From: Selaginella moellendorffii
Taxonomy: Eukaryota > Plantae > Lycopodiophyta
NCBI RefSeq assembly: GCF_000143415.4
Contig: NW_003314357.1
Coordinates: 592,710 to 656,709, forward strand
Reading direction: 5' to 3'
DNA: 64,000 bases
Shown here in pieces: positions 1 through 64,000 of this stretch (position 1 is the stretch's first letter; each line of letters starts with the position of its first letter). The notes under the pieces are model-generated. The model saw only the letters and a program-made list of their open reading frames with translations. It did no database searches and had not been told where the DNA came from. A program made the position numbers and the translations under genes.

Positions 1-1166
1 TTAAAAATTTTAAAAAATATAAAAATTATAATAAAGTTTATCTTTTCATCATTTCAGACTGAAATTTTGGAATTGCATGATACTAAGTCAAAGATGTTAG
101 GTTAATGTGTTTTTTTTCTTTTAAAAACTTTTAATATTTTACATATTTATCTTTGATATTCCCTTTTTGCCCAATATTTATATTACTAACATTAGTACAA
201 ATGTTAGTAGTAAACTAACATTAGTAGTCGTAGTGCTTTACATTTGTGTTTATTTTTTGATAAAAAAAATATCAGAAGAAAAATCTGGGATGGATCTATA
301 TATTTCAGTTCTTGGCTTTTCGTTTATATTGTTTCTTTATATTAACAAAGAAATATTCAAGCATGAGATTTCATAGGTGGTTATGTTAAAGGTTTTGAAT
401 ATGAAAGTGTGGGAAAGCTTACTTGATTGTAAGAAGAAGTTCAGCCTTTTCTATATCATGATTTTTAAATACATATTCTGTAATTACATTAACCTTGAAG
501 GATATGCACTCTAGTGTTCATTGGATCACCAATGAAAGGCACATTGATATTGTAAACATCTATCACTTTGGCTTCAGTTCTGTCATCTTGGACCATTACA
601 CAACTTTGCAATCTCTAGAGACAGACCAGATATTCTTCTGGCTGCTTGCTGAGCAGAACATTAAGTTGTAGTTATCTGCGCAAGTAGAGTATGTCATAAT
701 CCATGAGTTTTTTTCACGAACGTGCCTCAAGAATCCACACACAGCAGGCCTGTATATTTGATTGGAGTATATGAAGCAGTGTGATCCATGCAATGCAATT
801 ATACACATCTCTTTCCAGGTATGTAATACATTAGTGGGAGAATTAGGAATGTTTGTAAACAGCTGATTTACAAACCTTCTGATGTTGAAAGGTTAGGAAT
901 ATATTCAATGGAATCGTTGCCCCCATCAATGAAAGTTCCCATGTAAGTCAATGCTTGAAGTGCCTAAAAAAAGATAAACAAATCACAAACTTTAATGAGC
1001 ATATCACCTCAAGTGCTGGGTTCTTTCAAATGTTCCCCTGCAAAGATCCAGTGCATTGTTCTAGACTCTAACGATTTCTGCATAAAAGCTTCAGATGCTT
1101 CAACATCAGAAATCAAAGAGTAAAGGCACAGATGTAAAGGCAAAGGTTTATTTTTTTTAAGGAATG

Positions 1167-1412
1167 TCAAAGTTCCTTTGTTCCATACAGTTGATCAACA
1201 AAATGCGAAGGTATAGCTACTTGGAACGTGTCTTGTCCAAGGTGAAGCTGGCCCTTTAGCGTGATGTGTTCCTTTATAGGTCCTGCATATTTACATATTT
1301 TACATATTGCTTCATCTTTAGAAGTTTGTTGCAATCTTGATCCGCAGCATAATGAACAAACTGTGTGTATAAAAACTGGACAAAGCTTATCTACTTCAAA
1401 GTATCCAGGTAT
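1167..1412 (-). pseudogene. Exon/fragment of a possible RPA70-C-like OB-fold protein with a C4 zinc ribbon
   Basis: Translation HTVCSLCCGSRLQQTSKDEAICKICKYAG...LKGQLHLGQDTFQVAI follows a ttgcag acceptor. The Cys spacing resembles the zinc ribbon of RPA1C-type OB folds. No complete gene was reconstructed. Confidence 0.3.
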
Positions 1413-2265
1413 CTGCAAAACAACGTGTATTTAATATGGGCTTGTTTCATTTCCTTTCGCACTTACCCCTGTGCATTCCCTTGCAATATTCCGAAAAAGT
1501 CCCAGCTACGCTGGGAGCATAGTGCATTGTATACATTGTACATTGTATACATAGAATATTGCATTCCCTTGCAATATTCCGAAAAACAGAGTCAAGGAAT
1601 TATTTTGGCATCATCTATTATACATGAAACAATGCTCATGCCTGTGACATTTGCTCTCTTGAAATAACCGTCTCCTTGTAAATTAATGAAACATCTTGTT
1701 GGTGGAGTTCCAGAAAAACATTCATTCATCAACTCTTTGAATAATTCCATTATGTTGCCATGGAATTTGAGCTGCCATCATATAGATTATTGTCAGGGAT
1801 CCACATGCTATATTGAACTTACTATATCATATCAGACTCGTTGATGTTATCTGTTATTGTGAGTTGACCACTGTTGTAGCCTATATCATTGATACTCACT
1901 ACAACACCTTCAACAGAACCTACAGAGTCTCGGCCTCTACATGACTCCACAAAGTTTGCAATGCTGATAGTTGGTACAGACAGACGAAATTGTGGCACTA
2001 TAAGCTATTACCTAAAAGCTTACGTTTTCTTCCTAGCATAATAGATGCTCATCATTGTGGTGGGTCAATAAAAAGAGGAGATGCACTGGGCCTGGGTTGG
2101 AACTCAAGTCATCATGTTGTTTCGCATTTCTCTAGCATGACTCCACATTCAAATATATATAGCCACAGATACCACCTACTCAAAAATAAACTGGAGATAA
2201 CCATAAAGGAAGTGCATAGAAAGAAAAATAGGCAGCTAGCCTCTTCCCACTCTTTCATGCACTGT

Positions 2266-3010
2266 GGTCCATGCACTGTGTGCGAGTGGAATCCCGAATG
2301 GGACAGCCTTTTGCCCGATGAGCAGGCCAGGCTCAAGGCTCGGCAGGGCGTGAAATACGTTTGCCTCGATGGCTTACAGGTGCTCAACTCCGAGCTAGCA
2401 AGCAAAAAAAATTAGCAGAAGCAGCAAGCGAGTAAGGAGTGACGAAGAACCAAACAAATAAGACAAATACATTATCAGAGATGAAACTCTAGAACTGGTT
2501 GCCAAGGACGGTGTCACCATTGGCGAAGTTTGCATACGTGGGAACATGGTGTTCAAGGGATACTTGAACAATCCAGACTCTGGGGACTTGGCAGTTTGGC
2601 ATCCCAATGGATACATCAAGATCAAGGATCGAGCCAAGGATATTATCATTTCTGGAGGGGAGAACATTAGCAGCCTGGAAGTGGAGAGCATCTTGTACAG
2701 GTAAAAGGAGAGTTTTTCCTTCTTTGTTTCTTGTTAAAGTTTGCTTCTTTTTCATCCAGGCATCCAGCAGTGTTGGAAGCTGCTGTGGTGGCGCAGCCAG
2801 ATGAGCAGTGGTCCATGTGCGTTTGTGTCCCTCAAGCACGGCGTGAGAAGCAACAAGGAGGAGATACTCTTGTTGTATCGACAGCATTTACCGAAGTTCA
2901 TGGTGCCAAAGAGCATCGTCATTCTCACAGCCTTGGACAAAACTGCGACTGGCAAGATCCAAAAACAGGTGCTGTGCAGCAAAGCAAGAGCTCTTGGCAG
3001 TGTCAAGTAA
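2266..3010 (+). pseudogene. Acyl-activating enzyme (AAE7/AAE1-type acyl-CoA ligase) 3' fragment
   Basis: Motifs [89 protein letters not shown], an intron at 2701-2759, HPAVLEAAVVAQPDEQW and KTATGKIQK. Lesions: ~90 bp insertion near 2395-2486, deletion between NNP and SGDL, frameshift near 2811, no 5' half. Confidence 0.85.
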
Positions 3011-3060
3011 ATCAGCAAGCTCTACAAGCCAACTATTGAACTTGTAAAGCTTGAAATCGT

Positions 3061-4030
3061 TCATGGCCTGGAAAATCCCCAATCTAGCCTGGCAATTTGA
3101 AATCGGTCAGCTACTGTCCGTCCGTTGTAATGTACTGGAATGAAAAATAAATAAATAACATGCAAGAACCAAGAACGCAATTCATCTACCTCAAACAGTA
3201 GCTTTGTCTTATCAGCTGTCACTCTTGCATATCCAAATGCCGACCTTCGAATCAAGCTCCATGAACTAAACTGTCGACAAAAAAAATAGAAAAGGTAGAA
3301 TATCAATACCATATAAAGAGCTTGAATATAGGAAACAAAGCTGCAAGCTTACATTATGAGGGAAGTCATCCAAGGTGAATTCAGCCATGCCAACCACGGT
3401 GTGAACTGGAGCTGAGTAAATTGTAGTGTCAAAGAAATCGACGCCTGCTAAATCCTTGATCGGGTGCTGCAGGCAGCGCCCTGAAACACAGCACAAGTTC
3501 GCAGGTAATTGTGAACTTGCCCCCACACTGCTAAATCAACCTGTGCAAAAAAAAAAAGAAAAAAGAAAAAAGACAGTTTCATTCTAGTTTTCCCTTTGAA
3601 GAGCTCGTGTTTTACCTTGTTTCTCAAGAGCAATGGTTCCACAGCTGCTACAAATTTCGGATCCACACCTGGTAAAGTTTAGAAATAAATCCCCCGCAGT
3701 TGAGTGGAGTACATAGGTCGATGACTGAAAGAAAAATAGCACACATGAGTTTACAGAATGAAAATGTGAATAAAAACAGTTACCCTGTGAAAACTATCCA
3801 TGGTGTACTGAATCTGCCGACAGATTCAAGGTCAGATTTCATCCAAGCGTACTGTAGAAGAAGGTTTCGTTGAAGGAAAGATGAAAAGAATAAGAATGCA
3901 TACTTGTTCGCTGGTCGAGCTCCAGTCATGTTCTGTAGAGATGACTGTGAAATGCATGGGGCGAATAGCCATGGAGCCGTGGAGCTGTGGCTGTCCCGAG
4001 GAGAAGTACAGGGACGAAAATTTCTTTTTT
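3061..4030 (-). pseudogene. Purple acid phosphatase / nucleotide pyrophosphatase-type 3' fragment
   Basis: Short exons read HFTVISTEHDWSSTSEQ, YAWMKSDLESVGRFSTPWIVFTG, HRPMYST, VEPLLLRNKV, VDLAVWGQVHNYLRTCAV, APVHTVVGMA and WSLIRRSAFGYARVTA. The metal motif GHVH reads GQVH, there is a frameshift near 3480 and the 5' half is absent. Confidence 0.8.
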
Positions 4031-4312
4031 TTCTCTTGGTTACAGCCTCGAGCACCTGGCACAAACAGGAACTTTAAGCCTCGAAAGAGAATAGCAAAAA
4101 GCAAGAGAGTGAAAAACCTTGATTCTAGTCGTGGTTCCAGCCTCGAGAACCTGGAACAAATAGGGGCTTGAGAGTCTCGAAAAAAGACTGTCATTTTTCC
4201 GGCGCATGGCCATTGACAACGGTTTCCTGAGCTTTTCAATCGGTAGCAGCTTCAGATCTTCACGTACAGCTGATTGTAGCTCTGAGGTGCTCTGCAATGA
4301 AGACCGCATCAA

Positions 4313-4355
4313 ACACACACACACACAGAGACAGAGAGAGAGAGAGAGAGAGAGA
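4313..4355. repeat. Compound (AC)n(AG)n microsatellite
   Basis: acacacacacacacagagacagagagagagagagagagagag read directly. Confidence 0.9.
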
Positions 4356-4757
4356 GTACCTTCCCACAAGCGATGATCGACGCTCTCTCCTCGTGCTCAC
4401 GCGCCCTAAAAGACAATTAAAAGTTTTTATGATCCCAAAAGTCACGACTCCCCATTGTTTAATCTCAGCCGTTAGATTTTGGCATATGCCCAGAATAAGT
4501 GACGCCAGCATATGCTATTATTATATCGGCTCTTTCGTTTAAATATATGAGTATGATGATGGTCAGGTGGACAGTTAGTTAGGTTAAGGTTATAAGCTCA
4601 TGACAAAATTTCCTCTATTTTTTTGAGATGGATAATTAAGCAACATAATCAGATCTCAGGATCTCATCCAACGGCCCTTATTCTCATGGTATATTCTTAG
4701 AGCCCTTTTGCCCCTTTTCCTCGTTTAGGGCATAGGAAAAAGTTAGGGTTTTTTTTC

Positions 4758-5072
4758 ATGGCTATGGCGAATCGATTGGCGATGAGGAAGGAGAGGGAGA
4801 GGAGGACGGAGGAGCGGAGGAAGCTGGAGAGGGCGCATAACTGGGAGGATGGCACTGATCCATGGGAGGACGAGGTCTTCTACAACGAGCGGATCAGGAA
4901 TCTGTCCAAGAGATTGACGAAAGAGCAGATCGATGCGGTCACGGCCAATTCGAGCCCAGATCACGCACGCATTCTCCGGGAGTGGTGCGAGCAGATGGAT
5001 GCCCGCCTTGCTTCTAAACCCAAGCGGCAGCCTCTTGGTGAGACTTGTAAGAATTCTGAGAATAATCCTTAA
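4758..5072 (+). CDS. Orphan 104-aa charged protein, copy 1
   Basis: Intronless ATG-to-stop ORF. Its paralog at 17053-17379 has the same frame, stop position and upstream sequence. Confidence 0.55.
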   Translation: MAMANRLAMRKERERRTEERRKLERAHNWEDGTDPWEDEVFYNERIRNLSKRLTKEQIDAVTANSSPDHARILREWCEQMDARLASKPKRQPLGETCKNSENNP

Positions 5073-5157
5073 AAGAGGGCTCCGAAGGGGCTTTTCTTGT
5101 AGTGTTCTTGTGATGCTTGTGATGATCGCCCATGGCTAGGGTTCTTAGGGTTTTGTG

Positions 5158-7550
5158 ATGCGTGGCGCTGGACGATCGGGGAAGGGTGGCGCCGGGAATA
5201 GCCGTGCTGCTGGACGATCGGGGAGGGGCGGCGCTGGACGATTGGGGAATGGCGGCGTTGGCGCCGGCGCAAGAACAGGCAAGGATATTTCTCCTCTTCC
5301 TCTAGGTAGTGATTGCGTATTCCTCGTGAGTAAAAAGAGAAGCGTCTTTCAGGTGAGTTGATGGTGCTTTTCTTTGGTTCGTGTTCTTTATCTTCGGCTT
5401 TGTGTTCCTAGGTGATAATGTAAGAACAACCTCGAGTGTTCCAATCTTGTTCTTTCTTTACTTAGTTATTTTATTCGTTTTTCTAGATCCTGAGGACAAA
5501 GACGGCAAACAGCCTCTTGCTGCGCCTGAGGACGAAGAAGGGAAACGGCCTCTTTCCGCTGAAGGTGAGTTCATGGTGCTTTTTTTGGTTCGTGTTTTTG
5601 CTTTAACTCTCTTTTGTCATCTGTAGGTGGTGAGGTACCTGTGCTTGCACCCAACGGCGAAGGAAAACCGCCTCACGGTGCCCTTTCTTTTCTTTTTGTT
5701 CTTCATTTCCTGAATTTCTTTTTTTTCTTGCCCTTTGTTTGTAGGTGGTAATGTGCTGTGTGCAGTTAAATATCGAGACATGAGCTTCTCGATGAGGTAT
5801 AATGGCACAACCGCAGGATTTTTCCAGCGAATCAAGCTCTGCTGTGGGCTCAATGAAGGAATGCTTCTCATAAACGGTAAAATGTTCTCATCTAGTTTCT
5901 CTGGTGAGCTGGTAAAGATCAAGGTAATAAATCCTTGCTTTATCCTCTTTAGTTTTTAATTTTTGCGTCGTTGTTTGTTTAGGGGACTGTCATTGTATTG
6001 GGGAAAAGCATTATTGAAGAATATGACAACATCGCTGAAGAAGTTATTGAGGAAGCTTGCGAACTGATGGAAGCTACGAAGGTTAGCAATTCCAGGTGCT
6101 ATGACATTACTCCTCCGCATGTGATGTATTGGGATCGTAGGATCCCCCAAGATGCGAACGTGAATACCTTACCTGTTTATCCCGAGATCCAGAAATCAAC
6201 ATCCTGAAGCTCGTATACTCCTGGAGGTTCGGATGCAGGGTGTCTAAACGACTTGACACTGTCGACTGTGAAGCTCTCATTCAGGTAGTTATGTTTTCTG
6301 GTTAATGTGGTATAGTTTTTTTTATGGTTTCTTCATGCAGAAGCGAGAAGACCGTTCGATAATCTTGTTGCAGATGAGAGATTCGGACACAGAAAACCTA
6401 CTCCCATACGACACTGTCAAACATCGATTGACACATTTGGCCTGCCACTTGGATCATCCTCTTCATGACGATCAGTTTGAAGAAAAAGTGAAGGATGCGA
6501 CAAGGCTTCAACACTCAGTTAGCATGTCTATCTGGGTGAAACACGCTGAGAAGAAGTTAACAGCCGATGTTGCTCGCTTGATTGGTGCTGGTAAGCTATG
6601 TTTGTTTATGGTATAATCTGAATTTTGTCTTTGTAGATTCTGAGGGTGCTTTGGGGGCTATACCAGGTAAGATGTTTGTTAGTGTTGGCCTTTTTGTTAA
6701 CTTTTATATTCCAGAACTGTTACGGCCACCTGTCTTTGTGATTCAAGCGATCGTAAGTTCCCATGCTGGTCGCGGGTGGTCGTTGGAATTGTTCGCTCTC
6801 GGTATCTTAATGGGTGTCCACCGGCGAATTGAGGCAACAGCCCCAGACGACTTTCTGATAGTCAAGAATGCTGCCTGTGCTGTCATGGTAAAAAATCATA
6901 GGTAAGGATTTCCTCATTAGTCCTTTCACAACTTACATTATCTTAATTTCAGATTTCTCTCGTTGTTGGCTGGTGCTGATGTGCAAGGACCATTACTTCA
7001 GTTTGTTGGAATCGACGCAGACGCTGATCTCAGTGATCTGGAGCTTGTTTTGAGATCGTGGATGTGTTACCTCTACATTGTCACGAGAGAACACTGCTCA
7101 AAGGTATGACACATTCCTGAAAAGTAACAGCTTCTAAAGTTTCATTTTAATGACAACAGCTGACGAAACACTAAGGCTCCCCTTGAGCGCGACATAGGAA
7201 AGCGCTGTATAAATTCTCTCCTCAAGAGATGTAAAGTCCGGCTTCACAATTATGACAGGCGAATTTTGGGAATTTGGCGAATTTGGCGAGTTTTTGTTTT
7301 TCTCCCGCAGCGGCTACTCGTTGTCCTCCCTCTTATCCAAGTGTACAAAGTCTCGTAAGCTCTCAGCTCTCCCCAAGCTTCCATGTCCGCGGGGGAAAAC
7401 TTTGTAGAACTCCGGCGCAAGAAGCAGCTCTTGGCATACGTGTTGGCCGCTGTCTTTGGCCTCATCATCCTGATAAAGGTAGTGCCTTTCGTGGATAAAA
7501 GTGTTGGACATTTAGTGTGTGAGTGGGTGATAGATGGCAAACTCGTCAAA
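5158..7550 (+). pseudogene. Multi-exon gene of unknown function, probably frameshifted
   Basis: Series of ~50-bp GT-AG introns (for example 5353-5411, 5924-5982, 6286-6340, 6591-6636, 6667-6713) separating open exons. Apparent frameshift near 6190. Duplicated intron/exon units at 5350-5630. Confidence 0.5.
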
Positions 7551-7779
7551 TTTTTTTGTTCTCTTTGGACAAGTTCCTGGAGATCAGGATGAGCTCTTTT
7601 ACAATGAGTAGATCAAGAACTGTCAATATAGTTCTTGGAGCAAACTCCCACCAAAGGGTGTCCTCAGGTTATATGTGTTCACTCTTGGAGTAAGTTTTAT
7701 TCTGTTGGAGCAAATTTCACTCTCAAAAAAATTGGGAAGGTTGGGGTAAAATGCTATATCAATCAAATGTTAAACAATT

Positions 7780-8098
7780 GTGAGTGCATAGGACTGAGAC
7801 TAAGACTGAAACCAAATCTAAATTCGAGTCCGAATATTAATATAAGTTGTAAGGTCAAAGCTTAAAACTATTGTTGAGGGAGGGGGGGGGGGTTTGTGTT
7901 GTGGAAGGGGCTGTGTAGGGGGTTTTAAAAATGTAGTAGGGAGAGTGTGAGGGTTTGATTCTAGTGGAATTAATTTGGCTAGGAAAGGTTTATATGACCT
8001 AAGAAGGTTATGCCCACGTATTGGGTGATAATATATCTATTGAAGAGTCCAAGACTAAAGTGAATATAAATTGACAAGTAAAATAGTTTGGTGAAGTA
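7780..8098 (+). mobile_element. Old, heavily deaminated LTR fragment related to the 8451-16328 LTR family
   Basis: ttgggtgataatatatctattgaagagtccaagactaaagtgaatataaattgacaagtaaaatagtttggtgaagt aligns to LTR 9525-9602, mostly by C>T and G>A changes. Confidence 0.7.
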
Positions 8099-8099
8099 C

Positions 8100-8450
8100 C
8101 AGGAGTACCTCAATGACATCAACCCTGGGAGAATCATTGGCCCTAGCATCCACAACTCCACAGGCTACACCACCAGATGTATCCTTGCAAAATACCAAAC
8201 GAGTGGACGCTCACTTCACGTCAAGCTAAGCCGAAGACAGACACTAGTCATGCCCAGAGATGCTTGCCTCTGCCCCCTGTGAGGAATGGAGACCCTGTTG
8301 CATGTCATATATGACTGCCCTGCCTACATGCGACTATGGCTCTTCTTCCCCACACTAGACTTCCATGCCCACAACCTCCTAGCATTCACGGGGAACACGA
8401 CCACAACATCAATGACTACTCTTTTTCTTCATGCCATGGAACTAGCATTT
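8100..8450 (+). mobile_element. LINE ORF2 3'-end remnant (continues at 16329 to ~16500)
   Basis: LAKYQTSGRSLHVKLSR...PRDACLCPL*GMETLLHVIYDCPAY matches the C-terminal CCHC region of LINE ORF2. Confidence 0.65.
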
Positions 8451-9229
8451 TGTGAGACACAAAATCCCTAGGCCCCAAAGTGGAGCCGGAAAGGATGCCA
8501 CGTGGTAGTGGCTGAAGCGAGAGCCAAACGAGCGTAACACGTTTGGACCAAAAGCTCCGACTTGAAAAGTCAAGAGCGGGAGTGGAACTCCCAAAGAAGT
8601 GCTCGAGGAACGAGCACGAAGCGAGCAAAAAGCGAGGCTCCAAAAAGGGACCCAAAAGGACCAACACATGACACGTGGGAGAGTCTGAGATGGACCCGAG
8701 TTGGAGTCCGAAGTGGAGTCCAAGATGGACCCGAGTTGAAGTCTGAAGTGGAGTCCGAGATGGAGTCTGAAGTGGAGTCCGAGGTGGACCCGAGATGGAC
8801 CCGAGATGGAGTCTGAAGTGGAGTCCGAGGTGGACCCGAGATGGACCCGAGTTGGAGTCCGAAGTGGAGTCCGAGATGGACCCGAGATGGAGTCCGAGAT
8901 GGAGTCCGAGATGGAGTCCGAAGTGGAGTCCGAGGTGGACCCGAGATGGACCCGAGATGGAGTCCAAAGTGGAGTCCGAGGTGGACCCGAGATGGACCCG
9001 AGTTGGAGTCCGAGGTGGAGTCCGAGATGGACCCGAGATGGAGTCCGAGATGGAGTCCGAGATGGAGTCTGAGGTGGACCCGAGATGGACCCGAAATGGA
9101 GTCCGAGATGGAGTCTGAGATGGACCCGAGATGGAGTCCGAGATGGAGTCCGAGATGAACCCGAGATGGACCCGAGATGGAGTCCGAGATGGAGTCCGAG
9201 ATGGAGTCCGAAGTCGAGACCGAGACCGG

Positions 9230-9261
<32 letters not shown>

Positions 9262-10383
9262 TCGGGACCGAGACCGAGCCCGAGGCCGAGACCGAGCCCG
9301 AGCCCGAGGCCGAGTCCGAGCCCGAGACCGAGCCCGAGTCCGAATCCGAGTCCGAGTCCGAGTCCGAGTCCAAGTCCGGAGCCTGAGAGGGTGAAAGCCC
9401 AAAGCGTTTGTCTCCCAGACCCTAGGGGGTTTGGTGAGCTCCAAAAGTATAGTAAGGGGGAGGACTGCAGTGGAGCCAGTTTGGCCAGGAAAGGCCAGTT
9501 TGGCCCAGGAAGGCCAAACCCAGTGTTGGGTGATGAACTGACCACTGGGAAGTCCAAGACTAGAGTGAATACGGACCGACAAGCGGGGTAGCTTGGTGAA
9601 GTGTTCAAGAGCCGACTCTAGTTCCCCCGGGAGATCGACTGGCCGATGCTCCCAGTCCAAGTGTGGGTGGCACTACCTACTTGGATACCAGGCGTGGCTC
9701 AACGGAACCTCGCTCTAAGCCCATGGCTAGAGCACCTAAAGGCAATAGGTGTTGAGAGTACCCAGGTGGCTCGCGTAAGGCCACGGTGTTCCGAAATGTC
9801 GTCCCAAAGGCCCAGACTGTGGAAAGGAAGAGGAGCAGTCCTCTGGGGTAGTGACCAAGGACACAGTCGTGTGGTGAGGAAGTCCCAGAGGACCGTGGGA
9901 CTTAGTGGTCGGGCCTGTGGGCCTCGATCCAGTGGCAGTGTTGGCAAACACGGCCAGGGGCAGAAAGGGACTTGGTAGGAACTGACAAAGGGACTTTGGG
10001 GAAGGCGATTCCCCAGGTCTGTGGGCATCCTAAGGATGCTAAGGAGTGGATCTAGGATGACCCCTCGTAGACAGATGGCCCAGTCTTGGAGAGACGGGAT
10101 GGTGATGCAAGTGGTATTGGACCATTTGCGCAGCAAAGGTGAATGGGCATGGCCTTAGCGTAACGGGCCGAGATGTCAGTGGTACCTTTGGGTGTCGGTC
10201 ATGGGATCGGACACGTAGAGCACTTGGACCAAGTGCAAAGGTTGAGTGGCATGGATGCCATTCTCGGGGCTAGCAAGCCCCAAGTCCTGAATGGGACTTA
10301 TGGAGGTTGTGAATGAGACCCCTCCAAGTGGTCGGAGGTGTGGTTAAGTGACTAAAGTAGAATGGAAAAATTAGTCGCTTACA
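8451..10383 (+). repeat. 5' LTR (1933 bp) with internal 11/12-mer and hexamer tandem arrays
   Basis: tgtgagacac...gtcgcttaca; array of (gagatggagtcc/gagatggaccc)n then (ccgaga/ccgagt)n at ~8680-9380. Confidence 0.92.
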
Positions 10384-13300
10384 ACTTGGTATCGGAGCTG
10401 TTCCTTAGTCTGACTTTTATTGGTGCTCAAGTATATCACCACTAGTGTTGGCATCGGAAGGTCCGAGGAGTGGGCCTATCCTTGAGGAGTAGCAAGTCGG
10501 GAAGACATGGCTCTCCATTACAGTTCATGTGTGAACTTGTAGACGAGGTGGTGGATAGAAAAGGGCCAATAATGGAACGACTTTGGGATCTTGGGAACAG
10601 TGCAAGGTTTTCCTCATTGAGTTGAGGATGTGATCCGGATGAGCATTTGTCTCAGCAAATTGGCTAAGGTTGTTGTGGTAAACAACTAAAGTTGGGATCA
10701 CGGGAAAGATAGAGACTCCAAAATAATAAAGGAGTCACAAGATTATCCTCATATAGTTGAGGTTGGTACTCATGAATGTGAGACCAGAGGTAATGACCGT
10801 GGGAGGTCAAATACGGAAGAGGACTCAAGTCCTTGAAATGGTAGCCGGGGCTACCTTTAATAAATGCTGGAACAACCCAAGGAGTTGGGGGGTGTACTTA
10901 GAGATGAGTGGTATTCTCATCGCATGGACAAGTAGTCCTAAAGGGGCAAAAGTTGCCCCCAGAGAACAAAATCAAGTGTCGGAGTAACACTTGTGAAAAT
11001 AGTCCTTTTGAGTAGGACAGGAATGCAAGAAGTGTATTCCAGTGAGCTAGTGCCTCACAAGTAAGACCTTACGGGTCTGTGGATTAACCAAGTCCAAAAC
11101 TGCTAGATGACTCGAGTAGAGTCAAGGGATGGTCCTAAAAGGATTGATGGAAGCATTTGGACTGAGGTGTGTTGTACCCCACAAAGGATAGGGGGGGGAT
11201 CATAGGATCCAAGGATGAGAACAGAGGGTATCTCATCGATGGCAAAATGTGCCATGCTAAAGTTATGGGAAAGGTGTTCCCAGAAGAAAACAACTTTGAC
11301 ACAAAGTTGTGTGTGACCTCTATGGTGCAGTGCTAACGGATGGTTGGCATGAGAAAGGGCGGTGTTGGTCTTGGCAAAGAATTAGATACGAAGGGAAAGT
11401 GTCATAGAGGTAGGCTCGTGGAGCCGATGGTGTGGAGACACCAAATGTGTCAAGGTGTGATACCTTGAGGCTATGTTGGTGGGTTCATGAGAACCCCTTG
11501 CCAAAGGAATCCCAATGGAAATGGGAATGGCATAGCCTAAGCTGCAGAGCATGCAGTTGGAGTGTGGTGACCCAGATAATGATGGAGGTGTGAAAGCACC
11601 AAGCAATGAGTTATAGGACTTGACAACTATGAGGCAACTAAGCAAGAGGTGCAAAATAACTGGTTGAACGGGTAGAAGGTAGCTACCCAAGACTTCTTAA
11701 TAGCATAGGGAAGTCGGATACACCCTTACGGGGGATAAGTTGCTTGTGTTGCGATATAGTAAGTCAATGTCATAAAAGGAAATACTCATTATCAAGAAAG
11801 CCATCATTGGGACACCCGAACACTCTAGAACACCAGAAGGTGGTGTTTGATATCGCAAGGGCAATGGATAAAGCCCAAGGGACTAAGTCCCTAGCGAATG
11901 ATGGATAGAAGGTGCTATCCAAATGTCCAAGGTTGCGGAGACAGGAGAGGACTGTCTACCCGAGTTGGACAAAGCCAAAAATGGAATTTTGGCAAGGCTA
12001 GTGATGGGCATGTAAAGGCCCATAAGCAACAATGTAATCCCAGTGTGTGGGATTATAAGGTGAGCATACCCGGATTGAGGAACCACTCCCTAGGCTATTG
12101 GGTAGGTTCATCCCTAAGAATACTTACTAAAGCATGATAGAAAGTGCAACGCTATCCTCCTGGTCTGGAGGAGAATGACCAAAGGAAAGGTGTGAAGCCA
12201 AAAAGCAAGAAGTAAGGGGATAGAACCGAACCATAGGAATCAAAGGGCATAACCAAAGTTGGTTATGCCAGCTGGGAGTGGAGAATCAAGTGGGGGCTCG
12301 AGGGTGTTGTCGCTAGCAACCGTGATGCCATGGAGAGTCTAAAATATGGAATTATCCATGTTAGACTATGTGGCATTTTGAAGGCTTGCAAAAAGGGAGG
12401 CCTTAGCAAGCTGAGGGACAAAGTTCCTTCAAGGTTCCCAAAGACGATTCTAGGTAGCTTAGTACCTAGAAAGGCCAAGTGTGAATGGTTCATGGAACGC
12501 GCGAAATCAGAGTGGCGCAGTAGAAGAGTGGTCTTGAAGCTTGCCATGAGGCAAGGCTATCAAGGTTAGGGAAGTAGTTCCCGAGTGTTCAAAGAGAGGG
12601 CTTTGAACGAAAGTCGATGGTCAAGGACTTTCACGCTTATGCAGGAACCATGTTACAGTGGTCGGAGGACTTGCCAAGCGAGATTGGCACGTCGGGGGAA
12701 CAAATACCCTAGTTGACGGTGATAACTTCAAAAAGGGTGGGCCATGGGGCCGAGCATGGAGGAGTCCATGCATGATCACAGACATGTCAAGTGAGAGGAC
12801 TTGGCAGTGTGGAGGAACTAGGTTCCTAAGCTGTGATTTGTAGCGCGCTTTAAAAATAAGTTGGTGCACCGGCGTGGGGAGTCACGCTAGGCATCTTGTG
12901 TGATGCCGTCCGTAGATGCATATACGGAGGTTGGGTTCGAGTCCCGACCCTCTAGTGCTTGGGTTCGAGTCCCAAATCACTAGGGCGTGGTGATGGTTTG
13001 GAATATGAGGACACTCATATTTCGGTGGTCATGGACTCTCAGTGGGGAGACTGGTTTGGGCACACCGCCAAGCGAGGGATGCCTCAGAGTCGTGATGCAC
13101 GGTTAGATTGCTTAGTGTGAAAGCTCGGCATATCTAACTTGAACGCTTTGGTGCAAGTGGCACCAAGGACGTGGTGAGTGAGATGGGGACACCTAATCTC
13201 AGTTGCTATGGACCCTTGGCCGGAAGGGCTGGCTTGGGCGCACCACCAAGTGTGGGGGATGCCCCCGGGGTCGTAGTTAACAAGTTAAAGGTCTGGAAGA

Positions 13301-14435
13301 CTTAGTACCTATTGGCAAACTTGTTAAGGTGCCGAGGTGAGATCACTAGGTGATCTTGTGGCTAAATAAGGACAAGGTCCTTGTTTGGGTTAAGGAATAA
13401 GGTTCCTAGTTCAAAGTGTTGATTTGAACTATTGATGATGGTGTGGCTTGGTCAAGGTGACCAAGTGGGAAAAACACCTTAGGGAAATGAGCTATGTCAT
13501 CGTGATGGCATAGTGTGTCCAAGGAAAGTAGTCTCTAAAGAGACCCATGAGAGGGTCACAAAGTTGGGCCGAGGATAGAGCCCACAGCAGAAGATGCTAA
13601 AAGAGACTTACTAGGGGTGAACACCCTAGTCTTGGCAAAGCAGAGCCTTTGCTATGGAATCAAAAGAATACCTCAAGGAGGGAGGTAGAGATTCGATGTT
13701 GCTTGGTGCAACAATCAACGGATAGGAGCAAAAGATGAGTGGCCAAGATAGGGCCGTGGAATCCTTGGGAAGGAATCCAAGTGACAAAGTTAGGCGAGGA
13801 ACACTAATGTGTTGGACGCTAACAAATTGCGGGAAAGGAAGTGTGTTTCCAAGGATAGATTCTAAATTGCTCCGATTTGGCGAAAGTGGAAGCTCCAAGG
13901 GAGGGAGTGGTAAGGTAGCCAAATGATAGGGCCATGAACAGCCCTAGCACAAAGTATGATAACTGGAACTTTGGCACGAAATAGAAGAGAGGATGATGGT
14001 GCCCTCGAATAGAGAACTTCCTAGGATGGGAAGTGGAGTTGCACAAAAGGTGCAAGGCAAGGTGTCGGAGACACCTAGGAAATTAACTCCAAGGAGTCAA
14101 AATTCAAAGTTCCAAAGTGTAGAGGTTATATCGATGGAAATTGAGACTACTCGAGAAGGAGTAGTGGGATTGACTTAGAGAAGGGTCTCTAAGAGGTTTA
14201 GCAAGAACTAAACCAATAAAAGGAGAGAACCATTACATATGGTCCAATCAGTCTCTAAGTTGGAGAGACTACGCTCCTTAAAGGATGGACAAGGCATGGT
14301 GAGCCTTTGGTGTCAAACCATAGACAAAGATTGGCTACGCGCCAAGGATGGAAATGGTAACACATGCGGGTGTTACTTTATAAAATGGTTCATCGTTCGA
14401 TGAGGACATCGAACTTCGTCTATGGGTGGTGGAGT

Positions 14436-15168
14436 TGTGAGACACAAAATCCCTAGGCCCCAAAGTGGAGCCGGAAAGGGTGCCACGTGGTAGTGGCTGA
14501 AGCGAGAGCCAAACGAGCGTAACACGTTTGGACCAAAAGCTCCGACTTGAAAAGTCAAGAGCGGGAGTGGAACTCCCAAAGAAGTGCTCGAGGAACGAGC
14601 ACGAAGCGAGCAAAAAGCGAGGCTCCAAAAAGGGACCCAAAAGGACCAACACATGACACGTGGGAGAGTCCGAGATGGACCCGAGTTGGAGTCCGAAGTG
14701 GAGTCCGAGATGGACCCGAGTTGAAGTCCGAAGTGGAGTCCGAGATGGAGTCCGAAGTGGAGTCCGAGGTGGACCCGAGATGGACCCGAGATGGAGTCCA
14801 AAGTGGAGTCCGAGGTGGACCCGAGATGGACCCGAGTTGGAGTCCGAAGTGGAGTCCGAGATGGACCCGAAATGGAGTCCGAGATGGAGTCCGAGATGGA
14901 GTCCGAAGTGGAGTCCGAGGTGGACCCGAGATGGATCCGAGATGGAGTCCGAAGTGGAGTCCGAGGTGGACCCGAGATGGACCCGAGTTAGAGTCCGAGG
15001 TGGAGTCCGAGATGGACCCGAGATGGAGTCCGAGATGGAGTCCGAGGTGGACCCGAGATGGACCCGAAATGGAGTCCGAGATGGAGTCCGAGATGGACCC
15101 GAGATGGAGTCCGAGATGGAGTCCGAGATGGAGTCCGAGATGGAGTCCGAAGTCGAGACCGAGACCGG

Positions 15169-15200
<32 letters not shown>

Positions 15201-16328
15201 TCGGGACCGAGACCGAGACCGAGATCGGGACCGAGACCGAGACCGAGGCCGAGGCCGAGACCGAGCCCGAGTCCGAGCCCGAGTCCGAATCCGAGTCCGA
15301 GTCCGAGTCCGAGTCCGAGTCCGGAGCCTGAGAGGGTGAAAGCCCAAAGCGTTCGTCTCCCAGACCCTGGGGGGTTTGGTGAGCTCCAAAAGTATAGTAA
15401 GGGGGAGGACTGCAGTGGAGCCAGTTTGGCCAGGAAAGGCCAGTTTGGCCCAGGAAGGCCAGACCCAGTGTTGGGTGATGAACTGACCACTGGGAAGTCC
15501 AAGACTAGAGTGAATACGGACCGACAAGCGGGGTAGCTTGGTGAAGTGTTCAAGAGCCGGCTCTAGTTCCCCCGGGAGATCGACTGGCCGATGCTCCCAG
15601 TCCAAGTGTGGGTTGCACTACCTACTTGGATACCAGGCGTGGCTCAACGGAACCTCGCTCTAAGCCCATGGCTAGAGCACCTAAAGGCGATAGGTGGGGA
15701 GAGTACCCAGGTGGCTCGCGTAAGGCCACGGTGTTCCGAAATGTCGTCCCAAAGGCCCAGACTGTGGAAAAGAAGAGGAGCAGTCCTCTGGGGTAGTGAC
15801 CAAGGACACAGTCATGTGGTGAGGAAGTCCCAGAGGACCGTGGGACTTAGTGGTCGGGCCTGTGGGCCTCGATCCAGTGGCAGTGTTGGCAAACACGGCC
15901 AGGGGCAGAAAGGGACTTGGTAGGAACTGACAAAAGGACTTTGGGGAAGGCGATTCCCTAGGTCTGTGGGCATCCTAAGGATGCTAAGGAGTGGATCTAG
16001 GATGACCCCTCGTAGACAGATGGCCCAGTCTTGGAGAGACGGGATGGTGATGCAAGTGGTATTGGACCATTTGCGCAGCAAAGGTGAATGGGCATGGCCT
16101 TAGCGTAACGGGCCGAGATGTCAGTGGTACCTTTGGGTGTCGGTCATGGGATCGGACACGTGGAGCACTTGGACCAAGTGCAAAGGTTGAGTGGCATGGA
16201 TGCCATTCTCGGGGCTAGCAAGCCCCAAGTCCTGAATGGGACTTATGGAGGTTGTGAATGAGACCCCTCCAAGTGGTCGGAGGTGTGGTTAAGTGACTAA
16301 AGTAGAATGGAAAAATTAGTCGCTTACA
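14436..16328 (+). repeat. 3' LTR (1893 bp)
   Basis: Same termini as the 5' LTR; the array at ~14665-15325 differs in unit number and order. Confidence 0.92.
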
Positions 16329-16576
16329 CATTCATGGGGAACACGACCACAACATCAACGACTACTCTTTTTCTTCGTGCCATGGAAGACCAGAGGGCAT
16401 TGCTCATTGAAGCAATATGCCCTCACTTCACAAATAGAAACACCTAGCAAATAACACTTCCCTCCCCTCTTCCCTTTCTACTCAAAAAGTCCCATGCTCT
16501 CACGGGCTAATGGTGACTATTATCTATCTATCAACCCTGTAGTCTCATTCTATGCTCCAAGACCTCCAAAAAGCAT

Positions 16577-16872
16577 ATATATGCTTTATTTCGTTAAAGT
16601 GGGATTTATTCAGTAAAGTGGGACATTAATTAGCATGTGTCCACATGCCATTTCTTAGTACTTAATTAATATTTATTAATATTTCTTTTAGTTTTTTAAT
16701 TTATTTTTTTATATTTCACAATATTATAACACAAAATCATATGAAAAGTTTTTAATTTATAAATTATAAAGTTAAAACTTCAATTTTTTATTGTTGTTAT
16801 AAAAATGGCATGTGGCCACACACCATAAGTGGGATAATGAAAAGTCCCACTTTAACGAAATAAAGCATATAT
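16577..16872. mobile_element. MITE-like element
   Basis: Perfect 28-bp inverted repeats atatatgctttatttcgttaaagtggga at 16577-16604 and 16845-16872, subterminal inverted repeat ccacatgccattt/aaatggcatgtgg, AT-rich non-coding core. Confidence 0.8.
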
Positions 16873-17052
16873 TAAGGGACTTATCGAGAGATCAAGTTCC
16901 CATCTGGTACACAGCCTATTGCAAATGGAGAGCGCTTTCGAGCTCCTTGGTCAAACAATAAACATACTTTTACTCACAAAGATGGATCAGGATTACCTAG
17001 AGCCTTTTTACCCTTTTTCTCCTATGTAGCATAAAAAGCCAGGGTTTTTCTC

Positions 17053-17379
17053 ATGGCTATGGCAAATCGATGGGCGATGGATGAGGCGACGAGGAAGGAG
17101 AAGGAGAGGAGGACGGAGGAGCGGAGGAAGCTGGAGAGGTCACATAATTGGGAGGATGGCACCGATCCATGGGAGGACGAGCTCTTCTACAACGAGCGGA
17201 TCAGGAATCTGTCCAAGAGAGTGACGAAAGAGCATATCGATGTGCTCAGGGTCAATGCCAACCCAGATCACATACGCATTCTTCAAGAGTGTTACAAGCA
17301 GCTGGAGGCTGAATTTGGCCCTAAAGCGAAGCGGAAGCCTCTTGGTGAGACCTGTAAGAATTCTGAGAATAATCCTTAG
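17053..17379 (+). CDS. Orphan 108-aa charged protein, copy 2
   Basis: Paralog of 4758-5072 with a 12-nt in-frame indel and an identical C-terminus PLGETCKNSENNP. Confidence 0.55.
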   Translation: MAMANRWAMDEATRKEKERRTEERRKLERSHNWEDGTDPWEDELFYNERIRNLSKRVTKEHIDVLRVNANPDHIRILQECYKQLEAEFGPKAKRKPLGETCKNSENNP

Positions 17380-18369
17380 AAGAGAGCTGCGAAGCGCTTT
17401 TCTTTTCTATATTTCTCTCGTGTAGTATCTTGAACTTTGCTTTGGCCAGCCAATTGTTGTTGTTTACATTGACTTGCTCTTTTGGAAATTAAGACTGACG
17501 TAGTATACAATCTCCAGCATCAGACAACCTTAATCTAGCCATTAATTTAGCAATGAGAGTCATGAAAACACTTGCAATTTTACTGCTTGCACTTGCTTTC
17601 TCCTTCAACTGCTGTGAAGCTGATGCAACCTGTGACAGCATCAATGGGATTGTGAGATATTGCAATTTTCCAGGAAGGGGATCACACAAATCACTATGAA
17701 GCATGTTGTAGTTTCATTGGAAAGATCCCGAGTGTGTGTGTGTGCCCAAGATTCACTTCAGATGGAGTTCAATTATAAGCCATATCGACAATGTGACACT
17801 GTATTAAATGTTTCCTCGTTTTGATCTCCCAGCTATTCTTCAAAACATAAATTTGATAGATGACTAACAGTAATTACCTTTTCCAAGGCGCAATTTCAGT
17901 TGAATTCTGGGTTCATAGAAACAGGATGGTCCTCTAGCCTCTTGAAACAGCCAAGATTAAGCCAAGGTTATTGCCAAGAGGCCAGTCCACTGAAACCAAA
18001 AAGAAGAGCAAGGTGAAGCCTACACAACTTTTAGAGCTTGAAGACTGCATGCTTGGAGCTTGAAGAGTATGAAGCATGGAGTGCAGAGCAAAACTCACAA
18101 ACCCTTGCATTTTGCAGCCATCAGTCTCATGGTCTCAGCATCCATCAGCACCAGAAAACAGCATATAGATAGACCCTGAATAATGAAGGATTTCATGATT
18201 ATGAAACATAAATTTGAGATTGAAGAACATGGAGCGTGGTAATCCATGGCATACTCCATCCAGCTCCCAGTTAATCCACTTTGAATAGAGTAATTAGATT
18301 GATAATTAAAAGGACCCTTTTCCTTTAAAATAGGTTAGGGCTCATTGAGGCGGTGGGCTTTTTTTGTCC

Positions 18370-18416
18370 GCCACGTGTAGCTTTTTCACGCACTAGCCCA
18401 GATCGTGCCACGTGTA
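18370..18416. promoter_or_regulatory. Paired G-box/ABRE motifs upstream of CYPRO4
   Basis: gccacgtgta at 18370-18379 and 18407-18416; GA-rich leader downstream and telo-box-like tagggttt at 18717. Confidence 0.4.
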
Positions 18417-18742
18417 CGGCCTGGAGCGCTTTCGTACGAGGAGGTTCAAACGGGTCTTGGGCTGTGGAAAGAGAAGAGAGAGAAGAGAGAGAGAGAGAGC
18501 GTGTTCTTGCGCGTTCTTGCAAGATCGATCGAAAGCACAGGGATTTCCTCGGCGCCAGGAGATTCCAGCGCCGGCCGCCTTCGCAGCGGCCACAGATCTT
18601 CTCCAGGCCGTGGAGTCTGTGGCGAGTCGCTGATAGGGACCCGGCGCATTTCGCATTGCGGAGAGCTCACGCCCCAGGGGAGAAGGAATAATCGCATCGG
18701 GGCAGCTGTTCGTCGCTAGGGTTTGAGGGTAGTAGAGTAGAG

Positions 18743-20627
18743 ATGGGCGCTAGCGAGAGCAGGGAAGGGCGGCTGGACGATTCCGAGGCCGAGGAGGAGG
18801 AGGAGGAGAATTCCTCCTCGTCACAGGGGAGCTATCACAGCGCTCGCTCCGACAAGGAGAAAACCGGGCCAAGGACTCCATTGCGGCCTCCACAGCCGGG
18901 CTCGCAAAAGGTAAAGCTCTACCACTACATCTCGGCCAAGACCAAGTGGGTCGTCGCGGAGAAGCTGGTGCCATGGGAGTTTATGCGCGAGAGCGAGTTC
19001 CAAGAAGGCAGCGAGGTCGACGATGACGAGTACATGGACGAGGCCGAAGGGAGTGGCCACTTTGATCACTGGCTGCTGTGCGTGGGGACGAGGATCCGAG
19101 CTAAAGTCGACCAGAGGCTCCAGATGAAGTTCTACTCGGACCAGCAGCGAGTCGACTTCGTCTTCCAAGGTGTGTGGGCGATGCGCTTCCCATCCCAGGA
19201 GGACTACAAGGACTTCACCACCGAGTACCACAACTGCGTCTTCGAGAACAGCTACCAGCTCGAGGCGACCGAGGAGAACAAGGTGAAGGTGTTTGGGAAG
19301 GACTTCATCGGCTGGGTGAAGCCTCAGGACGCTGACGAGTCCATCTGGGAGGACGCGGAGGAGACTCTAGAGCAGGGACAGGTCAAAGATCTCAAGCAGA
19401 CTTACATCGACGAGCTCAACGAAGGGATTCGCAGCCTCGCGCTGGGTGCCAAAGACAACAGCTTCCTGGTGAGCGACAGCCGGGTCGAGGCGTTTCGAAA
19501 CACACCCACGGGGCTGCAAGGCAAGAAGGCGTCCGTCCGCCTGGGCGGATCGAGCTCCGACTCGTTCAGCACACCCAAGAAGGCGATGCTCATCCGGGGG
19601 GAGGCAAACATGATGCTGCTCAGCCCGGCGAAAGATGGCAAGAACCACTCCACGAACGTCCGGCAGCTGGATCTCGAGTCGGGCAAGACGGTGGCCGAGT
19701 GGAAGTTTGAGAAGGATGGCACTCCCATCACCATGCGGGATGTGACCAACGACAGCAAGTCGGCTCAGCTCGACTCGTCGCTCTCGACCTTCCTCGGCCT
19801 CGACGACAACAGGCTCTGTCGGTGGGACATGAGAGACCGACACGGAATCGTCCAGGACATCGCGAGCCCGGTGCTGAACTGGAACGAGGGTCATCAGTTT
19901 GCGAGGGGCACGAACTTCCAGTGCTTTGCTTCCACCGGAGATGGAGCGGTGGTGGTGGGATCCAAGGATGGAAAGATCCGGCTCTACGGGAAGACGTCGA
20001 TGCGGCAGGCTAAAACAGCGTTCCCGGGGCTGGGCTCGCCGATCACTCATGTGGATGTGACTTACGATGGACACTGGGTGCTGGGAACCACGGACACGTA
20101 TCTCATCCTCATGAGCACGCTGTTCATCGACAAGGATGGATCCATGAAGACGGGCTTCACGGGGCGGATGGGCAGCAAGGGGCACAAGCTGGCGACGCCG
20201 CGGCTGCTCAAGCTCACGCCGGTGGACGCGTTTGCCGCTGGGAAGAACCAGAAGTTCCACGGTGGTCACTTCTCCTGGGTAAGTTGTTCGTTCGTCTTTC
20301 CTTCCTCTTGAGTTGCTTGGATTCACTCATCGCTTTGGTTTGCTGCTGTCTCAGGTGACGGAGGGTGGAAGGGAGGAGAGGCATCTGGTGGTGAGCGTGG
20401 GGAACTACACCGTGATCTGGGATTTCAAGCGCGTGAAGCAGAGCCAGCACAATTGCTACAAGAACGCGGGGGAGGGGCTCAAGAGCTGCTACTGCTACAA
20501 GATTGTGCCAAAGGAGGACAACATCGTGGACAGTATGTTCATGCACGACAACTTCGTCACTGGGAAATCGCCGGAAGCGCCGCTCATCGTCGCCACGCCA
20601 AAGCACGTCACCTCCTTCAACATCTAG
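18743..20627 (+). CDS. CYPRO4: CYPRO4 / VID27-family protein (2 exons: 18743-20278, 20355-20627)
   Basis: MGASES N-terminus, [50 protein letters not shown]|VTE joined across a 76-bp GT-AG intron. Confidence 0.93.
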
Positions 20628-20856
20628 AACAGGAAAAACGCAACAAATCCATTCGCGGTAAGACTGGAGACTTTTGACATGGGATGGGAGTAGTACGCAC
20701 TCGCGCGCTAATTTCTTGCTCTTTTCTTTGCTGTTTGTAACCAACTAAAGCAAAATTTAATTGTTCTTTTTAAAAGTAAACACAGTTATTTAAAATGAAA
20801 ACTACAGGTTTTAAATTAAATAACGTTATTAGTAATCTAAGAAGCATATTATTAAA

Positions 20857-20881
20857 TGCGGTGAGCGTGGATCGAACACGC

Positions 20882-20924
<43 letters not shown>

Positions 20925-20929
20925 CCCGC
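20857..20929 (-). tRNA. trnF-GAA: tRNA-Phe(GAA)
   Basis: Reverse complement is GCGGGGATAGCTCAGTTGGGAGAGCGTCAGACTGAAGATCTGAAGGTCGCGTGTTCGATCCACGCTCACCGCA, a canonical plant cytosolic tRNA-Phe. Confidence 0.97.
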
Positions 20930-21209
20930 TTAGTTTGATTAACAAAAAACTAGTTTCATATTTAAAGATTTTATTATCATATTCTAGATCTTTTAAAATC
21001 ATAGCAAATTGCTTTCAATGTTTACTGTATTGTACCCATGCGAATCGCATTACATTTCTTTCTATTCCATGCGTTACGGGGTTACACGTGTCAGGTTGTT
21101 TGAGTTTCTCAAAGAAAACCTAGGGCGGAGGAGGAAGAGCTTGGTCGCTTTTGCCAGTGAGAGGGCGCCACCACATTTTCTCCTCCATCTCACTCTCTCT
21201 CGTGTAGCG

Positions 21210-22290
21210 ATGGATCAGCTCCGCGAGATGGCGCACAACATGAGCTCCCTGGCCGCCCAGGGGATGGATTACATCGAATCCAACACGGGCCTCCCGCCGA
21301 TCGTGCTCTTCACCATCATCGCGCTGCTTCTTGGTGCGTATTACCTCATCTCTGGGATTCTTGCTCCATCGCAAATCGGCGCCGCTCCCCTCTCGGCCAT
21401 CATCGAGGAGGAGGAGGAGGAGGCGGCCGCGGCGGCAGCAGCAGCGGTGGATCCTCCCTCGATCGTGGAGCTCGGGGATCAGGTCACTCTCTTGGAGCTC
21501 GCTGCGTACGATGGGAAGGATTCGAGCAAGCCGCTGCTCATGGCGATCAAGGGAACGATTTACAACGTTTCTTCTGCCAGGTACTGTCACAGCTCTCTTT
21601 TCTTCTTCGTGCTTAGATTGATGGATCGTAGATACGTTCTTTTCCTTTCTTGATCGATCAGAGCTGCATTTTTCTTCTTTCCTTTTCGTGCTTGGTGATA
21701 CTATCGCTTATCTTTGCAGGGATTTCTACGGGCCTGGTGGGCCTTATGCCGTTTTCGCTGGAAGAGATGCCAGCCGCGCTTTGGCGAAGATGAGTTTTGA
21801 CGAGGGTGATCTCTGCGGTGATCTGGATGGATTGAGCAGCCAGCAGCTCGAAGTTCTCAAGGATTGGGAGAGCAAATTCGCCAGTAAGTATCCCAGAGTC
21901 GGAGCTGTCAAGCCCAAAAAGGAGGACAAGGTGGTGGACGATTCAAGCATCGGTATGGAGATGGAGGGGGACGAGAAGAAGTACAAGGACAGTGATGAGA
22001 CAAAGAAAAGCCTCGGGGAGAAGGACGATCAGAAAGTTTCCGAGGAACACAAGGATNNNNNNNNNNNNNNNNNNNNNNNNNNNNNNNNNNNNNNNNNNNN
22101 NNNNNNNNNNNNNNNNNNNNNNNNNNNNNNNNNNNNNNNNNNNNNNNNNNNNNNNNNNNNNNNNNNNNNNNNNAAGAAGGCTGGACAAGAACACGACTCA
22201 GAGGACGAGACTACAGTAACAACAGATGCGGGGGTCAGGGATCGATACGACGAGAAAGAGGAGAGCTTTAACTCGTCTTCAGCAGCTTAA
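21210..22290 (+). CDS. MSBP: Membrane steroid-binding protein (MAPR/cytochrome b5-like); exons 21210-21580 and 21720-22290, N gap in the acidic tail
   Basis: N-terminal TM segment, ELAAYDGKDSSKPLLMAIKGTIYNVS, FYGPGGPYAVFAGRDASRALAKMSF, WESKFASKYPRVG. Confidence 0.92.
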
Positions 22291-22565
22291 GCGATGGATG
22301 GATGGATGGATCGATCAGAAGAAGGTTTGGAGCTAAATAATCGTTGGTTCGTGGTAGACGTAGATGTTGTCTAGAATTTGCGTTGTTTTGTGGAGCAGTT
22401 TTGGATTTCCTGTTCATGTGATCGTTTAGATGTGAAGAAATGGAAAAAGTCGCGCTTACTATGATTTGGATAGTGCAAATCTGACTCTTATCAGCTGAAA
22501 CTATAAGAAAAGAGGGAAAAACGTTCCTCATGAAATAGAAGCGAGCAAAAAAACTGTACTTGGAG

Positions 22566-23409
22566 CTATTGGATGCAACATATGTGCTTGGATCCAATAA
22601 GAGGCTTGGGAGGAATCCACGCATCAGCTGGGAGCGATTCTCCTTCCCATGGATCTTCCAAAACCTCAGCAACATATCTGTGAAAGCACTCTGATCAATC
22701 GAGAAATGGAAAAGAATCAGCGCTTACAATTTCACTGGTTCCACTGGCACGTTGTTCTTCTTCACTTTGACCAGCTGCATCTTGTCCAAAACCACGAGCG
22801 AATTCTCCCTCACTTTCCCAAACACCGTGTGCTTTCCATCCAGATGCGGGCTCTGTGCTTCAATGCTGCAAAGGATTTAGAAAATCCAAAGAGAATAGAA
22901 AGAAAAAAATCGGCACTCACGGGCTTGAAGAGAATGAAAAACTGGGAAGCATTTGTGTTGCGACCGAAATTGGCCATGGAGACTATCCCTGTCGCGTCGT
23001 GGTTGTGCCTGGCGGAAATCTCATCGTCAAATCGCGCCCCATAGATCGAGTAGCCTCCTCTCCCAGTGCCTGCCAGGAGATTATAGCTAGAATTTCTCCG
23101 AGCAAGAATTTCACGATCTTGCCTGAGGGATCGCCGCTCTGGCACATAAACCGTGGAACGATCTTCTGCGGAAGAGGAAGAACACTCAGAGACTAGAGCT
23201 GGGGATGAAAGAACGAGCGAGATTACGTGAAATGTGATCCCATCGTAGTATCCCGCCTTGCAAAGCTCCAAGAAATTCCGGCAAGTCCTGCGCGAGGCAC
23301 CGCGATCATCAAAACCCTGCGCGCGATCGATGCTGCCCTACCTTGGCGCGTCCTCCAGGAAGAGATCGATCTCCAAGCGGCCGTGCGTGCAGCACAACAC
23401 CACCGACAT
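22566..23409 (-). CDS. Single-domain cyclophilin-like protein, 6 exons, ending in CCIQ
   Basis: Spliced translation [75 protein letters not shown]...[34 protein letters not shown]...[14 protein letters not shown]; one intron is GC-AG. Confidence 0.88.
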
Positions 23410-23545
23410 TGCCCTAGATAATATTCTCGTGCGAAAGCCGTTACACGTATATTCCTCATAAACGACCAGGATCGAAAGCCTGTAATCAACGGCTCACATC
23501 AAACCTTCAAGAATACTCGATATGCTTAAACAAAAATTCTCTCTT

Positions 23546-24851
23546 CTAGCGCCCCCTCCGGCTGGCATTGATCTCGTTCAAGCTGTTATAGTCATCCACG
23601 AAAGTTTCCCAGGCGGGCTTTCGGCGGGTTTCCTCCTGGATATCGTTCTCGATGGCTTTTCGGATCGGTCGCACCACCAAGAGATACTGCCAATCGATCG
23701 AGAGAAAAACTTTCAAGGTGAATTTGGAGGAGCGAAAGCATTACACATTACCTGTGCGAGCAGCACCAGCGGGATCCAAAGCTTCCCCCTGTTATTCGCG
23801 TTGGGACCCTCGATGAGCTTCTTGTCCACCAGCAGCGATGGGTGCTCGTTGGTCACCACTTCCACGAGCCGTCCCACCAGGTTTGGAACCCACACGGTTC
23901 CATTTGGAAGAATCTGCAAAGAGTTTATCAAAAAGAGTGACTTTGAGAAAGAAAAATGGTTACCTTTTCACCACCAGCATTGGTGCTGCAACGCCCACTA
24001 TTTTCCACGAGAGCGTAAGGTATCTGAAATAGAACAAATCAGCTAAACCATAGAAGAACAAGGATGAAAAGGTCCAGCGTTACATACGTCGGGATCGGTT
24101 TTCTTGAAGCCAGCTTCATGCCTTATAGCCGCTAAGAGCCCCTCGGATCTCTGCTGCACGTAGTCGTCATAGCTAGCACCGTCCGGAGGAGGAAGCTGTG
24201 CGTGAGTTAACACCAGCAAACAAAGCTTCCAGATTTGAGGACCGAAGCTACGAGTGATGGCCCTGATGACTTGTTTGTCGAGGCTATCAACTCGGTAACC
24301 ATCGAGCCGGTCCACATACAAAACCACATCAATAGTTTTGTCCATGAGAAACCTGGGAAAGAAGAAAGTGTCACCTCCAAAAACTAAGGAGAGAACAATC
24401 TTACAAACCTCTTGATAATCTCTAGAGCTTGGTCATTCACCCATCCACCTTCAATCAAACCGGGAGTGTCGATAATGTTCAAAGTAAATCCAGCTCTGGA
24501 CCGTGAAACGAAGAGCGGCCTCAAAGTCTCCGACTGGAGAAAGAAAAAGTCGATTTTGAGAATGCGCGAGATGAAAGAGTAGAATTTACCTGAAAGGCGC
24601 TCACGGCTGCTACTCTCTCACCGATTATAGAATTCACCGTAGAGCTTTTTCCAACTCCACCTTTTCCAAGCACTAGAACAGTCATGCTATCCACATTCTG
24701 CGAGGAGGAAGCGAAATTCTCAAGCACCCGCAAGAAAGAAATTCCTGGAAGAACTAACCTGTTGCCGGACCTTGCCAAGCAGCCCGTGGAGCGCAGTCTG
24801 CGTAGCAACGGGGAATTGGTTAATGCCCGACCATTCCTTGGTGCTTCCCAT
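23546..24851 (-). CDS. TOC34: Chloroplast outer-envelope translocon GTPase Toc34
   Basis: KEWSGINQFPVATQ, VLGKGGVGKSSTVNSIIGE, IIDTPGLIEGG, LYVDRLDGYRVD, VLTHAQLPPPDG, LIEGPNAN followed by a TM segment; multiple short introns. Confidence 0.95.
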
Positions 24852-25119
24852 CCCTGGAGCGGCGACGCGCGCTCAATCGATTGCTCCAGCTGCCAATGTG
24901 GCGCCGCGCGCTTGAATCTAGATCCAAGAATCACGTACCCGGAAGAGAGGAGCCCTCGCGGTCGCGGATAAGGGCAACGCGGTGCCCAGTGGTTTAGGGC
25001 TTTTGAGAGATATTTGCTAGGGAAGATTCGAACCCCAGACCTCTTTACACTACTTACAGACGATCGAACACAAAGTCACAACGCTATGTATATATCAATC
25101 AAAGGGGATTGCCACATCT

Positions 25120-26440
25120 CTATGTGAGATCGTCATCTTCGTCAATCTTGGCCTTCATAGCATTCTTCGCTCGCAGCAGCATTGTGGTCTTCCAGCCATC
25201 CTTGAAAATACAAATTAAGTATCGAGCGAGGAAGAAGAAAACAAAGTCGAGAGAGAAAATATCACAAACATACCAGTCGAGTCATGCTATCAAATTCCTT
25301 GACAACGTCCGTAAACTTCTCGACATCCTCTTGCTCGATCGCCTCGGCTAGATCCTGCAATCCATCGGGAATTGAAAACAAGTCCAAAAGGAGAGGGAGG
25401 GAGAAAACAAAAACACGTTTCTCACCTTAAGAAACTTGTGCTCTCGCGTGTTCGAAAATGTTGGATCCAAGTCCTGCAAAGTTTCATGATTCAGACAGAA
25501 CTCCTGGAGCGAAAACTTTGGTACCTCGTATCTCTCGATGGCATTTTGGATGGCTATATGATCAGCACTACAGAGATGGCACAAACCAGCGCTCAGCAAA
25601 TACCCCTTGACGCTGTACTTCAAGAGATTGTTTCCCATCGAGTCTTTAGCCACTGTCTCGTACACCTCAATAGCTTTTGGATATCTGCAAAAAGAAAAAA
25701 GAGAGATAAGAGGAAAACAAGTGAAAAAAGAGACATTTCTAGCTTACAGCTCGAGTTGGGATGCAAATTGAGCAACCTTTAGTTTACATTGGTTCGCGGA
25801 GCTCGTCACTTCTTCTCCTTGATAAAAGTCGGCAGCTTTTTCATAGCTTTCCATAGCTTCCTGCCACTTTTCTTCCTTTTCGTACAATTCTCCCACATCC
25901 TAAAAGAGTTGGAAAAAAAAAAGTAAAAAAACGCGTTAAGCTGACCAAGAACATTACAAAGGAATTGATAGAAGGTACCTTGAAATGCTTCGCAGCGATC
26001 GATAGCTTTCCCATCTCCAAGAAAATATTAGTCGCGGTATTGAGCGCATTGATCGCATCTAAAGGAAAGGAAAACAAAGAAACGAAGCAGTGTGCTGCGG
26101 AGAAGAATGCGCTATTTTACCTTGTGGCTTGTTTTTCATGTAGCACTTGGCCGCATCAACGTAGCTCGTGGCGGCCTCGTATCGATTATCGAGCTTGACG
26201 TGCATCTCGGCGACCCTGATGAAGCAATTGGCGGCCTTGTCCCCTGGAAAAACCCTGGATTGAGAAAGATGCGCGGAGATCTGGCTCCCAAAACTTACAT
26301 GATTTGGCGACCTTGTAGTGATTCGCAGCTTGCTGCAAGAGCTCCACTGTATCCTCATACTTGTTCCCAAAGAGCCCCCAGCCCTTGAGCTTGCGATCCG
26401 CCTTGCTCTCGAATTCCTTCGCCTTGGCCAGGGCATCCAT
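25120..26440 (-). CDS. ASNAP: Alpha-soluble NSF attachment protein
   Basis: [66 protein letters not shown]-terminal EDDDLT*. Confidence 0.95.
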
Positions 26441-26538
26441 GGCGAACCAAGAGCCCTAAGCACATCTAGGGTACAAAAGTAGAGAATATTCTCAAAGTTT
26501 TAAACTAATAAATACAGGTTATTATACTAGTAAAGTTT

Positions 26539-26949
26539 ATGGCATCGTTTGCTTCACACTTGTTTATTTTATCTGTTATTTCATCTTTATGCTTATCTGA
26601 AGCTTACAGAATATTTATTTATAATCGGGTAGGTTTTGATCTAGAATTACATTGCCAATCAAGAGATGATGATATGGGAATTAAGAATATTAAAAATATG
26701 CAATCTTATTTCTTTAAATTTGATGTGAATTGGATAGGAACAACACTTTTTTGGTGTGATGCCAAAATAAAAAATGGGTATGAAATTGGAAAAAAAATAA
26801 CATTTGTTTCATTTAGATTTAAAGACAAAGATTATGGATGGAGAAATTATAGAATTGAATGGTATATTTTTGGGTATGCAATATTTCAAACACATTTAAG
26901 CTATCGAACTAACAAATGGTCAATCCCAGTAAGATCTTATAATTGGTAG
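26539..26949 (+). CDS. S-protein homolog (plant self-incompatibility S1/SPH family) secreted protein
   Basis: Signal peptide, I-x-N, LELHCQSRDDDMG, FKFDVNWIGTTLFWC, terminal W; intronless, 136 aa. Confidence 0.88.
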   Translation: MASFASHLFILSVISSLCLSEAYRIFIYNRVGFDLELHCQSRDDDMGIKNIKNMQSYFFKFDVNWIGTTLFWCDAKIKNGYEIGKKITFVSFRFKDKDYGWRNYRIEWYIFGYAIFQTHLSYRTNKWSIPVRSYNW

Positions 26950-29714
26950 TTTAATTTAAAAAATTTAAATACTTATGATTTATTTCTATACCTTAATAAA
27001 AATAAAAGAAAGACAAAATGATTTTTATTGGGCTTATATTTATGTTTATATAATTTATTTAGTAGAAATGAGTAGTATATATTTTATGTTATTATATTCT
27101 TTAATGTTCATATATCACTTATCTACCATCTCTTTGTTTTTATTAAAGTACATTTCACTGTTAATGTCCACAAACCTAGAATCTTTGTTTATAGCAATTG
27201 AACTCAAGACATATCATACATATAATTAGAATTTAAGATTCTATACTTATATAGTTGTTTGGATTAGATTGAAGTTTGACTATATTAGCTTTAAAAATTA
27301 TAAATATTGTAAAAGTAAAGGTTTTACAACTATATTTTTAGAAATTTCAACATAAATGCATCTTTTCTATTTGTCTTTAACATTTTTTAGTGGTTTTATT
27401 GTCTTATTTTCTCTCAATGATGAAATGGTGTGTTCTTTAAAGATAAAATATTTATTAATAAATTAAATACTTTACAATGATACAAAAATATTATTAATTA
27501 TTTTGTATCTTATACATAATTATATGTGTTGTTTACATTTCTTGAATGATGTGTAATACTTCTTGGGCAATGTAGTATCTTGGTCATTTTGCTAATCATT
27601 TTTTTTATCACACTGCACCATTACAAGCATTGTTAAAATCATCAATATTGTCTTTCATTAAGTTTGTTAAGTGTGAGTGGGTGTTTATGGATCTCAAAGA
27701 TCTATTGATGATTTCTCAAGTTTTGGTATATCATGATTATATTTAACTTTTCATTGCACATAGATGTTTTTGATATTGGTATTAAAAGTGTGTTTATGCA
27801 AGAAAGCCCAAGTGTGCCTAGTTAGCATTATTTTATTGCATACATCAGCTGTACATTACAACCAGCGGAGATAAACTACTTCATAATAGAAAATGAGCGT
27901 TTAGTAGGGGTTTGGGGTTTCAAGAAACTTTATGCATATTTACATAATTCTTTAATATTATTAAAAGGTGATTATACTGTAGTTACTTCATTATTGAAGC
28001 AAAAAGCCTTGGCTGATTGTATTGTTTGGTGGGTTTTGAAGTTTCAGATATATGATTTTGATGTTTTATCGCCTTAGGAATTTTATGGCTAATGTTAACA
28101 CCCTTTTTCGAGGTTCTTTTTTTTCTTCGCTCTTTTCCAATGTATCTAACAAATTTGTTGTTCTAGCATTTATGAATTCTTTGGACAAGGATTCCATGCC
28201 GTTAATAGTTGTTATACTTGATAGTTAGTATCCACGAGGTGGAGAGCAAGATTTATTTTTTCTTGACAAGGTTTATGAGGCTTAAAAAGTTGAATTGTAA
28301 ATCCGAAAGTTTTTAAAACTTTACTTTTATTATGGCTTTACAAGTTAATTTAGAAATTTAATTTGAGAGCTTTTGAGTTCAAATACTATAAGTAGAGGTT
28401 TAGGGCTAAATTTTATACTCCTTAGTAAATATAAAGAAATAGCAAAATATGATTTTTTTTAGTAATTTTATTATTTTCTTCTCTCTCAATAACAAACTCT
28501 TAAATATCATGTTCTCTTTTTTTATAAAAATAGGTTTATATATCAATTACTTTTTCATAGTAATACTTAAATATTATTAGTTATATAACCTATATCTTAT
28601 ACATAATTATACGTAGTAGTGTTGTTGTTTATAGCATAAAAACATAATTAAAATTCAAGTAAATGAATGAAAATATTTAAATATTTTTTATTAGTTTACT
28701 CCAAACAATATAAAATATTTTTAAGCATTCGTATATAAAAGGTCTTGCAAAGTTATTTAAAGTGTTCATGTTTCTTACCTCTAAGCTAAATAAGGGCATT
28801 AAAAAAAGAGTTTTTCAAGCTAACATTGTGAATGTATGGAATATGGATATGGAATATAGAAATGTGCATATCAATGCCCAAATACCTAACTTATATATAA
28901 GAGCAATTGATCTAAATTGAAACTAATTTAAGGACTATTAAAATCTTACTATGCTAATATTAATATACAGCATCATAGTTATACACTTGAACTTCACATC
29001 ATCCCCTCCTCTCAGAAGGATGGAAGACAGTAATGATTCTTTGGTGAATGGGCCGGGATGTAGAGGAATATCAAAAAGAGGCATTTATGGATCTGTAGGT
29101 GGTATTAGTTGTTCTTAATCCTTTTGTATAAAGTATTTTAACTGTTGCTCATACACAATTTTTGGAGGATTGGTTTGTTAAACGCCATTCTAAACCTCAT
29201 AAACTTGTAGTCAAATTTGCCATAATACCCAATACAATCCCTTCTATTGAGCAAAGAGACCTTTATACAAACCATATACTATAAAATTAGGAAAATTGAC
29301 TAATACCAAGTTATCCATTTTGTACTCTAGGATGATTATGGGAGTTATAGCACCATTGTTGTCCCACTTGTACATAGCCTAAGTGTTTAATAGACTCTAT
29401 TGAAACTAGTGGAAAAATGCTCGTGAAATACTAATCCTAAGATCTAGTATTAGCAACTTGTAGCAATCGCGAAGGTAAACTTAACTCTGTTGGTAATATC
29501 AGATTATAACCATATAAAACTTTATATGGTGAAGCACCAAATAAAACTCTACACCCTTGTGATATATACATACTGAAAAGATAACAAATAACCATCTCAA
29601 TATAAATACTGAATGTTCATGTACTTCACAATCATCCTTTTGAAGGTCCGAATGAACTATTCCACCAAACCATTTAACTATGGATGATAAGTACTCACGA
29701 AATTGTGGCATATC

Positions 29715-30846
29715 TGTAAGGAACTGACTCCCCGAGATGTCGTAGGCTAAAGGATCCCCGAAAGCTTGACCAAAATGACAAAGAGTTCATCGGATGGGAC
29801 CAAGTCGAAGATCGAGTCCAAGACCGACTCTGAGACCGAGTTCGAGATAGAGTCCGGGATCGAGCCGNNNNNNNNNNNNNNNNNNNNNNNNNNNNNNNNN
29901 NNNNNNNNNNNNNNNNNNNNNNNNNNNNNNNNNNNNNNNNNNNNNNNNNNNNNNNNNNNNNNNNNNNNNNNNNNNNNNNNNNNNNNNNNNNNNNNNNNNN
30001 NNNNNNNNNNNNNNNNNNNNNNNNNNNNNNNNNNNNNNNNNNNNNNNNNNNNNNNNNNNNNNNNNNNNNNNNNNNNNNNNNNNNNNNNNNNNNNNNNNNN
30101 NNNNNNNNNNNTTGCAGGGGGTTCCAAAAGTATAGTAGGGATAGTGAGGTCCAGGAACCAGTCTTGAAGGAACTCTCCAATGGTGCTTCCAAACTGACTT
30201 GAGGTTGAGATTGGGGCTGAGAGGCCTTGGGTGGGAGTGAGCATGGGCCTGAGTGGTGCTGGAGGGGCCACCTAGGGAAGTGCTCAAGAGCAGCTCCCAC
30301 TCCCGAAAGGGAAACCGACTGCGGTGCTCCCGGCTCAGGTGGAGTGGTGCCCCACTTGAGTACCTTGTGGCTCATTGTTCCTCGCCCTTCCTAGGGGCTT
30401 GGGCCTTCCCTTCAGGATGGAAGTGGGGGGGTAGAGGTACCCATACCGGGCCGTTAGGCCACGGTGTTTCGCCCCGACGTCCCGAAGCAAGTGCTGCACC
30501 CAAGGCTTGGGATTTAGAGGGTCCCATGATCAAGTCTTGTGGTACCTTGGGGTGTTAGGAATCTGGAGGCTTGGTGTGCTTGGCTGCTTGTGCCTGCGGG
30601 GAGTGTAGCCGAACCTTAAGTCCAGTCTAACCCGGGGAGGGGGATTGGGAGAGATTTGGGAATCTGTAGATGGATGGCTAACACTTCATTGCTCGTGCAG
30701 TGAGTAGCTGAAACCAAGTAGGACCAAGTAGGAGCTGGTACCATAGGTGAGAACCTTGGCGAGGGAACTTAGCACAAGCCAAGGCAGAGTTGGTCGGATA
30801 GTCGAGGTAAGCTGGCAAATTGGAAAGGAAAAATTTGTGGCTTACA
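29715..30846 (+). mobile_element. Solo LTR
   Basis: tgtaaggaac...gtggcttaca with perfect 5-bp TSD atatc; contains an N gap; same family as 57913-59048. Confidence 0.9.
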
Positions 30847-33599
30847 ATATCCTCAATCGAGACCTTAAAACATGAAATGCATTAGCCATAAATGTTGGAC
30901 TATTATCTGAAAAATTTGCTCCAAACAAGATTGCTAGAACACCACTTAATTGAGGAGGAAGTATTTAATAGTAGTCACAAATGCACTAGCAAAAGTATTG
31001 ACTTCCACCCAATAAGTCAAGTAGTCAAAAACAATAATAACATACTTATTGCCAGTAGTTGATAAAAAAGCCTCATCAAATTAAATGCCACCAACTTAAA
31101 TAAACAGAAAATTTCAATTAACTCTAATTATTCTTTTACAGCATGAGAGGGAGTATTACAAGTTTGGCACCAAATGTAGCTACATATATATTGGATAACA
31201 TCACGTCATATTTTTAGCTAATAAAAACACTTGTGCTATTTCTCAGTCATATGATGATGTCTTATATGCCTACCTAGAATAGGAGAATTATATTAGGCAT
31301 GAAGAAAGCGTAGAATAAAGATCTCAACTTTTTAAGCCTTATGAAATTTATCAAAAAAAGGTAAATTTTGCTTCACACCTTATGGATATTGAATATAAAG
31401 TACAACAACTACTAATGGTATGGAATCTTCGTCCAAAAAATCCACAAATGCTAGAATAATAAGTTCATTAGAAATATAAGAAGAGGGTGAAGAAGGAAAA
31501 TGAGCTCAAGAAAGGGCATCAGCAGTAGTTATATAACTCTTTGGACGATGAACAACTTCAAAATCATATATCTAAAGTTTCAAAGCCCACTAAGCAATAT
31601 AATTAACCAAGTTTTTCTACTTGAATAACGAAGTAACTACAACATGATCACCTTTAATAATGTTCAAGAACTATGTAAATATCCACAAATATGCTCCTAG
31701 AATGGCATTATCCACCTGATTTGCCACCATAATTGTCTAAAGTTTCTTGAAATCCCAAATTGTTGCTAAACACTCCTCTATTATGGAGTAATTCACCTCC
31801 ATTAATTGCAACATATGACTGATATATGCAATGGAATAACACTAGCTAAGCATATTTGGGCTCTCTTGCATCAACACACCTTCAACACTAATATTATAAG
31901 CATTTATGTGCAAAATAAAAAGTTAAATATAGTTATAATATGCCAAAAATAGAGGAGTTGTTAACAACGTTTTGAAATCTATAAATGCTCACTCATAGTC
32001 TACAGACCAAATGAAAGAGTACATTGATAACTTCAACAATACTCGCAATAATGTAGTATAATCAAAAAGATGATGAACAAAACAATTAAGATATTGCATC
32101 TTACATAAGAACCACCACATATCATTTATACACTTTGGAGTACGGAACTTTAGAATAGCCATAAATTTATCATGATCAACTTGCAAATCTTCATGAGAAA
32201 TACAATACCCAAAATAAATTGTGTCCTTGGCCCTAAATACATATTTTGACTACTTTAGCTTTAAATTAATTTCTTACAGTCAATTCAACACCTTACAAAC
32301 ATCACAAACATGTTCCTCTCACATCCCTTATAAGTGAACGAAAATATTATCAATGAAGTTAGTAGTCACTTTCAATATATTACAAAAAACTTTATCCATC
32401 ATTTGCTGAAAAGTCACTAGAGTATTATTCAAATTCAATAGCACCACCAAGAATTCATACAAACCAAATAATCTACAAAAAGCAGTATTGGGAATATTTT
32501 CCTTAGCCATCGGTACTTACCAATACCTAGAAGCAAGATCTAACTTAGTGAATTAACAACTTATCCCAAAACGATCCAAGAGATCAGTAGTGTGAGGAAG
32601 AGGGTACATATTTAAGATCATCACTTTGTTTATTAGTTGATGCAAAAATGAATACTCCCATCAGGCTTTGTCATAAGATGAAGTTTATATGTTTAAGGAT
32701 TCTACGATTTTTGGATAACACCCTTTTCTAACATCTCTTTGATGTTTGCATATAAAATCTTGATCTTTTTTGGTGACCGATAACAAATAGAAATTTTGAT
32801 TGAATGAGCATCCCCAGTTGAAATAGGATGACATATTGCAATCTTAACCCCAAATGACATGTTAAATTCAAAGAAATCGACATACTCCTTCATGAGCCAG
32901 TCAACCATAGTAACATAAAGACCATTAAAAGGATCTGAAGAGGGAATAAAGGAATAAGGTGGAAACATAAAAGGAACTAATGGGAAGACAAAAGTGATGG
33001 GAGCAAAGGTAAAAGTAAAGGGACGAAAAGGAAAAAAAATAATATGAATGGAAGAAATATAAAAATATATAAAACAAAGGGGAAATGCCTTAAAGTCATA
33101 TTTGGCATGATTGTGCCACAACCAATCTATACCAAGAATGAGGTAAAAAGTTTGATTTAACACCACCCATAACAACAAACTCGACATCACTCACATGCAC
33201 AACTAAGCTTGCCTCATTCTGTGCACATACATATGTATAGTTATTGTCATAAAGAATGAAAACTAACTTTGTCGCATAATGTAAATATAGACGGTAATAT
33301 ATGGTAACAAGCTGAGCTATAAAAGATAAACTCAAATTTGTATCATCCAATATGGAAAGAATAATAAAAAACCTCTTATTATAAAAATGAATTTAGAAAG
33401 TAAACACTAGATGAATTGAGGCTGAGTTAACCCCTTCATGATATTTTTGAAAGAAAAATGGAGGGGTCATTGATTTATTTGTGTAAGGACCCTCCACTAC
33501 TCACATGACTCCTTGTTTTTTAGAAACATCTTGATATTTAAACCTTCCATTGCAATAGCATTAATAAGATGTTGATGCCAAGGTCTCCACCCAGGAAAT

Positions 33600-35977
33600 A
33601 GAGGTTGCCAATCCAGAAAACATCCAGTCGCTTTCCATTCTCGGAAATTCCAGCCTGCGGAGATCAATTACGAAATCCATGATAAGGAGCTCCTTGCCAT
33701 CGTGGATTCCTTTGGAGAGTGGCGCCGTTTCTTGGAGGGGGCGGCCATCAAACAACAGTCTAGATGGATCACAAAAATCTCGAATACTTTGCCACTTCCC
33801 GAGTTTTAAGCCGTCATCAAGCAAGGTGGGCACAATTCCTGAGTCGGTTTGACTTTGTTATCAAGTACAGACCTGGAAAGCTTTAAGGCCTTCCTGATGC
33901 TCTTTCAAGGTGCTCCTATCTCAGTCTCAGGCCTGGTAATCCTGCCTTCGATCAACAGGATCAAGTTATCCTCGGTCCTGATCTGCTTCAAGTTATGGCA
34001 ATTTCCCTGGTCCCGCAGGACTCCTCCTTGATGGATGCGATCAGAAACAATCTTCAATCCGATGATCTCGCTAGTGACATTTTCCCCCATCTTCAGGCTG
34101 GACACCCTATGACTCCCGACTGCTGGTGATTTGACGAGTTCGAGTTCTTAGATGGCTTATTATACCGTGGGGAGCAGCTTTACATTCCTGAAGGTGACGC
34201 TCAAAGGTTGGTCCTGATGGCATGCCACGATAGCCTGACTGATAGTCACTTCGGCATTGCGAAAACCTATGAGCTAGTTGCACGGGACTTTTGGTGGCCT
34301 CACATGGACGACTACATCAAAACTTTTGTTACCTTCTGTGACACTTGTGCCTGGAATAAGGTACCTCGCCACCTTCCTTCAGGTTTGCTTCGTTCCCTTC
34401 CGGTCCCTTCAGGTCCTTGAGAATCCATCTCCATGGATTTCTTGAGTGATCTTCCGAGTTGTAGAGGCTTCAACAACATTTTAGTCGTGGTGGACCGCTT
34501 CACAAAGATGGCGCACTTCTTGCCATGTACCAAGGAGTTTTCGGGCGAGGACATGGCAAAACTGGTATTCAGGGAAATTTTTCGACTTCATGGGATTCCT
34601 ACAGATGTGGTTTCGGATCGGGGGCCTCAATTCATCTCTCATTTCTGGAAACGGTTTTTGCAGCTACTTGGAGTGAAGGCCAACCTCTCTTCGGCGTATC
34701 ATCCTCAAACTAATGGGCAGTCCGAGCGAACGATTCAGACGTTGGAACAATTCTTGAGGTGCTTCATCAACTATCATCAGGATAACTGGTTCGATATCCT
34801 TCCCCTTGCTGAGTTCTCCTATAACAACTCTGTTCACTCCTCTTTTCGAATTTCCCCCTTCTTTGCAAACTCTGGCCAAAATCCCTGATTCAATCTTTCA
34901 CTTCCTTCTCCATCCGAATCCTCTCATTCAAATCCTCGCTCTGAGGCATTTGTCTCCAACCTCCAAGAAATCCACAACTCCATCTCCTTCCACCTCCATC
35001 GTGCTCAGGAATCTCACAAAACATTTGCCAATGTCCATTGTCAAGATTGTCCCCTTTACAATATCGGGGATAAAGTCTGGCTCCTCAGGCGAAATATCTC
35101 CACCACCAGGCCCTATCCAAAACTTGATTTCAAACGCCTCGGTCCTTTCCCTATCACTGCCATCATTAATCCTGTCACTTATCGCCTTGCACTTCCCTCC
35201 TCATATTAAATTCACCCCGTTTTTCATTCTTCTCTCCTTGAGCCTTATATTCCCAGTCCTATTCCCAATCGGGTCATTCTTCCACCTCCACCAGTGCAGC
35301 TCGAGGATGGGTCTGAGTACGAGGTTCAGGACATCCTTGATTCCAAGATTTCACGGTCTAAACTCTACTATCTGGTCAACTGGAAAGGTTACGGGCCTGA
35401 AGAACGCATTTGGGAACCTGCAGACAACCTGATTCATTCTCCTGACCTTGTTCAGGACTTCCACTGCCGCTATCCTTCTCGTCCCAGTCCTCATTCTTTT
35501 TCCCCATCTCCCATCCCTCGCCGCTCATCTCATCCTCCTCGTCGTTCTCATTCACATCCTCGTTCCACTCGTTCTTGAGGAGGGGGTGCTGTCAGGAATC
35601 CCCCAATTCTTGCCATATTTCTGACTCTCGCTGGATTCTTGACCTACAGACCACATTCCTGATTCTCGAGACACTTCCCTATTCCTGACTCTCGAGACAC
35701 TTCCCTATTCCTGACTCTCTGATTTCCTATACAATTCCTGAGTCTCAAGCCACATTCTTGATATTGATGTGGCGCCTCCTCAACCTCAGCTATATTTAGG
35801 CCATCCTCGATCCAAGAGTGGTGGAGCTTCATCAACCTATAGTATATATAGGTTAGCCTTGTTCCATTTCTCCACAATCTGAATTAACGCCAGTTTAAGG
35901 CCTTTTCTTTGTTTCCACTAGCTTTTCTCTTTGTCTTTTGCATTTTCCAGTCTTGATCTTGTTAGGGGGTCTTGACA
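33600..35977 (+). mobile_element. 5'-truncated chromovirus (Ty3/gypsy): RNase H, integrase, chromodomain, PPT, 3' LTR
   Basis: [28 protein letters not shown]; HHCC zinc finger; SDRGPQFIS...AYHPQTNGQSER; EYEVQDILDS...YLVNWKGYGPEERIWEP; PPT gaggagggggtgc; LTR tgtcagg...cttgaca at 35590-35977; stops and frameshifts present. Confidence 0.92.
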
Positions 35978-36967
35978 ATAAATGACCATCACTTAAGTTT
36001 AATTTTTCAATTATAACTATATAGCATCAAGTAATTGCATAAATTGTAGCTTCAGAATCAAAGGAAAAGGAGGCTACTATTCTACCATGAAGTTGAACGA
36101 AAAAAAATAGCAAAAAAGAAGAATTTGAAAATACTATAAAGAAAGTGAGATTTAAATGATGCAAAAGTTAGATCTAAACTAAAATCCCAAATCAAAGCAC
36201 TCTTTAAGGATAATCAAAATTACCTCTCATTTCCACCAATATGAGTGTATAGAATATTAAAATGGAATATAGAAATATGTAATATCAATTAGCCCAAAAA
36301 CCCTAGCTTATATAAGTGGTCTGGATTAAAATCAATCTAAAAACTATTAAAATTCCATTATGCTAATATTAGTATATGGCATTGTAACCTATAACATTAA
36401 ATTTTCTAGTGTAATTCAATTAATCATATATATAAATAAATTTTTATTTATTTTTATTTTAGTTGCTAAACTTTTATGTGTAATAAACTAAAATTTATGT
36501 CATTAAAAATTAAAAATTATGAAAATATTTACTTACGTATGAAAATTTTAAAATTATTGCTCTTTGAAATTTTCTAGTGTAACTCAATTAATCATGTATA
36601 TTAAAAAAATTTCATTTATTTTTGTTTTAGTTGCTACTTGTGTTATTAACAAATTATGGCAATCTTTGTCTATGTAAAACAAATTTAAAATTACCATTCT
36701 TATCTTCTGCCAATGTGGGGTGGGGCAGGAGAGCTATGCATTGTCCTCAATGTCATTGACAAATATCTCTCTTACCTCCTTGAAACAATTTTAGGTTTCT
36801 GAATGACAATCAATGCCAAATTTGCTCTTATAGCAATTCAGGACAAGGTTATGGTATACCAGTTGGTAAAATTCAGCTTTGATTCAAGCATTTGAATTGT
36901 TAACAAAGCTCTGATTTAGAAAATTTAGATTTAGAAAATGGTAAAGGATATTCTTTCCCTTGTACTT

Positions 36968-38131
36968 CTAGAGCGTGATGGAACAGCAAGAGACCGTTGG
37001 CAGTAGCTCAAACGGCATCTCAATCTCTTCCCAAATTCGTTTGTTCTTGGCAATCTTTGCCCGACACAACGAAGTCGACGTTCGGCGATGATCATCCACG
37101 ATTTGGCAGCACCGGGTCACGTACTCGTCACTGCCCTCTCCAATCCCCATGAGCAGCAAATCCTCTCCTTCCTCCTCCTCATCCTCGCAATCCGAGCTAG
37201 ACGATGGCGGCCTCCCGGCAGGGCAGCAAATCCTCCCATTCACAGCCGTCCACCACCGCCGCTCACACCGACCCAGCATCCTCTCCATCGCCGCCGGGTG
37301 AGGAGCCCTATGGAGCACGCCCGAGGAGATCACGCACGACTGGAGCACATCCCTGTTGCTGCTGCCGGAATCCACGATCTCCCACCGGCAATCGCGCCTC
37401 CCAATCTCCAAAACCTCCATGCAATTCAGCCATATCTGCTGATCCCCGTGATCGCAGGGGAGGAGCGTGAACCCGCCGACCACGCACATGATCCCATTCT
37501 CGATCACCGCCCCTGTGCAATCCGCCCGGGGGATCTCCAGCTCCGGCAGATCGTTCCAGCAATCCCTGTCGATCGAGTAGGCTTCCACGGAAGAGAGCGC
37601 CAATCGATCGTCGTCGCCACCCTGGCCGCCGGCGACGATAATCTTGTCCTTCCAGGCTAGGCACGCGAATCCAGCCCTCGCCTGGCGCATACCAGCGCAG
37701 CAAATCCATCGCCGCTTGTACGCTCGCAAATCCATCGCGAAGACGCTGTCAAGAAACTCCAAGCTGGGAAGAGCCCTACCGCCGAGAACAAAGAGCTTGC
37801 CCTCCACGCAAATGCATCGCGCCGACATGGGCACGCCGCAAGGGACTCCAGGGATTGGCGGCAATTGCTCCCAGCTCCCCAGCTCTGGATCATACACCGA
37901 GACCGCCAATTCCAGCGCCGATTGTGATTCCGGAGAGGGAATTCTATGGATCGCCGCGAACATCTTCTTGGGGCAATCGGATTCCAGCTGCAATGCGCCT
38001 CTCCAGCCCTTGCTCACCGCTCGAATGGAGCGGCAATCCCACCACGAGCTCGCCCTGGTGAGGATTTCATCGCGTACCAGATGATCGGGGAGGCCATGGA
38101 TCAAACTCTTTTGCTGCGTGAGCGTCGCCAT
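36968..38131 (-). CDS. F-box/kelch-repeat protein
   Basis: LIHGLPDHLVRDEILTR...RAVSKGWR F-box; kelch repeats GKLFVLGG, DKIIVAGG, VEAYSIDRDCW, MCVVGG; intronless, 387 aa. Confidence 0.9.
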   Translation of the reverse strand: MATLTQQKSLIHGLPDHLVRDEILTRASSWWDCRSIRAVSKGWRGALQLESDCPKKMFAAIHRIPSPESQSALELAVSVYDPELGSWEQLPPIPGVPCGVPMSARCICVEGKLFVLGGRALPSLEFLDSVFAMDLRAYKRRWICCAGMRQARAGFACLAWKDKIIVAGGQGGDDDRLALSSVEAYSIDRDCWNDLPELEIPRADCTGAVIENGIMCVVGGFTLLPCDHGDQQIWLNCMEVLEIGRRDCRWEIVDSGSSNRDVLQSCVISSGVLHRAPHPAAMERMLGRCERRWWTAVNGRICCPAGRPPSSSSDCEDEEEEGEDLLLMGIGEGSDEYVTRCCQIVDDHRRTSTSLCRAKIAKNKRIWEEIEMPFELLPTVSCCSITL

Positions 38132-40039
38132 TCTTTCTCGCTATCTCTGTCCAAAAGCCCTAATGTTTCGGGCATAGATATACCCAATTTCATTGTTTGA
38201 AAGATTCAAAGTGACGTGGCAGGATCGCTATTGGCCATTTGTCGTGTAGTGATGTGACACGTCACTGTGCCACCACGTGGCATGATTCAACGGGTGATTC
38301 GCCGGCTCTATCTATGCAAAAGCGCGGCAGATTTAAAATGTAGGTAGACCTCTCAAGCACGCTTCGAATCGAAACCGCGACTGACGCGTGGATAAGCTTC
38401 TTTGCTTGATATGACGCGCGTAGAAAAAATATCCTTCTTGACGGGTTCCAAAGGATCTTTGCTTCCAAATTGGAAGTTTGTGAGACCCGATCTCCGGGAA
38501 AATTCTAAAAGCTTATGAATCGTCACGTACCAATGACTGAGAGGAGATCAATCGATCAGATTGAAGTGCTCCTAATCACTGTTGTTTGATCAATGACTTA
38601 TCGACCGCTCTCAAGCGCTTGCTCGCAAAAAGTTAAAACTTTTTTGAGAATGAATCCATACCCACCAAAGTGAATTTCACCAATCCATCCAGCACAAGAC
38701 TGCGAGAAAGGAAAGAAAAAAAAACATTAGAGGAGGAGAGAAATGAGACTTACATTCTAGCATGGCGTCAAGTCGTCAAGTGCTGGCGTTACTTTGTAGA
38801 CAAGCTTGTTGATTTCTAACACGCCACACAACGAAGCAGTCGGATCGAGAAGGACGTTGACATGATCAGAGTTCTCGACATTTTTTGTGTTGTTTGGAGC
38901 GACGAGCTTTGACAATCATCGAAAGCGACCACTTAAATACCTTTGTTTGTAGCGGTGGACGAACTGGATGGAGCATGAAACGTCGAGTGATTGATAGAAA
39001 TGATGAGCCGAAAGCAAAGCTCAATGAAGCCTGAGAAACCCACACAGCATGATTGAAACACACAAGCTTAGAAGAAGCCGGAATCTTTGACTTACAAAAA
39101 CCGGGGCAGAGACGTACCAGAGCATTTTCGGGCTCATCAGAAAACCAGTACAGGCAGGCTGCCTTTGTTTGCATCCGCCGTTGCTTTCCTAAGTTTCATT
39201 AGTTTTTTTCCCTCGCTCGACCCCTGAGACAACGAACCAAAAGCATTAGAGAAACGGAGAGAAGATTAAGTTACTAGTACCTGTAAACATCTGGCTCACG
39301 GGATCTATTGTAGATATACTGCACTGCGCTGATATATATGGTCCCGAGACAATATAAACATACCCGCTAGCTTCCACCCGTATAGAGTCACGTGAAATCT
39401 CGACCAGATTTCCCAGCTTGTTGCAGCAGAGAATGATTATGATTATACCCGCAAGGCACTGGGGAAAATTCCTGCGGCCCCGTGAGCCACTGCCAAGAGA
39501 AAAAAAAAATGGCAATGCTTAGGCCTGACTGACAACAATGTGACCCAAGCTTGTTTAGAAAAATACCTCTGTTTTGCAGTTTTGCTTTCTTGGTCTCGTG
39601 AGTCTTAAGCAGCTCTCCTCCACTGGTCCTCCAAAGTGGCGCCTTCTTCAATGAGCTTTTTGCGAAGTGAGGCTCCCAATACCAGAAAGCTGAAGACCAC
39701 CTGGTACGCGGTACAGCCAGGTCTACTCTACCTCTGCTTTGGTCCGGCTTGTTTGGTTGCTTCTTACGCTAGAACACTCTCTCGTCTTCTAATTCGTCGC
39801 TCGGTCTCTCCAAAGAGCTGCAAGGACGTGGAACAAAAGAGATTTGACAAGACTCACAGGTGCGTTACAGCTTGTTGCTTTCTCGCTTCTCTAGCTCTAA
39901 AGCTTTGCTTGATTCTGCAGACAAGGATTGAAAGCAAGTCTAGAAAAGCAAAGACCAACTTGGAATGTTTAAATGCATACCTTGGCTCATCGCAGAAGCA
40001 GCGGTTCTATGGTCGTCTCAGAGGATTTAGCTCCTGTGC

Positions 40040-41455
40040 ATGGAAAAAGGATTGAGTGATCACCAGTCTCCCGAGCAGTCCTCCATGCCTCCCACAACAA
40101 CAAGTCTGGCTTATGGCTTGGCAGACGAACACATCTCCGGAGATCCGTCCAGGAAGCATTTGGTCTCGTCCGGCAAGCCACCGCTGTATCTCCGAGAAGA
40201 AAGCCCATCAGCACCAACAACACAAAGAACGTCCTCACCTCAGATGGATCAGAGTGACAGGATCGAGCTCACGCAGCTCCCCGCGTTGCAGCGCGGCGAC
40301 GGCCGCTGGGCAGCAAGTCTGTTGATCGAGTGCGCAGCAGCAGTCGTCCAGAAAGACGCTGCTCGAGTCCAGCATTTCATGTGGATGCTCAACGAACTTG
40401 CTTCTCCATACGGGGACTTCGACCAGCGGCTAGCATCGTGCTTCCTCCAGGGACTCTTCTGCCGGATCACCGGGACGGGCTCCCGCCAACACCGAGTGCT
40501 GTGCTCCGCGGCGGAGAGACAGTGCCTCTTCGATCCAATGCGCAAGATGATGCTCAAGTTCCAAGAGATGAGCCCCTGGACAACTTTCGGTCACGTCGCG
40601 GCCAACGGAGCTCTTATGGAAGCCGTGGAAGGCGAGTTTCGCGTCCACATCCTGGACGTGAGCAGCACCATGTGTACCCAGTGGCCGACTTTGCTGGAAG
40701 CTCTTGCCACCCGCTCGGACGGAGCTCCACACCTGAGACTGACGAGCATTCTGGTAAGCTCCGAGGAGGCGGTCGTCAAAGTCATGACCGAGGTCGGCGC
40801 TCGCCTCCGAAAGTTTGCAAGGCTGATGGGAGTCCCGTTCGAGTTTCGGCTCCTCCAGCAGCCGGAGCTCGAACTGCTCGACGTCGCTACCATCCAGCCT
40901 CGAGCCGGAGAAGCGCTCATCGTCAACTGTATTCACTCGCTACACAATGTGTCCGAGAGGCCGCCTCCTTCTTCCTCGTCTTCCGCTGCTTCTCCACGAG
41001 ATCTAGTCCTCAACACCTTCCGGAGCCTGAATCCCAAGCTCGTGATCATCGCAGACGACGAAGCCGACCTCATATCTCGAGGAGACTTCATGAGCCGATT
41101 CGTGGAAGCAGTCCGCTACTATTCCCTCTTCTTCGAGTCTGTGGAGGAGAGTTTCCCGAGAACGAGCAACGAGAGGCTGATGCTGGAGAGAATTGTGTCA
41201 CGGAAGATCGTCAACCTGTTAGCCTGTGACGAAGCGAGCATCTCGGAGAGGCAGGAAAAGAGCAGCCAGTGGGTGATGAGGATGCGGAGAGCCGGCTTCG
41301 CACTCGCAAAGTTCAGTGACGATGTAGCCGATGACGCTCGGGCGCTGCTCAAGCGGTATAAGGAAGGCTGGGGATACACCAACACCGACGTTGGCCTCTT
41401 TCTCACTTGGAAGGAGCAGCCCACTGTGTTTGCCACCTCTTGGAAACCATTCTGA
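40040..41455 (+). CDS. SHR: GRAS transcription factor, SHORT-ROOT subfamily
   Basis: MWMLNELASPYGDFDQRLA, KFQEMSPWTTFGHVAANGA, VHILD, CTQWPTLLEALATR, FPRTSNERLMLER, FATSWKP. Confidence 0.93.
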   Translation: MEKGLSDHQSPEQSSMPPTTTSLAYGLADEHISGDPSRKHLVSSGKPPLYLREESPSAPTTQRTSSPQMDQSDRIELTQLPALQRGDGRWAASLLIECAAAVVQKDAARVQHFMWMLNELASPYGDFDQRLASCFLQGLFCRITGTGSRQHRVLCSAAERQCLFDPMRKMMLKFQEMSPWTTFGHVAANGALMEAVEGEFRVHILDVSSTMCTQWPTLLEALATRSDGAPHLRLTSILVSSEEAVVKVMTEVGARLRKFARLMGVPFEFRLLQQPELELLDVATIQPRAGEALIVNCIHSLHNVSERPPPSSSSSAASPRDLVLNTFRSLNPKLVIIADDEADLISRGDFMSRFVEAVRYYSLFFESVEESFPRTSNERLMLERIVSRKIVNLLACDEASISERQEKSSQWVMRMRRAGFALAKFSDDVADDARALLKRYKEGWGYTNTDVGLFLTWKEQPTVFATSWKPF

Positions 41456-41989
41456 GAGCCTGTATAAATCCAAAAGATTTTCCCCCGAGTTCTGGTTCCC
41501 GGTTCCTGGTTGGATTGGATCCATCAAGTTCTCTGTTCCAAATCGCTTGACTTGTCGAGAGCCTCCATTGTTCGTTTGGATCTTCGCGATGATCAAGTTG
41601 CTGGAAACTTATTTTTACGTTCTTCCATAGTCCACGAAAGTGAAGAAAACCGTGCTCGTTGCTTGGACCTCGGATCAAACGTTTCTGCCTTGGAAACCAT
41701 GCTGAACTTTTTAATTCCTTGACTAGCTTATCATAACCTGATTGCCAGCTCTTGGAAACCTTGAAACTTTTGACGCGCTTGCTTGGCTAGCTAGACGTTT
41801 TTAAATCCAATGCTCTTACCATATTAGTTCCTGCGCTGTCCGGAACTTTTTAATCCAAAACCTTTCCTCCACCATCGACAAATCGTCCTGCAGAACAAAA
41901 AATAAATTAGCAACGCATCGATCTTAGCAACTCGATTTTAGCAACAAGAAAGTCCAGTCGCCATGCAAGAAGAAAACTAAAAAGAAAGA

Positions 41990-42500
41990 AATGCGTACCT
42001 CGCAAAAGGAAGATCCCAGTCCTCTTTGCTTCATTCCCTGGAAGAGATTCTCGGCTTCTTGCAAGAGCTCCTCCCGGCCAAGTGATAATCTCACCAGCAT
42101 CGTCGTGAAAGAGACTAGATCGAGCTCCGGTATCGCGTGGAACAGCTCTTGCGCTGGGCGAATCCGGCCACCACCGAGTTCCGCGCGCTGTGGCATCTCG
42201 TCGAGGCGTCTGCAAGATCCGTGCTGGGAGTAGACAGTGAGCATGATCGTCCAAGAAACGATGCTCCATTCTTCCTCGAAATACGCCGCTAGCATCGAGT
42301 TCCAAGAAAAGAGACCGCGCTCTTCTATCTGATCGAAGATCGCCCTGGCGCTACCAGCATCCCCGATCTGGGACTAGGCGCGGTGGGATCTTGTGCCCTG
42401 GACGATCGGGGCATCGCATCAAACACCGCCTTGGCGCCTTCCAGATCGCCGTTGCGAGAATACGCGCTGGCGAGATCCAGGCCGGATGAGGCAAGAACAC
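41990..42500 (-). pseudogene. Fragmented PLS-type PPR gene
   Basis: AYSRNGDLEGAKAVFDAMP, FSWNSMLAAY, IVSWTIMLTVYSQHG and AQELFHAIPELDLVSFTTML appear in shifting frames with internal deletions. Confidence 0.75.
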
Positions 42501-42677
42501 ATCGCGCCAGATCGCGGTATAGCTCCCGCGCTCCGGCCAGCGTCGTGCTCGCTTCGAGGCATCCCTTGTGATCCAAGCGCATTTTTCTTCTTCTCTTCAA
42601 AAATTTCCATCCCGAGCGAAGAACCCTAAAAACAGGGACCAAGCCCTTAGGGTGAAGAGAAGAGAGGGAAAGGAAGG

Positions 42678-44326
<1,649 letters not shown>

Positions 44327-44838
44327 GAAGAGTAACGACGAAAGGGAAAACAAATCAAGGAAGCGAACGAACGAACGAGCCTGTGCGCGTTGCTCATTAC
44401 GACGTTAGGCTCTCCGGTGGCTTCCTCTCGCCCAAGACAAGTTTTACAGTAAGATCGATTTCCAGGCTCGCGATGTCTCTATTGACAGAAGACCGTTTCT
44501 CTCTTGTTTTTTTCTTCTTCTTCTGATGACTCGAATGAATAAAGTTTGCAGACAAATAAATCTTTACGAAAGAACTTCGAGAAGAAAATAGGAAATTCTT
44601 TGAGCTTAAGAAGATCGAAGGTAGAAAGAAATTCCTGCCCTGGATCGGAAAATCCGGTTGTTAGAAACAAAGATTTTACCTTTTGGTGCATGCAATCCTC
44701 CGTGTGAGCCACAGGCTGCCAGGTGCTACGTCCATGCCAGCCCCAAATCCAAATAAAAGACCAATGGATCTCCTCTTCTTTCCCACACAGCTCCAATTCT
44801 CCATCTCCAGTCCATCAATCACAAGCTCTTCGATCGCC

Positions 44839-45219
44839 ATGGGCGATCTCGTCAAGTCCAAATCCAATGATTCCGGCATCACGCTCCAGCATCTCAAGCA
44901 GCGATCCTCTGCGCGCCGCGTTCTTGGCATCCTGGCGATCCTGGCAGTGGGAGCGATGGTGCTGGGGGGCGGCGCCGTGGCACTCTTGCTCGTCTCGCCG
45001 ATCCTCCTCTTTTTTAGCCCTATCCTGGTGCCGCTGGCGATCCTGGCGACGGGGGCGGCGGTGGCATTCATCGCTTTCGTGGCGACCATTACCTGGATCT
45101 ATAGGTATGCGAGGGGCGGGCGCCCGGCTGGATCACAGCGCCTGGATGCAGTCAAGAGCCGCGTGATGGAGAAGCCTTCACAGGTGAGTGACAAGGCGGC
45201 TGCTACTCGTTCGCCTTAG
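44839..45219 (+). CDS. Oleosin (short hairpin)
   Basis: Proline knot PILLFFSPILVP (PX5SPX3P) within a long uncharged stretch; C-terminal WIYRYARGGRPAGSQRLD. Confidence 0.88.
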   Translation: MGDLVKSKSNDSGITLQHLKQRSSARRVLGILAILAVGAMVLGGGAVALLLVSPILLFFSPILVPLAILATGAAVAFIAFVATITWIYRYARGGRPAGSQRLDAVKSRVMEKPSQVSDKAAATRSP

Positions 45220-46719
45220 AACTTTGAGTTCCCGCCTGTTTCTTTTTAAATTTATACAAGTCTTATTAATGATTATTAAGATTGAGTTGCCAGTATTATT
45301 GATTAAGTCCTAATAAATATGAAAATGCAAAAATGATTATTCTTATAGCTATATTTTTTTATTTAAACTATATATTTATATAGGTAATTAACAAGAAATT
45401 TTAGAGAAAATGCTATGTGCAGATGGTAAAGGTATATTCTGAGAATATTATTATTTTATACTTGTGTTATAAAAATTTTAATCATAAACTGTTTTGCTTT
45501 ATTTTTTTTACTAATTTTATTTTCATTGTAAGCTTATCTCTTGATTGAGAAGCACTCTTCCACGTGGCTTTGAGGTGACACTAGGACCTATGCCGCTAAG
45601 GCTACATTGCTTGCTTTGAGGGGGAAGACAAAATTTTTTCGGTGATGTATTTCCAAAAATATGTTAAAGAGTGTGGTAAGAGAGAACAGGAAAATCTCTC
45701 TATGACTGATTTGTGGATGGTAGCATGCTGTAAAGATGTGGAAGGATCCATTTATAAAGCACTCATGCTCAATGGCAAGCACTAGGACTCTCTCCTTTAT
45801 CCCTTCTTAGCAAGAAAGGACCTTGGACATGATCATGGGGATGGAGCTCAGCCGATGGCTTGTTTTTTGCTCAAGCCTCGCCATGATCGATGGTCTCACT
45901 TTTTTTTCATTCATTATAAATTGCTTGAGCTTCTTTTTGTGTCCTCTTCTGTAAAGGATGCTATGACGAGCTGGTTGAACACTTGCAAGCAAAGCAAGAA
46001 GAATCTCAAGAGACCCCTGCTGGCAGTGCCACCTCTAATGATGTGTGAAAATGTAGCACTTAGCCAAGAAAGAGAAAGGACATTACTACTATGCTTCAAA
46101 AGAAGGGTGGAGTCAAGCCAAACAACAACATCTTCATGACCAGAATCAGGCAGTTGCTACTCCACTTCTCTTGACTTCCACAAGTTTCAAGAGGACCTGG
46201 AGTGAACTTGATTGTGTGAATACTAGTTATTAGGGCAATTTATTATTGTAAGGAATAAAATAAACCAAACTACAATTTTACAATTAGATAACAAGAATGA
46301 CATGGAACTATCCCCTTTTAGCATTCCGTTTTTACCATTAGTTTAAATTTCTAAATTTAATGTCATAATTTTTATTTTATTTTATTTATATCACATTGAT
46401 TGAAAAAACCTTATGAATAGAAATAAAGAAATAATATAATTAACTAAACGTTGATTGCTATAAGTTTTAGACAAACCATTATTGTGTTTATGGCTCTATA
46501 GAAAAAATATACATATGTATATGATCTTTGATCACTACGGTTGGCGTTAAAGGTATCAGTGGAGCTAGAGCAGTCTGAACTGATCAGGGAATTTGTACCT
46601 CTTCTCAAAAGGTATGAGAGACCTTCCATCTCTTGGCATTGGCCGGTTATGGAATATAACCAGCCAAGATCCAACGGCTGAGCTCAAAGAGCACTCAGTT
46701 CCTTTATTGCTTAGAAACT

Positions 46720-48634
46720 CTACCCAGCCGTGACAACGTTAAGGTCCAGTCTTCTTCTTCTGGCAGCAACTAAATCCTCAACGTGAGAAAGCCAAGCCCT
46801 CTGTTCATGGCTGTTTGCAACGTCTCTTAGAACTCCAAGGTGTCGTGCCTGAATGAGATATATGAGACAGGCACCTTCATCAAACACACTTTTCACTTAC
46901 CAGCCAACGCTCAAAAGCACGCAACCTCCGCCGCTGCCCATTCCAGTAGCTATGTGACGGCAATGGCAAAGTGCCTAGAACTACGGACAAGTATTGTAGA
47001 ACAAAGGTTGGATTATCCGTAGAAGTCGCCAGATTGTAGTTTGCCGCCTGTCAACAATACCTCATTAGAGAACACAGAAAAGGAAAGAAAGGAAGCAAGA
47101 TTACTCTTAGAGGTGCCCCGTTATGTACTGCAAAAAACACAAGGTCCAACCCCGGTTGTAAAAGGAACTGTAATGAAAAGAAACAATTCCATCAAGGGCC
47201 AATTCAAACGACAAACTTACTATCGGAGCTCCAGATGATCCAGAGAGCGAAGAAAGAGACGTTGCCACCATTGTAGAATTGTAATCGACAACCCTGCCTA
47301 CACTGAGAATCGAGTCACCGTCTACGAAACCACAAAACGACTCTTTTAGTGCACTCTCGATGTTGAGTGCGAGTCTTTTGGTTAACTCCATTTTGAACTG
47401 CAGGAGATCCTGATCAGAGTTGTGCTTCGCCAATTCGCTGCAATAAAAGTCCAAGGATATGAGATGACTGTCCAAACGTTTAGAGCCCACCTCCGGTACT
47501 CGTCTTCAACGAGAAAGGAGTACGTTTTCAACAATGCCCACTTTTCCTGCTCCTCTCCACTCTCCAGCACTTTCCTGATAACAGAAGAACCTGAGAGCAA
47601 AAAATAAGAAACTACAAGCGAGTAACACACAACTTACAGGGGTAGCTGACCATGCCGCAGGCAGCATCCTTTGCATCCTCAGCTTCGGCCTCCAAAGAAC
47701 AAGGCAACCAGAAAGTCGCAAACCTTGGAGATGTTGTAGCCCTCTTGCAGTCTCCAAACTTATCGTCTTTTGTGGTCTCCCACAATCCCGCATCTGCATT
47801 CTCCAAGTACGCCTCCCCGTTTCCAGCGTGAATGACATCCAGCACAGGATCCACGGTTTTCACGTCAGCGACCACTGGAAGTTCCTTGAATTCCAACAGC
47901 GCCCTGGGCGTCGCAGCTTTCAAGAGCATTTCTGGCCTGAAAGTTGTGACCAAGGCAGCCCGCCATCGCGTCATGACGTTGCCTTTCTCGTCTTTCAGCA
48001 TGTGTCGAGCACTGGCCCCATAGCTGGAGCTCAAGGGAAAGAAAACCCCCGGCACCAGCTTATCCTCTTTTCCGCGGGCGTCCATCCTGAAAGTAGCCAT
48101 GGCGTTCCTTTCCACTATAGCCTGCCCTGCGACCATGAGATGCCTGGGACTATCGACGATTCCTTCGCCTAGAATCTTCCACTTTTCCCTTTCGGATACA
48201 TCTAGGTGCGCGTTGCCCGTGATGAGGTAGAGAGGAGACAAGCAAAACTCGTCTTCTGGCCCCAAATCGGCGTCTCGCACGCCTCTTTGGAGGATCTCCT
48301 GTTCGGCGGCTTCCTGTTCGGCTTCTTCTTCGAAGATGAGACTCGGGGGAGGATCTAGCACAGACCTTGGACGCCATTCCATCCCGTGCGCCATCTCCAG
48401 TCCTAGAAGCGCCTCTTCGAACCCGCCCTCGCCCTCGCCCTCCATCTCTCGCTCAAGAACCCTATCAAGAACCCTATCTACTCTTTTAAGTAGCGATAGC
48501 CGAATTTTGTGGGCCGCCGGATTTGGCCAATCGGCGCCGTCGGATGCGGGGTAACCCGTTTTCCTTACACGCTCCAAGAAAAAAATTCTCCTTTTACCGC
48601 GGCTCCTCTTCCGCCCTGCAGCTGCGACTTCCAC
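46720..48634 (-). CDS. Spliced trypsin-like (PA clan) serine protease-domain protein; start codon uncertain
   Basis: GT-AG introns of ~50 bp join in frame to give SARHML...GMVSYP...SLSSLSGSSGAPIFLL...FFAVHNG...NYNLA, with the stop at 46720-46722. Confidence 0.65.
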
Positions 48635-51600
48635 AACCCCAGGCAGCGGATGATCCGCCCGCTGAGGATAATTTTCTAGTGATCAGGTGAGTAGAGCAGG
48701 GCCGAATCATTCAATCTCTCTGGCTCCTCACGGGATCTTCCTGCAAGCGTGCAGCGGGTGTGCAGCGAGCTCACATTCAGCGATCCACGCGATATATCGA
48801 TGGTGCTCAAGGATTTGTTCCTGGCCGCTGTGTTTACAAGGGATTGGCGTGGTGTGTTTGAACGTGGTCGCATGGATAAGTGGATTTTCTTTGGTAGCTG
48901 AATGAGTATTGCTGCTTCTTTCCTATTTTACTTTTGTCATTCCTGAAGCTGGTCATCCCATTCCAAGTGCGTACCTCAGAGTAAAAGCCGTTTCTTTGTT
49001 TCTCGTGCATCAGCAGGCTTGAAAGCTGTGCATGATCCCAGTCCATTCAAGTTCTTGAGGCTTGGAGTTCCAGGCAAAGTCATCACGAAAACACATAATG
49101 TAGATTAGGTAGTAGACAAGTTTCAGTCTTGGTCATGAGATAAAGAAATTTGCCAGGTTGATGAAATTCCAATTTAGTTGGGAAGACTCCTTAACTCAGC
49201 AATGGTGGATCTATTCTTTGGTAGGCTTTCTCTCTTTGGATCCATGCCGAACACACTAAAGCACAATAAGAATAACATAATAATTCTTACTAAGTGGTAA
49301 TCTCTTGCACTGAATAAAAAAAAAGAGTACTAGAGCTGCGAAGAGAAAAGACCCTTGTTGCAATGGCTTTGCTTGCAAGAGATACCTAAAACTTTTAACG
49401 ATTCTTTCACTCTAGGTATTTTAAAGCAAGTCTGAAGATTAAATGCTTTCCATCTTGGGATTCTGAAGCATGGTTGGTTGACTAATATATTGTTCTTATA
49501 TTTTAATTAAGTAAAACTTTGCTAATAATAATTATTTTTAGTAATTCTTTTTAAATCTGGGTAGCATTCTAAATTTATCCATATTCAAAGTACCTAATTA
49601 AGTAATATTTAAATTAGTTCTTAGTAATTCTTCTTCTTTTACTTTTACTTTTAAGTATTCTAAGTTAATTTATATTCAAATTAAAACATAATTTACATGT
49701 AACTATGGCAAGTAATTTGCAATTGTAGGTTTTAGAGGTATACCTGAAGTAGGTAGCCTATTAAAAGAATGTATAAGTTTACAAGATATATAAATTTGCT
49801 TGAATTCTTTAAACACATCATGAAATAATCTTTTACCGCCATGGTTTTCATGTGTATAACCCTAAATGTGTTATATACTAATTATATATACCCTTTCTTT
49901 ATGACTAAATCTCCATTCTTGTATGTAAGCAGGTCTATTGTTTTTGGCAGTGTTTTGCTCAATGTTTGGGATTGTGCTTTTATTCTTATTCTTTTGTTCT
50001 CTTTTAAATCTAGATTTATATTAGCTTTTTGCTAAATCTAGGATTATAACTTTCTAATCTATTCTTCTTTTAATCTTCATTGCATTCATTTCTTCTGTCT
50101 GTAAGCAATAAGAAAAAAACAATTTGAAAGATAATCCATAAGGGTTAAAATATAAAAGAAAAGGGTCTATAAACAAGAGTGCACTTTTTTTAAAAAAATT
50201 TCTAAGGGTTTTGGAATACTTGAGGTTAAGTACCCTTGGGTTTAAATAATAGTGCATTGGGTGACTTTTCAGGAAGTTTATATTTATGAGTTTACATTGT
50301 CATGCTTCATTATTATTGATCAAGGACTAGGTTAAGTGATTTCTCAGAAAGTCTAAATTCAGGAATTTATACTGCCATGCTATACTATTATTAATCAAGG
50401 AGTCTGTCATTTAAGGTTACAAATGATATATCATTATTGTCACCTAATAATATTTTTTATATAGTTATATCCTCTTCAGATTAAGCTTTTGATGTTGTGC
50501 AGTATAATTTTAATTGTGTCATGCCCATCCTTGGTGTATTGCTATAGTTTGATTCTTAGAGAATATTCAAAAATCAAATTTATAGGAATAGACTTTTATT
50601 GATAAGGAATTCAATTACTTTGAAAAGTGTAAGCAACCAAAGGGAATGACTTGAGAAATACAATTTATAAATATAGCATACGTGATTTTCACTCTTTATT
50701 TTATAGTGATTTACTATAGAATAACCATGAAGAAGAACCTATACCTTCCATGTGCCATGTGTCATTTGCCATGTGCCACATACCATGTGTCTAAGGACAG
50801 TAAAGTAAAACTCAAGTTTTAAGGCTTTAAGCCATTAAATGAAGGGATAGAGCCAAACTCCTAAACATAGAGCCCAATAAGTGAAGAAAGCGAAACACAA
50901 AATGACTCCCAAATGTATAACCTAAGGAGAGAAGGGATAAAGGCACCAAGTGATGTTGGAATAATCCAAGAGTTTCTAGCATCCCAATGCTAGAACTAGC
51001 ATGTAAAACAGAGTTAAACGGAGTTTAGCATTATTTCAACATACCAATGGTCTAACACAAGGATATAGGTAATTCACTAGTTAATATAGTATGGAATTTG
51101 GGCTTGGACCCAAACCAAATAGAGAACAAGAATAAACGTGCAAATGAAAGCTAAATTATACATTTTCCTACTATACATTTGAAACCCCCCACAGTGGATT
51201 TCTCAACAATATCTAGTTCCTAAAATGATTCAACTAACAAAATTTAGTCATCTACCAACATATGACCATCAACAAACTTGATAGGGGGTTAAAGGTGTTT
51301 GGATCGAATGACTCAAGGACCTCCCAAGCAAGGTGACATTGATGCATCCAATACATCTGGTTGATCTACCAGACCACGCTGTCCCAAATTATACTTTTCA
51401 AGGACCATTTCTTCTGACCACCCCTTGTTGTCACAATAAATGTTGGCTTTCCAATTAGTGTTTATAAATTATGAATATGTTTATAATTATAAACTTCTAT
51501 TGAATAAATAAATAGGAATAACATTACTGTTATCTAGATTGACTAGACAAATTGACTTCTCCACATGAATGTGATTCACAGCTGAAGCAATAGATGATGA

Positions 51601-52334
51601 ACTAGTGCCTGAGGTCATTCCCCCTTGCTCTAGTGTGGTGGCATGATCTGGAAGTGGCTGTGGAGCATAGAAGATGGAACTATCCCCTTTTTAGCATTTA
51701 GTTTTAAGAAAAGTTAATTTAATTTATTTATATTACATTAAATCCATCAAGGAAGTCTTACTTGAAAACCACCATATCTAGCCTCAAGTGCATTAATATG
51801 CCCACACATAATAGCCATTATGCCATACATCTCCTCTTGCATCTTTTGTTAATTTTGGTTAATGGCTTGCAACTCAAGAACAATATCATAGATAGTCCAA
51901 ACCTTTATAGCTCTATTGAATACCACCATCAACAATAGGATTGTACATTTATTTTGGTTTGCCATTATAACCACCTTTGATATTAATGTTCTAAATGAAC
52001 AACAACCATTAGATAGTAGAATATCCTAGAATATCCAAGCATATTCAAATTATATTTAATACCACTTCAAGTTTGCTTAAGTAAACCAATAATAGATCTA
52101 TGGTGTTTGGTATCTTTGGTGATAACACAAAACCTCTACCACAAAGATTAGATGGTGGTAATTTAAACAGATGTAAATATTATTTAAATTACTAATTTTA
52201 TTTAAAATACCTGATTAATAAAACTGTTTGCAGCTAAGACCTTAATAGAATATTCTTTAGTATATCAGAATATTATTGTCAACTCCCTTGGCTCATTATT
52301 TACTAGCTCCTTGTATTAGCAAATCATTTTATAT

Positions 52335-52662
52335 AAAGCATAATCCTTGATGGTGATAACTATTTGAGAGAGATGCCATTTTAAGTTCTTTTTTAAACAC
52401 TACTAAACAATATATACCAAGTTTGGAATAGAATTTCAACACCACCAGTGTTTTATGGTTTCATGAGTAACAAAGTATAAACAAATTGTTGAGGTATTAG
52501 AATTGTCTATAATGGTGGTATAAAAAAAATGTTAATTAGCTGAGAGAGGAATTACTTTCTCCATTGGGAATAAAGTTTACATGAGCACACAAAAAAATGT
52601 ATTTAAGTTGAACACCATGATGAGCACAAGTGGTTTTGATAGAGTTTAAAAGGTACAAACAC
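52335..52662. repeat. AT-rich segment duplicated at ~55428-55744
   Basis: agcataatccttgatggt...agagtttaaaa(g/a)gtacaaaca occurs in both places. Confidence 0.75.
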
Positions 52663-53514
52663 TTTATAAAATGCAAATAAATACTATAAGTTTATATGTT
52701 TATAGTGGGTTGGAAGTAATGCTTATAAAAAATACAATTCTAGAACTACAGACTTGGCTGATATAGTGGTTTATTTGTTTTCTACATTTAAGGACTTTAG
52801 TTACTTCTCAAATAAGGAAGTACTCACATTGATCTCTTTATTAATTCTCTTTCTTTAGTAAATGAGTTTTAAAATACTTGATAAATAATAAATTTTATTA
52901 AAATTCACCATATGATATGGCTATCAAAAATAAGTTGCTCCAAATGCGTATCCAATGTGTGGCAACAAGTTAAGCAATAGAAGATAAACTCATACTTAAA
53001 AGCATTACAGTTAAAGGTGGAAGTTAAAAGTCTCAACATTAAACAACAATATTATCATTACAAGTATATAATTCTCAATTATAGAATTGATATTGTAAAT
53101 AAAAATATTCACCATATCACAACAAATTAATTTCCAAGTTGCACTTGCATATACTTCCTGCAATATTATATTTTTAGTGAGTTTTTAATCCCTTACAAAC
53201 ATATGTATTTTATCTATTTAATGCTTTTGGGAATGGATCCAAATGTTAAAATTTAGATTCATCACAATATCTTAATATGAGGGTTTCATAAAATTGAGAA
53301 AAATTAGATATTAGTATTGTATTTGTATTTGAAATTTTGTATATAAAATATTATTTATAAGTTACACATAAAATAAAAAGGGCATTTCTAAAAGTTACTC
53401 TGAAATTGATTTTATAGTAATAATTAAATATTTATTAATACTAATTATTATATTAAAAAATATTTTATTCTGGTGACAAGGAAAAACCTCTATTGATCAA
53501 GAAATATTTCCGCT

Positions 53515-55374
53515 CATATTTATTTAAATTATTTGTTTGTTAAAAATACTTCTTTAATAAAAATATTGCCACTAAAACATTAAGAAAATATTATTTAGTA
53601 TACCAGAATATTTTAAAAGTTTATTCTTAATGACTCCTTTTCTTGACTTGGTTCTCTCTATTGACAGATTGTACATCACCTAGTAAGCTTCTAATGATTA
53701 GTTTCTTTGAATTGATCAAGTGTGCCCAATATCTCTATTTGTTTGTTCAGGGGCTATGAGATACCAAAAGCAAATGCTCTTAAACTTTGAAAAAATGTGA
53801 AGGTGACATTTCCAATTTTGAAATTTTATAAGAAAGAAAACTTACTCATTTTAAAAGACTTTTAGCAATACAATTATGTAGCTAAATATGTTTATTAGAA
53901 AACAAAAATACAAAATAATATTTGTGTTAATAATAATTATAATAATAATACATAATATAGTAATAATATTCACAAGAACAAGGCTAGTGTTTTGCTTTGC
54001 AATGTTATTCAAGAGGATGAGTAAAGCAATTCGTAAAACCAACACAATATAAATCAAATTGGGATGATCTGGAATAGAGGAGTTCCCTCTCGTACACATC
54101 AAGCAACCCATCCTGTGGATTCCACACACATCTTTTTGAGGGTATTCTCCACAAATCCCTCGGCCTTAAACCTAGAACACTTCATAGGATGTTGCCAAAA
54201 TTAGATTTCATGACCTTGAGTATGTACATATCATTTCCATGCAGCTGCTTGGCTATAAAAGCTTGCTGTTCCTTCCAAACCTCATCTCTTAAAAAGCTCT
54301 TGAAATCCCAGGATGAGTACTAGAATGGTGAAAAGAAAAGCTTTGGATTTTTGGGATCGATACTAGCATCTCCAAATATGTTTGATTCTTGGATCGTTCC
54401 AGGCGTTTTGACCGATTCTACTCTGGAGGAGCTGTGGATCAATATCAATATGGAGCTATGTTGCACTGTGAGAATATCAAAACAGCAATGGATAGATTTT
54501 CCCACTTTTTTGCAAAAGGAAGTAGTTTATGCACACTGCTGGCTGAGCGTCTCCATGAGCTCCATGACTCACATTCAATGAGTGCCAAGTTTCCAGAGGT
54601 TTAAAAAAGCGAGTAAAAAAGTTTCGTTCACTGCAAGTTGCCATAACATTAAAGTTGTTTTTCTCTTTTTGAAATACCTAGAGCATTTCGTGATTGTGAG
54701 ATTAAATTGCTGTTTACATCTAGGTTTGGGCTCTTTGGCATGCTCAAGCCCGATGGCACCCTTGCTGACAATCCACAGCGTCACCAGCTCTCAAGTCCAC
54801 TCGTTTTTTTTTTCACAAAGCCAAAAGTACCTCTTTATTTTTTCTAAGTCAAGGGTTAGGTTATAATCTTTCTCGCTTGGATTTTTCTATTGTCAAAGCT
54901 CTCGTCAGGTAAGCTATGGTCTCTCATGCTCATGCCGCCCCAATGCTTGCCCGCCGAGCTCAAGTGCCCTAGCATGGCAGCCATCACCGAGCTTCACACC
55001 TGCGAGCTCCAACTCTAGCTCCAGCACATCCAGCACACCACCATGGACACCAAGGCCACGAGCCAGCGCCAGCTTTAGCTCCAGTTCTTCAAGGTGACAC
55101 TCCAGATCGAGCCCCAGCACCAGCTGCTTTCGTTCGCCCTGCTCACGGCCACCCTGGTCATCTAGCTCCAACGCCTGCTATCCTCGATCATGCTCGCCAC
55201 CACCATCCAGCTCCAGCAGCAGCAGTGTACCATCATCATCATGGTGATGGAGCTCCTCTGGTTGTTCACCACCATCACCATGGTCACCACCATGGTCACC
55301 ACCATGGAGGACGCCACAACCACCACCACCACCACCACCACCATCGCCATCGTCGCGACAGTCACGATGCAGCA
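53515..55374. repeat. Segmental duplicate, copy 1 (copy 2 at ~61695-63707)
   Basis: Collinear similarity from the AT-rich start through the tRNA-Ala remnant into the His-rich ORF. Confidence 0.88.
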
Positions 55375-55413
55375 TATTTTTGTGCACTCCTTTATTTAAG
55401 TTCTCTTTATTAG
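54916..55413 (+). pseudogene. His/Ala-Pro-rich protein gene, copy 1 (TAG at 54970, truncated before the TM segment)
   Basis: Same reading frame as the 63266 copy; TGG>TAG change; similarity ends at ~55374. Confidence 0.6.
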
Positions 55414-55745
55414 AAAATCCTTTTATATAGAGCATAATCCTTGATGGTAATAGTTATTTAAGAGAAATTTTATTTTAAATTCTTTTTTGAACAATGCATA
55501 CCATGTTGAAATAAAATTTTCAACACCACAAATGCTTTATAGTTTCATGAGTAATGAAGTATGAAAAAATTGAGGAGGCATTAGAATTATGTATAATGGT
55601 TCCAAAAATAAAATTTTAATTATCTTAAAGAGGAGTTGCCTTCTCTATCAAGAGTAGAGTTACATGAACATATAGAAAAATGCATTCGAAGTGAATACCA
55701 TGATAAGCACAACTGATTGTGCCAGAGTTTAAAAAGTACAAACAT

Positions 55746-58700
55746 TTGGACCTCACATCATCCCCTCCTCTCGGAATAATAGAAGACCATCAGGGTTCTT
55801 TTGTAGATGGGCCGGGATCTGGAGGAACATCAGGAGGAGGCATTGGCAGATCTGTAGGTGGTATTAATTGTTTATGATCTTTTTATACGAAGTGTTTTAA
55901 TTGTTGCACATGCATAATTTTTAGAGGATCGACATATTAGATGTTATGCCAAACCTCATAAACTTGTGGTCCAACTTGCTGCAACACTCAATATGGTCCT
56001 TTCCACTGAGTAAGGACCCCTTTAAATAAACCACATACTGTAAGATGGGGAAAACAGACTAACACCATGTCATCCACTTTGTATTCTGCAAGCGGACGAT
56101 GATGGGACTTGTAGCACTATTGTTATCCCACTTGTATGCGGCCTAAGTGTTTAGCAGACTCTACTCGAACAAGTGGAAGAATGTTTGTCAAATACTAATC
56201 CCACAACTTAGCATCGACAGCTTATGACAATTGCGAAGGTAAACCTTGCTTTGTTGGTAATATTAAATCATGACCACATAAAAGTTTATATGGTGAAGCA
56301 ACAAGAGAACTCTGCACCCCTGTGACATATGCATACCAAAGAAAAAGCAAATAACCATCCCAATTCGAATGTTAAAAGTTCATGTACTTTGCAATCATCC
56401 CTTTGAACGTCCGAACAAACCGTTCCACCAAACTGTCTAATTATGGATGATAAGCATTTGTGAAAGTGTGGCATATCCCCAACTGAGACGTCAAAATATG
56501 AAATGCCTCAACTATAAATGCAGGGCTATTGTCTGAAAGAATCCGCTCTGGACAAGAATGCTAGAACACCATTTAATTGAGGAGGAAGTATTCAATAGTA
56601 GTTGCAAAGGCGCTAGCAAGAGCACCAACTTCCACCCAATGAGTTAAGTAATCAAAAGCAATAATAACATATTCATTGCCAATAATTGATTGTAGAAAAG
56701 GTCTTATAAGATCAAATGCCAGCAACTTAAATAGACGGGAAATTGCAATTGAGTCCAATTGTCTTTCCAAGGCACGAGGGAGAGTATTACGGAATATAGC
56801 TATGCATATACCGGATAACATCACATTGCATCTCCAACTAATAGAAAGACCTATGCAACTTTTCAATCACACAACGATATCCTATATGCTCATCTAGAAC
56901 AAGAGAATCATGGTAGGCATGGAGAAACCATAGAATAAAGACAGAAGGCACCATCAGCCATAAAGGATCATCAGGATTTGTCCCCACAAAATAAAGAAGG
57001 CCATCTTCAAGGCAATATTGAAAATGTAAATGCTAGAATGACAAGTTATCAGTAAGTGATGCAAGATTCTTAAACCCATCTCAAAGCATTTGAATCCACA
57101 GCTCAATCTTTTGAGCCTCGCAAACCTCATCAAAAGAAGGTAAATCTTGTTCTGCACCTTGTGGATATTGAATGTCAAGTATAGCAATTGCCAACGGCAC
57201 AAAATCCTTGTCTAGAAAATTCACAGATGCTAGAACAACAGGCTTGTTAAAAACATGAGAAGAAAGAGAAGAAGGAAGAAGAGCTCAAGAAAAGGCATCA
57301 ACATTAGTCATAGAACTCCCTAGGTGATGAACAACATCAAAATCAAATATCTGAAGCTTCAAAGCCCACCGAGTAGTATGATTAATAGGTTCTTCTACTT
57401 CAATAAAGAAGTAATGGCAGCATAATCACCTTCAAGTAACATCCGAGAACCATGTAGATATGCATGAAGTTTCTCAAAACCCTAGATTGCTGTTAAACAC
57501 TCTTTCTCTGTCATGGAGTAGTTCACCTCCGCTAGTTGTAATGTACGGCTTATATACAATGGGATGGCGTTGACCAAGCACACTCAGGCTTTTTTGTATC
57601 AACACACTTCTAAGACTAATATAAAAAATATCCACATGCAAAATAAAAGGTCGAGTGTAGTCAGGATATACCAAAACTAGAGGAGTCGTCAATATCTCTT
57701 TGAGATCCACAAATGCTTGCTCACAATCCGAAGACCAGATGAAAGATGACATTGATGACTTCAGTAACGCTCGCAATAGTGCAGTGCAATCAGAAAGATG
57801 ATCCACAAAACGACCGGGATACTGCACCTTGCCCAGGAAGCATTACATATCATTCACACACTTTGGAGTAGGGAACTTTAGAATAGCCACAAGTTTGTCA
57901 TGATCAACTTACTGTAAGCCACAAATTTTTCCTTTCCAATTTGCCAGCTTACCTCGTCTATCCGTCCAACACTGCCTTGGCTTTTGCTAAGTTCCCTCAC
58001 CAAGGTTCTCGCCTATGGTACCAGATCCTACTTGGTTTCAGCTACTCACTACACGAGCAACGGAGTGTTAGCCATCCTTCCACGGATTCCCAAATCACTC
58101 CCAATCCCCCTCCCCGGGTTAGACTGGACTTAAGGTTCGGCTACACTCCCCGCAAGCACAAGCAGCCAAGCACACCAAGCTTCCAGGTTCCTAATGTCCC
58201 TTGGTACCACAAGACTTGATCATGGGACCCTCTAAATCCCAAGTCTTGAGTGCAACACTTGCTTCGGGATGCCGGGGCGAAACACCGTGGCCTAGCGGCC
58301 CGGTATGGGTACCTCTCGCCCCCCACTTCCATCCCGAAGGAAGGCCCAAGCCCCTAGGAAGGGCGAGGACCAATGAGCCGCATGGTACTCAAGTGGGGCA
58401 CCACTCCACATGAGCTAGGAGCACCACAATCGGTTTCCCTTTCGGGAGTGGGAGCTGCTCTTGAGCACTTCCTTGGATGGCCCCTCCGGCACCAGCCAAG
58501 TCCATGCTCACTCCCACCCAAGGCCCCTCGGTCCCAGTCTCAACCTCAAGTCAGTTTGGAAGCCCAACTGGAGAGTCCCTTCAAAACTGGTTCCTGGACC
58601 TCACTATCCCTACTATACTTTTGGAACCCCCTGCAGCCCCCCCCCCCTGGGAGACGCACGCTTTGGGCTTTCACCCTTTGACCCGTATTAGTATTTGGAC

Positions 58701-61691
58701 TTAGTCTCTGGCTCGATCTCGGACCCGATTTCGGATTCGGGTTCGGACTCGATCACGGACTCGATCTCGGACCCGATCTCGGACCCGACCTCGGACTCGA
58801 CCTCGGACTCGGTCTCGGACCCGATTTCGGATCTCGGACTCCGTCTCGAACTCGGTCTCGAACTCGGACTCGAACTCGGTCCCCGAGTTAGTCTCGGACT
58901 CGATTCCGGACTCTATCTCGAACTCGGTCCTAGAGTCGGTCTTGGACTCGATCCTCGACTTGGTCCCATCCAATGAACTCTTTGTCATTTCGGTCAAGCT
59001 TTTGGGGATCCTTTAGCCTACGACATCTTGGGGAGTCGGTTCCTTACACTTACAAACCCTCACGAGAAATATGGTACCCAAGATAAGTCGTGTCTTTGGA
59101 CCCAAACACGCACTTCGACCATTTCAGCTTTAAACCAACATCCCATAGTTGATCCAACACTTTACAAATATCATGAATGTGCTCCTTCCACGTCCCCTCC
59201 AAGTGGATCAAGACATCATCAATGAAGTCAGCAGTCACCTTCGGCATATCGCAAAGAACTTCATCCATCATCTACTAGAAAGTTGTTGGAGTATTGTTCA
59301 AACCAAACAGCATCACCAAAAACTCATACAAACCAAATGTTGTACAAAAAGTAGTCTTAGGAATATCTTCTTCAGCCATCAGTACTTGCCAACCCCCAGA
59401 AGCAAGATCTAGCTTGGTGAACCAACAACTTCGCACCAAACGATCCAAGAGATCAACAGTGTGAGGAAGAAGATACACATATAGGATCGTCACTTCATTT
59501 AACGGATAATAGTCGATGCAGAAACGAATACTCTCATTAGACTTTGTTATAAGATGAGGTTCACATGCCCAAGAACTCCGCAACATCTGAATAACACCCT
59601 TCTCCAACATCTTCTTGATGTTTGCATGTAAAAATCTTGATCTCTTTGGGTGACCGACGACAAACAACAACCTTGATTGGACAAGCATCCCCAGTTGGAA
59701 TCAGATGATATGTGGCAATCTTGGCCTTAAATAATAGGTCAAATTCAAAGAGATCAGAATACTCCTTCATGAGCCGGTCAACTGTTGCAACACAAAGATT
59801 GTCAGAGGGATCGGAAAAGAGAAGAGCAAAACAAGATAGAAATATAGGAAGAAATAGTGGGGGAACAAAAGAAATGGAAGCAAAAGTAGAAGTAAAGGGA
59901 TAAAGAGTACAGAAGTTAGAGGAATGGATGAAATATAAAGAAATATAAAACAAGGGGGAGAAGCCTTAAAGTCACACTTGGCATGATTGCGCTACAACCA
60001 ATCTATACCAAGGATGAAGTCAAAAGCTTGATTTGGCACCACCCACAATGATTGCAACCCAAGTTCAAGATTGCCCACACGCACAACTAGGTTCACCTCA
60101 TCCCGTGCATATGCATATGTATGGCCGTTGCCATAAACAATGAAAACTAGCTCCACTGCATAACATGTGGCAACAAGTCAAACAATAGAAGATAAACTTG
60201 AACATATATCAACCAACACAGAGAGAATAATAGGAGACTGCTTGTTATAAAAATAAGCTTGGAAAGTAAATACTGGATGAATTGGTGCCGAGTGAACCTC
60301 TTGATGATACTTCCGAAAGAAATATGGAGGGGTCACTAACTTATTCAAGGTCCCTCCATTACTCGCGCAACTCCTTGTTTCCCAGATGCATCTTAGTGTC
60401 CAAACCTTATACTGTAGCAGCACCAACAAGATGTTGTTGACGGCAAGGTGTCCACTCAGGAAATGGTGATCACTAATTTGGAAAACACCGACAATGCCGA
60501 TAAGTGTGACCAACTTCATCACATGCCCAACAACAAATATCACGGCCACAACCACGGCCTCACCCTTGTCCTTGGATTTGAGTAGTAGCATTATCAACTT
60601 CCATTGGAACAGGGCCATCACCCACAGGAAGTGGAGCTAAAGGATGTGAAGTGAGAAGTGGAAGAGGCGACGTTTTATAATGTTGTGCCAAGCGAAGAGC
60701 ATTATCAAGGGTGGCGGGAGCAAGTGCATGCATAAGTCTGACAAGATATTGATGAAGTGCTGGTCACAACATTCCTAACTTGATCCGCTTCAACATATTT
60801 GGCTCCGCACGAAGCAAGAGGCTTCGGAAACGAATGCTAAATTGCATCACCAACTCAGATGGCCCTTGACAAAGACGATGCAATTGTTGGAAAGTATCAT
60901 CACAATCGTCAGCATGTTCGAATGCGTGTTTAAAGACATCTAAGAGAATATTCCAATCCCCACAAGTGGTTGCGTTCAAACTATTATACCACTGCAATGC
61001 CATCCCTTAGAGACATGTGGAAAACTCACGCAAACGTCAAACATCATCCCAAGAATGATATATGGCAATCACCGTGAAGTGATCGAACCAATGGTACACA
61101 TCATCCCCAGGATTCCCGTAAAAGAACTCCAGCTGAACATAAGGATTGGCACTAAGAACAGGAGGAGTTGTACTACGCGCCGTGAATGCTGCCATCAACT
61201 GAGTTTGGCTGTTCAATTGCAATCACATAGCATTAAGCAATTGTACCAACTGCTGCTTCAAAGTCAAAAGAGGAGGAGATTGTTAATCTGCCATGAAGAT
61301 GAACGAAAAGGAAAAAGAAAAAAAGTAGAGATGAAAAAAGGCTAGAAGGAAAGGGAGATCTAGACAATGCAAAAAGCTGAATCTTGAAAAAAAAGAATAA
61401 AAGAAAAGAAATGGAAAAAGTTAGATTTAGATGATGCAAAAGTTATGTATAAACCAAAAATCCCAAATTTGAACACTCTTTAAGGATAATCAAAGGTGCC
61501 CCTCATCTCCATTAGTGTGAGTGCATGAAATATAAAAAGGGAATATAGAAAATGTGCATATTAATTAACCCAAAAACCCTAGTTTATATACAAGAGCGAG
61601 TGGTCTAGATTGAAACCAATCTGACAGCTACCAAAATCCCATTATGCTAATATTAGTATAGGGCATCGTAGCCGTACGCTTGGACCTCACA
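55746..61691 (-). mobile_element. Decayed short-LTR Ty3/gypsy retrotransposon, copy B
   Basis: 176-bp LTR tgtgag...ctcaca at 61516-61691; only 12 bp of the other LTR remain (55746-55757), followed by the PPT. Order is gag (CWACDEVGHTYRHC knuckle), PR, RT (FCIDY, KLDLASG), RH, INT, with many stops. Confidence 0.88.
57913..59048 (-). mobile_element. Solo LTR
   Basis: tgtaagcc...ccttaca with perfect 5-bp TSD cttac; reverse-complement homolog of 29715-30846; contains a hexamer array. Confidence 0.92.
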
Positions 61692-62571
61692 AGATCTAGA
61701 TATTATTTAAATTACTATTTTGTTTAAAATACCTGTTTGCCACTAAAACATTAAGAAAATATTCTTTAGTGTACCAAAATATTTTTAAAATATTCTTAAT
61801 GACTCCTTTTGTTGACTTGGCTCTCTTTATTACCAGATCCACTTGAAAGTACATTAAGTTGTACATTCTTGAGGTCAATAGGAAGGCATTGATTTCCTTG
61901 CTACAACTTACAAGTTCTAAAGGCATTAGTTTGGTTTTTATACAAGATCCAGGTAGGCAACATGCTTAGAATACAAGAAATGGAGAGAGGCCACCTTGAA
62001 ACAAAATCCATCACCTAGTAAGCTTTTAATAATTAGTTTTTTTGAATTGATCAAGCGTGCCCAATATCTCTATTTGTTTGTTCAGAGGCTATGAGAGACC
62101 AAACTCAAATGCATTTAAACTTTGAAAGAATGTAAAGGTAACGTTTCCAATTTTGAAATTTTGTAAGAAAAAAAAGTTACTCATTTTAAAAGACTTTTAG
62201 CTATACAATTATGTAGCTAAATATGTTTACTAGCAAACCAAAATACCAAATAATATTAGTGTTTATACAATTTAATTGCTACTGAAGATCATACAATTGA
62301 TTTATATTGTGTTGGTTTTACCAATTGCTTTACTCATCCTCTTGAATAACACTCTCTTTTTGTCCTCCTCTTGTGAATACTATTACTATTATTATAAGCA
62401 TTAGTAACATTCTTCATAGATGCTTTCCTATAGAAACCTGCTGGAGATGATGGTCTTTCCAAAGCTCATCACTCAAAAGGCTCTTGAAATGCAACAAAAG
62501 ATGCCAGAATCTCCAAGGATGAGTATTAGAATGGTGAAGAGAAAAGATTAGCATTTTTGTTTCTTTGCTAA

Positions 62572-62644
62572 GGGGATGTAGGTCAGATGGTAGAGCACTC
62601 GCTTAGCATGCGAGAGGCACCGGGATCGATACCCAGCATCTTGG
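62572..62644 (+). tRNA. trnA-AGC: tRNA-Ala(AGC) pseudogene
   Basis: ggggatgtaggtcagatggtagagcactcgcttagcatgcgagaggcaccgggatcgatacccagcatct(tgga); D-stem mutations and a lost 3' acceptor end. Confidence 0.85.
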
Positions 62645-63265
62645 ATTGTTCCAGGCGTTTTGAGCGATTTTACTGGTGTTGACCTTTAGGGGAGCTATGG
62701 ATGGATGTTGCACTGTGAGACCATCAAAACAGCAATGGATAGACATTTAATTTGTGTTTCTTTTTCCCACTTTTTTTCAAAAGGAAGTAGTTTGTGCACG
62801 TTAATGGTTTGTGTCTCCATGAGCTCCATGACTTGCATTTAATGAGTGCCAAGTTTCCAGAGGTTTGAAAAGCAAGTAAAAAAGTTTCGTTCAGATTGAG
62901 CCTAAAAAGGAGTTGCCATCAAATTAAAGTTGTTTTCTCTTTTGGAAATATTTGTACCTAGAGCATTTCGTGATTGTGAGAGTAAATCGCTGTTCACATA
63001 TAGGCTTGGGCTCTCTAGCATTTGTACCTAGAGCATTTCGTGATTGTGAGATTAAATCGCTGTTCCATCTAGGTTTGGGCTCTTTGGCATGCTCAAGCCC
63101 GATGGCACCCTTGCTGACAATCCACAGCGTCACCAGCTCTTGAGTCCACTCGTTTTTTTTTTCCACAAAGCCAAAAGTACCTCTTTATTTTTTCTAAGTC
63201 AAGGGTTAGGTTATAATCTTTCTCGCTTGGATTTTTCTATTGTCGAAGCTCTCGTCAGGTAAGCT

Positions 63266-64000
63266 ATGGTCTCTCGCGCTCACGCCGCCCCAATGCTTGC
63301 CCGCCGAGCTCAAGCGCCCTGGCATGGCGGCCATCACCGAGCTTCACGCCCGCGAGCTCCAGCTCTAGCTCCAGCACATCCAGCACACCACCATGGACAC
63401 CAAGGCCACGAGCCAGCGCCAGCTTTAGCTCCAGTTCTTCAAGGTGACGCTCCAGATTGAGCCCCAGCGCCAGCTGCTTTCGTTCACCCTGCTCACGGCC
63501 ACCCTGCTCATCTAGCTCCAGCGCCTGCTATCCTCGATCATGCTCGCCACCACCATCCAGCTCCAGCAGCAGCAGTGTACCATCATCATCACGGTGATGG
63601 AGCTCCTCTGGTTGTTCACCACCATCACCATGGTCACCACCATGGAGGACGCCACAACCACCACCACCACCCCCACCACCATCGTCGTGACGGTCACGAC
63701 GCAGCAGTGGCCACACCAACACCCGCAGCAGTAGTTACAGTGGTTCGGAGGACGCCGTGGTCGCTGCTCCAGTTTCTTCTCTGGGTTTTGGTTGCGATCT
63801 TGGTGCTGCTCGCGTGCTTTTTGCTCGTGCGATGGATGTTATCTCGAAGGAAGCAGCGCAGTAATGTGATCTTTCAGGATCCCGGGTGGCAGATCGAAGT
63901 TGTGGTGGACGATCCTCCGACTGAGAAGAAACAGCTGGAAGCTCACACTCGTGGTTTGCACAGCAATGGCACTCTAGGATTCTCCTCAAAGTGTCCTGCC
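63266..64000 (+). pseudogene. His/Ala-Pro-rich single-pass membrane protein, copy 2 (one TGA at 63458; runs off the window)
   Basis: The frame stays open after 63460: APAPAA...HHHHHGHHHGGRHNHHHHPHHH...WSLLQFLLWVLVAILVLLACFLLVRWML SRRKQR... Confidence 0.6.

What the first reader, a model, noticed from the sequence alone, without database searches (positions are those of the whole stretch)
22566..23409. Cyclophilin with Lys at the catalytic Arg position and a C-terminal CCIQ prenylation-type motif
Seen: splicing six short exons gives an intact single-domain cyclophilin. It reads [14 protein letters not shown] where CypA has FHRIIPGFMCQGGD, has His at the CypA W121 position (PHLDGKH), and ends in a Pro-rich tail terminating SKHICCIQ*. 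Established: R55 is the CypA catalytic residue, W121 supports cyclosporin binding, and a CaaX ending in Q is a typical farnesyltransferase substrate. Inference: a lipid-anchored, low-activity or pseudo-PPIase scaffold, a type I do not recognise among seed-plant cyclophilins. It could be restricted to lineages with flagellated sperm, which is speculative.
Basis: partly seen in the sequence, partly recalled or inferred. Interest (0 to 1): 0.72.

Follow-up and report, generated by a model that had tools for sequence, protein, structure and literature searches.

The report
Lipid-anchored cyclophilin family, Lys variant
This spikemoss gene belongs to an old, apparently undescribed group of small proline-isomerase-type proteins that almost always end in a signal for attaching a farnesyl lipid; the group was not found in seed plants, animals or fungi, and its land-plant members have swapped the key catalytic arginine for lysine.

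Summary
Six minus-strand exons (23409-22566) give a 185-aa cyclophilin reading FHK, PHLDGKH and ending CCIQ. It is identical to an NCBI Selaginella moellendorffii protein (P0003).

The model has independent support. A liverwort ortholog has all five introns at the same protein positions. Another liverwort ortholog is a single uninterrupted ORF, collinear from start to CaaX.

The protein belongs to a distinct cyclophilin subfamily of about 77 sequences. Members come from bryophytes, lycophytes, ferns, Mesostigma, prasinophytes, a glaucophyte, dinoflagellates, flagellated amoebozoans, a breviate, Diphylleia and an ancyromonad.
- 76 of 77 have Cys at position -4, mostly CxxQ, after a strongly conserved tail (DPW..LP.G..IP.KPL).
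- A tree built on the domain alone separates them from PPIL1- and PPIL3-type cyclophilins.
- No seed plant, animal or fungus is among them.

The Lys is a land-plant change: 10 of 10 land plants have Lys and 54 of 56 other members have Arg. The rest of the pocket is unchanged. His at the W121 position is the family norm, not a special feature.

My reading is a farnesyl-anchored cyclophilin that, in land plants, probably binds proline but turns over poorly. Prenylation, activity and location are untested. I obtained no RNA reads. I found no paper describing this family. The link to flagella remains weak.

The parts
23342..23409 (-). Exon 1: ATG at 23409, residues 1-22 plus 2 nt of codon 23
   Evidence: GT donor at 23341. 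The intron sits at the same protein position in Calypogeia.
23227..23287 (-). Exon 2: residues 23-43, ending ...GITFH
   Evidence: Pfam PF00160, 26.3 bits
23123..23165 (-). Exon 3: residues 44-57, [14 protein letters not shown]. It follows a cag|aag NAGNAG acceptor and is followed by a GC donor.
   Evidence: The older JGI models P0001 and P0002 skip this exon.
23163..23165 (-). Codon AAG = Lys44, at the position of the catalytic Arg55 of cyclophilin A
   Evidence: Lys in 10 of 10 land-plant members, Arg in 54 of 56 others
22921..23069 (-). Exon 4: residues 58-107, GTGRGG...[20 protein letters not shown]
   Evidence: 34.2 bits. This exon was the query, by reference, that found P0003.
22728..22852 (-). 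Exon 5: residues 108-148 plus 2 nt. It includes His110 (22846-22844) at the Trp121 position.
   Evidence: (29.7 bits)
22566..22677 (-). Exon 6: residues 149-185 and the stop codon. It holds the last beta strand and the conserved tail [29 protein letters not shown].
   Evidence: The Calypogeia last exon begins at the same residue. Tail columns P158, P165, P171 and L175 are invariant, and W159, L164, G167, K173 and P174 are at least 90% conserved.
22569..22580 (-). CaaX box Cys182-Cys-Ile-Gln185, the predicted farnesylation signal
   Evidence: Cys at -4 in 76 of 77 members; X is Gln in 58 of 70 full-length members

Best explanation
The gene encodes a single-domain cyclophilin of a distinct, ancient eukaryotic subfamily. 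In an unrooted tree the subfamily sits with the PPIL3 (cyclophilin J) type and apart from PPIL1. Its domain is followed by a conserved extension of about 30 residues that ends in a CaaX box. The first part of the extension (to about residue 170) lies against the domain, as the C-terminal extensions of CWC27, PPIL2 and PPIL4 do. The last 12 or so residues form a flexible leash. Cys182 is farnesylated by protein farnesyltransferase, then the last three residues are removed and the new end is methylated. This tethers the cyclophilin to a membrane or to a lipid-binding partner. At the base of land plants the catalytic Arg became Lys, and this has been kept ever since, while every other pocket residue stayed the same. 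The land-plant protein therefore most likely still binds Xaa-Pro segments of a membrane-proximal client but isomerises them slowly, acting more as a holder or adaptor than an enzyme. Shown here: the gene model, the family, and the conservation of the tail, the CaaX and the Lys. Inferred: farnesylation, low activity and membrane location.
For: Gene model: identical to P0003. All five intron positions are shared with Calypogeia. The Riccia ortholog is one uninterrupted ORF. Family: full-length hits run from 434 to about 204 bits at about 100% coverage, then drop to PPIL1-type hits at 179 bits or less that cover about 82% and lack the tail. The profile search widened the family. Tree on the domain only, with the tail cut off: tail-bearers form one side of a branch (SH-aLRT 94), separate from PPIL1-type (99) and PPIL3-type (98); land plants form one clade (94). 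CaaX: 76 of 77 members against 7 of 141 other cyclophilins. X is Gln in 58, Met in 6, Ser in 2 and Leu in 1, which are mostly farnesyltransferase-type endings (the enzyme preference is established knowledge). Green-algal members have polybasic linkers before the Cys. Structure: mean pLDDT 89.7; residues 151-170 about 95, 171-180 at 66, 181-185 at 42. CWC27 and PPIL4 alignments reach model residues 164-177. Pocket: H54, F60, M61, Q63, A101, N102, Q111, F113, L122 and H126 equivalents are all kept in 10 of 10 land plants; only the R55 position differs. Only three positions distinguish land plants from the rest: T7C, R44K and I149L. Cyclophilin D R55K has minimal isomerase activity but wild-type-like peptide binding (PMC7311461).
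Against: No experiment shows that any member is prenylated, and I found no paper on the family. No RNA reads were obtained for Selaginella. Lys might keep useful activity in this particular pocket. The target membrane is unknown: land-plant linkers are not polybasic and carry no clear second signal. One moss model (Ceratodon, P0016) lacks the CaaX, and Sphagnum ends in CIML, which is a geranylgeranyl-type ending. I did not test whether Selaginella also has a canonical PPIL3, so 'distinct paralog' rests on the tree alone.
Confidence: 0.55

Rival explanations
1. It is a lipid-anchored cyclophilin that remains a fully competent isomerase. On this view Lys44 does the job of Arg in this pocket, and the land-plant change is functionally neutral.
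For: All other catalytic and binding residues are intact in 10 of 10 land plants. Lys keeps the positive charge. Only three positions distinguish land-plant members from the rest, so the protein is otherwise unchanged.
Against: Arg is kept in 54 of 56 non-land-plant members and in all the PPIL1- and PPIL3-type sequences inspected, so this position is normally under strong constraint. R55K in cyclophilin D leaves only minimal activity (PMC7311461). A neutral change would not be expected to sit fixed at 10 of 10 with no reversion.
Confidence: 0.2
2. It is a flagellum- or cilium-linked lipidated cyclophilin, delivered like other prenylated ciliary cargo, that was lost when seed plants and dictyostelids lost their flagella.
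For: Every named holder has a flagellated stage: bryophytes, lycophytes, ferns, Mesostigma, Pyramimonas, Cymbomonas, Tetraselmis, Gloeochaete, dinoflagellates, Physarum, Planoprotostelium, Pygsuia, Diphylleia and Fabomonas. The top-scoring lists hold no angiosperm and no Dictyostelium member.
Against: No member came from several flagellated groups whose other cyclophilins the searches did return: animals, Volvox and Pleodorina, a chytrid, and oomycetes. No ciliate, Chara or Klebsormidium member appeared either. Most protists are flagellated anyway, so the pattern discriminates poorly. There are no expression or localisation data, and gymnosperms with swimming sperm could not be checked.
Confidence: 0.12
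3. It is simply the PPIL3 or PPIL1 spliceosomal cyclophilin of these lineages with an extended tail, and it works in the nucleus. On this view the terminal Cys serves another purpose, or is farnesylated without anchoring the protein to a membrane, as in some nuclear farnesylated proteins.
For: The nearest solved relatives by sequence and fold are all spliceosomal cyclophilins: S. pombe Ppi1, PPIL3, PPIL1, CWC27, PPIL2 and PPIL4. The tail start resembles the DPF-type extension of CWC27 and PPIL4. I did not test whether the gene co-occurs with a canonical PPIL3 in the same genome.
Against: On the domain alone the group separates from both PPIL1-type and PPIL3-type sequences. Planoprotostelium has both a tail-bearing member (P0153) and a PPIL1-type protein (P0186). 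A Cys fixed exactly four residues from the end in 76 of 77 members, with FTase-type X residues, is the signature of CaaX processing rather than of a redox or metal site.
Confidence: 0.1
4. It is an annotation artefact: the last exon or the Lys codon is not part of the real mRNA.
For: There are no reads from Selaginella. The older JGI models lack exon 3 and the tail exon. The NAGNAG acceptor could in principle skip the Lys codon.
Against: All five intron positions are conserved in Calypogeia. The Riccia copy is intronless and collinear. Transcriptome-derived orthologs from Psilotum, Pyramimonas, Physarum and dinoflagellates have the same architecture. All orthologs carry a residue at the Lys/Arg position.
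Confidence: 0.03

Closest known systems
PPIL3 / cyclophilin J (Arabidopsis CYP18-1 type)
   Same: Single-domain cyclophilin of about 160 residues starting MSV.L.T. It has His at the Trp121 position. It is the nearest group in the domain tree, with 46-47% identity and Z 27.9 to human cyclophilin J.
   Different: PPIL3-type sequences end soon after IHANP, keep Arg55, and have no conserved tail or CaaX. The tail-bearers form a separate branch (SH-aLRT 94).
PPIL1 (S. pombe Ppi1, plant CYP18-2)
   Same: It is the best sequence match in the PDB (S. pombe Ppi1, E 2.4e-50) and the source of NCBI's automatic name 'ppi1'. It has the same fold and pocket.
   Different: PPIL1 has Trp at position 121 and Arg at 55, has no tail, and is a spliceosome component. 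It lies on the far side of a 99-supported split in the tree. Seed plants have this type but not the tail-bearing one.
CYP22 / cyclophilin H (PPIH) type, At2g38730 ending CGEM
   Same: It is the only cyclophilin I found discussed in the prenylation literature as carrying a conserved C-terminal CxxX motif (PMC12609287, PMC12197051).
   Different: It belongs to a different subfamily. Going by the DCGxL-type ends seen here and general knowledge of CypA/PPIH, its Cys belongs to the last strand of the domain itself and does not sit at the end of a dedicated tail. It is present in seed plants and animals.
Farnesylated chaperones (DnaJ/HSP40 such as Ydj1 and AtJ3) and membrane-anchored plant immunophilins (FKBP42/TWD1)
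   Same: This is a resemblance in how it may work, from established knowledge: a folding or holding module tethered by a C-terminal lipid or anchor. TWD1 likewise has a PPIase-type domain without measurable PPIase activity.
   Different: These are unrelated folds (J-domain, FKBP). TWD1 uses a peptide anchor, not a lipid.

Membership tests
Cyclophilin-type PPIase domain (Pfam PF00160) | Sequence match to the family profile above the curated cut-off | tested here: met
   Exons 2, 4 and 5 each score above the 21.7-bit cut-off on their own, at 26.3, 34.2 and 29.7 bits. P0003 carries PF00160.
Cyclophilin-type PPIase domain (Pfam PF00160) | Eight-stranded cyclophilin barrel fold | tested here: met
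   AF2 model with mean pLDDT 89.7. Z 27-28.5 and rmsd 1.1-1.9 over 154-162 residues to solved cyclophilins.
Catalytically competent cyclophilin | Arg at the CypA Arg55 position | tested here: not met
   Lys44 here and in 10 of 10 land-plant members. R55K in cyclophilin D gives minimal activity (PMC7311461).
Catalytically competent cyclophilin | Remaining pocket residues (H54, F60, M61, Q63, A101, N102, Q111, F113, L122, H126) | tested here: met
   All are kept in 10 of 10 land plants. The A103 position is Phe in Selaginella and variable elsewhere.
Catalytically competent cyclophilin | Measured PPIase activity | not testable with these tools
   This needs an enzyme assay.
PPIL3 / cyclophilin J subfamily | Groups inside the PPIL3 clade and has the short IHANP-type end | tested here: not met
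   It forms a neighbouring but separate branch (SH-aLRT 94 against 98 for the PPIL3 type), and it has a 30-residue tail in place of the IHANP end.
PPIL1 subfamily | Groups inside the PPIL1 clade; Trp at the 121 position | tested here: not met
   It is separated by a 99-supported split. His110 stands in place of Trp.
CaaX prenylation substrates | Cys exactly four residues from the C-terminus | tested here: met
   CCIQ. Conserved in 76 of 77 family members.
CaaX prenylation substrates | Aliphatic a2 residue and an X residue favoured by farnesyltransferase (Q, M, S, A, C) | tested here: met
   Here a2 is Ile and X is Gln. Across the family a2 is I, L or V in 59 of 66 members and X is Gln in 55 of 66. 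The enzyme preference is established knowledge.
CaaX prenylation substrates | Flexible, accessible C-terminus | tested here: met
   pLDDT is 66 for residues 171-180 and 42 for 181-185. The linker length varies from 5 to 26 residues, mostly 6-8.
CaaX prenylation substrates | Demonstrated attachment of a farnesyl or geranylgeranyl group | not testable with these tools
   I found no experimental report.

The most novel reading that the evidence does not exclude
The tail-bearing cyclophilins are an ancestral eukaryotic, farnesyl-anchored component tied to flagellated cells. On this reading the group was lost repeatedly, including with the loss of swimming sperm in seed plants and of flagella in dictyostelids, and land plants converted it from an enzyme into a proline-binding adaptor by the Arg-to-Lys change.
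Probability: 0.12. Interest if true: 0.8.

Novelty: new variant of a known kind. Interest (0 to 1): 0.6.

Why it matters
Cyclophilins are usually sorted by added domains or by targeting peptides. In the papers searched here, the only lipid-anchor motif discussed for a cyclophilin is the C-terminal CGEM-type end of CYP22/PPIH.

This finding defines a separate subfamily whose dedicated tail and CaaX box are as conserved as its active site, across Archaeplastida, dinoflagellates, Amoebozoa, breviates, CRuMs and ancyromonads. That spread implies a very old membrane-tethered proline isomerase that model organisms (Arabidopsis, yeast, animals, Chlamydomonas) do not have, which would explain why it has gone unnoticed.

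The land-plant Arg-to-Lys switch is a clean natural experiment in turning an enzyme into a binder. It is directly testable in Physcomitrium and Marchantia. It also adds a candidate to the short list of prenylation substrates in non-seed plants.

Tried and rejected
- Joined model: I sent no hand-joined exon sequence to any search tool. The exons were searched by reference. The joined translation was computed only inside a local script to check the frame. Full-length searches used database protein P0003, which the exon-4 search returned and which is identical to the model.
- Exon 4 query: exon 4 alone would have been too short for the length filter. I therefore used the stop-free ORF window:22813-23271:- with the scoring region limited to the exon-4 residues.
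- Contig look-ups: the look-up of encoding contigs had no record for P0001, P0014 or P0018. The second Selaginella copy and the fern and moss intron positions were therefore not examined.
- Literature: phrase searches for farnesylated or prenylated cyclophilin, the locus tags, and cyclophilin with cilia and Selaginella all found nothing relevant.
- The protein-atlas search on the tail gave only sub-threshold hits.
- The search of earlier findings for 'PPIase' found nothing, and 'CaaX' returned only unrelated HMA-protein notes.
- The big representative-protein search was not run. It carries no organism names, so it could not test the absence claims.
- Rejected idea: that Phe at the A103 position is a family feature. 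It is variable.
- Rejected idea: that Cys183 is a palmitoylation site. It lies inside the aaX part that CaaX processing would remove.

Full report
**The observation**

The gene lies on the minus strand. I translated each proposed exon by reference and checked the frame in a local script.
- The six exons are 23409-23342, 23287-23227, 23165-23123, 23069-22921, 22852-22728 and 22677-22566.
- The introns are 54, 61, 53, 68 and 50 nt. Four are GT-AG. Intron 3 is GC-AG with the usual AG|GCAAG donor.
- The product is 185 residues and then a stop codon.
- The acceptor before the Lys codon is cag|aag, a NAGNAG.
- Exons 2, 4 and 5 each pass Pfam's cyclophilin threshold on their own.

The joined translation was made only inside the script to test the frame.

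**Identity of the genome and support for the model**

I searched exon 4 by reference. Because of the length filter, I used the stop-free ORF window:22813-23271:- with scoring limited to the exon-4 residues.
- The search returned three Selaginella moellendorffii proteins. One, P0003 (185 aa, named 'peptidyl-prolyl cis-trans isomerase ppi1' by NCBI), is identical to the six-exon product.
- P0003 is a called gene of assembly GCA_000143415.2, scaffold GL377661.1, spanning the same 844 nt.
- Two older models, SELMODRAFT_129647 and SELMODRAFT_6722, read through intron 2, skip exon 3 and lack the last exon. They therefore hide both the Lys and the CaaX.

Two independent lines support the newer model.
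- The Calypogeia fissa ortholog has five introns at the same protein positions: 22/23, 43/44, 57/58, 107/108 and 148/149.
- The Riccia fluitans ortholog is one uninterrupted ORF that is collinear throughout, including FHK and a terminal CCLQ.

**The family**

A full-length search with P0003 showed a sharp step. About 30 proteins of 180-190 residues covered about 100% of the query at 434 to about 204 bits. Below them came PPIL1/CYP18-2-type proteins at 179 bits or less, covering about 82% and lacking the tail.

A profile of 23 members (A1) widened the group. Named members are:
- liverworts: Riccia, Calypogeia, Marchantia
- mosses: Sphagnum, Ceratodon, Physcomitrium
- lycophytes: Selaginella, Diphasiastrum
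- ferns: Ceratopteris, Adiantum, Psilotum
- green algae: Mesostigma, Pyramimonas, Cymbomonas, Tetraselmis
- a glaucophyte: Gloeochaete
- dinoflagellates: Symbiodinium, Effrenium, Ceratium, Alexandrium, Gambierdiscus, Gymnodinium, Biecheleria
- amoebozoans: Physarum, Planoprotostelium
- a breviate (Pygsuia), Diphylleia, and an ancyromonad (Fabomonas)

No seed plant, animal or fungus is in the group. The hits from those lineages are PPIL1-type.

I built a tree on the domain alone, with the tail cut off so that it could not drive the grouping.
- The tail-bearers form one side of a branch (SH-aLRT 94).
- They are separate from PPIL1-type (99) and PPIL3-type (98) sequences, and sit nearer the PPIL3 type.
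- The land plants form one clade (94).

**The tail and the CaaX**

- Of 77 sequences that carry the tail motif, 76 have Cys exactly four residues from the end.
- Among 141 other cyclophilins fetched, 7 do. Five of those are the CypA-like DCGxL end and one is a fragment of this same family.
- Among 70 full-length members, X is Gln in 58, Met in 6, Ser in 2 and Leu in 1. The a2 residue is I, L or V in 59 of 66. By established knowledge of CaaX specificity these are mostly farnesyltransferase endings.
- The preceding segment, DPW-x-G-Q-x-L-P-x-G-A-x-I-P-E-K-P-L, is as conserved as the active site. P158, P165, P171 and L175 are invariant, and W159, L164, G167, K173 and P174 are at least 90% conserved.
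- The linker between KPL and the Cys is usually 6-8 residues. In the green-algal clade it is polybasic, which is the classic farnesyl-plus-basic arrangement.

An AlphaFold2 model built on 66 family sequences has mean pLDDT 89.7. Residues 151-170 score about 95, residues 171-180 score 66, and residues 181-185 score 42. The first half of the tail is therefore predicted to lie on the domain, and the end is a flexible leash.

Solved relatives by fold are PPIL2, CWC27, PPIL3, PPIL1 and PPIL4 (Z 25-28.5). The CWC27 and PPIL4 alignments extend to model residues 164-177. The start of the tail thus resembles their C-terminal extensions.

**The active site**

I mapped the cyclophilin A residues by the conserved motifs (established knowledge) onto alignment A2.
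- The R55 position is Lys in 10 of 10 land plants, and Arg in 54 of 56 others.
- H54, F60, M61, Q63, A101, N102, Q111, F113, L122 and H126 equivalents are kept in all land plants.
- The W121 position is His in 61 of 66 members.
- The A103 position is Phe in Selaginella but varies across the family.
- Only three positions separate land plants from the rest: T7C, R44K and I149L.

In cyclophilin D the R55K mutant is reported to have minimal isomerase activity while binding substrate peptide with wild-type-like affinity (PMC7311461). This supports, by analogy only, a land-plant protein that binds well but catalyses poorly.

**What is known**

I found no paper with the phrases farnesylated, prenylated or lipidated cyclophilin, and none citing the locus tags. 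Two reviews on plant prenylation mention a CaaX cyclophilin, namely CYP22 (At2g38730, ending CGEM), as a conserved CxxX protein (PMC12609287, PMC12197051). That is the cyclophilin H type, a different subfamily. Going by the DCGxL-type ends seen here and general knowledge of CypA/PPIH, its Cys belongs to the last strand of the domain. The subfamily described here therefore appears unremarked, although its members sit in databases under generic names.

**Mechanism and rivals**

Most likely (confidence about 0.55) this is a farnesyl-tethered cyclophilin that acts on or holds a membrane-proximal client. On this reading it was catalytic in its ancestral Arg form and became mainly a binder in land plants.

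The rivals are:
- the same anchored protein but fully active (0.2)
- a flagellum-linked role (0.12)
- a nuclear, spliceosome-type role in which the Cys serves another purpose (0.1)
- an annotation artefact (0.03)

The flagellar idea fits two contrasts: non-seed plants against angiosperms, and Physarum and Planoprotostelium against Dictyostelium. It is weakened because animals, Volvocales, a chytrid and oomycetes gave only PPIL1-type hits, and no ciliate, Chara or Klebsormidium member appeared in the top lists. Gymnosperms could not be checked.

**Limits**

- Absence claims rest on word-seeded searches that list the best 120 hits.
- Many members come from unnamed environmental or transcriptome assemblies.
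- I did not test whether the gene co-occurs with a canonical PPIL3 in the same genome.
- Prenylation, activity, location and clients are all inferences.

**Context**

The gene sits in a compact stretch between a GTPase gene (upstream, same strand) and a convergent cytochrome-b5 gene. An alpha-SNAP-like gene and a VID27-like gene lie further out. Nothing there suggests a functional link.

Noticed in passing
window 23166-23226 and 22566-22677, compared with P0001 and P0002: The older JGI Selaginella models (SELMODRAFT_129647, SELMODRAFT_6722) read through intron 2, skip exon 3 and stop before the last exon. They therefore lack both the active-site FHK stretch and the CaaX tail. P0001 comes from a different 1.5-Mb contig, probably the second haplotype.
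   Followed up: partly
L002:1501-2061 (Riccia fluitans) against L003:1001-3598 (Calypogeia fissa): The Riccia ortholog has no introns, while the Calypogeia ortholog keeps all five at the Selaginella positions. Riccia may carry a retrocopy that replaced the parent gene, or it may have lost every intron.
   Followed up: partly
window 23163-23170: The NAGNAG acceptor (cag|aag) sits exactly at the Lys44 codon. Use of the distal AG would delete precisely the residue at the catalytic position. All orthologs carry a residue there, so the proximal site is presumably the main one.
   Followed up: no
window 23070-23122: Intron 3 is a GC-AG intron with the donor AG|GCAAG.
   Followed up: no
P0016 (Ceratodon), P0015 (Sphagnum), P0022 and P0212: There are exceptions at the C-terminus. 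The Ceratodon model ends KPLIAND with no CaaX, which could be truncation or loss. Sphagnum ends CIML, a geranylgeranyl-type X residue. One prasinophyte-like cluster has an alternative long hydrophobic end, ...CAFLFVFANRNGRLCYPC, beside a normal KEQC-type isoform (P0211).
   Followed up: no
window 18743-26440 (from L001): The neighbouring called genes are a VID27-like gene and a cytochrome-b5 gene on the plus strand, downstream and convergent, and a GTPase (MMR_HSR1/AIG1) gene and an alpha-SNAP-like gene on the minus strand, upstream. The spacing is tight: about 135 nt to the GTPase gene and about 275 nt to the cytochrome-b5 gene.
   Followed up: no
P0162-P0172, P0181, P0183: The profile search also pulled in environmental proteins of about 320-390 residues with a CypA-like domain (many ending DCGxL) joined to other sequence. 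They are not part of this family and I did not examine them.
   Followed up: no
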